NCBI GenBank assembly: GCA_037308085.1
Contig: CP147779.1
Coordinates: 192,001 to 256,000, forward strand
DNA: 64,000 nucleotides
Source: Promethearchaeati archaeon SRVP18_Atabeyarchaeia-1
GTDB taxonomy: Archaea; Asgardarchaeota; Atabeyarchaeia; Atabeyarchaeales; Atabeyarchaeaceae
Reading direction: 5' to 3'
In this document: piece by piece, positions 1 through 64,000 of the stretch
How the letters are laid out: every line of letters begins with the position of its first letter
Position numbering within the stretch: the stretch's first letter is position 1
Made by a program: the position numbers and the translations under genes
The notes under the pieces: generated by a model
What the model saw: the letters and a program-made list of their open reading frames with translations, nothing else
What the model was told of the DNA's origin: nothing
Databases searched by the model: none

Positions 1-841
1 GACCTGCTATGTAGAGAGCCGCTGCTGCCATGCCAGTAGGGTCCTTGCCCGCGGTCAGCCCCATCGCTTGAGCCTGGTCTATTATCTCGATTGCTCGTCG
101 CTGAGCATTCACGGACATGCGAAGGTCTTCACCAAATCTGGAGATGAAGTCCTGTGGTTTAGGTCTCGGAATAGCTATACCTGATGTGTGCAAAATCAGT
201 CTTATGCTTCTGCCCAGTTCCTTGCGTCCAGCATGCGTATGAGTCACTATTTCTTCAAGTGCCCTTGGCACGTGGTGGAGTCTGCATGCTAGGTAGACCG
301 CCGCTGCAGTTACGCCATCAATTGTTCTTCCCCTCACCAGTCGCCTTTCAAGTGCCTTTCTGTAGATGATCGCTGCGGTTTCCTTGATGTCTCTCGGTAT
401 ACCGAGCTGGCTCGTCAATCTATCGAGTTCGCTCATGGCTGTCGCCAAGTTCCGTTGCACGGAGTTGTGAACCATCGATCTGATCTGCCATTTCCGGAGT
501 CTGTATATCTGCGCTCGTCTACTCGGTACCAGCTTGTTTCCGTAGACATCGATGTCTCTTCTGTCTATAACTGTACTGAGACCCTTGTCATGCATGGCAA
601 AGGTTGTTGGCGCGCCTACGCGACTCCGACCTTCCTTCTCTTCAGAGGAAAAAGCTCTCCACTCAGGACCTTGGTCGATGTATCTTTCGGATATAACGAT
701 CCCACAATTTCCGCAAATGATCTCTCCCCTTGTAGGATCTCTGTAGATCACTGTGCTTCCGCATTCAGGGCACGGTTCAGATGGGGTCTGTTCCTTCTCC
801 TCATTTGGCTTTGGCTTGCTCCCGATCACTTCGTCTGCCAT
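1..841 (-). CDS. tfb: Transcription initiation factor IIB (TFB), 3' end runs off the window
   Basis: Not in the ORF track. Read manually from ATG 841 behind an AGGAGGTG RBS: Zn ribbon CPECGS...GEIICGNCG, then IDQGPEWRAF and cyclin-repeat sequence. Confidence 0.95.
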   Translation of the reverse strand, partial: MADEVIGSKPKPNEEKEQTPSEPCPECGSTVIYRDPTRGEIICGNCGIVISERYIDQGPEWRAFSSEEKEGRSRVGAPTTFAMHDKGLSTVIDRRDIDVYGNKLVPSRRAQIYRLRKWQIRSMVHNSVQRNLATAMSELDRLTSQLGIPRDIKETAAIIYRKALERRLVRGRTIDGVTAAAVYLACRLHHVPRALEEIVTHTHAGRKELGRSIRLILHTSGIAIPRPKPQDFISRFGEDLRMSVNAQRRAIEIIDQAQAMGLTAGKDPTGMAAAALYIAG

Positions 842-1131
842 CTCTTTTTCTACACCTCCTGTATCTTTCATAAGGCATTTCCTCACAAAGAAGGGTGAGC
901 GATACCTGTCACTAGTATTCGATGCTGTCCGCTCCTGGCGGATTTTCACCCCAAAAACCCAGTTATTAACGGCCTTCATATCGTCAATTTAAGTAACCAT
1001 TACCGCGGGCAGATAAATATATAAGTGTTACGCTTCATGACTGCTTAAAACTCTTCCGACTCTCGCAGGGAAACAGCTTCTGCAAGACGAAATTATGCTA
1101 TAAGAGACGTGTTCTAACGTTAATTCGTTGT

Positions 1132-1695
1132 CTAGCCCGAACCACGTTGTGACTTGAGTATCTCTGCCAACAGCCACATTAAGGCCGCCTCAATATTCTG
1201 ACCAAGTTTCGCCGAGGTCTCAAAGTACTTCAGTCCAAGCCTTGAGGCGCGGGCTTCTGCTGTGGATCGATCGACGAGTCGCCTGTCGGTCAAGTCAATC
1301 TTGTTACCGATGAGAACTCCAGGGATGCCACTTGTCGCACTGGCGCACTCTCCCACCCAGTCATCCACCCTCGCCAACGTGTGAGGCATAGTGACGTCGA
1401 ACATGAAAACAGCGCCTGCACTACCTTTGTAGTACATAGGTCTGATTATTTTGAATTGGGGCTGCCCGGCCAGATCCCACATTATGAGCGTGACTTGGGT
1501 TCCCCTTACATCAATTCTCTTGGTTGTTATTTCGACTCCAATCGTCGGCAAATACTCGTCACGCAACTCCTTATGGGTGAAATTCCTTACGAGCGTCGTT
1601 TTCCCGACGGCGGGCTCACCCAAAACCACTATCTTGAAATGCGGTCCCTTTGAAATCGGGAACTCAACCTCATATTGCTCGTTCTTTTTGGGCAA
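1132..1695 (-). CDS. Rab-like small GTPase (Ras superfamily, eukaryotic signature protein)
   Basis: G1 GEPAVGKT, G2 YLPTIGVEI, G3 WDLAGQ, G4 NKID, G5 ETSAK; RabF4-like YYKGS; no C-terminal prenylation Cys. Confidence 0.92.
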   Translation of the reverse strand: MPKKNEQYEVEFPISKGPHFKIVVLGEPAVGKTTLVRNFTHKELRDEYLPTIGVEITTKRIDVRGTQVTLIMWDLAGQPQFKIIRPMYYKGSAGAVFMFDVTMPHTLARVDDWVGECASATSGIPGVLIGNKIDLTDRRLVDRSTAEARASRLGLKYFETSAKLGQNIEAALMWLLAEILKSQRGSG

Positions 1696-1767
1696 ATCTT
1701 CACTTTCCCCCTACACTGACGTTCAGACGCTGATCGGTGGATCAGTCCAGGCATGCTGGTTCCAACT

Positions 1768-2508
1768 TCAGAATGACTCAGGCCCTAGATCTATTTTCTC
1801 GTCGCCTTCTTCTTCGGCTTCTGGTTTCTTGGTCTCTGCGGATTCCTCTTTTACTTGATCAGCTGGCTCAGCAACCTCTGGAGTCTCTGCGACCTCGGGC
1901 TCAGCAACCTCTGCAGTCTCCGCGACCTCGGGCTCAGCAGGAACTGGCTTCAGCTTCATTATCCCCAGATCCATGAGAGTCTTCATGACGTTGTTGACTG
2001 CTCTATAGACATCTTCCTCTTTCTTTGCGCCTGTGCAAACAAGTTTGCCTGAACCGAAAAGAAGGATAACAACCTTTGGATCCTTCATCCTGTAGATCAG
2101 CCCTGGGAACTGTTCCGGCTCGTACATGACGTTTTCTAGGCTGTACGCGGCAAGCTCAAGGTTCAACTCCGCTCCCAAGGAAGCCGACGCAACTATGTTC
2201 TGGACGGTTATGACGGGTTCACCGGTAATTTGAATGCTAGCCTCACGCAGATGTTCGACTATTCTGTGGACTGCCCTCGAAGCTTCCGCCTCACTCTTGG
2301 CCCCGGTGCAGACCATTTTGCCGGAGTTGAAAATTAGGGTAGCAGTTTTCGGCTTCTTTAGGCGGTAGACGAGTCCCGGAAATTGTTCTGGATCATACTC
2401 GACATTGAGAAGCGAGCGGGCGACCTTGTCAAGATCAATCCTCTGATTGACCGTCACGGAGGCCACAACATTTTCTATCCTTATTTTTGGTTTCGGGAGT
2501 GTTGACAA
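1768..2508 (-). CDS. tbp: TATA-box binding protein with acidic repetitive C-terminal tail
   Basis: Two TBP repeats (IENVVAS...YDPEQFPGLVYR...SGKMVCTGAKS; VQNIVAS...YEPEQFPGLIYR). Likely start is TTG 2508; the ORF track starts at 2568. Confidence 0.97.
   Translation of the reverse strand: MSTLPKPKIRIENVVASVTVNQRIDLDKVARSLLNVEYDPEQFPGLVYRLKKPKTATLIFNSGKMVCTGAKSEAEASRAVHRIVEHLREASIQITGEPVITVQNIVASASLGAELNLELAAYSLENVMYEPEQFPGLIYRMKDPKVVILLFGSGKLVCTGAKKEEDVYRAVNNVMKTLMDLGIMKLKPVPAEPEVAETAEVAEPEVAETPEVAEPADQVKEESAETKKPEAEEEGDEKIDLGPESF
1865..1939. repeat. 33-bp tandem repeat (about 2.3 copies) encoding AEPEVAET(A/P)EV in the TBP tail
   Basis: GGCTCAGCA recurs at 1865, 1898 and 1931 with near-identical intervening sequence. 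Confidence 0.9.
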
Positions 2509-2716
2509 CGAATAACATCCTCCTTTTGGGGAAACACAGGTTCCTGAGTTAAGAGCTAAAATCATCATTGGTTAGCAGGGCTATCCAATCAACCTTCTTT
2601 TTTCCTTATAAAGCTTGTATACTATATAAGCTGCTCCTTTTAAAACAAACGATTCGCCTCGGATGTGCGCGATTAATAGCGCAGATGCAGCCGATCCCGA
2701 AAACGGTCATAAGAAC

Positions 2717-2944
2717 CTAGAATGGTCTTTCCAGCCTCATCAGCTCATCTTTCCGCGTTTTTCTCAGATGCTTTTTCAGGATCTTGTAGTGCTTTTCGCA
2801 TATGTACACGCGGTTGCTCGTCCCTTTCACCTGTAGGCCAGCTTGGCTTAGCGGCTTCCCGATACTATCTTTAGAAAGAGATCTAACTGCTGTTTCAGTG
2901 CAACCCGCAACGTTGCACGGAACGCCCTTCTTGATCTTGCCCAT
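2717..2944 (-). CDS. Small conserved Zn-binding basic protein
   Basis: MGKIKKGVPCNVAGC...YICEKHY gives a CxxxxC...CxxH pattern; resembles small conserved TACK hypothetical proteins. Confidence 0.7.
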   Translation of the reverse strand: MGKIKKGVPCNVAGCTETAVRSLSKDSIGKPLSQAGLQVKGTSNRVYICEKHYKILKKHLRKTRKDELMRLERPF

Positions 2945-3073
2945 TATGAAACACCAGACTGTCACACGTATCGAGATTTGGGGATGTGGAGGAAAAGATG
3001 GTCTGACTTATGCTGTTCTGGCTCTTTAAATTATCTTAGAACTATGGCTCCGTGCTGCTGAGATTGGCATGCG

Positions 3074-4069
3074 CTAGGGTTTTCCTGAGAGTCTATCTTT
3101 TCGGAAGTCGAAGACCTCTGCGGAGACTTTGCCGTCCGTGATAAGAAGCCGCCCAGAGTCATTCACTTTGCCAACCGCTCTTGCTTCAACTCCATGCCTG
3201 TGAAATACCGAGAGGCAACTATCCTTATTCTCAGCTCTCACCGTCAGCACGACGCCGAACCCGGGATATGCTTTCAGCCATCTGTCTGAATCGATCCCTT
3301 GCGGCATAGGTATTTCCCCTAGGTTGATCACGCCTCCTGCTTTGCTTGAATGCAGGAGCATGCCAAGGGTACCAACAACACCTGGATTGCTGATGTCCTT
3401 CGCAGACGTTGAAACTCCACTACTCGCGATCTCGCGGATGGCGCTGAGGCAATTTGCGACCTCCGTCTTAGACTTGTGACTGGTTGTGTCCCAAGCATAT
3501 TTGAACATGTTATGAAAATGACCGTCAAGGTCAATGGCTACAACAATAAGATCGCCTGGAGACGCAGCATCGCTTCTAAGCAGTGAATTCTTCTGTACAA
3601 TGCCCAGGATGGCGACGCTCAGGGCATCGAATGGCGCGTCGGGATTGAGGTGCCCACCTACTATTGGAACATTGAATTTCATGCAACCGCTTACTATACC
3701 TTCCACGATCTTATCTCGAACGGCAGGCGAAGCGCTAGCTATCGTGTCAACTATAGCGATTGGCTCTCCACCTTTAGCCGACACATCGTTGACGGCGGCC
3801 AGAATTGAGCAATAGCCTGCAAACTTGGGATCGGCTTTGACGAGATCGTGCCACATTTCCTCTGCTTTGAAGAGAATTAGCCTTCCTTCGTCTCCGATAT
3901 CAATCACCGCACAGTCTTCGCCAAATGACTCGATTATTCTGGCACCTGGAGGGGTTATAGAGAGTGCGGTCTCCCTCATTTTTCTGGTAATTTCAATAAT
4001 AGGCAGCTTCCTGGTTGCGCCAGCGAAGGCTCTAAGCGAAGCAGCAGTCGATTTCAGATCAACGCTCAC
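3074..4069 (-). CDS. PurM/AIR synthase-SelD superfamily protein (methanogenesis marker 2 / sll0787-like)
   Basis: FGEDCAVI, VNDVSAKGG, IVGGHLNPD and AKDISNPGVVGTLGMLL motifs. Confidence 0.8.
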   Translation of the reverse strand: MSVDLKSTAASLRAFAGATRKLPIIEITRKMRETALSITPPGARIIESFGEDCAVIDIGDEGRLILFKAEEMWHDLVKADPKFAGYCSILAAVNDVSAKGGEPIAIVDTIASASPAVRDKIVEGIVSGCMKFNVPIVGGHLNPDAPFDALSVAILGIVQKNSLLRSDAASPGDLIVVAIDLDGHFHNMFKYAWDTTSHKSKTEVANCLSAIREIASSGVSTSAKDISNPGVVGTLGMLLHSSKAGGVINLGEIPMPQGIDSDRWLKAYPGFGVVLTVRAENKDSCLSVFHRHGVEARAVGKVNDSGRLLITDGKVSAEVFDFRKDRLSGKP

Positions 4070-4285
4070 TATGATGGTTAGCCCCCAGGGGTCATTCAGC
4101 AGGTGACCGCGGAATTAAGTCCGTAATTCAAGCGCTTTCTTGAGCAAGTCCGATCATCTACTACAAAAAGTGAAATGGGTTTAAATAACTCGCTGCTAAG
4201 TCGCAAAAGCGATGAGAATATAGCTACGTGGAACACTTTAAGAAGTTTGTCGGTCTACTATCGAAAGCATTGCGATGGCCTCAGA

Positions 4286-4463
4286 GGCGCCCGATAGCGG
4301 GGGTGGAGGAATGCTGGTTTAACCAGGAATCAGCGCGCTACCCAATCCCACGCACCGGACTTCAAATCCGGTACACCAGAAAAACCTGTTTTGCGGGTTC
4401 TGATTGGTGTGGAGTTCGATGCTCCTCTAAGTGTAGGAGTGAAAATCTCCTCGGGCGCCGCCA
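4286..4463 (+). tRNA. selC: tRNA-Sec(UCA) with three BHB introns (4307-4345, 4383-4404, 4421-4445); mature length 92 nt
   Basis: 9-bp acceptor GGCGCCCGA/TCGGGCGCC plus G discriminator and encoded CCA; anticodon arm ACCGGA-CTTCAAA-TCCGGT; 4-bp T stem; each insert has BHB geometry; adjacent to SepSecS and SelB. Confidence 0.93.
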
Positions 4464-4467
4464 GATT

Positions 4468-5166
4468 TCAGCCTTGCACAACCGGTTCCGGAGGCGCAGG
4501 AGAAGCTTCGTCTATTGTTCTAGACAACCTTCGTTTCCAATCCAAGACCTTCATGCTTACTGACCGTGACTGGTCGGGATCCAATGGCGTTTCCTGTGAG
4601 TGGTCATACAAGCTCGCCATTACGTCGCCGGTCTCGATGTGTATCGGGTCGAATCCTTCTAGTGTCTTGATTAGGGTCTCCCTCACGATTCCGATGAACG
4701 GGTATATGTCGCCAACGGGGGCCTTCACCAGCAACTTACCCAAAGCTGCATCTAGCTTCATTTCCACTTCTATCGTCTTGATGACTTTCGTTCTATTCTT
4801 CTCATCGAATTTCCCGATTCGCCCCACAAGCTCCTTGTACCTTTTCTCATAGTTCGTGAGAGCATCTGAAGATTCTTCGGGGCTGTCTGAGCATACAGTT
4901 ATCTCCAGTTTTCCATCTGGTGCCAGAAGGAGTTTCACCGCCAGCTGGTGTCCAGAGGAAGACTTTGTGGACAACACTGCCTCTGCTGAGAAGGAAGATG
5001 ACTCGCCACCCATTGTCCCGATATTCTTGTAGCATCTTGCCTTTATCGTAGCGACAGAATGATAAACTAATGCAAAGGAAGATTGAGCATCGAGACCGTT
5101 GACTGGAAGACTCGCTTGCCTGCAATCAAGACCCTCAGCTATCTTGCTCCAGTCGGATGATTCCAT
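4468..5166 (-). CDS. Hypothetical protein (last gene of the selB-SepSecS run)
   Basis: 232-aa ORF co-oriented 46 bp downstream of SepSecS; no recognised motif. Confidence 0.7.
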   Translation of the reverse strand: MESSDWSKIAEGLDCRQASLPVNGLDAQSSFALVYHSVATIKARCYKNIGTMGGESSSFSAEAVLSTKSSSGHQLAVKLLLAPDGKLEITVCSDSPEESSDALTNYEKRYKELVGRIGKFDEKNRTKVIKTIEVEMKLDAALGKLLVKAPVGDIYPFIGIVRETLIKTLEGFDPIHIETGDVMASLYDHSQETPLDPDQSRSVSMKVLDWKRRLSRTIDEASPAPPEPVVQG

Positions 5167-5212
5167 CGCAATCGCCTACTCAACATGATTTCTCAGAGGA
5201 CCACTATATGAC

Positions 5213-6586
5213 TCATCGTTGCGGACGTGTATGATCCGGCTCTCGTTTCCCTGTCCTTTTTGCTATAGTTTGCTTCATCCCTTCCTTTAATTTTTCTACC
5301 GCATTGAATATGTCTGTCTCTGTCGACCCTATCGCAGCGTTCACTACGACATAGGAGTATGGATAATTGTCACAACAAGACCCTCGACTGCCTCGCGGAA
5401 TAACCCTTGGTCCACTGACTCTCAGGGAATACAGTATTCCTCCGAGAAGGGATGGATCGGCATTGGAGACTGTCATGGCGCACGCTATTGGGCTTTTGAC
5501 TTTCAGCATTCTCTCTCCACACGATTCCGCTGCTTCACCAAGCAGTGTTTCAAGAAGCTTTCTGTTTGACTCTTGGGCATCGCGAAGCCTCTCGTATCCG
5601 TCAATCCCGACAGATAGAATAGATGCTAGGAACTGATAGATCGGAGATGCGGATGCTCGACCTACATAGCTTGACGCTACTTTCTCGGCGAAGTCTTCAT
5701 CGGGAGAAGCGATTATTGCCCCGCCCACTGGTGTCAAGAAGTTCTTGTCGGTGCTTTGTACTACAGCATCTACTCTCCCAGCGTCTATTGCCAATCGGAT
5801 CTCTCGCATGGTTTCTCTGCTCTGCGCCCCATAAGCATTGTTTATGATGTGGGGAATATTCTGCTCCGAAGCAATCCGGGCAATATCGGCTATTGAATCA
5901 GTCTCCCTTGGAGGGAAAAAAGTCGTTGTCGAGAGTATGGCGGAGCAACGCTTGTCAATAGCTTCGGCTATATCGGTGACCGGCACGCGCACCGCGTCGT
6001 CATAGGTCTTCCCTTCAATAACTCTTGCCTTGAGATTGACCAAGTTCATGGCCTTCAAAGGGGAATCATGATCCACCCTTGCGAAAACTACTGTGTCACG
6101 TTCGCCACGAATTGAATCTCTAGTTGCTGCTAGGGCAAGTGCGATCGACATTCCTGTGGCTACGGGAGAAACGATCGCAGACTTCAGGTTGAACGCACCG
6201 AGTTTCTGCATGGCATCTAGCGCACATTTGTTGGCCAATCCATAAAGGACCGATGCCCCGGGGGCCTTTGGCTGGGGTGAAAGGAGTGACCCGCTTCTCC
6301 CAACTCCATGACAGAACCCCCATGCCAACTCAGAGACCAGGGGAGAAGCTACTCTTGCCTCACGCTCCCCAATTCTTATGCCATCGATATCCTTGTCAGT
6401 ATCCATCATTGAGAGAAGTCTCATCAAGAGACCGATTACGTGATCCGGCCATCCCGATTGCGGGATCCGCCTCTGCTTGAATAGGTTCCTTATCAGATTC
6501 AATTGAGAACTAAAGGCTACTTCGGAACGCCTCAACATCGCTTTGGGTAAGAAACCCTCAAGGTATTCCTCAAGCTTGTCACTCAA
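5213..6586 (-). CDS. spcS: O-phosphoseryl-tRNA(Sec) selenium transferase (SepSecS)
   Basis: MDTDKD...GEREAR, HGVGRSG, QPKAPG, PHIINNAYG and the PLP lysine in QSTDKNF. Confidence 0.95.
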   Translation of the reverse strand: MSDKLEEYLEGFLPKAMLRRSEVAFSSQLNLIRNLFKQRRIPQSGWPDHVIGLLMRLLSMMDTDKDIDGIRIGEREARVASPLVSELAWGFCHGVGRSGSLLSPQPKAPGASVLYGLANKCALDAMQKLGAFNLKSAIVSPVATGMSIALALAATRDSIRGERDTVVFARVDHDSPLKAMNLVNLKARVIEGKTYDDAVRVPVTDIAEAIDKRCSAILSTTTFFPPRETDSIADIARIASEQNIPHIINNAYGAQSRETMREIRLAIDAGRVDAVVQSTDKNFLTPVGGAIIASPDEDFAEKVASSYVGRASASPIYQFLASILSVGIDGYERLRDAQESNRKLLETLLGEAAESCGERMLKVKSPIACAMTVSNADPSLLGGILYSLRVSGPRVIPRGSRGSCCDNYPYSYVVVNAAIGSTETDIFNAVEKLKEGMKQTIAKRTGKREPDHTRPQR

Positions 6587-6674
6587 AGTGGTTACCCCGG
6601 GCTAGTCCGAAGATGACAGAGGCTGTCATCTGGATCGATTCTGGCTTGACGTTTGATCCAGATCACAGACGCTT

Positions 6675-8060
6675 TCAAGGTATATTAAAATCCCGATACC
6701 TCCTAAGGAAGACCTTCTCGCCCAGTTGTGGAAGTCTTTCGAACTCGGCGACAACAAGACCTTTGCCCCCAAAAGCAGAAGATACAGTGCCATTGTCGCC
6801 GTTCTCTTTCGAGATGGTTTTACCAATGATCTTTTCCGCGCCTATCTTGCTCTTCGCCAACCCGCTGACGATCACGTTGGCCCTCGGGGTTATTCTGGTG
6901 ACCGCCCCCGACTTCTTCTCAAGCACTTTCAGTGGCGGGGGGTTGGTCAGAGTCTCTAGCACTGTGCCACCAGCGGCTATTCTAAGATTCGTGGGAGGAA
7001 GACTGAGTAATAGTAGAAGCATTTTGTCCCCTTTCTCCACTACGACGGACTTGGACAACCTGATATATGATGTGAAATCTCTCTCTTTAGGTGCTGATGC
7101 AACGACGAATTCCTGTTGTTCATTTGTCAGATAGGGAAAAACTTGGGATTGAATCGACGACATGCCTACCGCGGCATGCATTGACAGTCCTGGAGCAATC
7201 TCATGTTTGAAGAACTTGCTCACACACCCACCAAAAAGGAGGTGAAAGGTCGTCCTCAGTGATTTCGGTGAGGAGGCGTAGCATCCCCTGTAGATAGAAC
7301 GATGATCGACGCCTTGTAAGGCAATGCCTACGCGGTCTCCGGCCTCAGCCTTTTCCCTCGGCTCACTGAATGTCTGAATGGATTTGACACGACAGATTGC
7401 ACCTATGGGTGATATCTCCACATCGTCTCCGACTTTCACTTTTCCTCGCATAATCGTTCCTGTCACGACTGTGCCGGCGCCCTTTATTGGAAAAGAATGG
7501 TCTATCACCATCTTGAACTTTCCATCGACATCCCGTTCTGGAGGAGAAAGCAGTGAAAGAAGAGTTTTCTTTAGCTCGGGCAATCCCAATCCGGTAATGG
7601 ATGAGACCGCCACTACTGGTGCATCCGCGTAGCTTGAATCCGAGATGACCTTTCGAACTGATTCCTTGCTTTCGCTCAACTTGCTTTCTTCAACCAAATC
7701 GGCGTACGTGAGTGCAACTAATAGCTTACGTATCTTTAGGCTCTCAAGTAGCACTAGGTGCTCTCCAGTTTGGATTTGCGGTCCTTGCTTTGCAGAGACA
7801 ACCAAGATAGCTAGGTCAATTATGTTGGCACCGCTAACCGCCGTTCTTACCAGATCTGCATGTCCAGGAACATCAACAAGGGTCACTAGGTAGTCCCCTA
7901 GTGTGAACGCAGTGAAGCCGATATCAATAGTCATCTGCCTTCTTTTGGCTTCTGGGTGCCCGTCTAGCCCCGCAGTTGAAACCTTCTCGCTCAACGCGCG
8001 AGCGAGCTCAGTCTTCCCGTGATCCACATGACCGAACAGACCGACATGAACTGGGATCAT
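6675..8060 (-). CDS. selB: Selenocysteine-specific elongation factor (archaeal/eukaryotic-type SelB)
   Basis: GHVDHGKT, MTIDIGF, DVPGHADL, IDHSFPIKGAGTVVTGT, and a domain IV with FGGKG; located beside SepSecS. Confidence 0.93.
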   Translation of the reverse strand: MIPVHVGLFGHVDHGKTELARALSEKVSTAGLDGHPEAKRRQMTIDIGFTAFTLGDYLVTLVDVPGHADLVRTAVSGANIIDLAILVVSAKQGPQIQTGEHLVLLESLKIRKLLVALTYADLVEESKLSESKESVRKVISDSSYADAPVVAVSSITGLGLPELKKTLLSLLSPPERDVDGKFKMVIDHSFPIKGAGTVVTGTIMRGKVKVGDDVEISPIGAICRVKSIQTFSEPREKAEAGDRVGIALQGVDHRSIYRGCYASSPKSLRTTFHLLFGGCVSKFFKHEIAPGLSMHAAVGMSSIQSQVFPYLTNEQQEFVVASAPKERDFTSYIRLSKSVVVEKGDKMLLLLLSLPPTNLRIAAGGTVLETLTNPPPLKVLEKKSGAVTRITPRANVIVSGLAKSKIGAEKIIGKTISKENGDNGTVSSAFGGKGLVVAEFERLPQLGEKVFLRRYRDFNIP

Positions 8061-8105
8061 TCTTCTCCAATTCGCTCCCTTAGTCAGTAGCTGCTCTCCG
8101 CGGTC

Positions 8106-9220
8106 TCAAGAGACATCAAGGGAAGAAGCAGGTCTTAACACTTGCTCATAGTAGTTCGACGCCCTCGTAAGGGTGATCTGGTAGTATTCCCCCTTGGAAT
8201 CCGTGACCTTCTCCAAGTTGCCTTCAACGACAACTTCTTCCCCAGCTTCTGCCTGCCCCCTGAATTCCTCAACAAAGGAAGTAATCTGCCTGATCGGGCC
8301 AACATTCATTCCCTTCAGAACCTTCTTCAATTCTATCTTATAGAGCGAAGGCATGAAGAAGGAGTCAGTGTCATCGAGTACTTCGGCGACCGCTCTGATC
8401 CGCCCTAGAGTCTCGATTCTGGAGCTTGGGTCATATCTTTCTTCGATCTCGTTCCAGTCTCGCACTGGCTCAAACTCGATCTTGAAGTCACGACCAAGCC
8501 GCTCTGGTTTGTAGATCGCGTATACCATTTTTCTGCGGCAGTATTGACAGAAGTCCCTTAAGGGTATGTCCTTGAAGTACCAGTGCCTGCCGTTGGCCCA
8601 CTTCCTCCACTCATCGAACTCGTTGCTCATTTTCAGTCCAGGCTGACTGTAAATTTCTCGCAGAGTCTCTCTCAAAACCTGCGTGCTTCGCCGACCGTAA
8701 ACCACGAAATCGAGATCGCTAAACTCTGGATGGTGAAAGCCATGAAGTACCGAACCGAACACCCCAAAATCACTCGGGCGCAACTTCGAGTGACTGGTTA
8801 CAGTATCCAAGACCTCTCGCAGAGCAACTAGCAGCTTGTCTTGATCTAATCGATTGCCCTCCAGCAAAGAATGGAGTTTAGCTTCAGGTCGCCTTAGTTC
8901 CGCAATCTGCGCTAAGGTTAGTCCGACCAGTTTTCTCTGAAGCGGCGCGAAGAATAGTTGGTACTGTGGGTATCTCTCTGCCACAAACCTTAGTCCACCG
9001 TCGACGTAGAACTTGTAATACCGGCCAGATGGGGACTGACGAACCGCGCGAGGGTCATCTGTAGAGTAGATCTCCTCCGGCGCATATTCCACGTCACACA
9101 CGCAACTCTTAGGAGGATGAGAGTATCCGTACACTCTCAGAATAAGTCCCTCTCTTGTAACTGGGGAGTCTCTATCCCTTGCTTCAAAGTTCTTTTGTCC
9201 AGTTCGACACCTTGTATCAT
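8106..9220 (-). CDS. Predicted nucleotidyltransferase (COG1665-like); 5' end frameshifted or non-standard start
   Basis: GVFGSVLHGFHHPEFSDLDFVVYG NTase motif. The frame stays open upstream of GTG 9134 (ARDRDSPVTREGLILRVYGYSHP), but ATG 9220 is out of frame. Confidence 0.75.
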
Positions 9221-9313
9221 TACCTGCTATCGTATCTCGCCTTCCAAGTCAAATGACCTAGCCTTCTTAAGAACTTTGGGCTAAAAAGAGAACCGTATGA
9301 AATGCGGTTCGCT

Positions 9314-10042
9314 TCAGGAAATAAATTTCTTCAGGAGTTCAGTGGCGAACTCCATCATTGCCAGTCGGTCCTCAAGGCTATTCTTCTCGTCGACAAAGCC
9401 TTGGTCAGATAGGTCACCAACAGCTTGCTTGGCTGAGAGTATATCCAACTGCTTCTTCACAGAAGCTCGCTCGATACTCATCAGATTCATCCAGTTCTTG
9501 ACATTTGCGTTGTCAGTGGATACCATGTTCTCGAGTTCCCGCTTCTTCAACTGGTACTCTCGGCTCAGCGACTTGTAAGCTTCGTCGCCAATCTGCTTTG
9601 TTGCATGGAGCTTCTCCAGTTTCTCAGTTTTGTCTTTGAGATCCGCGTACTCCTTTCTGTGAGCTTCAAAAGGAAATGGCTTTATCTTCTCTTCAAGTTC
9701 AGCCTTCTTATCCTTGGATGCCCTGGTTTCCTCCCTTATCTTGGCTATGCGATCCTTATAGTCACCAGGAGGAATGTCAGCGTTCTTAAGGAGAGAGTCC
9801 ATCTCGTTGACTTCTTCTTTGAACGCCCTTAACCTATTCTCAATCGCGTTAAGCTGGACTCTGATCTCAACCTGTTCAAGCACATCGGCTGGTATCTCCA
9901 GTTCAACGGAAGGGCCTTCCCGACCAGAGCTTGAAGCAACACTTCCCTTGATCAGCCGGCCACAGTACCTGCAGAAATTCTCAGAACCCTTGATGGGAGT
10001 GCCGCAGTAAGGGCATGAAATCCTATTTTCCAACGACACCAC
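9314..10042 (-). CDS. Zinc-ribbon plus CdvA-like coiled-coil protein
   Basis: CPYCG...FCRYCG double Zn knuckle, then coiled coils with repeated CdvA-like turns (KLHATKQIGDEAY; AKQAVGDLSDQGF). Confidence 0.65.
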   Translation of the reverse strand: MVSLENRISCPYCGTPIKGSENFCRYCGRLIKGSVASSSGREGPSVELEIPADVLEQVEIRVQLNAIENRLRAFKEEVNEMDSLLKNADIPPGDYKDRIAKIREETRASKDKKAELEEKIKPFPFEAHRKEYADLKDKTEKLEKLHATKQIGDEAYKSLSREYQLKKRELENMVSTDNANVKNWMNLMSIERASVKKQLDILSAKQAVGDLSDQGFVDEKNSLEDRLAMMEFATELLKKFIS

Positions 10043-10094
10043 TCCTCAAGATTGCTGCAGAACCTCGCGCCAAACCCTGCAGAAGCGATTGATT

Positions 10095-10418
10095 CTACGC
10101 GGTACTCTTAACCTTCGCAAGAGCTTTTTCAAAGGAGCCTTTATCTTTCACTATAGGCAAGTCGAAATAGGAGCCCAGGCCCTCTACTACCTCTTTAATC
10201 AGGTACATTATCGCATCCTTGGAGGTAAGCTCCTTTTTCTCGATTGTGCCATCTGGAGTTATAAATGATGCTTCCATCCACTTATCTCCGCCGGAGCTAG
10301 TCGGGAACATGGTATAGACGTAGTCCTCGGTGAAGGCTATTATACTAGGCGGAGTCGAGTAAGCTTTCTGAAGGATATTCAACATCTCGGCGGAATTCTT
10401 GGATTTGTCAGGAGACAC
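10095..10418 (-). CDS. Hypothetical protein
   Basis: 107-aa ORF with a GGGGGTG RBS, co-oriented with its neighbours. Confidence 0.7.
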   Translation of the reverse strand: MSPDKSKNSAEMLNILQKAYSTPPSIIAFTEDYVYTMFPTSSGGDKWMEASFITPDGTIEKKELTSKDAIMYLIKEVVEGLGSYFDLPIVKDKGSFEKALAKVKSTA

Positions 10419-10591
10419 CTATCAACACCCCCATGGATCCTCAAGTGCCATACCTCTAATAACAGGCTCGGTATGCAAGCATCCCTTGGCATTAATATTG
10501 AATAATGTAGATTTCCGCTCATAAGCATTTAGCAGAATCAGTCATTCGTGAGCAGAATCAATGCGATTGTCTCATTTTTCCACAAAAGAGT

Positions 10592-11221
10592 TCACATCTT
10601 CATCCATTCAAAGATCAAGTAGTTAACCTGACCCGACAGCGAGATCGTCGCGATAATGAACTTCTTTCTGACCGTCGTCGCAAGTCTTCCTGCCCTTACG
10701 GTTTCTATTGGGTTGATCGTTGAGCCCTTTGGCAAAGCATGCACTATGAAAGGCGCGTGGTCAATGCCCGGGCCACGCTGATAGACGCCGTAGTCGGCCC
10801 CAAACTTCAATCCAGGTCTAACAACATATCCTCTGTTCCTTAGATCCTTGTAGACGAGGTACTTGTCATCGAATCCATCATAGACTTTCTGCGCAAACTG
10901 TTGCAGTTCTTGGGCAGACATCTGATTCTTAGTCTTCGCATCAATCAGATTGATTCTCTTTTTCTCCAGTAAATAGAGAGCTTCCAACAAGGAGAGTTCG
11001 ACGGGGCATGTGAAGTCAAATGTCTTTGGCTTTCGAACCGATATAGGCTGACCATAGAAGCCTTCTTTATAGAGAGTTGACCCATCTTGTGGATCCCAAA
11101 CAATGACGTGCGTTTCGAAGAGCTCGGCTGTGATAGTCTTCTTGACCTCCGACTTCGAATTCGGCTCACCGATTTGTTTTTGCGCTTTGGCTTGTTCAGA
11201 GCTGTCACTGGGTTGTATCAT
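10592..11221 (-). CDS. endA: tRNA-splicing endonuclease (tRNA-intron lyase), catalytic subunit
   Basis: LSLLEALYL, VYKDLRNRGYVVRPGLKFGADYGVYQRGPGIDHAPF, GRLATTVRKK; the Tyr-His-Lys triad is intact. Confidence 0.96.
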   Translation of the reverse strand: MIQPSDSSEQAKAQKQIGEPNSKSEVKKTITAELFETHVIVWDPQDGSTLYKEGFYGQPISVRKPKTFDFTCPVELSLLEALYLLEKKRINLIDAKTKNQMSAQELQQFAQKVYDGFDDKYLVYKDLRNRGYVVRPGLKFGADYGVYQRGPGIDHAPFIVHALPKGSTINPIETVRAGRLATTVRKKFIIATISLSGQVNYLIFEWMKM

Positions 11222-11301
11222 GATGTTCGCCTTACAACTCCTGACTAATGTAGCGCCTGACTACCGAGTAGACCGCAACAACCTGCCCGAGGTCTTACCG
11301 T

Positions 11302-11970
11302 TCACTTGCTCCTTGCCATCGCAACTATCCTTATCGCATCCGCAGCCCTTTCTGCGGTGTCAGCCATCTCCTCAAAATGAGCCACCAGTTCCTTGAGCAT
11401 TATGAGCGTTTTGGGTTCAAGTTTCGATGCATAAAGCGAATGTCCTACCCGCCTCTGGATCTTGTCAGCATCTTGCTCAATGGCGTCAATCTCATCAGCG
11501 AACTCCAATGACTTGGCCGGATTCTCAGACAACATGAATATCGAGAGCCTAAGCTTCTCCGTAGCTGTGATCAGTTTCTCAATGAGATCTTGCATCTCTT
11601 TTTTGAAACCCGCGTCTGGCTTCCAGTCATGGATAGCCGTGATGCGGAAACCCGTTCCCTCAGCCACATCAGCTATCTCGTCAATGACGAGTGCCAGCCG
11701 CATTAAGTCCTCCCGATTAACCATAGTTGTAGCCTTTGAGAGTTGGTCAAGCAACTCATGCTTCAACTTGTTGGCCTCATCTTCGATTCTCGAGATCCTG
11801 TTGAGCCTATCTTCTGCCTCTTTGTATTCCCCTTCAACCCAATCATCGTAGAGAAGACTCAGTTCCTTGACGGCAGAGACGATCTTGCGACAGTGGTCCT
11901 GAGCTATGTCAATCGCTTTCTGCTCTGCAGATGCATCATATGGGTCAATTGTCGACACTAGCAGTCCCAA
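11302..11970 (-). CDS. DUF47 / PhoU-like phosphate transport regulator
   Basis: IEDEANKLKHEL, REDLMRLALVIDEIAD, IEQDADKI, EEMADTAERAAD. True start is about 11958-11970; the ORF track gives 12099. Confidence 0.85.
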   Translation of the reverse strand: MGLLVSTIDPYDASAEQKAIDIAQDHCRKIVSAVKELSLLYDDWVEGEYKEAEDRLNRISRIEDEANKLKHELLDQLSKATTMVNREDLMRLALVIDEIADVAEGTGFRITAIHDWKPDAGFKKEMQDLIEKLITATEKLRLSIFMLSENPAKSLEFADEIDAIEQDADKIQRRVGHSLYASKLEPKTLIMLKELVAHFEEMADTAERAADAIRIVAMARSK

Positions 11971-12296
11971 CCTCGCTTGTTTCAAGAACAATTTAAGGTC
12001 ATAACATTTCAACTTAATAACTTGTCGCTCAAAGCAAGGGGTAGGTCTCTGCGTATCATTGCGCACCATGGGGTGATGACGTAGCAGATACTTTCCCACC
12101 TACGGAAGGAGGTGCCGACCTACCCTATAACCGGTAGCCTGCGGACTCACACCGTACTCCCCGCCCTTTCGCACCCCATCTCACATCCGAGGCGTGCCAC
12201 TAAGAAAGATCGAAAGCCAAAGCAGGGAATGAGTCAGCGAAAACGTACAGAAGCTAACAGATCTGCCATGCTTCGGAAATTCTGCCCAATAAGCGT

Positions 12297-13076
12297 CTAC
12301 ATTTTCCAGAGATACTCGAAGTAGCCGTTTGCTATTGCAGCCAATCCAATGTGTTTCGCCCAAATCCCAATATTGATTACGTTGGCACCTTCCGAATTAG
12401 TTTCAGTCAAAATAATCATGGCTTCTCGTCCGTCAATGATTGCTCCACCTCCATAGAGGGACTCTCTGACTCGTGTCTCCGCGAGTTCACTAAGCTGGGC
12501 GGCGATCTTCGAGTCGAGTTTGGAGGTGAGAAGTCTAACCTTCACATCTGAGGAACGGAGCCTGCCAATTACTGGGTAGAACTTCGAAAATTCTCTGCCT
12601 CCAAAAGTCGGGAGTGCAATCAGAACATATCTCTGAGCCTTTTGTATGCTCTCCTCGATCTTGCTCAGCACGTTGTCTTCTCCGTAGACAATGTAGACTT
12701 CAGGTTTCTCCGATTTCCAGTTTCTCTCAAAAATAGGCTGAAGATCAGAGACCACCAGCTTCTCCTGTTCGTCAATGCGGCTCTGTATCGCAAGCTTGGC
12801 TGTGCGGACAGCCTCTAGTGGTGGCTTGGGGGCGTACTTAGTGGGCTTGGACTTCTCGGATTTGATCCAACCTTTCCTCTCAAGCCTGCCCAAGACATCA
12901 TAGATCCTGCTGTAGGGTACACCCGTGAGTTTGCTTAGATCTATTGCTGTCGAAGATCCCTTGTCAACCAAGGTCATGTATATCGTAGACTCGTATTCCG
13001 TCAACCCCAATTCACGCAGAGCACCATATACTCTTGAATCGGAACCTGCTTCGGTCAAGTCTGCATTACCACCCAA
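12297..13076 (-). CDS. TrmB-family transcriptional regulator
   Basis: LGLTEYESTIY...GVPYSRIYDVLGRLERKGW HTH, followed by a PLD-like effector domain. Confidence 0.92.
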   Translation of the reverse strand: MGGNADLTEAGSDSRVYGALRELGLTEYESTIYMTLVDKGSSTAIDLSKLTGVPYSRIYDVLGRLERKGWIKSEKSKPTKYAPKPPLEAVRTAKLAIQSRIDEQEKLVVSDLQPIFERNWKSEKPEVYIVYGEDNVLSKIEESIQKAQRYVLIALPTFGGREFSKFYPVIGRLRSSDVKVRLLTSKLDSKIAAQLSELAETRVRESLYGGGAIIDGREAMIILTETNSEGANVINIGIWAKHIGLAAIANGYFEYLWKM

Positions 13077-13114
13077 GAGGTATCTTGGAGAATCGCCATT
13101 AGTCTATGATATGT

Positions 13115-13663
13115 TTATTCTCCCTGAATAATAATATTCTGTTGACACTTCTGCCGAGTTATTCTTGGCTTCAGTCCTGACTTCAAGTGCGCCTCTGAAA
13201 TGACTTGAAGCGCGTGATCTGGAGTTGCCGTAAAATGAGCTAGGTGGCTAATACACGAGCAGTCACTTGAACCGAATCCTTTGATGGGCAGGATCCCAGT
13301 CAAATTGTGTATGCAGCGCGAGGTTTCACACTCTTTGAGCTTGCTCGTAGTCACAGATGAGACGATTCCTATTATCTTCGTGTTTGGATGCTTGAGTAGG
13401 TAGTCGATATGCCACCTCATTTTCTTACCGCTTGAAAGGTGGCGTGACAGTCTCCCACTTAAGCTCGAACTCCCACTCCCAATCGCAGACCCAGTGTATG
13501 CGTAGTCGCCGGAGAACTTGAATAGTCCCAGTTTCCCAATCTTGATCCACGCGCTTGGATCTACGTGGATCAATATGGTGTACACTCCTTTCTCACCGAT
13601 CTTTCCAGTTGGCTTGTGGACCGACATTATCATGCTTCTGGTTCTCGCTTCTCTCCTACTCAT
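13115..13663 (-). CDS. GIY-YIG nuclease family protein (DUF123)
   Basis: KGVYTILI, YAYTGSA, RLSRHL, WHIDYLL, GFGSSDCSCISHL. Confidence 0.88.
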   Translation of the reverse strand: MSRREARTRSMIMSVHKPTGKIGEKGVYTILIHVDPSAWIKIGKLGLFKFSGDYAYTGSAIGSGSSSLSGRLSRHLSSGKKMRWHIDYLLKHPNTKIIGIVSSVTTSKLKECETSRCIHNLTGILPIKGFGSSDCSCISHLAHFTATPDHALQVISEAHLKSGLKPRITRQKCQQNIIIQGE

Positions 13664-13754
13664 TTACATGATCGAAACATTATTCTCTAAGTATTTCCTT
13701 CTTTCTTTTATGACAGACGCTATTTAGCGAGGAAGCAATGGGGTTACGGCTCAA

Positions 13755-14165
13755 ATGGCATGCACTTACTCAAGTATTGAGATTCAGAGGGAACCTGAGT
13801 TCAGAGTATTCAAGAGATGCCTTTTCTATAACTTACCTTGCGCCGAGGTGAGGGGTTCCAAGAAGTGTCCTCTCCTCAGACGCACGTCGTCTGGACCGGC
13901 GATAGCCGGCGCACCAGCGACTCGTGGTGACGAAAAGGAAGTTTTGAACGAAGAGTTGAGGCAATTTGATAATATCCCTGCCGTTGGGGGGGAATACGGG
14001 GCAACAGGGAGGGCTCCAAAAGAGGCAACTGAGAAAACTGAGAAAATCAATGTGGTGGCTCCAAGAAGCGACGTAGATCTGCTTAGGGCAGAACTATCGG
14101 ATTTCATGGACAAGATGGAGTCGAAGAAAGAGAAACCGGCAATCTCCAAGAAGAAGGAGAAGTAA
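13755..14165 (+). CDS. Hypothetical protein with a Cys-containing N-terminus
   Basis: 136-aa ORF with four Cys in the first 40 aa and a charged C-terminus. Confidence 0.6.
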   Translation: MACTYSSIEIQREPEFRVFKRCLFYNLPCAEVRGSKKCPLLRRTSSGPAIAGAPATRGDEKEVLNEELRQFDNIPAVGGEYGATGRAPKEATEKTEKINVVAPRSDVDLLRAELSDFMDKMESKKEKPAISKKKEK

Positions 14166-14291
14166 CATTGACGGATGGAACGCAGACGACCTTGGGACTG
14201 TCATGATCTGATAGAGTCGTCCCCCGAGAACTATACAGTTTCTTATTCGTAGGCAAGTTGCCATTAAATCCAATTCAGGCTGGAAAGAGGC

Positions 14292-16013
14292 GTGATCAAT
14301 TTGCGCACCAACTCAAAACAGGCTGCAGAACGTGGCGTCGAAACCAAGGTTTCAACGACACATGGTCCGCGCATTGTCAGGGCAGATCGAGGTCCTAAGT
14401 TGACTTGTAAGGGATGGCAACAGGAAGCGGCATTGAGAATGCTTGAGAACAACTTGGATCCGGAGGTCGCAAAGGACCCTGACAACCTGATTGTTTACGG
14501 GGGAGCAGGAAAAGCTGCCAGAAATTGGGAGTGCTTCGACAAGATCATTGAATCACTGAGAGAACTTGAAAATGATGAGACTCTGGTAGTCCAGTCAGGC
14601 AAACCTGTTGGCATAATAAGAACACATCCAGAAGCCCCGCGGGTGCTAATCTCAAATGCAATGCTGGTTCCGAAATGGGCTACATTGGACGAGTTCAGGA
14701 GACTTGAGCAACTTGGGTTAACCATGTATGGGCAAATGACTGCCGGGAGCTGGATATACATTGGAACGCAGGGAATTCTCCAAGGTACATATGAGACATT
14801 TGCTGCAGTAGCCAGAAAGCATTTCAATGGAAGCCTGAAAGGAAGGCTTGTGCTCTCAGCAGGTCTAGGTGAAATGGGCGGGGCGCAACCACTCGCTGTA
14901 ACGATGAATGAAGGCGTCGCGATAATCGTTGAGGTTGACAGAGAATCCATTGAAAGGAGAATACGGAAAGAGTATTGCGACACTATGGTGGAGAATCTGG
15001 ATGAGGCAGTCTCAATGGCCAAAGAAGCGGTTGAGAATATGGAGGCAAAATCCATTGCTCTCCTTGGCAATGCAGCTGAGATCCACCCGAAACTCGTTGA
15101 TATGGGGATCAAACCTGATGTCGTGACCGATCAGACTGCGGCACATGACCCGCTCAACGGATATGTCCCGATGGGAATGAGCGTAGAAGAAGCAAGAAGA
15201 TTCAGACAAGAAAACCCAGACGGGTACATAAGCAAATCAAAGAAATCTATGGCCGTCCATGTTAAGGCTATGCTTGATTTCCAGCGCAGAGGTTCTATCG
15301 TCCTTGATTACGGTAATAACATTCGTCAACAGGCCTACGACGAAGGAGTGAAAGATGCATTCAAGATACCTGGGTTTGTACAAGCATATGTTCGCCCACT
15401 CTTCTGTGAAGGGCGAGGACCATTCCGCTGGGTGGCACTGTCAGGAGACCAAGAAGACATATACAAGCTCGACGACGTTGTTACAAAGGAATTCGCGTAC
15501 AGTAAGTCACTTGTTAGATGGATTAAGCTTGCCCGGGAGAAAGTCAGATTCCAGGGTCTGCCTGCGAGAGTCTGCTGGCTGGGTTTGGGTGAGAGAGCGA
15601 AGTTCGGGAGAATAATAAATGACATGGTTAGAAATAAAGAGCTCAAAGCCCCAATCGTAATTGGACGAGATCACTTGGATTCTGGTTCAGTCGCTTCGCC
15701 CAACCGCGAGACTGAAGGTATGATCGACGGTAGTGATGCAATCGCGGACTGGCCAATTCTGAATGCCCTGCTCAACGCCGTAAACGGCGCAACGTGGGTG
15801 TCGGTGCATCACGGCGGAGGTGTGGGGATAGGCTACTCGATACATGCTGGGATGGTAGTCGTAGCGGACGGAACAAGGGAAGCCGAAAGGAAGCTTGAGA
15901 GGGTCCTAACATCAGATCCGTGGAGCGGAGTAATACGCCACGCAGACGCTGGATACGAGGAGGCAATTGAAACAGCAAAGAGATTCAAGCTTAAGATACC
16001 TTTAATGAAATGA
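14292..16013 (+). CDS. hutU: Urocanate hydratase
   Basis: [60 protein letters not shown]. Confidence 0.98.
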
Positions 16014-16038
16014 AGAGGCTGAAAGGTTCCATGAAAGA

Positions 16039-16347
16039 TTAGATCTTGCTGAGTACAGAGTCAACCTTGCCTTTCATCCTTTCACCTGCGATGTCTCTTC
16101 TGTCGTCTATCTTGATGAGGGTGCTAACCCGTTTAGCCCCTGCTTTGAAAAGTGATTCGTGAGCTTGCTTTACCAAAGCGAAAAGCTTGTCGAGTGAGTC
16201 GGTCTCGATTATCGTCGACATGGGTGTGAGTTGCCACTTGATCCCCTTTGCTTGTTTTATAGTTTTCAAGGCCTCAGCTATGTAGGTCGACAGCTCCGTT
16301 GAACCTGTTCCGATTGGAACAACTGACAGCTCTGCCATGACAGTCAT
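16039..16347 (-). CDS. MTH1187/YkoF-family thiamine-binding protein
   Basis: AELSVVPIGTGS...LTPMSTIIE...RVSTLIKIDDRRD. Confidence 0.9.
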   Translation of the reverse strand: MTVMAELSVVPIGTGSTELSTYIAEALKTIKQAKGIKWQLTPMSTIIETDSLDKLFALVKQAHESLFKAGAKRVSTLIKIDDRRDIAGERMKGKVDSVLSKI

Positions 16348-16448
16348 CGCGGATCAAATCCTCCTGGTTCGTGAGTTAATATTCCCTCCTGTTATTGGAG
16401 AGTTATATAAGGCATTCTGACTCTATCTATGGATGTGGGGGGTATTCT

Positions 16449-17417
16449 TTGAGACCGCCATGTGAGCTAGTTGTTAAGCATTATCTTCCCGTGATTCGCT
16501 CACTGATAGCGCGGGAGTTGATGGACGACTACAAGTTGAGCCAGATGCAGATCGCAAAGCTCCTTGGGATCACCCAGCCTGCAGTTAGCAACTATCTCTC
16601 TTTGCTCAGGGGTGAAGCAGACAAAGCCTATGATCGGACTGAGGTCAGAGAAGTCGCCAAGAAAATGGCTAGCGAGTTGGTGGAAGGCAGGCTATCACTA
16701 TCCAAGTCGATATATACTGTCTGCAAGCTATGCATAAAGCTCAGAAGCGGCGGAGTTACCTGCGGCTTACATAAAGAGGCAGTGCCAGAATTGTCAGTTG
16801 AAGAGTGTTCAGTCTGTTCGAAGCTCTTTGCCGAGGAGACTGAGCCGATCTCGGACAGAATCAGCGTTCTTAACAACATGAGGAACGCAATATCAAAGCT
16901 TGTCGACTCAAAGGAATTCATGGCGCTTGTCCCCGAGGTCAGAACCAACTTGGTAATGGCAACAAATGATGCTGCATCAGAAGACGAGATTGCGGGAATC
17001 CCGGGAAGGATAACTGTCGCGAGAGGACGCGTGAAGAGTCTAAGCGCAGAACCTGAATTCGGAGCGTCATTCCACTTGGCAGCAGTTCTCCTCGCCGCCA
17101 TCGAGAAGGACAAAAAGGTGCGCGGAGCCATAAACGTGAAATTCAGCATCGAAGTGGAGCAAGCTATGCGGCGCCTCGGAATGGAAGTCTACAAATTCAA
17201 CAGGGCAAAGTTTGATACGATGGCAAATGAGAAGCATCTAGCGGTTCCTTTGGCTGTGAAGAGGGCAGCCGATGAGCTTGGCAGAATACCAGAGGCTCTT
17301 GTGGATGAAGGGGGTTATGGAGTGGAGCCTGCCACGTACGTCTTTGGATCTTCGGCGACGGATGTGGTTGAGAAAGCCATCAAGATTGCAGAAGTCCTGT
17401 CAGACAAAGATCAGTAG
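16449..17417 (+). CDS. HTH plus thiamine-phosphate synthase (ThiN) domain regulator, ThiR-like
   Basis: RPPCELVVKHYLPVIR...QIAKLLGITQPAVSNYL HTH; LVPEVRTNLV, IAGIPGRI, PEFGASFHLA, GGYGVEP ThiN domain. Confidence 0.85.
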   Translation: MRPPCELVVKHYLPVIRSLIARELMDDYKLSQMQIAKLLGITQPAVSNYLSLLRGEADKAYDRTEVREVAKKMASELVEGRLSLSKSIYTVCKLCIKLRSGGVTCGLHKEAVPELSVEECSVCSKLFAEETEPISDRISVLNNMRNAISKLVDSKEFMALVPEVRTNLVMATNDAASEDEIAGIPGRITVARGRVKSLSAEPEFGASFHLAAVLLAAIEKDKKVRGAINVKFSIEVEQAMRRLGMEVYKFNRAKFDTMANEKHLAVPLAVKRAADELGRIPEALVDEGGYGVEPATYVFGSSATDVVEKAIKIAEVLSDKDQ

Positions 17418-17508
17418 CACGAGGGCGCGTTCATGGGCAAGGTGAGACCTCTGGGATGGAGTTTACGATCTGTTTTCCACCGTCGATCAAAGGTAGGCGA
17501 AACCGTCA

Positions 17509-18588
17509 ATGAGCAAGGCAGGATTTCTACCTAAAGGCAAGCTTCGAGGCGAAGAACTCAGCAGAATCGTTCTTCAGCATCTCCCAATGCTAAGCGGAGG
17601 GGCGACTATCAATCTCGATTTCTCGAAGTTCTCAGCCAGTAGTGGGGAGCTGATCGTCTCTTGTGACCCTATCATCGGTATCCCTCCCGAGTATTATGGT
17701 TTTTCAGCAGTCCACGTGCCAGGAGCCGACATCGCGGTTGCGGGAGTCAAACCGACGTACCTTGAGTTGGGAGTCTATTACCCGCCAGGCTACTCTGCAG
17801 AGTGGCTTGAAAGGAATATGCGCGACTTGGGAGATGAGGCAAGAAGGCTGGGAATCAAGATCATCGGGGGACACACCGGAGGATATGACGGGCTTTCGCA
17901 ACCACTAATATCATCAACCTGCATCGGGGTGATTAAGAACCGGCTGCTGATGCCTTCCCAGATAGAAGTCGGTGACAGGTTGCTGGTCTCTGGTCCCGTG
18001 ACTCATGAATTGGCAATATTCCTTTCTTATGTGGAAGCTGGGAAAGTGGAGAAACTGCTGGGGACCAAGAAGACGGCGGCGCTGAGGAAAGACATGAAGC
18101 GAATCACCGTCATAGAACCGGCGCTGGCCGCAGCCGAAGCTGGAGCCCGGGCGATGCACGACATAGCTGAAGGCGGAACGGCACTTGCGTTGAAGGAATT
18201 TTCTGAAGCCTCCAGGCTGGGAATCGAGTTTAACTATGACTTGATACCTTGGAGCAGCGAAGGACTCTCAGTCACTAAGGAGTTCGGCGCTGATCCCCTC
18301 TCAACATCTTCCTTTGGTAGCCTTCTGGTCGCCGTAAGTCAAGATCGTGTTGAAGGAGTTCTCGATGCACTTGCCAAGCAGGGGAGACCCGCCAGGGAAG
18401 TGGGCTATTTCCTTGAGAATAGGGGGGTCGTTGTGAAGAGGGGGGATAGGAGGACAAGGCTGGAGATAGGGGAAGACATCTATGGCCGTTTCACTCCAAA
18501 GCTTCAACAAAGTACTAGTTCAACAGGAGGAGATGGATCCGGATCCTCTTTCAAGACCCGTCGCGTTGTGACACGGGAAAAGGCATAA
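17509..18588 (+). CDS. AIR synthase-related (HypE/ThiL-like) protein
   Basis: GKL N-terminus, SCDPI, IIGGHT, MHDIAEGG, DPL..SSFGSLL. Confidence 0.8.
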   Translation: MSKAGFLPKGKLRGEELSRIVLQHLPMLSGGATINLDFSKFSASSGELIVSCDPIIGIPPEYYGFSAVHVPGADIAVAGVKPTYLELGVYYPPGYSAEWLERNMRDLGDEARRLGIKIIGGHTGGYDGLSQPLISSTCIGVIKNRLLMPSQIEVGDRLLVSGPVTHELAIFLSYVEAGKVEKLLGTKKTAALRKDMKRITVIEPALAAAEAGARAMHDIAEGGTALALKEFSEASRLGIEFNYDLIPWSSEGLSVTKEFGADPLSTSSFGSLLVAVSQDRVEGVLDALAKQGRPAREVGYFLENRGVVVKRGDRRTRLEIGEDIYGRFTPKLQQSTSSTGGDGSGSSFKTRRVVTREKA

Positions 18589-18647
18589 ATGAATATGTGG
18601 CTTATATAAGCCATTGATAAGTGCCCAAGTGATTTGAGGAGAGCTAA

Positions 18648-19349
18648 TTGAAAAAGGAAGGTAGCATTGGATCTGCTGTCAGTGCCGCTAGGTCGCAGAC
18701 AATTGCCTTAACAGGGGTTCTATCTGCTGTCGTGGCAATTCTAACCTTCGTGGTAATACCTGCCCCTCAACCACTAGGGGGATTCGATGCTTCATCAATA
18801 CTAGTGCTCTCGCTGCCCATCCTACTGGGAACTGAAATCGGAACAGCGATAGTTTGCGTAGGGGAATTTGTCGGAACCCTGTTTCTCATGCTCATTGGTC
18901 TTGCCGCACCGTACTATGTTCCAGGAATAGTTGCAGTCCGAGGCTCCGAGGCGTATATTGTCGGAAAAATCGCTGAAAGCGGATTGTTCGGAAGGAAAAA
19001 GGAAGGAAGAAGAGAACTCTTTGCAGTGTCTCTGGGTCCCGTCTGGGAGACCTTCGGATTCATAGCAGCAAACTACTATCTCTACTACCTGTTGATGGGT
19101 CCTGAATTGGCGGTCGCTAACTCGGTCTACCTGCTTTTGGTGCTCGTCGACTTGGTGTGGGTAGCCCCAGCCATCGCCGTCCTTTCAGCAGTCAGGGATT
19201 GGATCAGCTCCAGTCACACGGACATAAGACTCGAGCTACAGGCGGCAGGCGATACGAAGAAAACCCTCTTCCGAATCTCAGCAATATTCATAATATCATG
19301 CTGGGCGCTTCTACTTCTTATCCCATTTGTACTTACGAGTTGGTTCTAG
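18648..19349 (+). CDS. ECF transporter S-component-like membrane protein
   Basis: About six hydrophobic helices; IPAPQPLGGFDAS and YVPGIVAVRGSEAYIVG resemble ECF S components. Confidence 0.65.
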   Translation: MKKEGSIGSAVSAARSQTIALTGVLSAVVAILTFVVIPAPQPLGGFDASSILVLSLPILLGTEIGTAIVCVGEFVGTLFLMLIGLAAPYYVPGIVAVRGSEAYIVGKIAESGLFGRKKEGRRELFAVSLGPVWETFGFIAANYYLYYLLMGPELAVANSVYLLLVLVDLVWVAPAIAVLSAVRDWISSSHTDIRLELQAAGDTKKTLFRISAIFIISCWALLLLIPFVLTSWF

Positions 19350-19500
19350 ACGCTATTTCTTAATATAGACAGACCATGATTAGTAATAGCCGCTCTGTCG
19401 AAGAATACTTGGCGGTGGCTGAGACGTATTGTCGCAAGTAGAATCGCTTACTGGGTCTACTCAAAAAGAGACTGCTTGCCATAAGGAGGTATAGAATCCA

Positions 19501-21039
19501 ATGAGTTCCTTGGAATTGTCACCACATGGATTGACGTTGGAGAATGTCGTTGACGTTGCTCGCAACTACTTGAGTGTCAGCCTGTCCATAGAGCTTCTGG
19601 AAAAGGTGAAGAAATCTCTGGCGGTAATTGAGAAGGCGGTGTCCGAGGAGAAGACCGTGTACGGAGTTACAACAGGCTTTGGAGCTCTAAGTGACAAGAT
19701 TATTCCGAAGGGAGATGCTGAGAAGTTACAGGTGAATCTCCTACTCAGTCACTCCGCGGGAGTCGGCGAACCACTTGACAGAGAGACGGTCAGGGCGCTT
19801 ATGCTCTTGCGTGCGAATACCCTCGCAAGAGGATACTCGGGTGTCTCCCCCAACACTATTGAGCTTATTATTAAGATGTTGAACAGACGCCTGCACCCAG
19901 TGGTTCCTCGGAAGGGTTCTGTTGGAGCAAGCGGCGATCTTGCTCCATTGGCGCACGTTGCCGCGACAATGATTGGAGAAGGCAAGGTAGAGTACCAAGG
20001 GAAGATTATGCCCTCTCGTGAAGGACTAAAGCTAGCACATCTGAACCCGATTAGGCTTGGCCCTAAGGAGGGGTTAGCGCTGATCAATGGGTCGCAGTTG
20101 GTCACTGCAATTGGTTCGCTTGCAGTCCATGACTCAGAAAACCTCCTAAAAGCGTCTCAGATAGCTACAGCTCTGTCTCTGGAGGCATTGAATGGGAGGC
20201 TAGACGCGTTTGACAGGAGAATCCACATGGTCAGACCTCATAGTGGTCAGATCGCTGTCGCTGCTAACATAATGAGTATTGTCAAGGGAAGTCGGATACT
20301 CGCAGATCCCACAGGTAAGAGAGTTCAAGACGCCTATTCTCTGAGGTGTTCTCCTCAGGTCATTGGCGCCTCCAAGGATGCGATCGATTATGCGAGGAAG
20401 GTGATTGAGGTGGAAATTAACTCCGCAACAGACAATCCGCTTGTTTTCGCGGAAGACGGTGAGGTATTGTCTGGCGGTAATTTCCATGGTCAGCCGTTGG
20501 CAATCGCCATGGATCTTCTCGCCATTGCGCTGTGCAACATTGGCAACATATGTGAGAGGAGAATCGCGAGACTGACAGATGAGAGACTGAGTGAAGGTCT
20601 GCCCGCATTTCTGCTTAAGAAGCAAGGTGAAGAAGGATTGAGTAGCGGTTTCATGATCGCGCAGTGCACTGCCGCTTCCTTGGCGGCAGAGAATAGATCT
20701 CTGTCTAGCCCAGCGAGCGTGAACTCGATTCCCACAAGCGCTAATCAAGAAGATCACGTCAGCATGGGGCTGACTGCGGCGACAAAAGCTAGAGAAGTCC
20801 TCAGGAACGATGAATACATTGTTGCGATTGAACTTCTGTGCGCGGCGCAGGGGCTTGAATTCAGGGGAGTTGGGAACTCGGGTCTGGGAACGTCGGAAGC
20901 TTACCGCGCCATAAGGAAGACTGCACCAAGTCTTGACGCAGATGCCGAACTAAGTCCGCTCATCGAAGCTGCAACTAGCTTAGTTCGTAAAGGCGAATTG
21001 GTTGAGTTAGTTGAGAAGAAGACCGGCAACCTCAAGTAG
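19501..21039 (+). CDS. hutH: Histidine ammonia-lyase
   Basis: YGVTTGFG, LSHSAGVG, MIO motif GSVGASGDLAPL, VQDAYSLRC, GGNFHG, NQEDHVSMG. Confidence 0.97.
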   Translation: MSSLELSPHGLTLENVVDVARNYLSVSLSIELLEKVKKSLAVIEKAVSEEKTVYGVTTGFGALSDKIIPKGDAEKLQVNLLLSHSAGVGEPLDRETVRALMLLRANTLARGYSGVSPNTIELIIKMLNRRLHPVVPRKGSVGASGDLAPLAHVAATMIGEGKVEYQGKIMPSREGLKLAHLNPIRLGPKEGLALINGSQLVTAIGSLAVHDSENLLKASQIATALSLEALNGRLDAFDRRIHMVRPHSGQIAVAANIMSIVKGSRILADPTGKRVQDAYSLRCSPQVIGASKDAIDYARKVIEVEINSATDNPLVFAEDGEVLSGGNFHGQPLAIAMDLLAIALCNIGNICERRIARLTDERLSEGLPAFLLKKQGEEGLSSGFMIAQCTAASLAAENRSLSSPASVNSIPTSANQEDHVSMGLTAATKAREVLRNDEYIVAIELLCAAQGLEFRGVGNSGLGTSEAYRAIRKTAPSLDADAELSPLIEAATSLVRKGELVELVEKKTGNLK

Positions 21040-21107
21040 CTCATTTGGGTTTGACGTTGCTGATTCCTGTTGGCTCGCGACGGCCTTAGGTCTCAAGAGA
21101 AGCTTCC

Positions 21108-22379
21108 CTAGTTTATTCTTCTGCCATTTTCTGCTACCAATCTGCCCTTCTTGAAGACTTTTTCCGCCAAGTTGACGCCGTAGTGGTATGAGAAGTATTT
21201 GTGATTGGGAGCGTTGAATATCACTATGTCCGCGTTCTTTCCCTCTTCCAGACTTCCCGTTACATGAGCCCGCTCAATTGAGTGGGCGGCATTTATTGTC
21301 GACGCTACTAGCGCCTCTTCCGTCGTCATTTTCATCTGCAGGATTGCGATGGTCATCATCATTTGCATTGACTCACACATGTCTGCCGCGCTCAGGTCCG
21401 TTCCCAATGCGATAGGTAATCCTCTGTTTATGATGTCTCTTGCCTTTGCGTATGTGCCCAAGTAGCAGAAGGGAGTGGTCGGCAAGAAAGTTCCAATTGC
21501 GCCTTTCTTCACCAAGGCTTCAATTTCGTCCGTTGGCGTGTATATTAGGTGGTCGGCAGAGATGACTCCTAGCTCCGCTCCCAGCCTTGCTCCTCCACTG
21601 TGCGCAAGCCAGTCGGCATGTATTCTCGGCCTCATGCCGTATTTTCTGCCGGTTGCCAGTATCTGTCTAGACTGGTCAACGTTGAAGTATCCCTTCTCAC
21701 AGAACACGTCACAGTATTCAGCGAGTCTTCTTTTCGCAACTTCTGGAATCCATTTCTCCACAATTTCCTCGGTCAGTTGATCAACCTTGTTCTCATATTC
21801 GACGGGGATTCCCTGAGCCATGAAGGTCGGAACTATCTCGATTGGATGGGTCTTCCCGAGGGTCTTGATTATTTCCATTTGCCTAATTTCGCCTTTGAAT
21901 GTCATTTCGTATCCGCTTTTGGCCTCTATTGTCGTCGTGCCATGAATAAGCATTGTATCAAGTATCTGGGTAGTTCGTTTAAGCAGTTCTTCTGTAGATG
22001 CCTCGCTTGTCATTCTCAGGGTTGTTGGCATTCCTCCTCCTTTTGCTTTGATTTCGAGATATGGAACGCCTTTTACGGCCATTGTCTCAAGTTCTTCTTC
22101 TCTTGAACCAGCAAAGATTAGATGAACGTGTGGATCGATGAGTCCAGGTGCGACGAGTCTGCCACCTGCGTCGATTACTTCGAATCCTTTTTCAAGCTTG
22201 TCAAGGACCTCTTTCGTGGTCCCGACGGCGACGATTTTTCCGTATTTGGCTGCGACCGCCCCGTCTTTTATGGCGCCGAGATCATTCATTTGTTCCCTGA
22301 TTTGAGGCTTGCCACTTTTCCCCTTTAGAGTCACCAGTTCATTTGCATTAATTATCGCGAAATCGGCTTCTACTGCCAT
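21108..22379 (-). CDS. hutI: Imidazolonepropionase
   Basis: PGLIDPHVHLIFAGSR, HGTTTIEAKSGY, CDVFCEKGYF, HAD, SADHL, ALGTD. Confidence 0.95.
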   Translation of the reverse strand: MAVEADFAIINANELVTLKGKSGKPQIREQMNDLGAIKDGAVAAKYGKIVAVGTTKEVLDKLEKGFEVIDAGGRLVAPGLIDPHVHLIFAGSREEELETMAVKGVPYLEIKAKGGGMPTTLRMTSEASTEELLKRTTQILDTMLIHGTTTIEAKSGYEMTFKGEIRQMEIIKTLGKTHPIEIVPTFMAQGIPVEYENKVDQLTEEIVEKWIPEVAKRRLAEYCDVFCEKGYFNVDQSRQILATGRKYGMRPRIHADWLAHSGGARLGAELGVISADHLIYTPTDEIEALVKKGAIGTFLPTTPFCYLGTYAKARDIINRGLPIALGTDLSAADMCESMQMMMTIAILQMKMTTEEALVASTINAAHSIERAHVTGSLEEGKNADIVIFNAPNHKYFSYHYGVNLAEKVFKKGRLVAENGRRIN

Positions 22380-22404
22380 GTTTCGTCCCCTTTCTGCAGT
22401 GTGG

Positions 22405-23733
22405 CTATACGTCTAGATACTTCTTTCTCTCCCATTCATGCACTGTGAAGCTGAACTCTCTCCACTCTTTGGACTTGAGTTGGAGGAATTTCTCGCAGAA
22501 TGGGTGACCTAAGGCGTCTTGTATGATGCTGTCCTTGGAGAACTCGTTTAGTGCTTCTCCCAAGTTCCCCGGAAGCACACCTATGCCTTTTTCGGTTCTT
22601 TGTTTTTCGCTCATCTCGTAGATATCTTCTTCCACGGGTTCCGGGAGCTCCATTTTCCTTTTGATGCCATCTAATCCGGCGGCTAGAATGCCAGCAAATG
22701 CAACGTAGAAATTGCATGATCCGTCCGTTGGTCTGTATTCTATCCTAGTTCTCATCTCCTTTCCTGGCGGAACTCTCACAAGAACCGAACGGTTGTACTT
22801 CGCCCATGAAAGATATACTGGGGCTTCCCAGCCTGGAACAAGTCTCTTGTAGGAGTTGACCGAAGAGCTAGTTAGGGCTACCAACCCCTTTGCATGGGCT
22901 AGAATGCCGGCTATAAAGTTTAAGGCCGTCTCGCTCAGACCATAGCTTCCTCTTGAATCATAGAACATGTTCTCGGGCTTTTGTTCGTCTATCAGGCTCA
23001 CATGTGTGTGCAGTCCGCATCCGTACCCGTCATGGAAAGGCTTGGGCATGAAAGAAGCGACAAGCCCTTTCCTTGCAGCAGTCATTTTTACGATGAATTT
23101 TACCAAGTAGATGATGTCAGCCATTTTCAACGCATCGGTGTAGACCAAGTTCAACTCGTATTTTCCGGGCGGAACCTCGTGATGATGTTTCTCAACTGTG
23201 ATGCCGATATTTCTGAGGTTCTCGGTGATTTCGAGCCTCACATCGATTCCAAGATCTGCTGGGGGACTAGCCAAATATCCCCCTTCATCATATCGCTTGA
23301 TGTTGCCATCTTCAGTCTTCTTGAATAGGAAGTATTCTATCTCGCTACACGCGTTATACTTAACAGAATCTCCGAGGGTTTTCTCGGAATCATCCATGAC
23401 TCTCCTAAGCACAAACCTAGGGTCAACCTCAAAAGGCCTGTCGGATTCAGGCTCGTAAATGTCACAAACCACTCTCGCCATTCTCTGAGCGAAAATGGTG
23501 GGTGGCAGTACAGTAAATGTATCCGCATCTGGCATCAGCTTCAAATCACTTTCACTTATTTCCACCATGCCGACAGACGAACCATCCACGTGTATGCCCT
23601 CTTCAGCCACCTTCGAAAACAGCTCAGAGGGTACCCAAAGAGAATGCAGGATGCCAGACAGATCTGTGAACTGCAATGCTATCTCTTTCACTTTTTCTTC
23701 CTTGATTGTCTTTGCAATTTCGGATGCGTTCAT
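22405..23733 (-). CDS. glnA: Glutamine synthetase family protein (type I)
   Basis: LQFTDLSG, VDGSSV, HHHEVPPGKYE, FMPKPF, NSYKRLVPGWEAP, RIEYR. Confidence 0.88.
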   Translation of the reverse strand: MNASEIAKTIKEEKVKEIALQFTDLSGILHSLWVPSELFSKVAEEGIHVDGSSVGMVEISESDLKLMPDADTFTVLPPTIFAQRMARVVCDIYEPESDRPFEVDPRFVLRRVMDDSEKTLGDSVKYNACSEIEYFLFKKTEDGNIKRYDEGGYLASPPADLGIDVRLEITENLRNIGITVEKHHHEVPPGKYELNLVYTDALKMADIIYLVKFIVKMTAARKGLVASFMPKPFHDGYGCGLHTHVSLIDEQKPENMFYDSRGSYGLSETALNFIAGILAHAKGLVALTSSSVNSYKRLVPGWEAPVYLSWAKYNRSVLVRVPPGKEMRTRIEYRPTDGSCNFYVAFAGILAAGLDGIKRKMELPEPVEEDIYEMSEKQRTEKGIGVLPGNLGEALNEFSKDSIIQDALGHPFCEKFLQLKSKEWREFSFTVHEWERKKYLDV

Positions 23734-23881
23734 ACTTATCCCTCAGTGAACATCGCTTCCAGTTCTTCTTATATTGTTTTCTTTGAAGGGGAAGCAGCTA
23801 GGAGCAAGTTCTATAAATGTTTGGCGATGAGACTTATATCAGCGGGTATTGGCGATTCATAGAGGATTGTGAGACTATAAA

Positions 23882-24781
23882 ATGGGTTTCATGGTAAACG
23901 GGGTTCCGATCGATGATACCTTCTGTGAAACTTTTACGGTACGTGTCGCTAGAATACTTGTTACATCTGTAAACAGAAAATGGGCGCTAGAATCAGCCCT
24001 AGAGACCAAAGGTCTCGGCAGATCCGCCACCATTCCGCCTTCAGAGGCGTCAATAGAAGCTGAAGCCCAGCCAAAAGAGACTCCTGATGGTAGACCAGGC
24101 TTCATAATTCAGTTTCTCGACAGGAAGTACGAGCCACTGAGAGAATGGTTCATAGTCAGGATTAGGAAGGGGATACTGCCATACCCTAAGACTAGTGTGT
24201 TTGATGCTCTGCCGCCACAGATGGCTGAAGAATCTGTCGGAATTAGGGGAACAATGATACAGACCTTCGGAGACGGATTCGAGGAGGAGACCGAAGCTTT
24301 CGGAAAGGAAGTTTTCAAAATACCCAGGATGGACGGGTATTTCCATGTTCAGAAGGAATTCGGAATCGCGAAAGGCGTTGCTGGCGGCATGTTCCTGATT
24401 CTTGGAAAGTCGGATGAGGCAGCGCTAGAAGCCGCTGAACAGGCGGTTGATGCCACGAAATCGGTTCCCTATGTGGTAGGTAAGTTCGCCGCTTCTGGAA
24501 CCAAAGTTGGTGGAAAGAACTACAAGGATGCGATAGCCACCACCAACGACGAATACTGCCCAAGCCTATCGAGTAGAGAAGGGAGTAGAATTTCCGGGGA
24601 CGTGAAATGCGTTTACGAAGTCATAGTTAGCGGACTGAGGCTGGAGAATGTAGTCAGAGCAATGAAAACCGGTATAGACAGCGCCACAAAAGTGCGTGGA
24701 GTCCTCAACATTACCGCTTCAAACTACGGGGGAACACTGGGCAAAGGAAAGATTCACCTTCGCAGCCTTTTTCAGTCGTGA
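23882..24781 (+). CDS. ftr: Formylmethanofuran:tetrahydromethanopterin formyltransferase-like protein (divergent)
   Basis: NGVPIDDTFCETF, ETPDGRPG, FGDGFE, KGVAGG, ASGTKVG, ATTNDEYCP, ITASNYGGTLGK. Confidence 0.85.
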   Translation: MGFMVNGVPIDDTFCETFTVRVARILVTSVNRKWALESALETKGLGRSATIPPSEASIEAEAQPKETPDGRPGFIIQFLDRKYEPLREWFIVRIRKGILPYPKTSVFDALPPQMAEESVGIRGTMIQTFGDGFEEETEAFGKEVFKIPRMDGYFHVQKEFGIAKGVAGGMFLILGKSDEAALEAAEQAVDATKSVPYVVGKFAASGTKVGGKNYKDAIATTNDEYCPSLSSREGSRISGDVKCVYEVIVSGLRLENVVRAMKTGIDSATKVRGVLNITASNYGGTLGKGKIHLRSLFQS

Positions 24782-25056
24782 GAAAGCGCGGAGGCTAGAG
24801 CAAAGCAACATTCCACCACCCTCTTTCCTACCTGCCCGCAGAGATCTCCAAGGAGCTCTTGTCTGGGTCGACCCTGAAGCCTTGGACATCGAGGAAAGCA
24901 GATCTCCCTGTTACCCTCAGGGTTTGCCCTCGCCTTCTCAAAGCATTGACCTTTGCATGGACACTGCTTTGGCTTTAAATATCGAGCCGGGGAACAGATT
25001 CCCAGCCTTAAAGTTAGGTACAAGGACAGGACTCTGGTAGTGGAGAAGGAGCTAAC

Positions 25057-25335
25057 ATGATTGGAACAAGCTTGTCAGAGGAGCTCGAGAAGAAGCAAGT
25101 AGATGTATGTGGTTCATACTCCAGCATGGATCCGCTTAGCGCGCGTGACAGGCTAAGAGCTATAAAAGAGGAGTTCACGTCAGTGGCCAAGGATTGCCCG
25201 TACTACAATGAAAAGGTCAGGTCGAGGTGTCTCGTCGACCCACACGTCATATTCATGCCCGAATGCACTGGAAGAAGCTTTGCCAACGGAATTTGCTGCC
25301 CCAAGATACTCCAGCCACCGGCTGACAGAAAGTAA
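25057..25335 (+). CDS. Small Cys-rich hypothetical protein
   Basis: 92-aa ORF with an AAGGAG RBS and six Cys (CPYY...C...C...CC). Confidence 0.55.
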   Translation: MIGTSLSEELEKKQVDVCGSYSSMDPLSARDRLRAIKEEFTSVAKDCPYYNEKVRSRCLVDPHVIFMPECTGRSFANGICCPKILQPPADRK

Positions 25336-25639
25336 GCAACACAGAAGCCAAAACAAATCTATTGACAGGGTTCAGATCTACGCGGACATGTGTAGACATG
25401 CAGAAAGGTAACTGCGTATGACCACTTAAGGCGGGATTGCTTCCCACGGCGTAGTCTGGTCATTTAGAAACTCTGGCATCAAACTCTGGAGCGCGTTTAT
25501 TGTGAGGCTTCATTCACCGACGCGTTTCAGCGTCTTTTTCTTATTAAACCTTATATAAGACGGACAGTCAATCCTTTATTATTCAGCCATTTAGGCCCCC
25601 TCTGTTTTAGCGAAAGTTGCCTATCGAGGTAGACTTGGC

Positions 25640-26782
25640 TTGCCTTCCCCTAACGATCGAATCTCACAATCCTTGCTCGATGACTTGGACTACATATCCA
25701 AGATCGACGCCCACAAGATGCGGACAATAATGCTAAGCTACCCTGAGTCCAGCCTCGAAGCATTTGACTTGGCTGAAGACTTGGAGCTTCCCTCAAGGAT
25801 CTCACCGCCTCCGAGGAACATTGTCTTCCTAGGTATGGGCGGTTCATCTATCGGAGGAAGTTTGATACGATCTTGGGCCAGCGAGCAGTCAAAGATTCCA
25901 ATTGCGCTCTGCCAGGACTATCATCTGCCAAACTTTGTCGATAGATATTCATTCGTTGTAGCTATAAGTTACTCCGGGAATACTGAAGAAACGCTCTCGG
26001 CTTTCATTGAAGCTGTCCAAAGAGGGTGTACCGTGGTCTCGGTCGCTTCTGGCGGGAAGTTGATGGAGTTCTCTGACGAACTCAATGTCCCATGTGTCAG
26101 GGTTCCCCCCGGTCTTCCCCCACGCGGAGCGCTACCTTACTTGTTCATGCCGCTTCTTTCACTCGTGAGCAGAGCAGGTATATATGTAGATCAGAAAGAG
26201 AGAGACGAGTCCGCGGAAATTCTCAGGGATCTGAGAACCGAGTTGAGGCCTGAGAGTAACTTCGAGAGTAACAGGGCAAAGAAGGTTGCCTTTGACTTAT
26301 TTGGTTTCATACCTGTAGTCTATGGATGGGGCAGATACGTTCCAGTTGCTCAGAGAATAAAGACCCAGTTCAACGAGAACTCAAAGATACCTGCATTCTG
26401 GTCAACGCTGCCAGAAGGGGACCACAACGACGTGATCGGCTGGGACGGAGACAAGGAAGCCTCGAAGAAGTTCTGCGCCATAATTGTAAGGGAGCCTCAA
26501 GAGCCCGAAGAGATCTGGAATAGAATCGAATCCACCAAGAGAGTGGTACTGGCTGATAGTCTGGGGAAGGTACTTGAGTTGAAGGCTACTGGGCAAACTG
26601 CTTTGGCGAGGATATTCTCCGTATTATATCTCGGAGACTTTACAAGCCTATACATGGCGGTACTGAGGGGAGTGGATCCGACGCCCGTAAAGGTAATTGA
26701 CAGGCTTAAGATAGAAATGGCAGGCAACCTAAGCATAATCAACTTTCTGGAGAACAAGGTAAAGAAGATGAAGAGTGGATGA
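25640..26782 (+). CDS. pgi: Bifunctional phosphoglucose/phosphomannose isomerase
   Basis: GMGGSSIGG, SYSGNTEETL, KTQFNENSK, PEGDHND, RGVDPTPV. Confidence 0.93.
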   Translation: MPSPNDRISQSLLDDLDYISKIDAHKMRTIMLSYPESSLEAFDLAEDLELPSRISPPPRNIVFLGMGGSSIGGSLIRSWASEQSKIPIALCQDYHLPNFVDRYSFVVAISYSGNTEETLSAFIEAVQRGCTVVSVASGGKLMEFSDELNVPCVRVPPGLPPRGALPYLFMPLLSLVSRAGIYVDQKERDESAEILRDLRTELRPESNFESNRAKKVAFDLFGFIPVVYGWGRYVPVAQRIKTQFNENSKIPAFWSTLPEGDHNDVIGWDGDKEASKKFCAIIVREPQEPEEIWNRIESTKRVVLADSLGKVLELKATGQTALARIFSVLYLGDFTSLYMAVLRGVDPTPVKVIDRLKIEMAGNLSIINFLENKVKKMKSG

Positions 26783-26803
26783 CGGATCCAATGCCTTGCC
26801 CAT

Positions 26804-27757
26804 CTAGCGCGGATAACTCAGTCCAGATCTCGGTTGATTCATCCCTTTCTTCTGAAGAGACCAGACGAGGTTCCTGGTGTTGTGGCAAAGACCATGGTTG
26901 TAGTTCTTATCAACAACAATTATCCCCATGTCCAACCCGCCTTGCCTAGTGTTCACCAAGTCAATAGACTGCTTTGCTGATTCCTGGGCCGAGAGTCCTT
27001 TTCTCACGTACTCGCATGCAGTTTTGCCTAAGCACAGTCTGACGGCAACTTCACCGATGCCAGTACATGACGCCCCTGAGTTCTCATCTGCATAGTTGCC
27101 AGCGCCTATGATCGGAGTATCACCAACTCTGCCAGGAAGCTTCAGCATTATGCCTCCAGTTGAGGTTGCGGCAGCGATATTCCTACTAGCATCTACTGCG
27201 ATTGCACCGACTGTTTCGCCCAAGTCGGGATATAGCTTTATGAGGTTCATTGTTTTTTGAAGATATTTGACCTCGCCTTTCTCAAACTTCGTCTTGGCTT
27301 CCTTCCACATCTCAACGCGCTCATCTGTCCTTGGGTCACATTTTTCCAGCCCAAACCTATCAGCCATTTTCTCAGCTGAGACGCCAACAACTAGTACGTG
27401 ATCTGTTTTTTCCATTATTGCTCTTGCCAATGAGACTGGGTGCCGAACATTTGAGATCATGGCGACGGCACCGCAGTTTAGCGTCTTGCCGTCGGAGATT
27501 GAGGCATCCATCTCGATTGTACCTTTCATTGTCAGTACTGAACCTGTCCCCGCATTGAATGACGGATTATCTTCCATTATTCTCACACATTCTTCGACTG
27601 CGTCAAGGGCAGATCCATCCGATGAAAGCTTAGAGAAGCCTCCAGTAACAGCTTCCCTGACTCCCTTCTCCACGATTCTCTCTCTTTCGGTTCTGACTTC
27701 TCCCGCTCCGCCGTGAGCGATTATTACGTAATTTCCTGAACGCACATCAACCACCAA
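26804..27757 (-). CDS. Isoaspartyl peptidase / L-asparaginase (Ntn hydrolase)
   Basis: HGGAG, FNAGTGS, EMDASI, E-TVGAIA cleavage site, ATSTGG, GRVGDTP. Confidence 0.93.
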   Translation of the reverse strand: MVVDVRSGNYVIIAHGGAGEVRTERERIVEKGVREAVTGGFSKLSSDGSALDAVEECVRIMEDNPSFNAGTGSVLTMKGTIEMDASISDGKTLNCGAVAMISNVRHPVSLARAIMEKTDHVLVVGVSAEKMADRFGLEKCDPRTDERVEMWKEAKTKFEKGEVKYLQKTMNLIKLYPDLGETVGAIAVDASRNIAAATSTGGIMLKLPGRVGDTPIIGAGNYADENSGASCTGIGEVAVRLCLGKTACEYVRKGLSAQESAKQSIDLVNTRQGGLDMGIIVVDKNYNHGLCHNTRNLVWSLQKKGMNQPRSGLSYPR

Positions 27758-28044
27758 ATCCGATCAGAAAAATGGTCGAATAATTAGTCTAAAGTAGAAT
27801 CCATTTTGCCTTTATATTTTGACATTTGCCAAACGAAGGCATACAACAAAAGCATCTTCGACCGATAAACCTACCAGATACATGTATTTATGAGTAATAG
27901 GTAATAACATCTGGAGAGAGAACGGAAAAATCTAAAGGAAGATATTCTAAGTTTCACTAGTACCAATCTTAGATTGCATTCATGAGGCTGGAGCCACACG
28001 TAAGTGTCTCCTCTTCTTGCCATGCAGAAATAGGTGTTCACCCC

Positions 28045-29832
28045 ATGCCCAGAGTTGTTATACTGAACAGAGATAGATGCGAGTCAAAAGACTGCGGCAC
28101 GCCCTGCATAAAATACTGCCCCCGAGTTAGAGCCGGGGATGAAACGATTGTAATGAATCCTGAAGAGGGATTTCCTTACATTGCTGAGAACCTCTGCTCT
28201 GGCGAGGGTATCTGCGTCAAGAAGTGTCCATTCGGAGCTCTCAAGGTGGTAAACACCCCGGAAACTGTCGAAGGTGAGTTGACTCACCGTTACGGACCAA
28301 ATATGTTTGAGCTCTATCGATTGCCTATTCCACGCCCTGGAAAGGTAACAGGATTGGTTGGACCTAACGGTGCTGGGAAAACCACTGCATTGAAAATTCT
28401 TGCTGGGGAGACCAAGCTGAACTTAGGAAGGTATGACACCCCCCCTGACTGGAATGAGATAACGAGGTTCTTCAGGGGCTCCGAGCTGCAAGCTTATTTC
28501 GAGAAGATGGAGGCAAAAAGGCTGAAGGTTGTTCACAAACCGCAATACATAACGAAGCTCCCCACGATCGTGAAGGGTGAAGTCAAAGAGCTCCTCGAAA
28601 GAGTAGACGCGAGAAGCGTGTCTGGTAAGCTCATCAGGGATCTGGGACTAACGGGCGTTCTCGAACGCGATGTCAGCGTCTTGTCCGGGGGAGAACTGCA
28701 GCGAGTAGCAGTTGCTGCAACGATTGAGCGAGACTCGGATGTCTATCTGTTTGATGAGCCTAGTAGCTACCTTGATGTCAAGGAACGCGTTGTTGTAGCC
28801 AAGACAATCCGCGAGCTGGCAACATTTGGTAAGATGGTAATCACGGTTGAACACGACTTGGCGATGCTTGACCTTCTCTCTGATTACGTCTGCATATTCT
28901 ATGGTGAGCCTGGAGCCTTTGGAGTAATTTCTCATCCGTATGGAGTCCGTGAGGGGATCAACGCGTACCTCGACGGCTACATCGCGGATGAGAATGTGAG
29001 AATTAGAACAGAATCAGTACGATTCGGCGTTCGCCCCGCGCCGACCGAAACCATGCAGGCTCAGGATGTTACCCTTGAATTCAGCCCAATGACAAAGAGA
29101 CTGGGAGACTTCATACTCCAAACGAACGGCGGTCAAATAAGGAAGGGAGAGACTGTCGGTATTCTGGGACCGAACGGCATAGGGAAGACAACCTTCGTGA
29201 AACTGCTTGCAGGCGTGATCGAGCCCGATGAAGGCTCACCACCTGCAGGCAAGCTGAAAGTATCATATAAACCACAGTATTTGACTGCAGACTTCTCTGG
29301 GACAGTAATGGAGTTACTGAGAGACGCGGCAGGAAAGAACTTCTCTGCAGGTGCTTTTGACTCTGAAATAATCGGCCCTCTTGAACTCAGACCTCTGCTT
29401 GATAGACCCGTAAAAGAACTCTCCGGTGGGGAGCTTCAGAAAGTGGCGATCGCCGCTGCGCTCTCGAGAGAAGCGGATCTATACCTCCTTGACGAGCCGA
29501 GTGCGTACATCGATGCAGAGTCAAGGCTCACAGTTGCGAAGATGATTCGAAGAACAGTGGAGAAACGAGGAGTTGCAGCATTTGTGGTCGAACACGACAT
29601 CATGATAGTGGATTGGATAAGTGACCGCTTGATGGTCTTTCTGGGAGAACCCAGCATAAGGGGAACGGCCTCACGACCAACGGACATGAGAACAGGAATG
29701 AATACCTTCCTGCATGAACTCGGCATTACATACAGGCGCGATATTCACTCAGGGAGACCAAGGGTGAACAAGGAAGACTCTCGGCTCGACGCTGAGCAAA
29801 AAGCGAAAGGTGAGTACTACTACGTTGCCTGA
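28045..29832 (+). CDS. rli: Ribosome recycling ATPase ABCE1/RLI
   Basis: N-terminal FeS Cys cluster; two NBDs (GPNGAGKT, GPNGIGKT, LSGGELQ); RPRVNK..S.LD.EQK..GEYYY. Confidence 0.97.
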   Translation: MPRVVILNRDRCESKDCGTPCIKYCPRVRAGDETIVMNPEEGFPYIAENLCSGEGICVKKCPFGALKVVNTPETVEGELTHRYGPNMFELYRLPIPRPGKVTGLVGPNGAGKTTALKILAGETKLNLGRYDTPPDWNEITRFFRGSELQAYFEKMEAKRLKVVHKPQYITKLPTIVKGEVKELLERVDARSVSGKLIRDLGLTGVLERDVSVLSGGELQRVAVAATIERDSDVYLFDEPSSYLDVKERVVVAKTIRELATFGKMVITVEHDLAMLDLLSDYVCIFYGEPGAFGVISHPYGVREGINAYLDGYIADENVRIRTESVRFGVRPAPTETMQAQDVTLEFSPMTKRLGDFILQTNGGQIRKGETVGILGPNGIGKTTFVKLLAGVIEPDEGSPPAGKLKVSYKPQYLTADFSGTVMELLRDAAGKNFSAGAFDSEIIGPLELRPLLDRPVKELSGGELQKVAIAAALSREADLYLLDEPSAYIDAESRLTVAKMIRRTVEKRGVAAFVVEHDIMIVDWISDRLMVFLGEPSIRGTASRPTDMRTGMNTFLHELGITYRRDIHSGRPRVNKEDSRLDAEQKAKGEYYYVA

Positions 29833-30001
29833 CTCATGATGTAGCTCCGATGGCAAGTAGGAGTGCTGTCTCAGTTTCTTGCCTCTTATTCAATTTTCCG
29901 TCGCGATCAACTGGTTTGCGCTTCTATGTTTCCATTTGACTTTGCTTCACAGCAAGAAAACATTAAATAAATCTAGTGGCTAAGGAGTAAACCAATACTT
30001 A

Positions 30002-31129
30002 ATGGATCTGGAGGAAACGGAAGATTTGGTTGAAAAAACGACTATATCGGTAATTAAGGCTGACATTGGTTCCTTGGCTGGACATCACACCGTTTACAAA
30101 GACTGCTTAGATTGCGCTACTGTGGCAATGGAGAAGGCAAAGAGTGAAGGACTGATCGTGGACTATCGCGTTACGCATTGTGGCGACGATCTTGAACTGA
30201 TTATGGGACACCACAGGGGTGAAGACAACAAAGAAATCCATCAACTTGCCTGGAACACCTTCAAGGAAGCGGCAGAGATCTCCAAGGAGCTAAAGCTGTA
30301 CGCCGCCGGGCAAGATCTGCTCAAGGACACGTTCTCTGGAAACGTAAGGGGGATGGGTCCTGGCGTGGCCGAGATGGAATTCGAAGAAAGAATAAGCGAG
30401 CCAATTGTAGCGCTACTTGCCGACAAGACTGCTCCGGGAGCCTTCAACCTTCCATTCTTCAGGATATTCGCGGATCCTTTCTGCACTGCGGGACTCATAA
30501 TCGATCCTGCGATGCACGGAGGATTCAAGTTCGAAGTCATGGACGCAAGGGAGAACAAGGTGATAACCCTAAAGACGCCGGAAGAAAACTACGATCTGCT
30601 GGCGTTGATCGGAACCACGGGGCGCTACATCATAAGGCGAATCCTCAGAGCGAACGACAATCAAATAGCAGCAGCAGTCAGCACAACCAGGTTATCGCTG
30701 ATTGCCGGCAAGTACGTCGGGAAGGACGACCCAGTCGCACTGGTCAGAGCACAGCACGGTCTTCCATCCGTAGGAGAGATTCTTGAGGCTTTTGCATTCC
30801 CCCACTTGGTAGCAGGGTGGATGCGAGGGAGCCACAATGGGCCCATAATGCCGGTCGGGGTGAAGGATGCCAAATGCACGAGATTTGACGGTCCGCCCCG
30901 GATAGTAGCCTTGGGATTTCAATTGAGGAACGCGCAACTGATAGGACCAGCAGACATGTTTGATGACCCTGCATTTGATAGATCAAGATGGATGGCGAAC
31001 GAGATAGCGGACTACATGAGGAGACATGGTCCATTTGAGCCGGGAAGACTTGAGATGGAAGAAGTCGAATACACCGGAATACAGAAGGTACTTCAAGATC
31101 TCAAACCGAAGTTCAAGCCACTGGACTAG
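30002..31129 (+). CDS. fbp: Fructose-1,6-bisphosphate aldolase/phosphatase (class V)
   Basis: ISVIKADIGS..GH, GDDLELIM, YAAGQDLL, GKYVGKDDPV, GWMRGSH, RFDGPPR. Confidence 0.97.
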   Translation: MDLEETEDLVEKTTISVIKADIGSLAGHHTVYKDCLDCATVAMEKAKSEGLIVDYRVTHCGDDLELIMGHHRGEDNKEIHQLAWNTFKEAAEISKELKLYAAGQDLLKDTFSGNVRGMGPGVAEMEFEERISEPIVALLADKTAPGAFNLPFFRIFADPFCTAGLIIDPAMHGGFKFEVMDARENKVITLKTPEENYDLLALIGTTGRYIIRRILRANDNQIAAAVSTTRLSLIAGKYVGKDDPVALVRAQHGLPSVGEILEAFAFPHLVAGWMRGSHNGPIMPVGVKDAKCTRFDGPPRIVALGFQLRNAQLIGPADMFDDPAFDRSRWMANEIADYMRRHGPFEPGRLEMEEVEYTGIQKVLQDLKPKFKPLD

Positions 31130-31242
31130 CGAACCTTGGCCTTCAATTGGGGAGCCTGCCCACCGCCACTCATATATAATGATGCAACCCTCTTGTATGA
31201 TATGTCAGTTAGTGTACAGGCCGTTAGGGGATCTGATTACGA

Positions 31243-31731
31243 ATGAGTCCTTTTAGAGGAAAAAAGAGAAAAGACAAAGCAGCGGCAGAAGAAGAGAAGA
31301 AGACTGCGGAGGTAGAATCTGAGGCAAGAGCCGTTGAAGACGTTAAACCTGAGAAGTTGACGCCTGCCTCCTGGTTCAACAAACTCGCCAATCTAGGCGA
31401 TGTCCAGAGCGCGCTACACTCGTTGCCAGATCTGGATATTCAGCTCTATGTGGGCAACAGCCTGCTAAGGTTCATAAAGAAAGGCCTTGACAAACCAATT
31501 GTCAGTGAAGAGAGGAGCCTCAGACCAGATGCGATTATTAGAATCTCCGACAAAGCATGGGAAGAACTAGTCAAGATGCAAAGCCTTGACGAATTCGATA
31601 CCCTCTATAGAAAGTACGCCAAGAATCCCTCACATGATGAATTTGTAAAGGTCAGCATCAACAAGGAAAGCCTGCTTTCTGACTCTGGCATTCTTCGATC
31701 CAAACTCTTCAAGAATCTTCTGTTAGTCTAG
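31243..31731 (+). CDS. Hypothetical protein
   Basis: 162-aa ORF between fbp and tpiA with a charged N-terminus. Confidence 0.65.
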   Translation: MSPFRGKKRKDKAAAEEEKKTAEVESEARAVEDVKPEKLTPASWFNKLANLGDVQSALHSLPDLDIQLYVGNSLLRFIKKGLDKPIVSEERSLRPDAIIRISDKAWEELVKMQSLDEFDTLYRKYAKNPSHDEFVKVSINKESLLSDSGILRSKLFKNLLLV

Positions 31732-31776
31732 CTCAACCGAATATTGACGGACGATTCTTCTCCTTCGTTGCTGTAA

Positions 31777-32508
<732 letters not shown>

Positions 32509-32599
32509 TTCGAGAGTTCAAGGCAACTCAGGATTTATACCGATCTTTGATCTCCACCTTCTGTGGGACAACCGTAGAATCCTTCGCAGGAGACTTCAT

Positions 32600-33490
32600 T
32601 TGAAAGTCAAAACCATCTGTGCTGCTTGCCTCCTACACCGAGGGGTCAGAGAAATCGAGCTTACCGACTCCAGCCCAGAAGTCAAGATGCAAGCTATCAA
32701 GAAGCTTTTCGAGTTTCTGTCAGAGAACTTCTCGAGAAATTCGGTTTCAGCGATCCTCGGAACTGAGAGAGATCGGATAATAAGAAAGGAAACAGGTTGC
32801 CCTGACCCGTATAAGAAGAAGAAGGCTCTATCAAACGAGTACGCGTTGAAACTGCTTCCAGAAATAAGGAAAGCCCTGGATTCTGAGCAAGCAGGATACG
32901 GGAGATTCAGAAAGGCTTGCCTTGCCGCGATAGTGGCGAATTCAATTGAGTTTGACATGCTCGAGCACGATCAGCGACTTGAAGATTTTCCGAGACTTCT
33001 TGCGAGATCTGAAGAAGAACTGAAAATAGATGAAATCAGGGAGATCTATTCGAGAATCAAGAAATCGAAGAGAGTACTTTACCTTGCAGACAACGCGGGG
33101 GAGATAGTAATAGATTCTCTTCTAATCGAGGAGATCATGAAGTTGGGTCCAAGAGTTGTTGTCGTCGTGAAGGAAGGCCCCGTACTGAATGACGCGTTGA
33201 GGGAGGACGCAATACTGGCAGGAATTCCAAAGATAGCAGGCGACGTGATAACTACGGGAACTGATTCCGTGGGGCTTGTACTCTCACAAGCATCTGAGGA
33301 ACTGAAGCAGTGCGTAAGTGAATCTGACTTCATCGTATCAAAAGGAATGGGAAACTATGAGACTATGACTGAGGAGAAAATCCGAGGAAAATGCATTGCT
33401 TACCTGCTTAGGGCAAAGTGCAGCTCGGTGGCTGAGGACCTTGCTGTTGAAGGCGGGTCGAATGTTGCGAAGCTACACTGCTGGGATTAG
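32600..33490 (+). CDS. ARMT1/DUF89-family damage-control phosphatase
   Basis: CAACL, DPYKKKK, ANSIEF, YLADNAGEIVID, LNDA, KGMGNYETM, AKC. Confidence 0.92.
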   Translation: MKVKTICAACLLHRGVREIELTDSSPEVKMQAIKKLFEFLSENFSRNSVSAILGTERDRIIRKETGCPDPYKKKKALSNEYALKLLPEIRKALDSEQAGYGRFRKACLAAIVANSIEFDMLEHDQRLEDFPRLLARSEEELKIDEIREIYSRIKKSKRVLYLADNAGEIVIDSLLIEEIMKLGPRVVVVVKEGPVLNDALREDAILAGIPKIAGDVITTGTDSVGLVLSQASEELKQCVSESDFIVSKGMGNYETMTEEKIRGKCIAYLLRAKCSSVAEDLAVEGGSNVAKLHCWD

Positions 33491-36400
33491 CTAGAGAGTT
33501 GACGTTTTCGTTGGCTCTTCCGGCGAATAATAGTTCGGAGGCGGACCCTCTTCCAGTCTTTTCCTCTTGCCCCGACTTAGAAGTAGGATCACAAGTAAGG
33601 GAACCGCGACTGCAGCAACCAGTACTGCAAATATCACCTCTACTGGGAACAGCGGCGGTTGCGCCTGGAGTACGTACACCATAGCGTAGTCTGCTGCGTA
33701 CGCGCCATTTGAGTCCACGAAGAGGATCAGGATAAGGAAGTAATCATCTATCAGGCTGAGAGTGGTATGCGTGCCAGGGAGAGTAACAAGGCCTGATTCC
33801 GGTATTAGCAAGCTGCCTTGGAAAGAGCCGGTCATACTATTGTACGGAATTGGAGACACAATGAGTTCCGAATCTACGAGTCCAGGTATAATGTAGAGGT
33901 CATAATCGAAGAGGATCGCATATGCTTTCATGTTGGTGACATTGTCTTCGACACTGGAGCCTCTGATCACGATAGACAGTGCGTCACCCGCGTACACTGG
34001 CAGAACAGAGAATTGTAGGGAGTGGCCTACTGGCGTCCTCAGCTCGATGAGCGGATGCGTATCTATCGTAGTGGTCGCATTATCTATCTCAGGGTCTATG
34101 CTTGCAACCATGATGAGGCCAACCGAGTTGAATGTGGAGGTGTGGCCTGCGCTGTTCGCTGATATCCAGTACGTGTAGACGTCAGTTGTATTGCCTGTAG
34201 AGGGGAGGTACTTAGCGACGTAGTAGACTGTGCTATTGACCTGACTTGCCCTCAGAGAAACGTATGTGAGCGGCTTGTCATTGGCGAGATAGAAGTTGCG
34301 TGATCTAGTCAAGTACACTGTGACGTTCGAATCAGGTTGCTCCAAGCCTGATACGGCAATCGTGAAGGTCACACTGTCATTGTGACGCAGTATTATTGGA
34401 GTGCCATCCGGGAGGAGGCTCCGGTAAATTACGGGTAATTGATTCTTGTACGCCGGATTGTTGTAGGTCGAAAGTGTGATGTTCAGAATGTCTGGTGGCG
34501 TGTTGACGACCTCAACGTAGAATATCCTATCAATGTTCAGCCCTCCTATTATTGTCTTGGCATTCACGCTGAACTTGTAGAATCCTTCAGCTTCCAATTC
34601 GACGGTCATGTTGTAATAGATACCTGCGATGTCGCTCTTTAACTCAATAGGAATCATCGACCCGTTGTCGGCTATACATGCCAGAGTAGAGGAAAGCAAC
34701 CCACCTGTAGTTCTATTAGTCACTGTCACTCCGATCTGAAGTGATTCACCAGTTCTTACCCTCGGACTGGACACTATTGTCTCTAGCGAGGCATTCACTT
34801 TTCCTAGTAGCCAGTCGAAAATGTTCTCAGCAAGCTTCAGGTTTCCGGGATATGCTGCGCTGGTAAGGTAATCATCCGTGGCGAACCATATGCCCCCAGA
34901 AGCGACTACACGGCCGCCCTCTGGCACATCACATGCAGCTAGAGTCGCGAGTGTGCCATACTCTGCTGGAGTAAATGCAATGGGGATTGCGGGGCTGCTA
35001 ATGGATAGCGTTGAGCCGTAACCGTACAGGTAGCTTGTGAGACCGCTTGTTACCGGGTGACTTGACAGATCTGTGATGACAATATTCGAGGTGATCACCT
35101 TGGCGAACACTAAATCAGTGTACTTAGAGACAAGGTTTTGAGCAAATTCTACTCCATATTTGGCTGTAATCTCATTGACTTTCTCGGTCGCCATGTCTGG
35201 GTAATCGGTGCCAAGCACTAGCAAAGAACCATTGTTGTCGACGAATCTCTGGATCGCGTTGGTCTCCTCTGAGCCAAACATGATCTTCGGGTCCGTCAGG
35301 ACAAGGACATCGTACTGACTGATTTTCGAGTAATCTATCGGCTCGTTATTCTCGTAGGTACTATATCCGCGGGATCTCAGTGTTGTGGCAAGCTTGTAGA
35401 GAACGCTCATAATCGAGAAGGCCGAGTCTGTGTGGAACAGATCGAAGTATACTCGACCCTTCGGATTTTCGACGCTGAAACTAACTGTGATATTCTGACC
35501 GGGGACGAACTCGTGGGTAGTAGTGTTTTGGAACCCTATCTGGGCTACGTATCGTCCTAGAGCTGCATTCACGGGTATCGAGACATTGACGTATAGACCT
35601 GTGAAGCCAACTATGTTTGCCAAACTTGTGTTGCTCAGATTGATGAATGAGGTCGCATTGCCAGATACCGCGATATTCAGATTTGCTGTGAAGGCTGTCA
35701 GCACAGTTGCACCCAGCTGCAGTGAGTCGCCAAGGTACCCGACAAAGTATGGCGGATTGATCAACTGTCTCGGGTAGACACTGAGAACCGGATAGTGAAG
35801 CCTGTTCCCGAACCCCACCAAGTATGTGTAGGCCGCAGAGACATCTATTAGCCCTGCTCCTTGAGCGTTGGCATCTGCCCCCAAGCTGTTAGCAGTATGC
35901 ATTAGCGCAATTCTAACCGTTGTAGGAATTTCCACCTTGAGCTGTGATGGCAAGGCTGTTCTATTCAGTAGGCTCAGACCAGAGGCACTTAGGAGCAAAG
36001 CGGCAGCTCCTGAAACAAATGGTGTAGCTGCGCTCGTGCCGTCCATTTTGACGTAACCGCCATATGAGATGCCGAGGCGGTAGGCATAGAGAGAGACAGA
36101 GGAAAGGCTAGCCAATGTGGACCAAATACCCACGCCAGGTGCCAGCACATCTGGGTACGGCCGACCATCCAGCGTTGGTCCCCTGCTACTGAAAGAGGCG
36201 ATGGAGTTGCTTTCGTTGTATGCTCCCACAGATATGGCGAGCCTCGCTGCTGCAGGAGTCTCGCCGGTTGAGTAATATGGTCCATTGTTTCCAGCTGCAA
36301 CCACCACGACCACACCACTTCTGGCAGCGCTATCGACTGCCAAGCTGAGGGGATCGTCTGGATCAGCTGAGCCTCCACCCAGTGACAGACTGATCACATC

Positions 36401-37225
36401 CGCGCCATTGCCAACAGACCATTGAATCGCCGCGATTATTCCGGCAGTGAATCCCCTGCCAAAACTGTCTATGCACTTTGCGTTGAGCAGTTTTGCCATC
36501 GGGGCAACACCTCTGTACTCTGGATTCAATACACCAGAGCCGGCCGCGATCCCAGCCACATACGTTCCATGCCCAAAGTCGTCTCCAAGGTTCGTTTCAT
36601 TGTCTAGATAACCGTAGATAGTGTTCACAAATGACTGGCTTGCTACGACCTTCCCCGCCAAGTCGGGGTGTGTAGCATCAATTCCGCTGTCAGCAACTGC
36701 TATCTTGACGCCAGAGCCGTTTGCTACGTTCAATGGTGGAAGGTCTATGGCACTAATCCAAGGCGATGTACGGGATACAGTGGCAATTGTGCCTGATGTC
36801 CCGTTTAGAGGGATAGCCATGATTTCCTTGTTCAGGTATAAGCTACGGATTTCCTTGACCGAAACAAGCCCGCTGATAATGCTGAGGGGCCCTTTAACGA
36901 CGGCGGCTGGTATTACGTTGAATGTGCTGATCAGCTTGAGACTTCCGCCAGCCCCAATTATCTTTCCTACGGAGTTCATATCAACTCCGTCTCTAAAGAC
37001 CACAATTACCTCAATGTCCGCACTTGACTGATGGTCAATCAGGCCTTTGAGCAGAGGATCTACTTTAGCGACAGCGGGCTGTAAGTCAGAACTCACCGTC
37101 TGCTTTTGTCCATTGGAGGTCAGACTAGGCGCTCTAACTATCATTGTCGGAGCGATAATAACCGCCGATATCATTAGAGCAGCCAAAAGGCGCATGGAAT
37201 AGTGATTGACAGTCCTCTCGCTCAA
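33491..37225 (-). CDS. Secreted, membrane-anchored subtilisin-like (S8) serine peptidase with a DUF4350/GldG-like domain
   Basis: Signal peptide, I9-like prodomain, catalytic VADSGID / GHGTYVAG / DGTSAATP, C-terminal TM helix. Start is likely 37225 or 37195; the ORF track gives 37429. Confidence 0.9.
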   Translation of the reverse strand: MSERTVNHYSMRLLAALMISAVIIAPTMIVRAPSLTSNGQKQTVSSDLQPAVAKVDPLLKGLIDHQSSADIEVIVVFRDGVDMNSVGKIIGAGGSLKLISTFNVIPAAVVKGPLSIISGLVSVKEIRSLYLNKEIMAIPLNGTSGTIATVSRTSPWISAIDLPPLNVANGSGVKIAVADSGIDATHPDLAGKVVASQSFVNTIYGYLDNETNLGDDFGHGTYVAGIAAGSGVLNPEYRGVAPMAKLLNAKCIDSFGRGFTAGIIAAIQWSVGNGADVISLSLGGGSADPDDPLSLAVDSAARSGVVVVVAAGNNGPYYSTGETPAAARLAISVGAYNESNSIASFSSRGPTLDGRPYPDVLAPGVGIWSTLASLSSVSLYAYRLGISYGGYVKMDGTSAATPFVSGAAALLLSASGLSLLNRTALPSQLKVEIPTTVRIALMHTANSLGADANAQGAGLIDVSAAYTYLVGFGNRLHYPVLSVYPRQLINPPYFVGYLGDSLQLGATVLTAFTANLNIAVSGNATSFINLSNTSLANIVGFTGLYVNVSIPVNAALGRYVAQIGFQNTTTHEFVPGQNITVSFSVENPKGRVYFDLFHTDSAFSIMSVLYKLATTLRSRGYSTYENNEPIDYSKISQYDVLVLTDPKIMFGSEETNAIQRFVDNNGSLLVLGTDYPDMATEKVNEITAKYGVEFAQNLVSKYTDLVFAKVITSNIVITDLSSHPVTSGLTSYLYGYGSTLSISSPAIPIAFTPAEYGTLATLAACDVPEGGRVVASGGIWFATDDYLTSAAYPGNLKLAENIFDWLLGKVNASLETIVSSPRVRTGESLQIGVTVTNRTTGGLLSSTLACIADNGSMIPIELKSDIAGIYYNMTVELEAEGFYKFSVNAKTIIGGLNIDRIFYVEVVNTPPDILNITLSTYNNPAYKNQLPVIYRSLLPDGTPIILRHNDSVTFTIAVSGLEQPDSNVTVYLTRSRNFYLANDKPLTYVSLRASQVNSTVYYVAKYLPSTGNTTDVYTYWISANSAGHTSTFNSVGLIMVASIDPEIDNATTTIDTHPLIELRTPVGHSLQFSVLPVYAGDALSIVIRGSSVEDNVTNMKAYAILFDYDLYIIPGLVDSELIVSPIPYNSMTGSFQGSLLIPESGLVTLPGTHTTLSLIDDYFLILILFVDSNGAYAADYAMVYVLQAQPPLFPVEVIFAVLVAAVAVPLLVILLLSRGKRKRLEEGPPPNYYSPEEPTKTSTL

Positions 37226-37648
37226 AACCTTCTCCCCGCCTCTGAGAGTTGATTGACCACTTGCCCATACAAATCTGGCGCTTACAATAATCGAGCCATA
37301 AAGCCCACATCCTTCAGGGATGGGATGAATGGCGGACTTGAATAGTGAAGCACCTGTTTTGCTAAGTGTGAAGCAGGTAATATATTCTTTCCTCTGGGCA
37401 ACAGCCACATCCAGGTCGCCAGAGAGCACATCGAGGAGCAGGAAAAGGTATGGCGAAGAACGAGGCTATCAGGGCAAGCTTAGTCCGTGAACCACGAAGC
37501 CAACACCCTTTGAGGAGTTGGTAGCTCGCCTAATCAGAAGTTCTTATGAAGGCAATAACGACCGCCGACCGCAATTATGGAATAGTAGGAGACTCATAGT
37601 CAAACGGTGATCGATATCTGACTATCGTTCATGCGCCGCAAGTTTGCG

Positions 37649-38785
37649 CTACACTGTCTCAATTGGGAGTCTATTCAACACTTCCTGTGCAGAATCATTG
37701 ACGAGCACCGTCTCCTCTAGTTTTATTCCCCCGATCTCGCGAACTAGAGTTTGAACCTTGATGCACATGACCATCCCTGGCTTGATGAGGCGAACCTCAT
37801 TCTCGAAGATCCTAGGCCACTCGTAGAGTTCTAAGCCAATCCCATGCCCAGTGACATCAGTCCCACCTTCGGCAGAAAGACTCTTCAAGAAACTCTTGAT
37901 TGAGCCTACCATATCCGAGGATGTCGCGCCTGGCCTTATTTGCTCGATTGTTTTCGCCAAGATCTTTCTAGATAGCTCAAAGGCCTTCCTGTGTTTCTCA
38001 GCAGGTTTTCCAGTGTATATTGTCCTTGCGACATCCGAGCAGTACTCGTTGTAAATGGCTGAGATGTCTATTGCGACAAATTCGTCCGCATCTATATTTC
38101 TCTGCTTGGCTGACGTCAGTTTCTGTCCACTTCTTGGTCCAGAGGCAATCATGCTATCGAAGGCTGTGCGTCTTGATCCAGCTTTCCTCATTGTCCGTTC
38201 GACTTCTGCAGCTACCTCCAACTCAGTCACGCCAGGTTGTATCAGCTCTATGGCTGTTCGGATTCCTCTCTCGGTGATCTCCAATGAGTCACGGAGAGTC
38301 TCGACTTCCTCGTAATCCTTGACTGAACGAATGTCAAGCAGATCCTCCGAAATGTCTTTGAACCCTGTTTTCTCAAGTCGGCTCCTTAGGATTTCGAACA
38401 CGCTAACTGAGACTTGTGAGAATTCCATTCCTATCGTGGCAGAGGAAAGATTGCCAGCCTGAACTAGGCGCTGAATCTCTGCCGCCAGCCCTTTCGAACC
38501 GAATGGCTCATCGACGCTGCTCTCTGATGGGCTTGGAGCATAGTAGCTTATGTTCTTGATCCAGGATGACTCTCGTGATCTTTCGATCTCAGGTGAGGGA
38601 AGAATCAAGCTGGGTTCCCCTTCGTAAGGCAGAAGCAGCGTGGCGGGAGTACCCCCCATCATCGGGGAGAACCCTGAGACGTAATACACGTTGCTAGGGC
38701 TCATCAAAAGCAGCGCATTCAGCCCTTTACGTTCCATGACCTTCCGCAACTTGTCTATCCTTGCGGGAAACTCCCGAATCATCAA
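37649..38785 (-). CDS. M24 Xaa-Pro peptidase family protein (some metal ligands altered)
   Basis: Creatinase_N domain, IRSVKD..E, DISAIYNEYCSDVART, GHGIGL. Confidence 0.85.
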   Translation of the reverse strand: MMIREFPARIDKLRKVMERKGLNALLLMSPSNVYYVSGFSPMMGGTPATLLLPYEGEPSLILPSPEIERSRESSWIKNISYYAPSPSESSVDEPFGSKGLAAEIQRLVQAGNLSSATIGMEFSQVSVSVFEILRSRLEKTGFKDISEDLLDIRSVKDYEEVETLRDSLEITERGIRTAIELIQPGVTELEVAAEVERTMRKAGSRRTAFDSMIASGPRSGQKLTSAKQRNIDADEFVAIDISAIYNEYCSDVARTIYTGKPAEKHRKAFELSRKILAKTIEQIRPGATSSDMVGSIKSFLKSLSAEGGTDVTGHGIGLELYEWPRIFENEVRLIKPGMVMCIKVQTLVREIGGIKLEETVLVNDSAQEVLNRLPIETV

Positions 38786-38951
38786 GACATTCTCTCCTTA
38801 TTTCTAGAGAAACCAAGTTCGTTCAAATACTTTGCGGAGATTAAAGGGTCAGCGGCAGATGAGTTCAAGTGGGCGCAATGCAGTAACAATTAATTACGGG
38901 ATGCTGTACTCTCTATTGAAGAGCCCGTTGAACAAAGAGGCATGAACTTGT

Positions 38952-39443
38952 ATGAGCGAGCCGGTCACTGTGACGGTGAGGATCCCTAAGGAGCTAGTCA
39001 AGGAGCTGGACGCGAAAGTCGAACCGAGATACAGATCTGAGTACATCAGGCAAGCCATAATGGACAAACTAAAGAGCGGGCCAGCCGAGTCGCCTACAAG
39101 AGGCAGAAATGATGAGATAAATGAGCTCAAGGCTAGGATATCGGCTTTGGAGAACGCTATCAGGGGTTTGGGCAAGAAGGGTTACGAGGCACAAGTTCCA
39201 GCGCTCTTGGAAGTCATCGCCCTTGACGAAACGGACAGGAAGATAATCAGCTATCTTGTTGAACACAAGAGTGCGACAACAAAAGAGTTGGAGAAAGTAG
39301 TAAATCTGAGAAGAAGAATGATACTAGAACGGACAAAAGAGATTGAGAATAAGTACGAGGAGAAATTCGGCAAGCCTTTCCTAAAGTTTGTGCGTGGGAA
39401 AAGAGACGGGAAAAGACAGGCTTGGTGGCTTGCCGACTCATAG
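38952..39443 (+). CDS. Ribbon-helix-helix plus winged-helix DNA-binding protein
   Basis: VTVTVRIPKELVKELD...RSEYIRQAI (RHH), a coiled coil, then LDETDRKIISYL...ATTKELEK. Confidence 0.75.
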   Translation: MSEPVTVTVRIPKELVKELDAKVEPRYRSEYIRQAIMDKLKSGPAESPTRGRNDEINELKARISALENAIRGLGKKGYEAQVPALLEVIALDETDRKIISYLVEHKSATTKELEKVVNLRRRMILERTKEIENKYEEKFGKPFLKFVRGKRDGKRQAWWLADS

Positions 39444-39486
39444 TCGAGAGCTTCGTGCAGGAGCTTCGTGTTGTCACGCTATAGTG

Positions 39487-39577
39487 GGGCCCGTGGCCTA
39501 GTCAGGATAGGGCGTCGGCCTCCGATCGATTGGGAGACAGCCGATGGTCGTGGGTTCAAATCCCTCCGGGCCCGCCA
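39487..39577 (+). tRNA. tRNA-Arg(CCG) with a 13-nt canonical intron (39526-39538)
   Basis: GGGCCCG/CGGGCCC-G-CCA; anticodon stem TCGGC/GCCGA; BHB central helix CTCC/GGAG; T-loop TTCAAAT. Confidence 0.95.
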
Positions 39578-39653
39578 CACAATCTGGTTCTTCTATTGCG
39601 ACCAGTTGCAGAGCCCTTCTTCGAAACCTAAAGCCCTTAGCCTTGTCACAGAT

Positions 39654-40139
39654 TCAGACTGGCTTGGGTGGATATCCCACTAGAGGCGGTTCGATGTTCA
39701 TTTGCCAGAGGAGCGCGATCAGTTCGCCTCGGTGAAGAAGCTCCTCTTCGAACACGTGAACCAAGATGTCTTCTGTGGTGATTTCCGCCTCCCCTTTTCC
39801 GTGAACTTTCAGCTTTTCAGACAGCATCCCTAGGGACAGCGATTCGAGGTAGCTCCGCATTCGCTTTTCTACTTGCTCCATGTAAGTTCTTACGTCGTCG
39901 TAACTCTTGTATTCCTCAAATCTCTTCTTCGAGCAGAGGTTCTGCTTTTGAAGGAAGTCCAGCCAAAAATCAATCGCGTTCAGAGTGTGAATGAATATAT
40001 TTCTAATTGAGTGAAAGCTGGCCTCTCTGTTCTTCGTGAACTCTTCCCAAGGGAGCCCAGTGAACTTTTCGAAGAAGGCATGCCTCTCTATTCTGTTGTA
40101 CTCCAAGAGCTTGTTGACATCAACCAATTGGATCACCAA
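39654..40139 (-). CDS. DinB family protein
   Basis: SFHSIRNIFIH...DILVHVFEEELLHRGELIALLWQM. Confidence 0.88.
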   Translation of the reverse strand: MVIQLVDVNKLLEYNRIERHAFFEKFTGLPWEEFTKNREASFHSIRNIFIHTLNAIDFWLDFLQKQNLCSKKRFEEYKSYDDVRTYMEQVEKRMRSYLESLSLGMLSEKLKVHGKGEAEITTEDILVHVFEEELLHRGELIALLWQMNIEPPLVGYPPKPV

Positions 40140-40353
40140 GATTCATTGGTAGGCGAACCTCACTAATAAAACCCAATGGGATCAATTTGATGGGAGTGCC
40201 GCTTTCCACCCCAGCATCGTGGAGGATTTGGGGCGTTTGGGACTAAAGTTTTATCGGAAAGATAGGCAGAGTCACTCACGAAGCCCGCCAACGAGTTTCA
40301 CCACTCTGGTATGGTCGTCATCAGGGCACAAAGTGAGTATTCAGTAAGATGAG

Positions 40354-42267
40354 GTGCAAAGCTTGATTTCGGAGTTGAAGAATGCTGTCAAATCCCTGCT
40401 AGAAAAAGCGATTTCGAAGGCTGGGATCTCTGTGGAGTTCCCATTGGAAGAGACGATTGAGAAACCCCCTGATCCCAAGCTAGGCGATTTCACCTCAACG
40501 GTCGCTCTCAGACTCGCCAAGCAGATAAGAATGAAGCCAATCGAAGTGGCCAGAAAGATCTACGAAGGCATCCAGATTCCGAGGTCAGGCGGAGTTTTTG
40601 AACGGATCGAGGTCAAACCGCCTGGATACATCAACTTCTTCGTGAAATATCCGAATCTGGCAAAAATGACGATAGAAAGAGTAATTGAGCAAGGAGACAA
40701 GTATGGGTGGAACGAATCTGGTCAGGGCAGAAAGGTTCTTGTTGAACACACCTCAATCAACCCAACGAAACCATTGCATATCGGGCACCTGAGGAACGCG
40801 GTGATAGGAGACATCATTTCCAGGATCTACTCCGCCTGCAGGTGGAAAGTCGAAGTCGAGAACCTGATCGACGACATGGGCAGGCAAGTCGCCGTTCTGG
40901 TTTGGGGTCTAAAGAACAACGTTCACCTAGAAGTTCCTAGAGAAAATGATATGAAGCTTGACTTGTGGTACGGGCTCGTATACTCCAAGGCTGACTCAAG
41001 ACTAGTCGCCGAACCAAGTCTTGAGAAAGAGATCGAAGAAATAATGCGCGAGATGCACGATGAGACAAGTGAGACGTCAAGATTCGCAAGGACAGTTTCA
41101 GAGAAGTGCGTCGAGTCAAATCTCGAGACAACCTCAAGGATGGGCGTCTTCTACGACCTCTTGGTTTGGGAGAGCGACATTGGTCAAGCCGATGTTTGGG
41201 ACGAAGCCTTCCAGAAGTTGAAGAAGAGCCCAGAGCACTTTGGGATCGAAACCGAAGGAGAGTACAAAGGCTGCTTCGTGGCCAAACTAGGTCACTTGGA
41301 GGAATTCAAGGACCTAAAGAGCAGCGACAAGGTCATAGTCAGGTCGAATGGCGTCCCAACCTACATCGCAAGTGACATAGCCTATCAGATGTGGAAATTC
41401 GGGCTATTAGATACGGACATGATGTACAGGTTACATCATGTGCAACCTAGCGGGAGAGCACTCTGGACTACTTCGCCAATTTTGGCAATCAAAGAACACG
41501 AGAAGTTTGCACGCGCAGACAGAGTCGTAAACGTAATAGGATACGAACAGAACTACCTGCAACAGATCATACGTTCATGCCTGAAGTTGCTGGGGCACGA
41601 GAGGGAATCCGACAACTCGATTCACTTATCATACAAGCATGTCGAAGTTGCCGGCGGACGATTCTCGGGAAGATCAGGTAACTGGTTTGGCTTCCACGCG
41701 GACGCCGTCGTGAATAGGACCATGATTCAAGCATATGAGCAGGCCTGCAAGAATTGCCCTGAACTCCCAGAATTAAAGAAGAGAGAGATTGCCGAAATTA
41801 TAGGCGTTGGAGCCGTTAGATACTGGCTGACGAAGTTTAAGCTTGACCAGACAATAATATTCGACTACGACAAGGTAACCGACTTCAACGGCGAAACTGG
41901 ACCATACATCCAGTATGCGGCCGTCAGGGCCAATAGTATTGTCCAGAAGGCAGGTGGAGAGAAGTCAATTGATCTTGGCAGGGTTAATTTTGAGATACTT
42001 AAAGGCGACACGGACATAGAACTTGTCAAGGAGATCATGGCCTTTCCCGATACCTTGGACGAGTGCGTCAGGAGCCACTCACCGAACACATTAGCAAGCT
42101 ACACGTACGGTTTAGCAGTGAAGTTCAACAAGTTCTATGAGAAGCGCCCAGTATTGACCGCCGGAGACGAAGAGAGGAGAGCACGGCTCGCGCTCGTGGC
42201 TGCCTCGAAGCAAACACTACTCAACGCCCTTAGTTTGCTTGGGATACAGGTTCCAGAGCAGATGTGA
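40354..42267 (+). CDS. argS: Arginine--tRNA ligase
   Basis: GYINF, VEHTSINPTKPLHIGHLRNA, RSNGVPTYIASDIAY, GETGPYIQYAAVRA, C-terminal PEQM. Confidence 0.98.
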   Translation: MQSLISELKNAVKSLLEKAISKAGISVEFPLEETIEKPPDPKLGDFTSTVALRLAKQIRMKPIEVARKIYEGIQIPRSGGVFERIEVKPPGYINFFVKYPNLAKMTIERVIEQGDKYGWNESGQGRKVLVEHTSINPTKPLHIGHLRNAVIGDIISRIYSACRWKVEVENLIDDMGRQVAVLVWGLKNNVHLEVPRENDMKLDLWYGLVYSKADSRLVAEPSLEKEIEEIMREMHDETSETSRFARTVSEKCVESNLETTSRMGVFYDLLVWESDIGQADVWDEAFQKLKKSPEHFGIETEGEYKGCFVAKLGHLEEFKDLKSSDKVIVRSNGVPTYIASDIAYQMWKFGLLDTDMMYRLHHVQPSGRALWTTSPILAIKEHEKFARADRVVNVIGYEQNYLQQIIRSCLKLLGHERESDNSIHLSYKHVEVAGGRFSGRSGNWFGFHADAVVNRTMIQAYEQACKNCPELPELKKREIAEIIGVGAVRYWLTKFKLDQTIIFDYDKVTDFNGETGPYIQYAAVRANSIVQKAGGEKSIDLGRVNFEILKGDTDIELVKEIMAFPDTLDECVRSHSPNTLASYTYGLAVKFNKFYEKRPVLTAGDEERRARLALVAASKQTLLNALSLLGIQVPEQM

Positions 42268-42278
42268 GAGAATGTTAT

Positions 42279-43571
42279 GGTTCTGTTACCTCTGCGGTTA
42301 ATAGCTGCTTGAGGTGACTTCTCCGCTTCTGCTCCCCGTCTTGTTTAAGGATCGGATCACAGCTACATGGGCGGAGCGATCCAACCTGAACCGCAGGCCT
42401 TCATCCTGGTTTTCCAACAGGTTTAAGCAGGCGTTTAGATGCCGATCTATCCTGCAACACTCTAGGATCTTTGCTTTCGGGTCTACCATGGCCCACCCAC
42501 ATACCGCGCAGACCCTGGAAGTGTTCCAAGGACTCACTTCAACGACTCTGCCTCCCTCCCAGAGAGCCTTGTACTCGATGTAAGTTTGTAGCCTCCTGAA
42601 GCTCCACGAGTTCAGCCTCCGCTTCATCTTCCTGGAGTACTTGCTTACCTTCTGAATTCTACCGTTGAAAATATTGACGCCTAAGACTTTCTTATTAATT
42701 GTCCTGCGGATATGTTTAAGGTCTTCGAGAATAATGCCTTGCTCTCTGGTTTTTGCTTGCTTCACTATGGCTGAGCTCACCTGGTGCAGAATTGTTTTGA
42801 CCTTGTTGTTCTGATTGGTGAACCAGTCTCTCTGTATCTTCTTCGCTACCCGTCTATCCTTCACGTACTTGGCTTGGACCCTTCGCACCCGCCCAAAGTA
42901 TCCGTGCCTAACCTCTGAAACCCTTGATAAGTCATGGCTTTCAAAGACCAATTCTCCGCTTTCATTCACGCCGCCTCCATCGATTGATCGCTCATTCGTG
43001 TCATACGCCACATAACTCTTCGGTTCGGTAGCTTCAACGGTCTTGGAGAAGACCACCGATACCATGCAAGTAGTCAAGGTTATTGAGCCCAACTTGAGCG
43101 TAGCATCCGATAGGAGCCGCGCTGCTCTCTTGTGCAGGGGACGTAGAAGTACTCTCTTGGCTTGATTGGGATTCTCAGGTTGCCGTCAACAACTTTGTAG
43201 GCTTGGTTTCCCAGTTTGGCCGTGAGCTTCGTGGCTCTCGGCACTCGAACATTCTGATGCCTTCTCTTCGCTTTCCGGTAGTTCTTCAAGATGGGGGTGG
43301 CAACCTCGATGGCGGAGAGGCTGTACCAGGTGTGGAGACCGAGACCATTTAGCTGGTGGTATGTCTCGCTCTGCAGTCTTAGCCTGCAGGTCACATTCTT
43401 CTCTAGACCGACGCGGATGCAGTGGTTGACCATGCTCCTGAAGGCTTCAAGGAGACTAAGAACACCGCTTCGAGGCTCGTATGATATCTGCACCCCGCCT
43501 TAACTGCCTGCATGGAGCTGAACAACCCAAAACTCTTATTTAAGCTCACCAACCGAAGAGGTAACTGAGCC
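42279..43571 (-). mobile_element. 1293-bp non-autonomous element with IS6-like 21-bp TIRs and an 8-bp TSD, carrying tnpB
   Basis: Inverted termini GGTTCTGTTACCTCTGCGGTT (42279-42299) and the reverse complement of 43551-43571, GGCTCAGTTACCTCTTCGGTT, match at 18/21. Flanks AATGTTAT / AATATTAT match at 7/8. Confidence 0.82.
42298..43513 (-). pseudogene. tnpB: TnpB RNA-guided endonuclease, frameshifted
   Basis: RuvC-I VAYDTNE, RuvC-II IILEDLK, SWSFRRLQTYIEYKA, TSRVCAVCG, DRHLNACLNL; frameshifts near 43495 and 43138. Confidence 0.88.
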
Positions 43572-43645
43572 AATATTATTAAGTGTTGAGCCTACTCCAC
43601 TAGGTACTGCGAATGAGCCTGCTTGCCGCATGCGTCTGGATGTGT

Positions 43646-43740
43646 GGGCCCGTGGCCTAGTCAGGATAGGGCGCCGGCCTTCGACCTTGTTCCTGGAAGA
43701 CAGCCGGGGGTCGTGGGTTCAAATCCCTCCGGGCCCGCCA
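43646..43740 (+). tRNA. tRNA-Arg(TCG) with a 17-nt canonical intron (43685-43701)
   Basis: Same body as tRNA-Arg(CCG); stem CCGGC/GCCGG; BHB helix CTTC/GAAG; encoded CCA. Confidence 0.95.
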
Positions 43741-43921
43741 ACGAGTCTGCGCAATTACGGTTTGTAATACCCTTTGGGGAATTGATTACTGGGCGTCATT
43801 GCGTTGACGTTCTCGAGATTCCTCCTGAAGAAGAATTAAATATGAGGAGGAGTAATCGGTCAAGTGGGGAATCGAAGTTTGTCGTCTCTCTTTTTGGTTT
43901 TGCCAGGGAGGTATTCTTCTA

Positions 43922-45139
43922 ATGCCTAAGATGTCAAAGCTACTTGCAAACATCAAGACATCAGCAATCCGCAGAACTGCTGCTTGGCTTGCACTAGCAA
44001 AAGACAAGAAGGAAATCATAAGTTTCGGCGGAGGAGCACCTAGCCTTCCACCGCCGTCTGAGCTTGTGCAGAAACTCAGAGAAGCCTTGAATGATCAATG
44101 GAAGCCTTTTGCCTATGGTGGGACTCGTGGCACACCTGAGTTGCGCGAGGCAATAGTCAGGGACCTGTACAAGTATGGGAAGGTCCGGCTTGATGGACCT
44201 GACAATATCATAGTAACCCATGGTGGAACAGAAGGCATCTTCGCCGGACTGGGGGCGATTCTTGATCCAGGTGATGAGGTAATACTTGCTGATCCAACTT
44301 ACCTGGGGTATCCCGAGGTTCTTAAGATAATGAATGCAAGGGCAGTCACCTTGCCAGTAAGTGTTGATGAAGGCTTCCAGCCAAAGGTTGAGACCTTGAA
44401 GAAGAAGATCACTAAACGAACCAAGGCCTTTGTGCTGCTCTCACCGGACAATCCGACGGGTCGTGTAATAAGACCTGAAATAGCAAAAGCGATAGTCGAC
44501 CTTGCATGCGATCATGACTTCTGGATCGTTTGCGATGACGCTTACAAGCACACGATCTTCGAGGGTAGTCATACTTGGGCTAGCACACTCCCAGGCGCCG
44601 AGGATCGCACGCTCACAATCTGTAGCTTCTCCAAGGAGGCCTCTATACCGGGACTTAGACTTGGATACTCCTATGGCAGTACGGAAATAATAGATGCGAT
44701 GGAGAAGTACGCGCAGTACCTGTCCCTTTGCCCCGAGAGCCTTGCCCAAATTGCGGTTACGGGTTACTTGGCGGATCCGAAGGCCAAAGATAGATACCTC
44801 ACCGAGGAGGTGATTCCGACCTACAAACAAAGATGTGACGCTATGGGCATGTTCATCGAGAAGTACCTCCCAGAAGCCCGAACATCAAAGCCTCAAGGAG
44901 CCTTCTACTACTTCGTGGACTTCGGAAGTTACTTGAGTGAAGCAGGGTTGAATGAAGAGGAGTTTGTTGACGAACTTAGGTTGAAGAAGAGCGTCATAGT
45001 AATACCGGGAAGAGTCTTCGGAGAGAATGGAAAGAACCATGTTCGGATGACCTTCGTATCTGAGACAGATAAAAGAATTGAAGAGGGAATAAAAAGAATA
45101 AGTAGCTTCCTAAAAGAGAAGTCCGATCAAAAGAGCTAG
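43922..45139 (+). CDS. PLP-dependent aminotransferase class I/II
   Basis: SFGGGAP, G.PELREAI, SPDNPTG, DDAY, SFSKEASIPGLRLGY. Confidence 0.93.
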   Translation: MPKMSKLLANIKTSAIRRTAAWLALAKDKKEIISFGGGAPSLPPPSELVQKLREALNDQWKPFAYGGTRGTPELREAIVRDLYKYGKVRLDGPDNIIVTHGGTEGIFAGLGAILDPGDEVILADPTYLGYPEVLKIMNARAVTLPVSVDEGFQPKVETLKKKITKRTKAFVLLSPDNPTGRVIRPEIAKAIVDLACDHDFWIVCDDAYKHTIFEGSHTWASTLPGAEDRTLTICSFSKEASIPGLRLGYSYGSTEIIDAMEKYAQYLSLCPESLAQIAVTGYLADPKAKDRYLTEEVIPTYKQRCDAMGMFIEKYLPEARTSKPQGAFYYFVDFGSYLSEAGLNEEEFVDELRLKKSVIVIPGRVFGENGKNHVRMTFVSETDKRIEEGIKRISSFLKEKSDQKS

Positions 45140-45168
45140 TGAAGCGGCAGCTGACATCTCCGTAGGCA

Positions 45169-46392
45169 CTAGAATCTGACTGGAGATAGGAGCATGATCA
45201 ATGGACCTTGCTTTAGATTCCTTGACTCTTCTCTGACTTCTTCCGAAATTGTCTTGAGCAGCTGATAATGCTCATCAACACTGTCGACTGCAACATCGTG
45301 GTAGAGCGCAATGGTGTGCAATATTCCTTCTCTGGCAAGAAACTGTATTACTATCGGGTTTATCGAGTACTCGTTTTGACTTGGATTGTTTGGGGTCATG
45401 ACTATTCTTCTGCTTTCGGGGGTAGCTCTTAACTTGGAGGCTGCCCAGGCTATTTGATTCATGGTTTCGAGTTCGCCTTCGTCATTCTTTCCTTCAAACT
45501 GCATTAATGCTCCTCCAAGTCTTCCATGATCTAGTGCTACCCTCGTACGCAAACCTGTCGCTCTTTGCGCCTTGGTCGGCTGCGATTTGAGACACACGTG
45601 CAAAGCTACTTTGTCTAATGAACGAGAATAGTCTTCTACGACTCTTTGGACGGCAACAGAGCACCTTTCTTTGTCGGTTATGCCTCGAAGCACAGGACCG
45701 AAGATTGTTGAGGCGTTTTCCGCTGGTTTTTGGTTGGATGAGGAATAAGAGGATTTGAATCGCTCCTTTATTTCGTCAAGGGATGTGTGATATAAGTGCG
45801 CCGAACCAGACACAGTTAGTACATCACCACGTGCGGAGGACCCGCCATAATGCGCAGCAACTTCCGTTAGGAAGACGGCATAGCTTCCTGAGACATCTTC
45901 AGACCAGGCCCTCGCGATGTCATTGCTCCGAATATAATCTATTATGTTTATTTTCTCGTTCACTTTCTGGAAGGCCACTATGTCGATGCAGGGGGGATTT
46001 GGACTCCTTGAGTCTTCTATTGGATTCCAGAGCTGTGCAAAAGCTACGTTGCCGCTTCTCTTCAAGCTGTCAACTACGTGCTGAATTTGGTTGAACCCAA
46101 ATCTCTTCTTCATGCACCAGCCGTAGGTATAGGTATGCTCCCCTTTTTCGGAGGATGAGTACTGTGGCCAGTACTGGTGTTCGATTACGTCAGGCGACAG
46201 ACCGATGTAGTTCCGCGGAGTAATGGCGCCCGTTCTCCAGTCGGTTAGATGAGCAATCCCGCAGATACATTCTAGTGTCTTTTGCCTTTTCCCTTCAGTA
46301 TACACCATTGAGCCCTTCTCGGAGATAGTGCCGACCATTGAACGCCAAGCCGAGTCGATGTTTCTGCTTCGGGTCATGAACGGACCATACAT
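45169..46392 (-). CDS. Thymidylate synthase-like protein with a second, degenerate TS-like domain
   Basis: YTYG...NQI, LWNP, PPC catalytic Cys, RSND, SAHLY; the C-terminal half has QIAWAASKLRATPESRR without the Cys. Likely start is ATG 46392 behind AGGAGG. Confidence 0.78.
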   Translation of the reverse strand: MYGPFMTRSRNIDSAWRSMVGTISEKGSMVYTEGKRQKTLECICGIAHLTDWRTGAITPRNYIGLSPDVIEHQYWPQYSSSEKGEHTYTYGWCMKKRFGFNQIQHVVDSLKRSGNVAFAQLWNPIEDSRSPNPPCIDIVAFQKVNEKINIIDYIRSNDIARAWSEDVSGSYAVFLTEVAAHYGGSSARGDVLTVSGSAHLYHTSLDEIKERFKSSYSSSNQKPAENASTIFGPVLRGITDKERCSVAVQRVVEDYSRSLDKVALHVCLKSQPTKAQRATGLRTRVALDHGRLGGALMQFEGKNDEGELETMNQIAWAASKLRATPESRRIVMTPNNPSQNEYSINPIVIQFLAREGILHTIALYHDVAVDSVDEHYQLLKTISEEVREESRNLKQGPLIMLLSPVRF

Positions 46393-46435
46393 TCCTTGTC
46401 GCCTCCTTCTAGTCGCGCCTGAGTCAAGCAAAGGC

Positions 46436-47968
46436 TCAGCTTTGCTTGCCGCCACCGAGTACGTCATAGTAGGGGTGCGGTCTGTGAGGGAGTACACCAA
46501 GCGTCTTGTATACCTCATCGGCAACTGCAACTTGGCATGCTGCTACGCTCGGGAAGATCCTTGTGGCATTCTTGATCGGACCATACATGTTCATGTCGAC
46601 TCCGAAAATTGTGGGAAGAGTGTAATCGAAGCTGAACTCAATGTCTTTTCGTTCCAGTTGAATAGAGTGCAGATTATGTATGCCTATGGCTGTGGGAAAC
46701 CCAAGCCGGCTTTTTATAATCCATGCCTTTTCAAGCGCGCTCAACGCGCCTCCGCCTAGCCTTGGGACTCCTGGATCGATAATTGGCCTGTGCACGATTT
46801 CACCGAAGTACTTCAGAATTTGGGCTGCCTTCTTTATCGAATCTTCCGCCGACTCGGTATAGGATAAGCAGATAGCGTACTCTGCCCCTCCTATGTTCTT
46901 GAGAGCATTGTATTCCTCTCTGCTTGGAGCCATGAGAGAGTTGTAGATTACCCTTTTTTCGACTCCTATGTCTTTGGCGATTTTCAAGCCATGGACGCGT
47001 GTGTCCATGGAGCTGGAGTCGATGATAATCGGTGAATCAGTATGGTCGACGGTGAACAGTATGTATCTCTCAATAGCCTCGACAGTCTGTCCGACGATAT
47101 GAACTATCACAGGAATGCTATAGTGGATCGACAGTTCGTCCTGTCGGTATATGAAATCTGCAGCGGCTTTCTGGTCGAAACCCCCTTTTCTCGGTTCTGT
47201 GACGATCTTGTCCTTGGTGTAGAAGATCGTCCCCGCCATGGCTGTAGGATATTCCCCTCTCTGCCCTCCGATCTTTAGTCCGCACAGGTCGTAGACTTGG
47301 GGACTTACCTCAGAAAATGTGAACATTGATCCTAATGAACTTCTTGTCTTCTGCTTGCTTCCCTTGATCTTCTTAACATAGCGGCTGACTGCTTTCTCCC
47401 AGTCGTTCAGTCCCTTTGGCTCAGGGGGAAAGATCGGCTCCATCTTCAGGGAAATTGGGTCCGTTCTTGCAGATAACTCGTCAACTTTCATGCAGATCTT
47501 TTCAAGCGATGTCTCATTGATCATGTCGACGACTAAAACTACTTGCTGTCGGAATCGAGTAACGTATTTCGACGGCTCGTCTCCCCTGAAATAGGTGGGT
47601 AGAAGAGTGGGAATCGTGCCATTGCTGCCTATGACAACATGTTTCTCACTCAGACCGTTCGAATGAAGAGCAATCAACGTTTGTCCGGGTTCGTGACCTC
47701 TAACTCGTTCACCACAGACTAGCAGGTACATGATATGCGGATTAGATATGATATTCTGAACTATCTTTGCTATTCCCTCGTTCTCAGTCTCGCAGAATCC
47801 AGAGATGGCAACTTTTTCGCCTCTGGCTCCTACGATCTTCTTTGGCAAATCATAGGATCCACAAGTCATGACGGCAATCCTCGCATCTGGATTACCGAGG
47901 GAATAGTCGCCCGCCAGCGGTGGCCACTTTCCTTGCTTCTTGGAATGATGATCCTTATCGCTTTCCAT
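46436..47968 (-). CDS. MtrA-MtrH fusion (corrinoid protein plus pterin methyltransferase)
   Basis: MtrA: WPPLAGDY, ETENEGI...ISNPHI...CGERVRGHEPGQ with the His ligand. MtrH: IGGQRGEYPTAMAGTIFY, IIDSS, IYNS, GIHN, YGPI. Confidence 0.88.
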   Translation of the reverse strand: MESDKDHHSKKQGKWPPLAGDYSLGNPDARIAVMTCGSYDLPKKIVGARGEKVAISGFCETENEGIAKIVQNIISNPHIMYLLVCGERVRGHEPGQTLIALHSNGLSEKHVVIGSNGTIPTLLPTYFRGDEPSKYVTRFRQQVVLVVDMINETSLEKICMKVDELSARTDPISLKMEPIFPPEPKGLNDWEKAVSRYVKKIKGSKQKTRSSLGSMFTFSEVSPQVYDLCGLKIGGQRGEYPTAMAGTIFYTKDKIVTEPRKGGFDQKAAADFIYRQDELSIHYSIPVIVHIVGQTVEAIERYILFTVDHTDSPIIIDSSSMDTRVHGLKIAKDIGVEKRVIYNSLMAPSREEYNALKNIGGAEYAICLSYTESAEDSIKKAAQILKYFGEIVHRPIIDPGVPRLGGGALSALEKAWIIKSRLGFPTAIGIHNLHSIQLERKDIEFSFDYTLPTIFGVDMNMYGPIKNATRIFPSVAACQVAVADEVYKTLGVLPHRPHPYYDVLGGGKQS

Positions 47969-48081
47969 GGCTTAGTTCAGACCTACAGAGAAATATATAA
48001 GTATGCACTTCAACCACCATCTAAAGAGCGTGGGATCCAATAACCTATAACATGGTACCCGGTGGAGAGGAGATCTTAGAA

Positions 48082-48222
48082 ATGCCTGACAGGAAAATGA
48101 AGCAAAACCTCATGGAACTGAAGAGTTTGAGATATAGAGCGCATCCACATCTGTATGACAAGAAGGTTGCCGAGAGGAAAGTACGGCTACGGAAGCTAGT
48201 CAGGCACTTGAAGGAAGAGTGA
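48082..48222 (+). CDS. Small basic hypothetical protein (46 aa)
   Basis: MPDRKMKQNLMELKSLRYRAHPHLYDKKVAERKVRLRKLVRHLKEE behind a GGAGAGGAG RBS; below the ORF-track cutoff. Confidence 0.5.
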   Translation: MPDRKMKQNLMELKSLRYRAHPHLYDKKVAERKVRLRKLVRHLKEE

Positions 48223-48286
48223 TCAAGGGCTGTAACCTGAGGTTCATGTGTCTCTCCAGATCCTTTGTTATGAAGCCCCTTGTTTC

Positions 48287-48988
48287 TCAGTTCTTGCCGA
48301 TTCTTCTGCTTGGAAGGCCTATTGCCCGTTCGTACTCGTACACGGCCCTTGAAGCCACAACCCATGTCTCTAGCATTGATTTGTCTATCGAGATCCTACG
48401 TTGCGCAAGCTTCGTATTTTCTTCTGTCAGATGCCCGTGTGCGAATCCTCCGATTACTATGGCAGGTCTGCTCTCTTCTGACAAGTGGCGCATGGTGTCT
48501 TCGACAGTCGCTGGCTCTCCAATTCTCGTGAACAGAGTCACGCTTGATGGATCAAGTTGTTTTATCAGATTGGGCATAGTGCCTCTTTCGAGCTTGAGAA
48601 GTGGCTTCTCAGAGGATGGAGGAACTTTGCCTGCATCAAACAGCTGGCTCATTAGACCCGTGAACCTATTGTAGACCCTGGGTAAACGAGTAGATGAGTC
48701 AACTGAAATCACATAGTCGTCTCTTGTGTGAATGCAGACTCTCATCAGATTCTCTTTGCAGAGGGGAGAACCTAGGACTGAGAGAAGCGTAATGTGAACG
48801 ATATCTGGGCGCCCTCGCCTAGTTTGATCAGGAAGACCGTTTATTAGTTGGTGATGGATTGAGGCGTCCAACAGCATACTGCTCACCTTCAAGCCCCTCT
48901 TCCTGGCTTGCCTGATTATGATCGGATTAGAGCGGAGTGGTGGAGGTATGACTTCAAGACTAGACTCACCTAGAATAAGGGTTATCAA
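48287..48988 (-). CDS. nep1: rRNA pseudouridine N1-methyltransferase Nep1/Emg1
   Basis: LILGESSLE, RRGRPDIVHITLL, TRLPRVYNRFTGLMSQL, IGGFAHGH. Confidence 0.93.
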   Translation of the reverse strand: MITLILGESSLEVIPPPLRSNPIIIRQARKRGLKVSSMLLDASIHHQLINGLPDQTRRGRPDIVHITLLSVLGSPLCKENLMRVCIHTRDDYVISVDSSTRLPRVYNRFTGLMSQLFDAGKVPPSSEKPLLKLERGTMPNLIKQLDPSSVTLFTRIGEPATVEDTMRHLSEESRPAIVIGGFAHGHLTEENTKLAQRRISIDKSMLETWVVASRAVYEYERAIGLPSRRIGKN

Positions 48989-49209
48989 ACATTGGTCCCT
49001 CCTTTTGTTGACATGCCGACTCAGTAACACTGATCCTAGATATATCCATGAAAACGCAATGTTACTTACAGAGAGCAACTATTTAAATTAGGTTTCCTAC
49101 ATCAGGTTTGGAAGGGCACTACTGCGCGCGATGATCAGTTTCCTACAATATTCAAACTGAGCGTTGAACGAGGTTGAGTTAAGACTGCGATTGCGCCTCA
49201 GGATCATAC

Positions 49210-49572
49210 TTGGCAACAATGGAGTACGTGACTAAGATGACGAAGAAGTATAGGTCAAGGTCTTCTATGCGGGATAGGTTCCTTTTCAAGGACATTGCCA
49301 AGGACAGGGTAAAGCGACTTCTTTCAATGGCAGAGGAGACTGTTCGAATTAGCCCTAACCTGTCTAGGGAATATGTTTCTCTGGCCATACGAATAGGAAT
49401 GAAATGTAGAGTCCGGCTTCCCAAAAACTGGAAGTGGAGGATATGCAAGGGGTGCAATACGCTCCTGTACCCTGGAGTAAATTGCTCCGTGAGAATCGGA
49501 TCTAGGCGGCAATGTCACCTCATCACGCGTTGTCTGAGTTGTGGCAGAATCTCCAGGAGAAATATCAAGTAG
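49210..49572 (+). CDS. rnp4: RNase P protein component 4 (Rpp21)
   Basis: IAKDRVKRL, REYV.LA, ICKGC..LYPG, CLSCG..RR. Confidence 0.92.
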   Translation: MATMEYVTKMTKKYRSRSSMRDRFLFKDIAKDRVKRLLSMAEETVRISPNLSREYVSLAIRIGMKCRVRLPKNWKWRICKGCNTLLYPGVNCSVRIGSRRQCHLITRCLSCGRISRRNIK

Positions 49573-49665
49573 GGATCTCTCTTTAGAGACCTTTAGCTAT
49601 AGGCAGATTTATAAATCACGTGCGGCATTGCATTTCTCGAACTTCCCTAACATGAGCTGCTAACT

Positions 49666-49702
49666 GTGATGAACTTACCTGATGATAACATCGACTGGCT
49701 GA
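49666..49702 (+). ncRNA. Candidate compact box C/D sRNA
   Basis: GTGATGA ... CTGATGA ... CTGA in the intergenic region upstream of rps19e. Confidence 0.4.
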
Positions 49703-49728
49703 ACTTAGTATAAACGCGGTGATTATAG

Positions 49729-50190
49729 TTGTCAACCGTTTACCTAGTCCCAGCAAACGATTTCGTAAAGGCTTTGTCAGAGGAACTGAAGAAGGGCTAT
49801 GCTGAGTCCATCAAACCACCACCTTGGGCCGACTTTGTGAAGACTGCTGTCTACAAGACAAGCCAGCCTACACAGCGGGAGTGGTGGTACATTCGTTGCG
49901 CTTCTGTACTCAGAAAAATATATTTGAAGAAAATCATAGGCGTATCTCGCCTAAGGGTTGAGTATAGAGGTCCACAAACGAGGGGTGAAGGACCAATCCA
50001 TTCCAGAAGGGGTGGCGGTTCGATTCTCAGGAAGATGCTACAGGAACTTGAGACTGCCAGTCTTGTCGAGAAGAATGAGTCAAAGGGAAGAAGGCTAACA
50101 CCAAAGGGAGTCTCTCTTCTCGACCGCGTGGCGCACAAGGTAAGGTCTTCTCTGCAGAAGGAAGAGATCCCAGACTTGAAGAAGTACTGA
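49729..50190 (+). CDS. rps19e: 30S ribosomal protein S19e
   Basis: PPPWADFVKT, WWYIRCASVLRKIY, GSILRKMLQELE, GRRLTPKGVSLLD. Confidence 0.97.
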   Translation: MSTVYLVPANDFVKALSEELKKGYAESIKPPPWADFVKTAVYKTSQPTQREWWYIRCASVLRKIYLKKIIGVSRLRVEYRGPQTRGEGPIHSRRGGGSILRKMLQELETASLVEKNESKGRRLTPKGVSLLDRVAHKVRSSLQKEEIPDLKKY

Positions 50191-50337
50191 GCAGATACGA
50201 CTTTGCCTGCTTTGGGGCATTGGGCAAACTCCATAAGTCGTTTGCGAATGAGTAATCCTCAAGGAGAGGCAAGGCAGTGGTTTTGAATGTGGCAAGTAAT
50301 GTGATTTGCAATGCTCTGACCTCAGGGGGTCGCTTGT

Positions 50338-50670
50338 TTGGCCGAAGACGAGGATATTGAAGAACTGAAGGAGAAAAGACTACGGCAGCTGCAGCAACAA
50401 ATAGTGGACGCTCGGAAGCAGGAGGAAGCGCGTAAGGAGTTTGAAGCTCAGAAACAATCCGCGCTTAGGCAGATCCTGACGGAAGAAGCAAGAAGCCGGC
50501 TGATGAATATCAAGATGGTCAAACCAGAATTCGCCGAACAACTAGAGATGCAATTGATCCAACTAGCTCAGTCTGGCAAGATATCAGCCCCACTAACGGA
50601 TCAACAGATGAAAGAGATCTTGGCGAAGCTGCAAAGCAAGAAAAGAGAATCCAAGATCTCATTTAGGTAG
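50338..50670 (+). CDS. PDCD5-like dsDNA-binding protein
   Basis: LRQILTEEARSRLMNIKMVKPEFA..LE.QLIQLAQSG. Confidence 0.93.
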   Translation: MAEDEDIEELKEKRLRQLQQQIVDARKQEEARKEFEAQKQSALRQILTEEARSRLMNIKMVKPEFAEQLEMQLIQLAQSGKISAPLTDQQMKEILAKLQSKKRESKISFR

Positions 50671-50794
50671 ATTCCGGGAAGGATCTGCTGAACTCGACAC
50701 TAGTAGGAATATTTAATTACGGATGAAGGCGTAAGTGAGAAATCATCTCCAAAGCGAGAGAGAAACGATAACCCAGGCAAAGGTGATGTCTAGC

Positions 50795-50999
50795 ATGGCG
50801 CGGAACAAACCGCTTGGAAAGAAATTGAGGTTGGGTCGTGCATTGAAGGAGAACAGGTCTGTCCCAACGTGGATTTCCCCTTGAACTCAGGTCGATGAGT
50901 GACTCAGTTTCAGAGGACCATTGAGTTGTGAAGACCAACAGGAAAGTCAGAACGCATCCTGGAAGGAGAAACTGGCGCAGTTCCAGTGTGAAACCTTAG
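50795..50999 (+). CDS. rpl39e: 50S ribosomal protein L39e, split by a 49-nt BHB intron: join(50795..50874,50924..50999)
   Basis: Spliced product [51 protein letters not shown] (51 aa), in the conserved position between PDCD5 and L31e; absent from the ORF track. Confidence 0.93.
50875..50923 (+). other. Predicted mRNA intron with an hBHBh' motif
   Basis: Outer helix CAAC/GTTG, central helix GTGG/CCAT, bulges AT^T and TG^A, inner helix TCC/GGA; contains an in-frame TGA and shifts the frame. Confidence 0.88.
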
Positions 51000-51008
51000 G
51001 CAAAGGAG

Positions 51009-51383
51009 ATGTGTCCCGAAATGTCATCTGAAAAGGGCAAGCGTGCCGAGAAAGCAGAGTTGGCAAAGGAAGAGGCAAAGCCAAAGTCTATGGTGCCTGG
51101 GGAAACAGAGAGTAAGCCCGTTGCACCTGAGCACATGGAAGAGAGGCTCTACACGGTTCCTTTGGGAAAAACCCGCTATGCGCCGTACTACAAGAGATCT
51201 ACCAGGGCAATCCGCCTGATCAGGATCTTCTTCACCCGACATATGAAAGCTGAGAGAGTTATCATCACTAAGGATCTGAATGAAGCGATCTGGGCTAATG
51301 GGATCAGAAATCCTCCGAGAAGAGTAAAGGTTCGCGCCACAAAAGACGATGAAGGGAACGTCACTGTATATCCCGTTGAGTGA
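51009..51383 (+). CDS. rpl31e: 50S ribosomal protein L31e (charged N-terminal extension)
   Basis: ERLYTVPL, KRSTRAIRLIR.F..RHMK, LNEAIWANGIRNPPRRVKV. Confidence 0.96.
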   Translation: MCPEMSSEKGKRAEKAELAKEEAKPKSMVPGETESKPVAPEHMEERLYTVPLGKTRYAPYYKRSTRAIRLIRIFFTRHMKAERVIITKDLNEAIWANGIRNPPRRVKVRATKDDEGNVTVYPVE

Positions 51384-51464
51384 AATCCAGACATAACCCC
51401 ATTTCTTCTGCTAAATGTATCTTCCTCAGTATTTACTTTCTTCCCGTTGGCGGTGAGACGGTAA

Positions 51465-52133
51465 TTGTCCGTTGAGCGACTTGACTTCTTAGGCAACCCG
51501 AGTATCGGCGTGTACTCGCTGGCGGGAGAGGCATGTATTCTAGTTCCGCTTGGCCTTCCAGCTAAAACCATGAGAATCATGGAGCGAGTGCTCAATGTCA
51601 AAGCCATTGAGGCGAAGATCTGCCAGACTACTCTGCTTGGAATAATGATCGTGGGAAATTCCAATTCGATGATCGTACCGTATCTAGCCTCAGATGACGA
51701 AATCGAGTTTCTACAGGGTTCTCTGGGCGTCAAAGTATCTAGGTTGACAACCAACCTGACAGCGTTAGGAAACATAATACTGGCGAACGACAACGGCGCG
51801 ATAGTCCACCCAAAGCTTAGGGAGATCACGATGAAGTCTATCGAATCCATCTTGGGAGTCAAAGTGGTAGCAGGGAGGATAGGCGGAACTGGTCTCGTAG
51901 GTTCTTCCGCAGTAGCCACGAATAAAGGTGCGCTTGCCAGTCCGCGTGCAACTGATGAGGAACTTGACAAGATCAGCGAGGTACTGGGCGTCCCGACAAG
52001 CGTCGGCAGCGTAAACCGAGGAGTCACATATGTCAGGTCTGGGCTTATAGTAAATTCCCATGGGGCAATCGCGGGACGAGAAACTACGGGTCCGGAGCTT
52101 GACAGGATAGAGGAAGCCTTCGAACTGATATGA
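51465..52133 (+). CDS. eif6: Translation initiation factor 6
   Basis: GNPSIGVY, TALGNIILAND, VGSSAVATNKG, GSVNRG, TTGPEL.RIEEA. Confidence 0.96.
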   Translation: MSVERLDFLGNPSIGVYSLAGEACILVPLGLPAKTMRIMERVLNVKAIEAKICQTTLLGIMIVGNSNSMIVPYLASDDEIEFLQGSLGVKVSRLTTNLTALGNIILANDNGAIVHPKLREITMKSIESILGVKVVAGRIGGTGLVGSSAVATNKGALASPRATDEELDKISEVLGVPTSVGSVNRGVTYVRSGLIVNSHGAIAGRETTGPELDRIEEAFELI

Positions 52134-52258
52134 CTCAAGTCGAGGGACTCCGGGAAGCCTTAAAAAGAGTTTATGTCACTTCCATCTGTAACCTTTGTTC
52201 AGACATGTTGCTATTCCTTCGAATGATCACAGATAGAATCTGGTAGGTAGAATAAGAC

Positions 52259-52453
52259 ATGGAAGTAAAGACCTATAACATCTCAGGCTTTTTCACAAAG
52301 GGCAGCGTTCGCCAGAGGTTCTCCACACAGGCTTGTGGCACCAAAAAGGAAGAAGCCATAGAAGGAGTATTGTCAGAGATTGGCGGAAGGTTCAAGGTCA
52401 AAAGAACCAAAGTTAACATCGAGAAAATCGAGGAAGCCAAACCAGATAAATAA
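52259..52453 (+). CDS. rpl18a: 50S ribosomal protein L18Ae/LX
   Basis: EEAIE.VLSEIGGRFKVKR..V.IEKIEE; conserved synteny. Confidence 0.88.
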   Translation: MEVKTYNISGFFTKGSVRQRFSTQACGTKKEEAIEGVLSEIGGRFKVKRTKVNIEKIEEAKPDK

Positions 52454-52522
52454 TGAACTACCTCAAGCATTTCGTTAACATGTGGGAAGAAAACCAGGTA
52501 CCATTCTGAGATTAACTGCTTA

Positions 52523-52981
52523 TTGAATAAGGTGGAGGTCTATTTTCGCTTGTCCGAGACTGAGGCGAAGTACCAGAAGCTCTTATCAGAACTAAGGTTG
52601 TCAGAAGATCAGTTGAGCGATGTGCAGTCTCGCCTTGAAATAATATCATCGCAGATACAAGAGCACATCAATGCAGGGGCGACAATGAACAACTTGAAAG
52701 ATGAGCAGGGGCGCGAAGCACTGATCCCAATCGGAGCCCAAGTCTACATTCGAGGATCCGTTAGTGACACGAGTAGGGTGCTGATCGGTCTTGGCGCGGG
52801 GATATCGGTTGAGAAGACCGTTGATTCGGCCAACGCTGAGCTCCAATCTAGAATTGCCAACATGCAGAAGATAATTGTAAGCCTTCGTGATGAATACGCA
52901 AAGCTTGCGGAGAAAGTCAGTACACTGCGAGCTCAACTCGGGGATACCGCCCAACAGATACTGAAAGACAGAGACAAATGA
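52523..52981 (+). CDS. pfdA: Prefoldin subunit alpha
   Basis: LIPIGAQVYIRG...VLIGLGAGISVEK between coiled coils. Confidence 0.93.
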   Translation: MNKVEVYFRLSETEAKYQKLLSELRLSEDQLSDVQSRLEIISSQIQEHINAGATMNNLKDEQGREALIPIGAQVYIRGSVSDTSRVLIGLGAGISVEKTVDSANAELQSRIANMQKIIVSLRDEYAKLAEKVSTLRAQLGDTAQQILKDRDK

Positions 52982-53164
52982 GCTGCTCTGGCGCTCACAG
53001 AAGCTCTCATTAGAAAGGATGGGTGTCGATTTGATACAAATTAGAGGTGAACCGCTAGCAGGCGGTCGCACAGTAACCTTTGTTCGCTAGTTCTTCCGGC
53101 GACGGAAAGCAAGCTTGGCTTGCGTTCGTCCATGAGTATCACTGCAGAAGGGGCTCAGAAGCCT

Positions 53165-54082
53165 ATGTTCGACAAATTGAAAGAGGCAGTCGGAAAGTTC
53201 GTCTCCTCGATAGGAAAGAAGGAGCTGAATGAGAAGAGGCTTGATGAGTCTCTTCAGGACTTACAAGTCATGTTGGTTGGGAATGATGTATCCCTGAAAG
53301 TTGCCGAAGCAATTTGTGAGGACGTGAAGAAGAAGCTGCTAGGCGGTAAGGTCAGCCTTCTTGAAAATGTCAGGAAGATCGTTCTCAAAGCCCTCAGTGA
53401 CACAATCACCGACATCCTAGATCAAGGCGGAAAGGTTGACATCATTAAGCTTGCAGATGAGAAGAAGAAAAAGGGAATGCCACTGATCATAATGGCCGTC
53501 GGAATCAACGGTACGGGAAAAACAATTACTATCTCCAAGCTCGCCTACTTGTTTAAGAAGAAAGGTCTTAGTTGTGTTTTGGCTGCTTCTGATACTTTCA
53601 GGGCTGGTAGCATAGAGCAGTTGGAGAAGCATGGTGAGGCAATTGGAGCGAGGGTAATCAAACATAGTTATGGTGCAGACGCTGCATCGGTGGCTTGGGA
53701 TGCGGTCGAACACGCACGAGCGCAACATGTGAATGTTGTTCTTATTGACACAGCGGGAAGAATGCAGACTAACAAAAACCTTCTTGATGAGATGGAAAAG
53801 ATTCATCGAGTCGTAAAACCAGATCTAGTGATTTTCATTGGTGATGCTCTCGCAGGTAACGACGCGGTCGAACAAGCAGATAAGTTTAACCAGAAGGTTC
53901 AGATTGACGGGAGTATTCTGACGAAGGTCGACGCGGATGTCAAAGGCGGTGCGGCCATCTCAATAACGTACGTGACGAAGCGACCAATACTCTTTGTCGG
54001 GGTGGGTCAGAGCTACGGGGATCTTGAGGCTTTTGAGCCAAAGTGGTTCGTTCAGAAGATATTTGGAGTAGGTCAGAAGTAG
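53165..54082 (+). CDS. ftsY: SRP receptor FtsY
   Basis: GINGTGKT, DTFRAGSIEQL, DTAGR, TKVD, GVGQSY.DL; likely start at MFDKLK. Confidence 0.97.
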   Translation: MFDKLKEAVGKFVSSIGKKELNEKRLDESLQDLQVMLVGNDVSLKVAEAICEDVKKKLLGGKVSLLENVRKIVLKALSDTITDILDQGGKVDIIKLADEKKKKGMPLIIMAVGINGTGKTITISKLAYLFKKKGLSCVLAASDTFRAGSIEQLEKHGEAIGARVIKHSYGADAASVAWDAVEHARAQHVNVVLIDTAGRMQTNKNLLDEMEKIHRVVKPDLVIFIGDALAGNDAVEQADKFNQKVQIDGSILTKVDADVKGGAAISITYVTKRPILFVGVGQSYGDLEAFEPKWFVQKIFGVGQK

Positions 54083-54278
54083 TGTGAAGTTATGTGGTGG
54101 CATCTACCATTATGCCTAGCCGTGAACTTGCTGACCTCAGAATTTCGATTCTGTGAAGTTGAATGAGAATCCTTTCCTGTTGTTTCGGGCTTAATAATTG
54201 GCGAAAAGTGATAGTCAGATTTAATTGAATATCTGTCGTTATTCTCGAACAATGCCCCAAAGAGGGGTCTGAGAGGTC

Positions 54279-55220
54279 GTGTTGGAATTGAACATGAAAG
54301 GCAGACATCTGTTAACCATGCAGGAGTTTAATCGGGAAGAGGTCCACCTTATCCTCGATCAGGCCTATGAATTCAAGAAGAGAAGATATGCTGGCGAGCA
54401 TCTAACAAATATCCTTCAGAACCGATCAATTGCAATGATATTTGAGAAGCCCTCAACCAGGACTCGGGTGAGCACAGAGGTCGCAGTAACAGAACTTGGC
54501 GGCAAATCATTATACCTGAGCGCAAACGATATCCAGCTTACCAGGGGAGAGACAATTGAGGACACTGCAAGGGTTTTGACAAGATATGTCAGTGGCATCG
54601 TGGCGAGACTTGGATCTCATGATACTATCCTTAAACTCGCTGAGAACTCTCGAGTACCAGTCATAAACGCGTTGACCCCAATGCATCACCCAATGCAGAT
54701 ACTTGCAGACTTAATGACAATCAAGGAGAAGAAGGGCAAACTAGAGGGGCTGAAACTAGCGTTTGTGGGAGATGGAAACAATATCTGCCATTCGCTCCTG
54801 ATTGGATGTAGCATAGTTGGCATGAACATAAGCGTTGGAACCCCCCGCGGATACGGACCCAGCCAAGAGATTGTCAAGGTTGCCCAGGACTACGCAGAAT
54901 CCAGCGGGTCAGATATTGCGGTCATAAATGATCCAGTGGAAGCAGTCAAAGATGCTGACGTAATCTATACTGACGTATTTGTATCCATGGGGCAAGAAGC
55001 AGAAGCCCAGGAACGTCTAAGAGCATTCCCACCCTTCCAAGTCAACAGGAAACTGACTTCGAATGCCAGCGAAGGATACATATTCCTGCATTGTCTACCT
55101 GCTCACCGAGGACAAGAGGTCGCAACTGACGTAATCGATGACCCAGAACATTCTGCCGTATGGGATGAGGCTGAGAATAGGCTACACGTTGCGAAGAGCA
55201 CCCTTGCCCTTCTGATATGA
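54279..55220 (+). CDS. argF: Ornithine carbamoyltransferase
   Basis: FEKPSTRTR, HPMQILAD, DVFVSMGQE, HCLP, AENRLH. Confidence 0.96.
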   Translation: MLELNMKGRHLLTMQEFNREEVHLILDQAYEFKKRRYAGEHLTNILQNRSIAMIFEKPSTRTRVSTEVAVTELGGKSLYLSANDIQLTRGETIEDTARVLTRYVSGIVARLGSHDTILKLAENSRVPVINALTPMHHPMQILADLMTIKEKKGKLEGLKLAFVGDGNNICHSLLIGCSIVGMNISVGTPRGYGPSQEIVKVAQDYAESSGSDIAVINDPVEAVKDADVIYTDVFVSMGQEAEAQERLRAFPPFQVNRKLTSNASEGYIFLHCLPAHRGQEVATDVIDDPEHSAVWDEAENRLHVAKSTLALLI

Positions 55221-55361
55221 GTCGGGCTAGACCTCCCATAATTTAAATATGCTAACTCCTCTAATACTGAATAATCAGCCTAGTTTCACGTGAACGTTCA
55301 TCAAGCCGGCGTAAAATGACCGGCTAAGAGCAGAAGAAATGAAGTAAAAGGTGATCATGTC

Positions 55362-55538
55362 GTGGTAAGTATAAGAGGATTCATTGCACAATCCAGACGG
55401 ATACTAGCACTAGCCAAGAAGCCGACTGGACACGAGGTAAGGCTTACAACGAGAGTATGCGCATTGGGAATGATACTCATAGGCCTTCTAGCCTTTGTGA
55501 TCCATCTTGTCTTCATCGTCATAGGCTTCCACCCATGA
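55362..55538 (+). CDS. secE: Protein translocase SecE/Sec61-gamma
   Basis: Manually read 58-aa ORF: RRILALAKKP...E...VCALGMILIGLLAFVIHL, upstream of spt5. Confidence 0.9.
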   Translation: MVSIRGFIAQSRRILALAKKPTGHEVRLTTRVCALGMILIGLLAFVIHLVFIVIGFHP

Positions 55539-55653
55539 AAAGCGAGCTCGCTAGTCCCAGAACCGACTTCGGCGAGGCTCGTCTCTGCCATGACATAGTG
55601 TGACGTGAAGATTCGATGTTATCCCGATCAGAGAGTAGGAGAACTGATGCTCT

Positions 55654-56178
55654 ATGCCAGAAAAAGGAGACGGCGAAACCACGGTCTTTGTAGTAAGAAC
55701 GACAATAGGACAAGAGAGCAATGTAGCAGCTCTTCTTGAGGCTCAGGCAACGAACCGGAAGCTCCCCATAAGGGCCATCTTGGTTCCTGATGGTGTCAAA
55801 GGCTATGTTTTTGTTGAAGCGTCTGAGCATCGAATTGTAGAGCAAGCAGTTTCAGGGATAGCCCACGTTAGAGGAGGAACAATTGGCAAGGTAACTGAGG
55901 AAGAGATAAATCGCTATCTGGTTCCAAAGAAACCGACAGAGGGTCTTGCCATCAGCGACATCGTCGAGATTACAGGTGGACCGTTCAAGGGTGAAAAAGC
56001 CCGCGTTGGGAAAATAGATGGCGAGAAAGAGGAGGTTGTGCTTGAACTCCTAGAAACGCCGTATAATCCTATACCGGTGAAAGTCAAAGCAGACTATGTG
56101 AGAATAGTAGAGAAAGGACAACCCACCAAAGAAAAGGCTGAGGAGGAAGAGGAAGAAGAGGAAGAAGGGTTTGCTTGA
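55654..56178 (+). CDS. spt5: Transcription elongation factor Spt5/NusG
   Basis: VRTTIGQE, KGYVFVEA, KOW motif VEITGGPFKGEKARV. Confidence 0.96.
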   Translation: MPEKGDGETTVFVVRTTIGQESNVAALLEAQATNRKLPIRAILVPDGVKGYVFVEASEHRIVEQAVSGIAHVRGGTIGKVTEEEINRYLVPKKPTEGLAISDIVEITGGPFKGEKARVGKIDGEKEEVVLELLETPYNPIPVKVKADYVRIVEKGQPTKEKAEEEEEEEEEGFA

Positions 56179-56353
56179 AGGTCCATGTGAGGCTCTGCTG
56201 CATTGGGGAAGTAACGAGCGAGATTCTCGCATGGGAAAACCTTTATTATTTCATTGCATAATGAACTACAGTACTTACGCCTATTATTCGTTTACTTGAA
56301 TTGGCTCCACGAAATGTCCTAGGAAAGCAACTACTATATCGATGTGATTAGGA

Positions 56354-56845
56354 ATGGGTAAGAAGGCTACTGTCAGCGCACTAGTCGAAGGCGGAAAAGC
56401 ATCCGCAGGTCCACCTATAGGGCCGGCATTGGGACCAACGGGCGTTAACCTATACCAGGTCGTCCAGAAGATTAATGAGACTACTAAGGATTTCGCAGGT
56501 CTCAGGGTTCCAGTGAAGATAACGGTCGACACGGAAACGAAGGCGTTCGATGTCGAAGTGGGGTTGCCTCCCACGTCCGCCCTGATCCTTCGCGAGGCGA
56601 AGCAACCAAAAGGTAGCGGGAAACCCGGAGAGCAGAAGGTAGCGGATCTAAGCTTTGACCAGATTGTTAAGGTGGCGAAAATAAAGAAGGACTCTCTTAT
56701 GACTACTGACATTAAGAGAGCTGTGAGGGCAGTCCTTGGAACCTGCATAAGTACAGGAGTGACTGTCGATGGCAAGGATTGCAGGGTTGTCCAGAAAGAG
56801 CTACTCGAGGGTAAGTACGATGATCAACTTTCAAAGGAAAGCTGA
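56354..56845 (+). CDS. rpl11: 50S ribosomal protein L11
   Basis: GGKASAGPPIGPALGP, PPTSALI, GTCISTGVTVDG. Confidence 0.97.
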   Translation: MGKKATVSALVEGGKASAGPPIGPALGPTGVNLYQVVQKINETTKDFAGLRVPVKITVDTETKAFDVEVGLPPTSALILREAKQPKGSGKPGEQKVADLSFDQIVKVAKIKKDSLMTTDIKRAVRAVLGTCISTGVTVDGKDCRVVQKELLEGKYDDQLSKES

Positions 56846-56921
56846 TGAAGCTTAACCTGTAACGATCAACATGGCTGACCATTAGAATTCTGGATCTAGT
56901 TTCTTGGGGGTAAATTGAAGG

Positions 56922-57569
56922 TTGCCAGCAATCGACAAGGAAGCCGTAAACAAAGCATTGAAGAAAATCAGAGAATCTGCGACAAAGAGAAAGTTCAAGC
57001 AGTCAATCGACTTGACTGTTAATCTAAAGGATGTCGATCCTTCTAAACCTGAATCCAAGATCAACCTTGAAGTACCTCTGCCTAAGCCAGTGCCAAAGCC
57101 TGTCAAGATCTGTGCACTCGTATACGGAGACACGGCAGTGAGGGCAAAAGAAGGCGGAGTCGACAAGGTGGTGGAACGTGAAGAGATCGAGTCTCTGGGA
57201 GCTGACAAGAAGAAGGCAAGGAAGCTTGCATCACAGTTTGACTTCTTCATAGCCCGATCCGACATGATGTCACTTATCGGCAAGAACTTGGGACCTGTCC
57301 TTGGACCCAGAGGAAAGATGCCTACGCCCGTATCACCAACTGCTAACTTGGCGCCAGTGATCGAGAGACTGAAACGAGTTGTTAAGCTCAAGATCGGCCG
57401 GGTTCCTAGCCTGCACATGAGAGTGGGCACAGAGACCATGAAGGATGAGGATATAACGGAGAATGTTCAAGCGGTGTTGGATGCTCTCATAGGCAAACTC
57501 GAAAGAGGTGACAGAAACATAAGGTCAGTCTACCTCAAGGAAACGATGGGACCATCAGTCAGGGTATAG
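56922..57569 (+). CDS. rpl1: 50S ribosomal protein L1
   Basis: RKFKQSIDL, LGPVLGPRGKMP, K.TMGP. Confidence 0.97.
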   Translation: MPAIDKEAVNKALKKIRESATKRKFKQSIDLTVNLKDVDPSKPESKINLEVPLPKPVPKPVKICALVYGDTAVRAKEGGVDKVVEREEIESLGADKKKARKLASQFDFFIARSDMMSLIGKNLGPVLGPRGKMPTPVSPTANLAPVIERLKRVVKLKIGRVPSLHMRVGTETMKDEDITENVQAVLDALIGKLERGDRNIRSVYLKETMGPSVRV

Positions 57570-57625
57570 ATTTGAGAAACGCTTATAATTGAAACGGAAA
57601 ATGATGTCAAGGGTAGTGATCGCCA

Positions 57626-58432
57626 ATGACTACGGCATCGAGAGATTCAAAGACACATCCAGTAAAGAAGACTCAGCAGGTGGCAGAGCTCACGGGTCTC
57701 ATAGAGCAGTCCAACGTAATCGGCATAGTTAAGATCAGCAACATAGGAACCAGACAGCTTCAAGGCATCAAACGTAGTCTAAGCGGACAGGCTGCAGTCA
57801 AAGTTGTTAAGAACACCCTAGTGAAAAAGGCAGCAGAGAATGTAGATGGTAAGAAGCATGGTATTGAGCTGCTGACACCTTTGTTAAGTGGGCAGAACGC
57901 CTTCATATTCACGAATATGAGCCCATACAAGCTCGCGATGATTTTCTCCAAGAGCAAAGTCAAGGCGCCAGCAAAAGCTGGTAGCATAGCTCTAAATGAT
58001 GTCGTAGTTCCGGCAGGGAACACCGGCTTCACCCCTGGTCCGATAATAAGCCAGCTAGGTGAAGTCAAGCTACCTACCCGTGTAGAGGGAGGATCCATCT
58101 GGATCACCCGAGATACTGTTGTCGCTGCAAAAGGCGAGAGAATATCTCAAACCCTAGCTATCATCCTTTCAAGGCTCGGAATAGAACCCTTTGAGGTTCA
58201 ACTTCGCCTAGCCTCGGCTTACGATAATGGGGAAATCTTGCCTGCTAGTGTGCTCGACCTAGATGAGGAAAAGATGGTCAATGAATTGCGTGAAGCGTAC
58301 AGATCTGCTATCAATCTGTCAGTCTACGCAGGCATAGTCAATTCCGACACAATAACAATGTTTCTAGCCAAGGGTGAAAGAGAAGCCACGGCGATACAAA
58401 AGATGATTGAGGGCAAGGCAGTAGCAAAATGA
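57626..58432 (+). CDS. rpl10: 50S ribosomal protein L10/P0 (short, no acidic tail)
   Basis: VVKNTL, APAKAG, PAGNTGFTPGP, L.RLGIEP. Confidence 0.95.
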   Translation: MTTASRDSKTHPVKKTQQVAELTGLIEQSNVIGIVKISNIGTRQLQGIKRSLSGQAAVKVVKNTLVKKAAENVDGKKHGIELLTPLLSGQNAFIFTNMSPYKLAMIFSKSKVKAPAKAGSIALNDVVVPAGNTGFTPGPIISQLGEVKLPTRVEGGSIWITRDTVVAAKGERISQTLAIILSRLGIEPFEVQLRLASAYDNGEILPASVLDLDEEKMVNELREAYRSAINLSVYAGIVNSDTITMFLAKGEREATAIQKMIEGKAVAK

Positions 58433-58471
58433 TGAAGTGACCGACATCGGCGGGCTATGGATCTGGACTGA
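58429..58471 (+). ncRNA. Candidate box C/D sRNA overlapping the rpl10 stop codon
   Basis: ATGATGA...CTGA; internal CCGACATCG is complementary to the conserved 23S PTC sequence CGAUGUCGG. Confidence 0.5.
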
Positions 58472-58588
58472 CAGAAGCCAGCGCATCATGATTTCGACCT
58501 TCCCTCCAAAAAACTTTAAATATGAACCGTCTAATCATTCTGCATAAGTTAGCGTCTCTGTTTGAAAGTCAATAAGGTGAAGTTCAGC

Positions 58589-58876
58589 ATGGAAAGCATC
58601 TACGCATCGTTACTCCTGCACAAAGCCGGACAGAAGGTCACAGAAGACAAGATAGAGAAGATACTGCAAGCGGCAGGCGTGAATTTCGACAAAGCAAAGA
58701 TCAAGGCCACTGTAGCAGCATTGGAAGGCATCAATATTGAGGAAGCAGTGAAGACGGCAGCGATCGCGGCGGTTGCAGCACCAGAAGCAGGAACACACAA
58801 GAAGGAAGAAAAGAAGAAAGAGGAAGAGAAAAAAGAAGAAGAAGCGGTTGCTGGGCTATCGGCTCTTTTCGGCTAG
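58589..58876 (+). CDS. rpl12: 50S ribosomal protein L12/P1
   Basis: [11 protein letters not shown]...ILQAAGV...[19 protein letters not shown]. Confidence 0.97.
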
Positions 58877-58989
58877 GATGAATATCTCGAGCCCAGAAAG
58901 TGCGTCATTCTTGGCGCCGAGTATCGGTTGCCAGAATTCATTTCTTCTGTAACTATTGCCACAACTTGGCAGGATCCCGACACTCAAGT

Positions 58990-61692
58990 CTAGTCTAGAT
59001 TCTCTGCCAGCTTGAATCCTTTTGCTTCCCTGCTGTTTCCCTCGACGACCTGGCAGAACAAGCCCAGTTCTCTCTTCACGTCAACTTGGTCATTGGTCGA
59101 GACGCCGTAAGCAAACGTGGGTGCCCTAACGATAAGCGCTCGGCCCTCCAATTCCTTCTTGACAAGTCTCGACGCAACGGCGGCCACAATCTTGAGGTCG
59201 TTGACTGATGTCTCAGTGCGCACAATGGCTCCTGTCGCTGATGATGAAGCATTCTTTATCTGAAGGGCAACTACTTCACTTTGAGCCTCGTTCAAGACCT
59301 TATTCTGCTCTCTTTTCTCCTCAAGGTTTTTCTCTACAGTTTTGACAACACTCTCTATTGATGAACCAGTAAGCAAGCTCAGTGCTTTTACTGATTCGTC
59401 GAGTCCTTGAACATAGCTTACAGCAGGTTCGCCTGAAACAAAGTTCAGTCTGACCACGCCGTCTTGGATCCGTTCCGTTGAAAGTATCTTCACCAGTCCC
59501 AATTCGCCCGTTGATGAGCAGTGTGTTCCGCCACATGCCTCCACGTCAAAGCCCTGAATCTCTACGACCCTAATCCGCTTTCCAGGAACCGCTCCCCCTT
59601 GATACAGCCTAAACCCGTACTTATTCTCAGCCTGATCTCTATCCATGATGTTAACGCTGACAGGCCTGTTCTGCATGACTACCTGATTTGCGAGATACTC
59701 GATTCTTTTTTCTTCATCTGGCGACAGCGCTCTGAAATGCGTGATATCCAGTCTTGATTTCTTTGAAGTTTTCTCAGCCCCAGCCTGCCAGACGTGTGGA
59801 CCAAGCACCTCGCGTGCAGACGCGTTGAGCACGTGCGTCGCAGTGTGGTGCCTCATCAATGCTTGCCTCTTTTCCCAGTCAACCTCTCCACGCACCATGG
59901 CGCCCTTCTCAAGTTCTACTGGTCTATTCATCTCGTGCACTATTATGTTGCCATGCTTTATTACGTTGACAACTTTTACGCCACCTATCGTACCTGCATC
60001 GAACTCCTGACCCCCCGATGTTGGGTAGAATAGCGTTCTGTCTAGGACAAGGTACCTGCGATCCAAGACCTCTATGACACGCGCTTTGAATTCTTTTTCC
60101 TTCGGCTGATCATAGTATAGCGGGATCGTTTCGGGTATCTTCAAGGATTCCAGACTGGGAAAAGCGGGAGCAACTTGCTTGCTTGGTTTCGTCTCCTCCG
60201 CTCTTGATGAGTGTTTTTGCTGCACTACTAGGCTGAAGTCCTCAGGTATGGAGACCTGACCTCCCTGTTTCTCGGCGATCTCCTTAACTGTCTCCGGAGT
60301 TATGCCATGAGACTCGTAGAGTTCAACCAAACTGGCTGTGCTTATTGTCTTCTTGGACTTGATTAGTCTCTCAACCAATGCCTTGCCCTTCTCAAGGCTC
60401 TGCGCATATCTCTGAGTTTCCAGCTTGACTATCTCAAAAAGCGAACCTATCTCGTTCAGCTCCGTGAACCACGAACCAAATTCATCAATGTGCCATTGAA
60501 TTACGTCCTCAAGTTTAACATTCATTTTTCTTTCATCGATTAGGCTAAGTGCTCTCCTAAGAATATACCTTAGGTTGTACCCTCCCCCAACGTTGCTTGG
60601 CAGCGCGCCATCATGTATTGCGACTAGGAGAGAGCGAGCATGCTCAGCAATCGAGTAGAGCGATCTAATTGAGCCAACCTCACTTCTCAGGGTCTCGACA
60701 TCGACACCCGCGAATGATGCAGCGGAACGCCACATCTGCTCGGCGTCCTCTATTTCGGTGACATCAAACTTTCCTGCGAAGAGGTAGAACTTCTGTAGAA
60801 CCTCTTGATCAGGTCTAAGCCCCGTTGCATGATAGAGCCGATCCAGAACCTTAGGGAAGACAACGTCGTAACTTGTCGAAGTGCCATTGCAGAGCCAAGG
60901 GTATCTCTCTAGCCCAGTTCCATGATCTATCACCGTTGTCTGCAGTTCCCTTGAACTCCCGTCTGGGAGCTGCTCGAACTGCATGAAAACCTGGTTGCCA
61001 AGCTCCAAGCCTCTAACAAAATACTCGATACTGGGTCCGAAGTTTCCTCCCCCAGCCCACACATCCTCTACGAAGGTGATCTCATTCGCAGGAATGCCCA
61101 GCCCAGAGGTCATCCGCTCGTAGTTGTATCGGATGCATTCGTCCTTGAAGTAAATGAATTTGCCAGGCTTGTTGAAAACATGTTGACCGACCATTATGAA
61201 ACCTGTGTAGTGTCTTCCTGTGAGCCCAACGTTGTCAATGTCATTGAACCTAAGGCAGAACTGTGGTACGATTAGGGGATTCGCGGGAGGGTCGACCTCA
61301 CCTGAGACTACGTGAGGCTGAAAATCGTAGATTGATGCTTCGACGAAGTAGACGTCATCTCTCCAGCGAGCAACAACGGGGTATCTACGTATTGCGGTAT
61401 GCTTGAATTTGGAGAACACACTGACAAACTCATCCCAGCATTCCTTGTATGAGAACCTTTTCTTTGTTGGAGGTGAACCTATGAAGTGATATCCACCAAT
61501 GCAAGATGGGTCTCCGCAGGCGCCTGCATCTGGATTGATCGTCCAGTAGTTATTCCCGCATGCTGGGCATTTCTTGCGAGTGAATCCCAGTTCCTTAAGG
61601 GTCTCGGCTGGATAGAATTTGCTGTAGTCTTTGGCAAAATCTGACTTCAATTGCCTCTTCAGTGACTTCGTGTCCATGTTTCGAACCAGCAT
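58990..61692 (-). CDS. alaS: Alanine--tRNA ligase
   Basis: RYPVVARWRDD, ASIYDFQP, GLELGNQVFMQF, editing motifs HHTATH and EACGGTHC. Confidence 0.98.
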   Translation of the reverse strand: MLVRNMDTKSLKRQLKSDFAKDYSKFYPAETLKELGFTRKKCPACGNNYWTINPDAGACGDPSCIGGYHFIGSPPTKKRFSYKECWDEFVSVFSKFKHTAIRRYPVVARWRDDVYFVEASIYDFQPHVVSGEVDPPANPLIVPQFCLRFNDIDNVGLTGRHYTGFIMVGQHVFNKPGKFIYFKDECIRYNYERMTSGLGIPANEITFVEDVWAGGGNFGPSIEYFVRGLELGNQVFMQFEQLPDGSSRELQTTVIDHGTGLERYPWLCNGTSTSYDVVFPKVLDRLYHATGLRPDQEVLQKFYLFAGKFDVTEIEDAEQMWRSAASFAGVDVETLRSEVGSIRSLYSIAEHARSLLVAIHDGALPSNVGGGYNLRYILRRALSLIDERKMNVKLEDVIQWHIDEFGSWFTELNEIGSLFEIVKLETQRYAQSLEKGKALVERLIKSKKTISTASLVELYESHGITPETVKEIAEKQGGQVSIPEDFSLVVQQKHSSRAEETKPSKQVAPAFPSLESLKIPETIPLYYDQPKEKEFKARVIEVLDRRYLVLDRTLFYPTSGGQEFDAGTIGGVKVVNVIKHGNIIVHEMNRPVELEKGAMVRGEVDWEKRQALMRHHTATHVLNASAREVLGPHVWQAGAEKTSKKSRLDITHFRALSPDEEKRIEYLANQVVMQNRPVSVNIMDRDQAENKYGFRLYQGGAVPGKRIRVVEIQGFDVEACGGTHCSSTGELGLVKILSTERIQDGVVRLNFVSGEPAVSYVQGLDESVKALSLLTGSSIESVVKTVEKNLEEKREQNKVLNEAQSEVVALQIKNASSSATGAIVRTETSVNDLKIVAAVASRLVKKELEGRALIVRAPTFAYGVSTNDQVDVKRELGLFCQVVEGNSREAKGFKLAENLD

Positions 61693-61958
61693 TCATCTGA
61701 TGGTCGAGCGCTTCTGGAAACATCCAGGCTTGGCGACAAGCTGATTCAGAAAAAGGAATCAGCACGTCGTTCTCTAAGGTACTAGACCTTTCCTAATTAG
61801 ATAATAGGACGACTTAATATAGCTTGTCGAGAAGGTTTCACGTCGCCTTGTCCCGCGAGAGGGGAATGGCAAAATTAAAAATGGATTGATGGTCTGATCT
61901 AGCCAGTGTTCATTCGCACGCCGACCATAGCTGTGAATAGGAGAGCTAGAATGAAATC

Positions 61959-62618
61959 ATGATCTTGGGTGACAACTTGGTTGAGGCTGCTAGGGATCTT
62001 CGCTACCTCTTATCGCGCGGTTACAGCAGAGAAGCGTCAGTAAGGTTTGTTGCAACGGGGCACGGAGTCACTCTGGGAGAAAGATACATTCTGATGAGGG
62101 CCGTGTACGACGACGCGGAAGCGGAGAAGAGACGAAGAAAACTCGTCAGCCTCGACGAAATAAGGGGGGAGACGGTCTCAATCGACGGCTACAACCTCCT
62201 AATTACCGTTGAAAGCATGCTTGCCAAGAAGCTACTTGTTCAGTGCGACGACAATATTACTAGGGATGTCTCGGGGGTCTTCGGAAAACACAAGATAACG
62301 ACAGTGACGACGCAGGCACTTAGCCTGATCCTAAGGAAACTAAAGGACCATGCTCCAAAGGAAGTGCGCTTCACATACGATAAGCAGGTGAGTAAGAGCG
62401 GAGAGCTCGCCTCTCAGACGCGGATGATGATGGCAGAATTCGAACTGAAAGGAACAGCTACGACAGCCCTGAAGACAGACATTGCCACACTTGAGTCAGG
62501 AGGAGTAACTGTAAGTAGCGACAGCGTCGTGGTTGACAGAGCAAAGAGAATACTCGATCTCGCCGGAGAACTCGCTCGCCAGGAATCTTACAGCAACATC
62601 CTACGCCTCCCGCATTGA
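61959..62618 (+). CDS. DUF434 domain protein (PIN-like)
   Basis: AARDLRYLLSRGY, IDGYNLLITVE, DD..RD, D..VSKSGELA. Confidence 0.88.
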   Translation: MILGDNLVEAARDLRYLLSRGYSREASVRFVATGHGVTLGERYILMRAVYDDAEAEKRRRKLVSLDEIRGETVSIDGYNLLITVESMLAKKLLVQCDDNITRDVSGVFGKHKITTVTTQALSLILRKLKDHAPKEVRFTYDKQVSKSGELASQTRMMMAEFELKGTATTALKTDIATLESGGVTVSSDSVVVDRAKRILDLAGELARQESYSNILRLPH

Positions 62619-62688
62619 GGCATTTGAGAAAAAACATTTTAATAGCATCAAGTAAGTAATAACTAGCCTAAATACTGGGTCAATAATA

Positions 62689-62786
62689 GGGCCCGTGGCC
62701 TAGTCAGGATAGGGCGTCAGCCCTCTATGCAGCGGACAGGCAAGGAAAGCTGATGGTCGTGGGTTCAAATCCCACCGGGCCCGCCA
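62689..62786 (+). tRNA. tRNA-Arg(TCT) with a 20-nt intron (62728-62747) and atypical C33
   Basis: Arg tRNA body as in the other two copies; stem TCAGC/GCTGA; spliced loop CC-TCT-AA; encoded CCA. Confidence 0.85.
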
Positions 62787-62979
62787 GTCTGTTCTGAGGC
62801 TAAAGGTTGCAGGACAGCTATTTATGCAGAGGATCATCCATATCATCATATGTTTTGAAGAAATCGGAGTCACCTTCCTTCAAGTATGCCAGAGCTGTGT
62901 CAATAGCTGAAGAGTCTAACCTTATTTCTTGTCTATTGTGTAGAGTGACCGTCGCGCGCTTCGCCCCCGTCACAATCGA

Positions 62980-63999
62980 TCAGGTTCTGACCATGCTCCT
63001 GACCTGGGTGAATATCTCTTCCCGAATTAGCTTCTGCAGTTCGTCGAGGCTATTTAGTGGACGTTTCCTCATTATGTTGGAAACTTCTCTCTGGGAGACT
63101 CTCGGCAATGCCTGGAGCAACCTCGGTGTAGCCGTATTTATGTTGAGGGGAAAAGGTACGCCTGTCACTGAACGGTATCCGTGGCTTACGACTGTTGCGT
63201 CAAGCCACTCGTTAAGCTGGACCTTTTCAGGTATCGTCACGAGTAACGGGTATGTTCCGACCTGCCTGGCATGGGTCATTCTACCTTCATGGGTCTCCGT
63301 TCTGACGCGCCGAAGGACCGTTCCAGTTGGAACTAGCCTCCGAAGCATCGGAAGATCCACTTCGGTTCTCATCTTGTCCTTATAGGCAGCGAAAATACTC
63401 TTGTTTCTTCGAACTATCCTATTCCCGATCTCATTCATCCTCGTGCCTGGGAATGGTATTACCTGCCTTATGTTTATCCGTCTTACAAGCAGACCGAGTC
63501 TAAGAATATCCTTCATGAACTCCAAGTTGAGTCTGTAGCTTTCTCTGGTCTCACCCATCAGACCATAGAGGAAGTTAATTCCAGGAAGTAGCTCGGGCAG
63601 CCCGTTGGATCCTCTCACGGCTCCAACCTTGTTGATTAGCTGAATAGCTGACAACACCTGCTCAGGGCTTGCCTTCAGATTGTTCATCTTTATTACGGAA
63701 GGATCGACACTCTCAACCCCGAATGCTGCAACATCACCTGGCGTGTGGTACTTCACTATTGTTTTAGCTATCTCTTCGCATTCCTTGGGATACCTTGCTA
63801 TTACTCCTGGATTTGCATTGTCGATGTGCAGTGTCTCTATATCGGGGCATTCAGATCTAATGCCTCCGAACAACTTCTTCAATGCGTCTGGATTCGGTTT
63901 GGGAAACTCTTCTTCACCAACACCTATGGCCATATAGCTGAATATGTCTGGCTGCCGACCTAGGCGGAAGTGCCTGACCCCTGCTTTGTGAAGAGCCTT
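62980..63999 (-). CDS. Radical SAM protein with TRAM and HhH C-terminus (COG1031-like), 5' end off the window
   Basis: HFRLGRQPD, TLHIDNANP, AAFGVES.D, PGINF..GL.GE, RRINIRQV, RQVGTYPLLV, LNINTA...L.ALP. Confidence 0.85.
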   Translation of the reverse strand, partial: KALHKAGVRHFRLGRQPDIFSYMAIGVGEEEFPKPNPDALKKLFGGIRSECPDIETLHIDNANPGVIARYPKECEEIAKTIVKYHTPGDVAAFGVESVDPSVIKMNNLKASPEQVLSAIQLINKVGAVRGSNGLPELLPGINFLYGLMGETRESYRLNLEFMKDILRLGLLVRRINIRQVIPFPGTRMNEIGNRIVRRNKSIFAAYKDKMRTEVDLPMLRRLVPTGTVLRRVRTETHEGRMTHARQVGTYPLLVTIPEKVQLNEWLDATVVSHGYRSVTGVPFPLNINTATPRLLQALPRVSQREVSNIMRKRPLNSLDELQKLIREEIFTQVRSMVRT

Positions 64000-64000
64000 A

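What the first reader, a model, noticed from the sequence alone, without database searches (positions are those of the whole stretch)
4286..4463. tRNA-Sec gene with three non-canonical introns, none in the anticodon loop
Seen: a 178-nt gene with a 9-bp acceptor stem, UCA anticodon and three inserts, each with BHB geometry. D-loop intron 4307-4345: GGGT/ACCC, bulges GG^A and AA^T. Variable-loop intron 4383-4404: CAGA/TCTG, bulges AA^A and AT^T, with a weak outer helix. T-loop intron 4421-4445: TTCG/TGAA, bulges AT^G and AA^T. Applying the cleavage rule independently gives the expected loops: D-loop TGGT, variable arm ACACCA-GAAA-TGGTGT, T-loop TTCGATT, and a 92-nt archaeal/eukaryotic 9/4 fold. 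From memory, a T-arm intron has been reported in Lokiarchaeia tRNA-Sec; three introns including one in the variable arm is exceptional. Inference: Sec decoding depends on triple splicing, and such genes would evade tRNA finders.
Basis: partly seen in the sequence, partly recalled or inferred. Interest (0 to 1): 0.9.

Follow-up and report, generated by a model that had tools for sequence, protein, structure and literature searches.

The report
Triple-intron selenocysteine tRNA gene, already catalogued
This is a genuine selenocysteine tRNA gene of the Asgard archaeon Atabeyarchaeia-1, broken by three introns that must all be cut out before it can work; the gene and its intron count were already listed in a 2024 supplementary table, but the intron positions were not described.

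Summary
Window 4286-4463(+) has a perfect 9-bp acceptor stem, a UCA anticodon and three inserts (4307-4345, 4383-4404, 4421-4445). Each insert is bounded by a 4-bp helix flanked by two 3-nt bulges (BHB). Removing them gives a 92-nt RNA that folds by plain MFE into a 9/4 tRNA-Sec cloverleaf. ARAGORN calls the spliced product tRNA-SeC. It scores best, at exactly these junctions, against a profile of 28 intron-free Asgard tRNA-Sec genes.

The gene lies inside the Sec gene cluster (SepSecS, aSelB, a PSTK-like gene, and EndA 6 kb away). The genome's SelD has TGA at the catalytic position. Five orthologues keep the same three insert positions, with near-invariant exons and drifting intron interiors.

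It is not new. The genome is the published Atabeyarchaeia-1 (2,808,651 bp), and Supplementary Data 4 of Valentin-Alvarado et al. 2024 lists "196286-196460 SeC UCA, 3 introns, identified via Secmarker".

- exact intron positions and BHB classes;
- the finding that Freya-lineage selC shares the D-loop and T-loop positions, giving two introns where one is published;
- the finding that Loki-type selC genes carry either the T-loop intron or a canonical 37/38 intron.

The parts
4286..4463 (+). tRNA-Sec (selC) gene, 178 nt including discriminator G (4460) and encoded CCA (4461-4463)
   Evidence: same as tRNA #40 (196286-196460) in Supp. Data 4 of PMC11291895
4286..4306 (+). exon 1: acceptor 5' strand (9 nt), TA linker, D-stem 5' strand, first 3 nt of the D-loop
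4307..4345 (+). intron 1 (39 nt), D-loop; BHB with central helix GGGT/ACCC, 2-bp outer and 2-bp inner helices
   Evidence: the inner helix covaries and is 6-7 bp in most orthologues
4346..4382 (+). exon 2: last D-loop nt, D-stem 3' strand, anticodon arm (anticodon TCA at 4362-4364), variable-arm 5' strand and GAAA loop
4383..4404 (+). intron 2 (22 nt), between the variable-arm loop and the 3' strand; central helix CAGA/TCTG, 6-bp inner helix, 1-bp outer helix (relaxed HBh' type)
   Evidence: the ends are invariant and the interior drifts in sequence, length (22-24 nt) and pairing across six orthologues
4405..4420 (+). exon 3: variable-arm 3' strand, T-stem 5' strand, T-loop TTCGAT
4421..4445 (+). 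intron 3 (25 nt), T-loop (equivalent to position 59/60); strict hBHBh' with TTCG/TGAA, 4-bp outer helix (the T-stem) and 5-bp inner helix
   Evidence: same position in Freya-lineage and Loki-type (G134) selC
4446..4463 (+). exon 4: last T-loop nt, T-stem 3' strand, acceptor 3' strand, G73, CCA
5213..6586 (-). SepSecS (context)
   Evidence: Pfam PF05889, 382 bits
6675..8060 (-). archaeal SelB (context)
   Evidence: GTP_EFTU, GTP_EFTU_D2 and aSelB_III domains; TIGR00475, 289 bits
10592..11221 (-). tRNA splicing endonuclease EndA, paralogue 1 (context; the enzyme inferred to cut the six sites)
   Evidence: PF02778 plus PF01974; best solved relatives are chains 3p1z_B and 3ajv_B

Best explanation
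Window 4286-4463 is the single selenocysteine tRNA gene of Ca. Atabeyarchaeum deiterrae (Atabeyarchaeia-1). It is transcribed as a precursor of about 178 nt made of four exons. Three introns, in the D-loop, the variable-arm loop and the T-loop, each present a bulge-helix-bulge motif. The inference is that the splicing endonuclease EndA, which has two paralogues here and is probably an (alpha-beta)2 enzyme of broad specificity, cuts inside each 3-nt bulge, and that RtcB joins the exons. The product is a 92-nt 9/4 tRNA-Sec with a 7-bp D-stem, a UCA anticodon, G73 and a gene-encoded CCA. That tRNA would then be serylated, phosphorylated by PSTK, converted by SepSecS and delivered by aSelB to in-frame UGA codons.

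Shown here: gene anatomy, BHB geometry, exact junctions, conservation across orthologues, and the presence of all the machinery. Inferred: that all three inserts are removed in vivo, and by which enzymes.
For: Anatomy and fold:
- The sequence is as described.
- The spliced 92-mer folds by MFE into the 9/4 cloverleaf, and ARAGORN calls it tRNA-SeC.

Junction test against a profile of 28 unique intron-free Asgard tRNA-Sec genes:
- The spliced product scores 46.8 bits end to end.
- Shifting all junctions by +/-1-3 nt lowers this stepwise to 39-27 bits.
- Leaving any one insert in gives 37.7, 37.6 or 32.8 bits.
- The unspliced gene scores 13.0 bits; shuffles and the genome's other long-arm tRNAs do not hit.

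BHB motifs: all three inserts have 4/4 central pairs and two 3-nt bulges. Chance at fixed sites is 4e-4 or lower.

Orthologues: five of them (G001, G002 = Atabeya-2, and three wetland metagenome contigs) keep inserts at identical positions. Exons are nearly invariant, intron interiors diverge, and the central and inner helices show wobble or compensatory changes (ACCC/GCCC/GCCT; TGAA/CGAG/CGAA).

Genome context:
- No other locus in the genome reaches the Rfam tRNA-Sec cut-off.
- Machinery is present: SepSecS 382 bits, aSelB 289 bits, PSTK-like 147 bits and SelD 250 bits, with SepSecS, aSelB and the PSTK-like gene within about 5 kb of the tRNA.
- SelD has TGA at the G-U-S-C-K catalytic site.
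- There are two EndA paralogues and RtcB.

Published record: Secmarker 46.6 bits and 3 introns by R2DT (PMC11291895, Supp. Data 4).
Against: - No RNA evidence exists.
- The variable-arm BHB has only a 1-bp outer helix, and its central helix shows no covariation because both strands are invariant.
- The D-loop BHB of this genome has only 2+2 flanking pairs.
- The all-BHB precursor conformer is 18 kcal/mol above the MFE (-64.9 against -83.2). Even the textbook T-loop BHB is absent from the MFE, so this test does not discriminate.
- The D-stem has a G.A mismatch.
- The PSTK-like hit covers only positions 1-191 of 249 and is below the curated cut-off.
Confidence: 0.9

Rival explanations
1. Only the T-loop insert, and perhaps the D-loop insert, is spliced. 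The 22-nt variable-arm insert is retained, giving a mature tRNA-Sec with an unusually long 38-nt variable arm.
For: - The MFE of the precursor stacks the insert on the variable stem as one long imperfect hairpin.
- The outer BHB helix is 1 bp, and the central helix shows no covariation.
- tRNA-Sec variable arms are naturally long.
Against: - The insert ends that form the 4-bp helix and both 3-nt bulges are invariant in six orthologues, while the interior changes in sequence, length and pairing (inner helix 6, 2, 3, 3, 3 and 2 bp). That is the reverse of what a functional arm extension would show.
- Retaining it lowers the profile score from 46.8 to 37.7 bits.
- Intron-free Asgard tRNA-Sec genes have 14-17 nt variable arms, like the spliced form.
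- Chance of the observed BHB geometry is 2.8e-5.
Confidence: 0.06
2. The locus is a decaying selC pseudogene, disabled by insertions, and Sec is no longer decoded.
For: - tRNAscan-SE, ARAGORN and Rfam all fail on it.
- The PSTK-like gene looks truncated.
- The D-stem has a G.A mismatch.
Against: - Exons are nearly invariant across six genomes or contigs at about 75-79% overall identity, and every stem is intact.
- Inserts sit precisely at BHB motifs.
- SelD keeps an in-frame TGA at the catalytic site.
- The paper reports further selenoproteins with SECIS elements.
- SepSecS and aSelB are intact.
- 92-95% of this organism's tRNA genes carry introns, so interruption is the norm here.
Confidence: 0.02
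3. Chance resemblance: the cloverleaf was obtained by choosing deletions freely.
For: Three freely chosen deletions give many degrees of freedom.
Against: - The junctions fixed by the BHB rule are also the ones that maximise similarity to an independent profile of intron-free genes.
- The same architecture recurs in five orthologues and, for two of the positions, in another class.
- The locus lies in the Sec gene cluster.
Confidence: 0.01

Closest known systems
This gene itself as catalogued by Valentin-Alvarado et al. 2024 (Nat Commun, PMC11291895, Supplementary Data 4: tRNA #40, 196286-196460, SeC UCA, Infernal 46.6, 0 introns by tRNAscan-SE, 3 by R2DT, 'identified via Secmarker')
   Same: Same genome: the length is exactly 2,808,651 bp, and the coordinates of three other tRNAs in the window match at an offset of 192,000. 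Same gene, same intron count.
   Different: The paper gives no intron coordinates, positions or BHB analysis and does not discuss the gene in its text. Its end coordinate omits the encoded CCA.
Lokiarchaeota tRNA-Sec with a single 31-nt T-arm intron (Mariotti et al. 2016; Santesmasses et al. 2017, as summarised in PMC9499178)
   Same: An archaeal 9/4 tRNA-Sec with a 7-bp D-stem and a BHB intron in the T-loop. In the Loki-type genome G134 the insert sits at exactly the same place (TTCGAT|...|T).
   Different: It has one intron against three here. The 2022 review called the Loki gene the only archaeal tRNA-Sec with an intron, which is no longer true.
Freyarchaeia/Jordiarchaeia tRNA-Sec (G037 = the published 3,576,204-bp Freya genome; also G063 and G046)
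   Same: D-loop and T-loop inserts at positions identical to those here, with 4/4 central BHB pairs.
   Different: It has no variable-arm intron. The paper lists it as 122 nt with 1 intron. My reading is 810387-810536(-) with 2 introns, which gives a perfect 9-bp acceptor followed by GCCA.
Multi-intron tRNA genes of Thermoproteales (Sugahara et al. 2008, cited in PMC11291895) and of Asgard generally (bioRxiv 10.64898/2026.10.13.758758)
   Same: Up to three or more BHB introns per tRNA gene at non-canonical positions, processed by two-subunit EndA enzymes of broad specificity.
   Different: Those lineages' multi-intron genes are ordinary elongator tRNAs. Thermoproteales have no Sec system (from my own knowledge).

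Membership tests
tRNA-Sec, archaeal/eukaryal 9/4 type | 9-bp acceptor stem plus 4-bp T-stem | tested here: met
   GGCGCCCGA/TCGGGCGCC and GGAG/CTCC
tRNA-Sec, archaeal/eukaryal 9/4 type | UCA anticodon in a 7-nt loop on a 6-bp stem | tested here: met
   ACCGGA-CTTCAAA-TCCGGT, which Rfam RF01852 aligns even in the unspliced gene
tRNA-Sec, archaeal/eukaryal 9/4 type | Long D-stem (7 bp in archaea) with a 4-nt D-loop, a long variable arm, and G73 | tested here: met
   After splicing: GCGGGGG-TGGT-CCCACGC (one G.A), a 6-bp variable stem with loop GAAA, and discriminator G. This matches intron-free Asgard genes.
tRNA-Sec, archaeal/eukaryal 9/4 type | Reaches the Rfam RF01852 gathering score (47 bits) | tested here: not met
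   The genomic (unspliced) sequence scores 21.3 bits. Substitutes: ARAGORN calls the spliced form tRNA-SeC; 46.8 bits against a sequence profile of intron-free Asgard tRNA-Sec; published Secmarker score 46.6.
tRNA-Sec, archaeal/eukaryal 9/4 type | Genome encodes PSTK, SepSecS, SelB and SelD, and has UGA-containing selenoprotein genes | tested here: met
   The PSTK-like hit is partial (147 bits, positions 1-191 of 249).
tRNA-Sec, archaeal/eukaryal 9/4 type | Serylation, phosphorylation and conversion to Sec-tRNA | not testable with these tools
   Biochemical. G2:C71 and C3:G70, recalled as archaeal PSTK identity pairs, are present in the sequence.
Archaeal BHB tRNA introns | 4-bp central helix flanked by two 3-nt bulges on opposite strands | tested here: met
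   All three inserts have 4/4 pairs, in all six orthologues.
Archaeal BHB tRNA introns | At least one flanking helix (h or h') | tested here: met
   T: 4 + 5 bp (strict hBHBh'). D: 2 + 2 bp here and 6-7 bp inner helix in relatives. V: 1 + 6 bp here but only 2-3 conserved inner pairs (relaxed HBh').
Archaeal BHB tRNA introns | Splicing endonuclease and RtcB ligase encoded | tested here: met
   Two EndA paralogues and RtcB at 583 bits.
Archaeal BHB tRNA introns | Removal from the RNA in vivo (spliced junctions observed) | not tested
The literature states that no such evidence exists yet.

The most novel reading that the evidence does not exclude
selC records intron history across Asgard archaea. 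Four distinct intron sites occur: 37/38 in one Loki-type genus, the T-loop in another Loki-type genus plus Freya plus Atabeya, the D-loop in Freya plus Atabeya, and the variable arm in Atabeya only. The T-loop intron, and perhaps the D-loop intron, at identical nucleotides in non-sister classes may be ancient introns inherited from a deep Asgard ancestor and not repeated gains. In Atabeyarchaeia the whole selenoproteome would then hang on three EndA-dependent splicing events in one single-copy gene that lies 6 kb from endA.
Probability: 0.25. Interest if true: 0.5.

Novelty: already known. Interest (0 to 1): 0.33.

Why it matters
This is a single-copy, essential-for-Sec tRNA that needs six precise cuts and three ligations, so it is a stringent natural substrate for the Asgard splicing machinery. 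It is also a clear case of a functional gene that is invisible to tRNAscan-SE, ARAGORN and Rfam. Surveys that score Sec usage by tRNA-Sec detection will under-call intron-rich Asgard lineages: the Rfam model found 0 of 2 other Atabeya genomes and 0 of 6 Freya-family genomes. The intron-position map across lineages, and the corrected two-intron reading of the Freya gene, are small but usable additions to the published record.

Tried and rejected
I used ARAGORN and an nhmmer profile of intron-free relatives instead.
- Thermodynamics as a test of BHB formation does not discriminate. The all-BHB conformer is 18 kcal/mol above the MFE, and even the strict T-loop BHB is not in the MFE.
- The phylum-wide 13-mer anticodon-arm pattern gave many hits. 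Of 40 fetched hits outside the main Loki and Thor-like families, most were coding sequence or T-arms of ordinary tRNAs. Only Freya relatives (2 introns) and intron-free genes were added, and no further selC with three or more introns turned up. This sample is not exhaustive.
- A stem-enclosed anticodon-arm-like element in G005 and G151 (L086, L088) was considered as an aberrant selC. I rejected it because it has no D- or T-arm and the flanking 'acceptor' does not covary.
- Sequence homology between the Atabeya and Freya T-loop introns rests only on a shared CTCCTC hexamer, which is not significant. Common descent versus repeated gain at the same site therefore stays open. The preprint reports that the two classes are not sisters.

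Full report
**What is there.**
- The 9-nt 5' end GGCGCCCGA is perfectly complementary to TCGGGCGCC at 4451-4459, followed by G and CCA.
- Between them lie a 6-bp anticodon arm with loop CTTCAAA (anticodon at 4362-4364) and three inserts at 4307-4345 (39 nt), 4383-4404 (22 nt) and 4421-4445 (25 nt).
- Joining the four exons gives a 92-mer whose unconstrained minimum-free-energy fold is a 9/4 cloverleaf. It has a 7-bp D-stem (one G.A), D-loop TGGT, a 6-bp variable stem with GAAA loop, and T-arm GGAG-TTCGATT-CTCC.
- ARAGORN calls this product tRNA-SeC(tca) and finds nothing in the unspliced gene.
- Rfam's tRNA-Sec model aligns only the anticodon and variable arms of the genomic sequence, at 21.3 bits against a 47-bit cut-off. 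Nothing at this locus reaches any Rfam gathering score.

**Are the junctions right?** Two independent criteria agree.
- BHB rule: a 4-bp helix between two 3-nt bulges, with the cut after the second bulge nucleotide. It is met 4/4 at all three inserts.
  - The T-loop insert is a strict hBHBh' motif (outer helix 4 bp, which is the T-stem, and inner helix 5 bp).
  - The D-loop insert has 2 + 2 flanking pairs.
  - The variable-arm insert has 1 + 6.
  - At randomly chosen site pairs in this window, such geometries occur at 3.7e-4, 2.8e-5 and below 2.5e-6.
- Profile test: I built a sequence profile from 28 unique intron-free Asgard tRNA-Sec genes (found with Rfam, extracted) and scored variants.

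| Variant | Score (bits) |
|---|---|
| Exact junctions, end to end | 46.8 |
| All junctions shifted by +/-1, 2, 3 nt | 39-37, 34-33, 31-27 |
| One insert left in | 37.7, 37.6 or 32.8 |
| Unspliced gene | 13.0 |
| Shuffles and the genome's other long-arm tRNAs | no hit |

- The splice junctions also recreate the D-loop (TGGT), the T-loop (TTCGATT) and the encoded GCCA end seen in the intron-free genes.
- Folding energy was not informative. The all-BHB conformer is 18 kcal/mol above the MFE, but even the textbook T-loop BHB is absent from the MFE.

**Context.** The window is G000:C1:192001-256000 of a 2,808,651-bp single-contig genome.
- SepSecS (5213-6586, 382 bits) and archaeal SelB (6675-8060) lie just downstream on the other strand.
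- A PSTK-like kinase lies just left of the window (147 bits, N-terminal 191 of 249 positions).
- An AIR-synthase-fold paralogue is divergent from the tRNA.
- An EndA gene is at 10592-11221.
- SelD elsewhere in the genome has TGA at the catalytic G-U-S-C-K position.
- No other locus reaches the tRNA-Sec cut-off; the best scores 30.8 bits.
- The splicing toolkit is present: two EndA paralogues, each with N-terminal and catalytic domains. The first is closest to the 180-186-aa chains of 3p1z, 3ajv, 2cv8 and 2zyz, which I recall as the catalytic subunits of two-subunit crenarchaeal enzymes of broad specificity. The second is more divergent. RtcB is also present.

**Relatives.**
- G001 (same genus), G002 (same family) and three wetland metagenome contigs carry the same gene with inserts at the same three positions.
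- Exons are almost invariant.
- Intron interiors diverge, while the BHB-forming nucleotides are kept or change compatibly (ACCC/GCCC/GCCT for D; TGAA/CGAG for T).
- The D-intron inner helix covaries and is 6-7 bp in most relatives.
- The variable-arm insert keeps only its ends invariant, while its interior changes in sequence, length (22-24 nt) and pairing. That argues for an intron and against a retained arm extension.

**Across the phylum.**
- The Rfam model found tRNA-Sec above cut-off in 38 of 151 sampled Asgard genomes. Almost all of these are 87-89 nt and intron-free.
- G134 (Loki-type) has one insert at the same T-loop position.
- G146 has a canonical 37/38 anticodon-loop intron.
- The Freya lineage (G037, G063, G046) has two inserts, at the same D-loop and T-loop positions as here.
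- A pattern survey of 400 genomes, followed by inspection of 40 extra loci, found no other selC with three introns. This sample is not exhaustive.

**Prior art.** The genome length and the coordinates of three other tRNAs identify the genome as Atabeyarchaeia-1 of Valentin-Alvarado et al. 2024 (PMC11291895).
- Their Supplementary Data 4 lists tRNA #40, 196286-196460, SeC UCA, Infernal 46.6, with 0 introns by tRNAscan-SE and 3 by R2DT, 'identified via Secmarker'. It lists the same for Atabeya-2, and one intron for Freya.
- The paper reports that 92-95% of tRNA genes in these genomes have introns and that more than half have several.
- No intron coordinates or positions for selC are given, and the text does not discuss them.
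- A 2022 review still called the Loki gene the only archaeal intron-containing tRNA-Sec and stated that CCA is not encoded in archaeal tRNA-Sec. Neither statement holds for the Asgard genes examined here.
- An October 2026 preprint on Asgard tRNA introns mentions Sec tRNAs only in its methods. It notes that the Freya and Atabeya classes are not sisters, reports two EndA paralogues in most genomes, and stresses that no splicing has been shown experimentally.

**Verdict.** The observation and the interpretation are both correct, and the gene is real and almost certainly functional. Its existence and its three-intron count are already published for this very genome, so I rate the novelty as 'already known'.

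The main open point is experimental proof of splicing, especially for the relaxed variable-arm motif.

Noticed in passing
L078 minus strand 201-353 (G037:C1:810387-810536, minus strand, plus CCA): The Freyarchaeia selC gene reads as a perfect 9/4 tRNA-Sec (GGCGGACTG/CAGTCCGCC, then G and CCA) only if two inserts are removed: a 28-nt D-loop insert and a 32-nt T-loop insert. The published table gives 810415-810536 with one intron, so its 3' end looks truncated. G063 and G046 share the two-insert form.
   Followed up: partly
L080 (G146:C2:189906-190018, minus strand): A Loki-type selC with a canonical 37/38 anticodon-loop intron (CTTCAA|24 nt|A). This is a fourth intron site for archaeal tRNA-Sec.
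   Followed up: partly
L048-L077, L079, L078, window 4460-4463: Nearly all of the roughly 35 Asgard tRNA-Sec genes examined encode the 3' GCCA end. One exception was seen (L108, G218, tail GTTT). This is contrary to the generalisation in a 2022 review that archaeal tRNA-Sec genes do not encode CCA.
   Followed up: partly
genome 191099-191686 (-), about 300-900 nt left of the window start: The PSTK-like hit covers only model positions 1-191 of 249 (147 bits, below the curated cut-off). The paper's KEGG table scores PSTK as absent in Atabeya-1 but present in Atabeya-2 and Freya. Earlier scan notes suggest a -1 frameshift separating the tRNA-binding C-terminal domain. I did not examine this.
   Followed up: no
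window 4468-5166 (-): A 232-aa ORF with no Pfam match, co-oriented with SepSecS and SelB, ends 4 nt from the tRNA's CCA (convergent). It is a candidate Sec-related accessory gene of unknown function.
   Followed up: no
window 3074-4069 (-): An AIRS/AIRS_C (PurM-fold) protein divergent from selC, with a weak SelD-model hit (46 bits). It is a paralogue and not the canonical SelD, which lies at genome 940244-941125 with Sec at the active site.
   Followed up: partly
window 39487-39577, 43646-43740, 62689-62786 (+): Three further intron-containing tRNA genes. ARAGORN, run without intron modelling, labels them Gly(tcc), undetermined and Arg(tct). The published tRNAscan-SE table lists them as Arg CCG, Arg TCG and Arg TCT, each with one anticodon-loop intron, so the first two ARAGORN labels are unreliable (the third agrees).
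   Followed up: partly
window 10592-11221 (-): One of the two EndA paralogues lies only about 6 kb from the triple-intron selC gene, at the edge of the Sec cluster. Atabeya-2 has the same gene order according to the paper's annotation table (genes 212-218).
   Followed up: no
window 4228-4563 (+) and 4391-4852 (+): ORFs of 111 and 153 aa overlap the tRNA gene on its own strand. They are almost certainly spurious.
   Followed up: no

Follow-up and report, generated by a model that had tools for sequence, protein, structure and literature searches.

TnpB between IS6-like terminal inverted repeats: a probable non-autonomous transposon in an Atabeyarchaeia genome

A 1,293-bp element between argS and the tRNA-Arg(TCG) gene of the archaeon SRVP18_Atabeyarchaeia-1 is probably a decayed, non-autonomous transposon whose sole cargo is a TnpB-omegaRNA module, and it is very likely mobilised in trans by an IS6-like SWIM/Zn-ribbon DDE transposase that resides on larger elements with the same ends. 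The element occupies positions 42279-43571 of the window, that is, of the whole 64,000-nucleotide stretch of DNA that was analysed (genome 234279-235571). Its features and neighbours are as follows (window positions, with the strand where there is one).

40354..42267, plus strand: argS, the left flank, outside the element
42259..42278, minus strand: guide of about 20 nt predicted from TnpB geometry, running from the target duplication into the 3' end of argS (antisense)
42271..42278: target duplication at the tnpB 3' end (AATGTTAT), single copy in the empty site of the congener G003; predicted first 8 nt of the guide
42279..42299: terminal inverted repeat (TIR) at the tnpB 3' end; in the omegaRNA it is predicted to supply the 3' strand of the terminal hairpin and the tail of the possible pseudoknot
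42279..42398, minus strand: predicted omegaRNA scaffold core, overlapping the tnpB end, with covariation
42282-42279, minus strand: possible omegaRNA pseudoknot, predicted
42318-42285, minus strand: predicted omegaRNA terminal hairpin, including the TIR
42376-42321, minus strand: predicted omegaRNA long stem
42398-42384, minus strand: predicted omegaRNA first hairpin
42298..43513, minus strand: tnpB pseudogene, about 408 codons in intact sisters
42441-42439, minus strand: His replacing the RuvC-III Asp of the tnpB pseudogene
42726-42724, minus strand: RuvC-II Glu of the tnpB pseudogene
43002-43000, minus strand: RuvC-I Asp of the tnpB pseudogene
43137..43140, minus strand: -1 frameshift in a C run, breaking the frame ahead of the RuvC domain
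43493..43496, minus strand: +2 frameshift in a G run, a few codons past the ATG
43551..43571: TIR at the tnpB 5' end
43572..43579: target duplication at the tnpB 5' end (AATATTAT)
43580..43583, minus strand: putative TAM, CTTA (family consensus YTTW); it lies beyond the duplication and is also present in the empty site of G003
43646..43740, plus strand: tRNA-Arg(TCG) gene with an anticodon-loop intron, the right flank, outside the element

The two TIRs, starting GGTTCTGT (42279-42299) and GGCTCAGT (43551-43571), agree at 18 of 21 positions, as an earlier note on this DNA had claimed, and the 8-mers outside them, AATGTTAT at 42271-42278 and AATATTAT at 43572-43579, agree at seven of eight. When 25 kb of the window (30-55 kb) was scanned for inverted repeats 1.0-1.6 kb apart, with at least 18/21 identity and a target duplication of at least 7/8, the ends of this element were the sole pair found; two shuffles of the sequence gave zero pairs at the same repeat and duplication thresholds. 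In G003, which belongs to the same genus, the argS-tRNA-Arg interval lacks the element and contains one AACGTTAT followed by TAAG. This single 8-mer, for which the earlier note had proposed to look in relatives, fixes both boundaries and the 8-bp duplication, and the duplication is therefore real. A chance origin of the repeats is ruled out by the shuffles, the sister copies and this empty site. The only protein family found inside the element was the TnpB TNB domain (PF07282, E-value = 1e-14), and no transposase gene was found there, again as claimed. The two frameshifts reported earlier are also present in the assembled sequence, both in homopolymer runs; as assembled, this copy cannot produce full-length TnpB. 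The Rfam scan yielded tRNA only, and a scan for bacterial promoters and terminators, the models of which do not cover archaeal promoters, was empty. The tRNA-Arg(TCG) gene (43646-43740) was not typed by ARAGORN and is conserved in G003 and in G002, a genome of the same family. Elsewhere in the window (46436-47968, minus strand) there is a 510-aa ORF with motifs that presumably resemble those of an MtrA-MtrH methyltransferase fusion.

The search for sister copies suggested in the earlier note gave 11 copies in the genome with common ends, here called family A. Nine of the 11 are flanked by target duplications (6-8 of 8 bases), and the two without a duplication both carry internal deletions. The near-full-length copies are 77-86% identical to one another; since no pair exceeds 86% identity, recent movement is unsupported. 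Five sister copies retain an intact tnpB frame, with intact sisters at genome 326164-327455 and 1251822-1253116, and the substitution rates among the family A copies (mean dN 0.12, dS 0.66, ratio 0.19) show that the TnpB is under purifying selection. The target duplications have diverged at about 10% of sites, and against a dS of 0.66 this would mean that most of the divergence is older than insertion; we infer that purifying selection acted on TnpB during the spread of the lineage.

A second TIR-bounded TnpB (family B) is about 35% identical and has the canonical D-E-D triad and related ends. The genome also contains seven MITEs (257-269 bp) with related TIRs, an omegaRNA-like hairpin and a TATA-like motif inside one end; they are probably guide-RNA-only elements, and several have TTG or TTA just outside the 8-bp duplication.

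G000:C1 899438, 1254037, 1697571 and 1808115: family B copies, with TTG outside the duplication
G000:C1 537694, 673143, 868840, 1260433, 1526452, 2198749 and 2205592: MITEs

Other Asgard genomes, the class to which a Bathyarchaeota genome belongs, and metagenomes also yielded relatives with TIRs and 8-bp duplications; the viral contigs searched contained TnpB-free elements only. One family A relative (L067:4001-5359) lies directly upstream of an MCM gene; its right TIR is a short remnant and its left TIR was not found, and it is possibly immobilised. The genome has 46 TnpB domain hits, and in a tree made by a quick method the TIR-bounded TnpBs are separate from the other TnpBs of the genome (SH-aLRT 92); because the sequences were sampled by similarity, the tree permits a single capture of TnpB without showing one. 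Two further multicopy TnpB groups have altered RuvC-III motifs and conserved right ends (e.g. 556653, 1345146, 1177012 and 1996464; G000:C1). TIRs and duplications were looked for in these two groups of the same genome and none were seen, and one copy adjoins an IS607 serine TnpA.

The predicted omegaRNA scaffold comprises the last 120 nt of the element and overlaps the 3' end of tnpB. In 14 sequences, from which the structure was also drawn by hand, 92% of cells are paired, compared with 34-45% in slid controls. Fifteen of the 31 pairs have compensatory changes on both sides, a number that exceeds both shuffled and slid controls, and the z-scores of single-sequence folding are modest. TIR positions 7-14 form the 3' strand of the terminal hairpin, seven of whose eight pairs covary with an internal segment as the TIR changes. 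This covariation agrees with the earlier proposal that the omegaRNA ends in the TIR, and the TIR thus appears to double as transposase end and omegaRNA scaffold. The last four bases are able to pair with the first hairpin's loop, and since the possible pseudoknot so formed is nearly invariant, covariation is unable to support it. For the guide predicted at the argS locus, we could not find a second match preceded by TTW elsewhere in the genome.

A search of the genome with PF13610 gave two matches. The first is in a 4,419-bp cargo element (genome 614149-618567) with 21-bp TIRs identical to those of family A and a 7/8 duplication, and its transposase is 5'-truncated, the N-terminal third being missing. 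The second is an intact protein of 383 aa with a SWIM domain, a Zn ribbon and the triad D210-D269-E308, inside a 6,554-bp element (549276-555829) with related ends that match the family A TIR at 17 of 21 positions. This protein scores above the PF13610 cut-off and its best NCBIfam match is IS6; since its score with NF033587 (120.7 bits) is below the cut-off of 125 and it has the extra SWIM and Zn domains, we call it IS6-like. The expectation of an IS6 transposase with the same ends was thus borne out by an IS6-like one, on ends identical or nearly identical to those of family A. The first 9 bp of the element TIR are the IS6/IS26 consensus (PMC6807381), and the TIR, which starts with GG and has G at position 7, is close to the 14-bp IS6/IS26 consensus, present in full in the relative L018; with no transposase inside, these ends support the earlier view of a non-autonomous TnpB element with IS6-type ends. 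In other archaea, ends of this type and duplications of 8-9 bp were found on 48 transposase elements. None of these 48 carries tnpB and none of 35 tnpB elements carries this transposase, which rules out the two in one element among the 83, all fetched by similarity and from related genomes that are not fully independent. As to cargo, of the two transposase elements L003:1150-5568 and L004:1077-7630, one carries a restriction-modification methyltransferase-like gene (995 aa) and the other an aspartyl-protease-like gene and other small genes. At five loci (L086, L165, L169, L172 and L181), IS6-like cargo elements stand in tandem at one site with an identical 8-bp duplication between them, which suggests a strong target-site preference.

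The earlier note had the TAM set by the AT-rich duplicated site. However, the target duplications are 55-63% AT and vary in sequence, so a TAM equal to the duplication is ruled out; the conserved motif lies just outside, and the duplication would therefore begin the guide. On the tnpB 5' side, TT occupies the second and third positions outside the duplication in 34 of 43 TnpB elements, versus 6 of 42 on the 3' side (p = 1e-9). The TnpB-free IS6-like elements have TT on 16 of 36 and 16 of 37 sides, or 44% of free sides against a background of 8%; as TTN occurs on either side in these elements, the preference of the transposase supplies part of the bias.

The flanking TTN could even be purely such a preference for sites beside archaeal core promoters, with TnpB having no strict TAM there and the two ends told apart either by the transposase itself or because transcription into the host gene is selected against. 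Of the 71 free sides of TnpB-free elements (L081-L086 and L148-L187), 26 do have TTA at positions +7 to +9, counted outward from the duplication (background 1.1%), in a CAANNTTTATA-like, BRE-TATA-like flank profile. At the argS-tRNA locus the duplication and TAAG likewise make up a TATA-like box upstream of tRNA-Arg, which is conserved in the empty site and would agree with this explanation, and the CTTA there predates the insertion. Pure preference is nevertheless unlikely in light of three other results. The TT of TnpB-free elements has no polarity relative to the transposase gene. An in-register TATA is present in only 8 of 34 TnpB elements versus 19 of 30 TnpB-free ones (p = 0.002), and the TnpB elements retain the TT without it. 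Finally, the base adjoining the duplication is G in 0 of 17 family A and 9 of 9 family B elements, and is still G in the family B copies of G003 with A-type TIRs; the third motif base, by these counts, follows the TnpB lineage and not the TIR type. In a crude count, genes start downstream of TATA-like boxes in 13 of 26 versus 16 of 41 cases. The duplication regenerates the putative TATA-like box upstream of tRNA-Arg, for which we infer a promoter role. The simplest reading is of two layers: the transposase would prefer TTN and promoter-like sites, and a TnpB-specific TAM would filter the insertions, and their orientation, that persist.

Under this two-layer reading, the IS6-like transposase would insert the element beside a TTN that is often BRE-TATA-like, making the 8-bp duplication. 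It is likely that the omegaRNA ends at the TIR, with the duplication and flank as guide, and that TnpB reads the TAM outside the other duplication. The RNA would run through the TIR into the duplication and the flank, and TnpB would read a TAM just beyond the opposite duplication, so that an empty allele (TAM, one 8-mer, flank) would be a full target and an occupied allele would offer 8 matching bases only. We lean slightly towards the further proposal that TnpB cuts empty alleles and that the insertion is kept or spread when gene conversion repairs the cut from the occupied allele; the five sisters with intact frames could use the RNA of the argS-locus copy. Transposition in the IS6 family is replicative, a mechanism established for bacterial members only (PMC7986276), and thus leaves no excised donor, which restorative homing needs. 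Should it be replicative here too, TnpB would find its targets in uninvaded alleles or in sites that a deletion between the duplications has restored. Further points against this explanation are the TT enrichment of TnpB-free elements, which makes the motif partly a transposase preference; the truncated transposase of the element with identical TIRs, the intact one lying between ends that match the family A TIR at 17/21; and the two family A copies without duplications. The most extended version of the proposal is doubtful. It holds that, in an archaeal lineage not yet described, a promoter-seeking IS6-like transposase captured TnpB on a single occasion, that part of the BRE/TATA is read as the TAM and the duplication serves as the guide seed, that homing fixes polarity in an element that perhaps never excises, and that the His site of family A alters or forgoes cutting.

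Whether the TnpB cuts depends on its active site. The protein was assigned by PF07282 and TIGR01766, and the modelled structure of an intact sister (pLDDT 84) matches those of AsCas12f, OsCas12f and TnpB. Among 54 homologs, the RuvC-I Asp is kept in 53 and the RuvC-II Glu in all 54, and the RuvC-III Asp is replaced by His in 44 and by Gln in nine, so that the canonical D-E-D triad is absent; the DR motif preceding the RuvC-III position is variable. With this Asp replaced in 53 of 54 homologs, cleavage by family A TnpB is not assured. The protein might instead bind where its guide directs it and have little or no nuclease activity; it would then protect or regulate the insertion by binding the empty allele or the promoter, and the replaced Asp, the variable DR motif and the insertions near promoter-like motifs fit such a role. 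We regard it as quite improbable, given that the other two catalytic residues are conserved and that the related family B retains D-E-D in the same layout. Moreover, the main text of Altae-Tran et al. 2023 (PMC10691335) describes a RuvC-III rearrangement (RIIIr) that the family A TnpB resembles, and in its RIIIr-4 branch, with a conserved RuvC-III Asp-to-His change, such conserved changes are argued to imply retained activity.

That a Y1 or serine TnpA moves the element, which would then be of the ordinary IS1341/IS605/IS607 kind with repeats due to chance or a nested insertion, is hardly credible: the genome does encode TnpA of the Y1 and IS607 types, and ordinary TnpB elements are numerous in it, but all copies end at the TIRs, most have duplications, the empty site has one 8-mer, the TIR forms part of the predicted omegaRNA, and the TnpA genes, the partners that would have spoken against the earlier note, are beside other TnpB clades or away from the family A copies, which rules them out.

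As the earlier note had remarked, DDE-associated TnpBs are already known from surveys. The main text of Altae-Tran et al. 2023 (PMC10691335) describes six branches, DDE-1 to DDE-6, together with solo TnpBs that share ends with transposase-bearing elements and are presumed to move in trans. The present element is like them, as there described, in having TnpB between inverted terminal repeats, its 3' end near the transposon end, and in having ends in common with a DDE-transposase element. In that text and in a review of 2026, IS630, ISL2 and IS1031 are the partners named for DDE-associated TnpBs. By the same main text, the IS6-like SWIM/Zn-ribbon DDE partner, never in cis with tnpB in 83 elements, distinguishes our family from DDE-1 to DDE-6; the TAM outside the duplication and the covariation of a TIR within the scaffold are likewise absent from it. 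Overlap with one published DDE branch is possible, the comparison resting on that main text. In the literature searched for TnpB with IS6, IS240, Asgard or Bathyarchaeia we could not find a description, as far as the main text of PMC10691335 goes for that paper, and neither TnpB nor IS6 is mentioned in the paper on mobile elements of Atabeyarchaeia.

Like IS6/IS26, the element has a TIR that begins GGTTCTGTT and an 8-bp duplication (PMC6807381, PMC7986276), its partner transposase matches PF13610 and NF033587, and MITEs exist. Unlike IS6/IS26, it encodes no transposase, and the partner is a protein of 383 aa with SWIM and Zn-ribbon domains, below the NF033587 cut-off (120.7 vs 125), on cargo elements of 2-7 kb with TIRs of about 21 bp and a target bias. 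Harmer and Hall have argued for keeping archaeal members out of IS6/IS26 proper (PMC6807381, PMC7986276). With IS200/IS605 elements (ISDra2 and the IS1341-type solo tnpB) the family shares the TnpB fold, a scaffold overlapping the 3' end of the gene, a probable pseudoknot by the guide and a T-rich motif 5' of the target. However, IS200/IS605 elements have no TIRs or duplications and their TAM abuts the left end, whereas here eight duplicated bases separate the motif from the left end. Fanzor1 and Fanzor2 are also RNA-guided TnpB homologs on DDE elements with TIRs and a duplication; in these the TAM includes the 5' duplication and the scaffold contains the 3' one (PMC13565253), which differs from the present case, where the duplication appears to start the guide.

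In short, TnpB on DDE elements and solo TIR-bounded TnpBs were already known, as far as the main text of PMC10691335 shows, and the IS6-like partner and the target layout were not found in the literature searched. The argS-locus copy is a pseudogene and is significant only as a member of its family, which adds an IS6-like partner to the known DDE transposons that carry TnpB and offers a testable account of how TAM and guide could function at a target that insertion duplicates. If transposition here is replicative like that of bacterial IS6, restoring excised donors cannot explain the retention of TnpB, and the family would lend itself naturally to testing non-restorative homing. It also provides Cas12f-like proteins of compact size (about 410 aa), with TTW or TTG as predicted TAMs and a D-E-H active site. 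No paper on insertion against a BRE-TATA-like motif was found in the literature searched; such insertion could be a finding in its own right, and the bias of the transposase for these motifs may represent an archaeal safe-harbour strategy.

Follow-up and report, generated by a model that had tools for sequence, protein, structure and literature searches.

How does an archaeon obtain ribosomal protein L39e from a gene whose two halves lie in different reading frames? The question is raised by rpl39e in the window analyzed here, a 64,000-nt stretch of contig CP147779.1 (positions 192,001 to 256,000) from the genome of SRVP18_Atabeyarchaeia-1 (G000), which belongs to the same GTDB family as Candidatus Atabeyarchaeum deiterrae. 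A preliminary description of the window had assigned it to a probable Asgard lineage, which is borne out, and had proposed that rpl39e is interrupted by a bulge–helix–bulge (BHB) intron of 49 nt. The layout of the gene is as follows.

50781 to 50787, plus strand: Shine–Dalgarno-like AGGTGAT, 7 nt 5′ of the rpl39e ATG (direct reading of the sequence)
50795 to 50874, plus strand: rpl39e exon 1, codons 1–26 and the AT of the Ile27 codon (translation)
50875 to 50923, plus strand: predicted BHB intron, 49 nt (boundaries from colinearity with the intronless G002 gene and the BHB rule; the minimum free energy (MFE) fold agrees)
50924 to 50999, plus strand: rpl39e exon 2, A of the Ile27 codon, codons 28–51 and the stop TAG (translation)

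Shine–Dalgarno sequences of the AGGTGAT type are complementary to the 3′ end of archaeal 16S rRNA. The reading frame that begins at ATG 50795 is closed by TGA 50882–50884, inside the predicted intron, and the C-terminal half of L39e (24 residues) occupies a different frame at 50925–50999. Taken separately, the exon 1 half matches positions 1–19 of the Pfam profile PF00832 (Ribosomal_L39) and the exon 2 half positions 21–42, each with 30 bits. Excision of 50875–50923 gives a 156-nt open reading frame encoding a 51-residue protein that covers positions 1–42 of the 42 in the profile with 65.2 bits, against a curated cut-off of 21.6; the full-length match is obtained only with these nucleotides removed. 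The 51-residue L39e expected from the 49-nt excision is thus a complete member of the family, and it is colinear with an intronless orthologue. The predicted splice junction joins ...ACGUGGAU to AGUUGUGAAG, that is, ...CCAACGUGGAU to AGUUGUGAAGAC..., with AT and A combining into the Ile codon ATA. The start of the L31e gene follows 10 nt after the L39e stop.

An assembly artefact, or an intact rpl39e elsewhere with this copy decaying, had been named beforehand as grounds for giving up the intron. A wetland metagenome contig assembled independently in another study, with a depth of ~37, spans 50628–51161 and carries an identical insert, which argues against an artefact; its sole difference from the window falls shortly upstream of the rpl39e ATG. 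No second copy of L39e was found in G000, a single contig of 2.81 Mb that is 97% complete.

Independent evidence on the boundaries of the insert comes from the intronless relative G002. Its L39e has 51 residues, is 92% identical to the spliced product, and bears the public record name of L39e of Ca. Atabeyarchaeum deiterrae. The G002 gene matches exon 1 base for base to ...TGGAT and continues at AGT.... The resulting alignment gap cannot slide by a single base, and its ends equal both BHB cut sites. These sites are defined by the following elements of the predicted fold.

50856 to 50868, plus strand: outer (h, exon–exon) helix, 5′ strand GGTC..TC.CAAC (RNAfold; RNAalifold consensus of 14 sequences)
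50869 to 50872, plus strand: central 4-bp helix, 5′ strand GTGG (sequence, RNAfold, RNAalifold)
50873 to 50875, plus strand: 5′ bulge ATT, predicted cut 50874/50875 (RNAfold, RNAalifold)
50876 to 50880, plus strand: inner (h′) helix, 5′ strand, pairing with 50913–50917 (RNAfold, RNAalifold)
50918 to 50921, plus strand: central helix, 3′ strand CCAT (sequence, RNAfold, RNAalifold)
50922 to 50924, plus strand: 3′ bulge TGA, predicted cut 50923/50924 (RNAfold, RNAalifold)
50925 to 50936, plus strand: outer helix, 3′ strand GTTG.GA.GACC, partner of 50856–50868 (RNAfold and RNAalifold)

Two 3-nt bulges thus lie on opposite strands with a 4-bp helix between them, the arrangement that defines hBHBh′. 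Both the MFE structure and the centroid calculated by RNAfold for 50855–50940 are exactly this hBHBh′, plus extra exon–exon pairs. When the sequence was re-read, the coordinates, frames, helices and bulges of the preliminary description all proved correct, and the MFE fold was identical. The core of the outer helix (CAAC 50865–50868 with GTTG 50925–50928) is lengthened by six further pairs, and the inner helix, with its core of TCC 50876–50878 and GGA 50915–50917, comprises three to nine pairs across all 14 sequences. The central pair 50869:50921 is G·U in G000 and G–C, A–U or A·G in relatives. The stability of the fold is ordinary (z = −1.32; 17 of 200 shuffles equally stable). Cuts were predicted on the rule that both 3-nt bulges are cleaved behind their second nucleotide; for the tRNA gene at 39487–39577 of the window, this rule locates the intron at 37/38, the canonical position.

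Loosely defined BHB motifs (four central, at least three outer and at least three inner pairs, G·U allowed, intron of 12–120 nt) number ~16,000 per strand in G000 and are equally numerous in shuffled sequence, so that the motif alone is weak evidence for an intron. At a given site and length, the chance of such a motif is ~5e-5. The intron call is non-random because here the site and the length are set independently, by the alignment with the intronless orthologue, and match the BHB cut sites.

Comparison with relatives extends this picture. A Pfam search found L39e in 376 of 400 Asgard genomes, and the two-half pattern only in G000 and the same-genus genome G001; the ~374 other genomes with an L39e match show no such split, and the weak-scoring ones that were rechecked have a full-length, divergent L39e. 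G001 carries a 53-nt intron at the identical site, with a central helix GTGG/CCAC, bulges ATT/TAA and an inner helix TTCCC/GGGAA. Twelve metagenome loci (13 distinct contig sequences) were gathered through the neighboring L31e, which is 62–85% identical to that of G000. In all twelve, L39e is split at exactly the G000 site by a 50–53-nt insert; at locus L053 exon 1 is lost at the contig end. The 14 complete sequences (G000, G001 and 12 metagenome) all give a 51-residue product without stops, and intron length ranges from 49 to 53 nt across G000 and its relatives. A conserved intron position with BHB covariation in relatives, suggested earlier as a check, was therefore found in G001 and in the 12 metagenome loci.

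The same loci bear out the expectation that standard gene callers miss the gene: L39e is called at none of the twelve between the PDCD5-like gene and L31e. In the public gene calls for L039–L053, a gap of ~300 nt separates dsDNA_bind (PDCD5-like) from L31e at the split rpl39e. The L31e of locus L050 carries the nr name Ca. Njordarchaeum guaymaensis. In a three-protein tree the intron-bearing lineages form three subclades, with the intronless G002 as sister at 60% support; given this weak support, the tree does not discriminate between one gain and loss by G002. A database search for the spliced form of the protein from intron-bearing lineages had as its sole result the L39e of Atabeyarchaeum (92%), whose gene is intronless. 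Neither the intron-bearing pattern nor the spliced junction had a match in the metagenome contig collection, and the JGI contigs that carry the intron evidently lie outside it. A scan of the genome contig collection for eIF6 gave no match, and in two RNA-labelled runs there was no contig over the rpl39e stretch.

The pattern of substitution points to a gene under selection and to a structure that is kept. The exons of G000 and G001 differ by 16 synonymous and six non-synonymous bases; averaged over all pairs, the sequences are 84% identical in their exons and 58% identical in the interiors of their introns. From the 14 sequences RNAalifold recovered the hBHBh′ unaided, with the bulges in the same columns. 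Five pairs display compensatory double changes, including a central G–C to A–U and changes at three of the five pairs that make up the inner helix. On the hBHBh′, 95.9% of alignment cells are paired, compared with 27–50% for slid partners. The covariation score was reached by two of 500 shuffles, a result that derives from few events in related sequences. An A·G mismatch at the outermost central pair in L044, L048 and L052 implies a relaxed motif at these loci. The outer helix is made of rpl39e codons, so its synonymous sites are expected to be constrained: third codon positions are invariant at five of nine sites within the exon helices and at seven of 42 outside. Among the invariant positions are two fourfold sites, the A of CCA and the T of GTT, which pair with one another; in the intronless G002 these codons are CCT and GTC. 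Together the alignments lend modest support to a BHB structure that has been maintained through compensatory change.

The enzymes that such an intron would call for are encoded in the genome. The preliminary description had placed endA within the window, where it is indeed present.

10592 to 11221, minus strand: endA, catalytic alpha subunit, 209 residues (PF01974, 102 bits, and PF02778)
G000:C1:623841–624566 (= L037:1084–1809): second EndA paralogue, 241 residues, without the catalytic His and with a long acidic/Lys-rich insert

Among solved structures, the alpha subunit is most similar to the catalytic subunits of three heterotetramers, those from A. pernix, S. tokodaii and P. aerophilum (E = 5e-46). 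No gap interrupts the alignment across the Crenarchaea-specific loop, and a Lys falls opposite K44, the residue required for broad substrate specificity (PMC3241643). Asgard EndA is reported to be (alpha–beta)2 in type, with a broad-specificity loop (PMC5829648), and the His-less paralogue is probably the structural beta subunit. RtcB is also encoded in G000 (583 bits), so that the enzyme set comprises a crenarchaeal-type alpha/beta EndA and RtcB.

We consider it very probable that rpl39e contains an obligatory, archaeal-type BHB intron in its coding region, which EndA and RtcB would remove. In the pre-mRNA, exon 1 codons 21–26 would pair with exon 2 codons 28–32, and the ends of the intron with one another, to form the hBHBh′. 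The alpha/beta EndA would cleave after the second nucleotide of both 3-nt bulges; RtcB would then ligate the exons, restoring the Ile27 codon from AU and A, and would probably circularize the 49-nt intron. Only the spliced mRNA would encode the 51-residue L39e, and the unspliced message would yield a truncated peptide of 29 residues. With the intron at the same spot throughout this group of relatives, the tRNA-splicing enzymes almost certainly have to cut the rpl39e mRNA and rejoin it for L39e to be produced. The earlier proposal of a BHB intron removed by that machinery thus appears sound, being favored by the colinearity, the common site in 14 lineages, the compensatory changes and the single copy of the gene. 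On the simplest view, the intron would be a passenger, fixed and efficiently excised, in a lineage with tRNA genes saturated by introns of this kind, and no regulatory role has to be assumed for it.

The alternative closest to this reading accepts the intron and adds a regulatory role, in which splicing efficiency gates the production of L39e, and perhaps of L31e, and links tRNA maturation to ribosome production. The retention of the intron throughout a whole clade would fit, as would the overlap of the exon helix with translated codons and the start of L31e only 10 nt downstream. Against this, the other split genes of G000 are metabolic (ahcY, pcm) and unrelated to ribosomes, and the genes for eS30, eL42, uL11 and uS11 are uninterrupted. 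The intron interior is unconserved, BLAST found no other copy of the intron in G000, and an Rfam scan of the whole window gave no match at the intron; the sister lineage G002, moreover, lives without it. We therefore regard a regulatory function as unlikely. The gate itself could be the capacity of EndA and RtcB, or a leading ribosome that unwinds the exon–exon helix, and a role for either is similarly doubtful. There is likewise only a small chance that EndA/RtcB splicing is routine mRNA maturation in this Asgard clade, with rpl39e gated by the folding of the exon–exon helix before ribosomes invade. If the gate were real, output of L39e and of the coupled L31e would follow EndA/RtcB capacity, and the system would represent a prokaryotic precursor to mRNA splicing that is regulated and depends on a ligase.

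A second alternative dispenses with splicing altogether. The two halves might be translated separately, from ATG 50795 and from GTG 50928 behind an SD-like GAGG, and assembled in the ribosome as a split protein. The in-frame GTG 50928 does open a 23-residue reading frame, and a purine-rich GAGG or GAGGG lies ~10 nt upstream of the exon 2 GTG in most sequences; for these, the SD-like GAGG and the in-frame GTG before exon 2 leave separate translation of the C-terminal half a slight probability. However, loci L049 (GTT GCG) and L051 (GTT GTA) have no in-frame start at exon 2, and the purine-rich run, within window positions 50913–50930, is nothing other than the inner helix's 3′ strand. Separate translation also fails to account for the exact BHB geometry, for the compensatory changes, for the constraint on synonymous sites in the exon helices or for the Ile codon that AT and A form in agreement with the intronless orthologue, and we hold it to be very improbable.

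Translational recoding, in which a ribosome bypass of ~50 nt of the phage T4 gene 60 type, or a frameshift, links the two halves, is more improbable still. The resemblance to gene 60 lies in the interruption of a coding sequence by about 50 nt (49–53 nt here), with a stop soon after the start of the gap. Translational bypass requires matching take-off and landing codons. In rpl39e, unlike gene 60, these are lacking: across the 14 sequences, the triplet 5′ of the exon 2 GTT reads TGA, TAA, CGA or CAA and never an Ile or Trp codon (ATT, TGG), and what is conserved is a BHB rather than a take-off hairpin. A simple frameshift is impossible, since frame 1 is closed at TGA 50882–50884 and the exon 2 frame at TGA 50922–50924. 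No less remote is a decaying pseudogene or assembly artefact in an organism for which L39e is dispensable: although Korarchaeota and Caldiarchaeum are listed as lacking L39e (PMC3082918), the 14 diverged lineages have open exons with mostly synonymous change, a constant 51 residues, an SD-like sequence and, in none of the 14, an extra frameshift or stop inside the exons, and decay would not yield one fixed-site indel of 49–53 nt with a conserved BHB.

Further interrupted genes were observed elsewhere in G000. Outside the window, ahcY (AdoHcyase) contains a 34-nt BHB insert at G000:C1:488226–488259 (ACC CCAG TGT TTGCTT ... GGGCAA CTGG ACA GGT), removal of which brings the conserved motif ...EGHPSEVMDMSF... 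(...AAAEGHPSEVMDMSF...) back in frame. The pcm gene (PF01135; G000:C1:305429–306098), also outside the window, lies in two frames that match contiguous profile positions (2–62 and 61–208), with ~22 nt between the two matches; the strict BHB finder derived no BHB motif there. Within the window, ARAGORN labels the unspliced gene at 39487–39577 as tRNA-Gly(TCC). Removal of a 13-nt BHB intron (central helix CTCC/GGAG, bulges GAT/ACA) gives the loop CUCCGAA, that of tRNA-Arg(CCG). This gene and those at 43646–43740 and 62689–62786 have one common body and an encoded CCA, and from their sequences the three look like Arg isoacceptors, each with an intron. For Atabeyarchaeia in general, the passages on introns in the genome paper give introns in 92–95% of tRNA genes (PMC11291895). 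A box C/D or K-turn element in the interior of the rpl39e intron was considered and rejected, because relatives agree in only 58% of the interior and do not conserve its C/D-like letters.

Across G000, BHB hits that restore an open reading frame show no excess over frame-shifted controls, even with stronger helices or a codon-usage score. This census is uninformative rather than negative, because the signal is swamped by junctions between neighboring genes. In a tblastn pilot with the open reading frames of the first 400 kb of G002 against G000, a comparison blind to introns common to both genomes, the rpl39e intron was the sole find.

In the full-text literature searched, cbf5 provides the only BHB intron confirmed within the coding region of an archaeal gene, and no description of an intron was found for any ribosomal-protein gene of archaea. 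The BHB intron of the cbf5 pre-mRNA was reportedly described in Crenarchaeota by Watanabe in 2002 and Yoshinari in 2006. Its hosts include Aeropyrum, Sulfolobales and Desulfurococcales, and introns in other archaeal protein genes have been predicted and are unconfirmed (Yokobori et al. 2009, PMC2738675). In the Atabeyarchaeia genome paper (PMC11291895), the passages on introns contain no mRNA case. Like cbf5, rpl39e is a single-copy, translation-related gene with a short BHB intron within its coding region, in a host with a hetero-oligomeric EndA that has the broad-specificity loop; gain and loss among relatives are patchy and gene callers mis-annotate the gene. In contrast to cbf5, which encodes a pseudouridine synthase in Crenarchaeota, the host gene here encodes a ribosomal protein in an Asgard archaeon, and the intron is longer (49–53 nt vs. 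19–44 nt). Splicing of cbf5 has been demonstrated by RT-PCR, whereas that of rpl39e is deduced from sequence.

The hBHBh′ geometry, the predicted cuts and the pairing of EndA with RtcB are also those of the BHB introns and processing stems in archaeal tRNAs and rRNAs. In contrast to these, the rpl39e substrate would be an mRNA open to ribosomes, and its intron is not at a tRNA-like position. By analogy only, HAC1 and XBP1 of eukaryotes likewise have a short, non-spliceosomal mRNA intron whose removal involves joining by tRNA ligase or RtcB and changes the reading frame; there, however, the IRE1 endonuclease acts on twin stem-loops in place of EndA on a BHB, and the reaction is stress-regulated.

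The finding has consequences for annotation. Since gene callers miss the split rpl39e, errors can arise for such lineages in marker-gene sets, in estimates of completeness and in claims that L39e is lacking, and the absences of L39e in Korarchaeota and Ca. Caldiarchaeum (PMC3082918) may merit a check for a gene split by an intron. The claim of splicing is directly testable, because metatranscriptomes from the same wetland soils exist. For the Atabeyarchaeia, the rpl39e intron would mean that the rampant introns of tRNA genes, as given in the intron passages of the genome paper (PMC11291895), spill over into mRNAs, and it would take tRNA-type mRNA splicing to the Asgard archaea, the closest prokaryotic relatives of eukaryotes.
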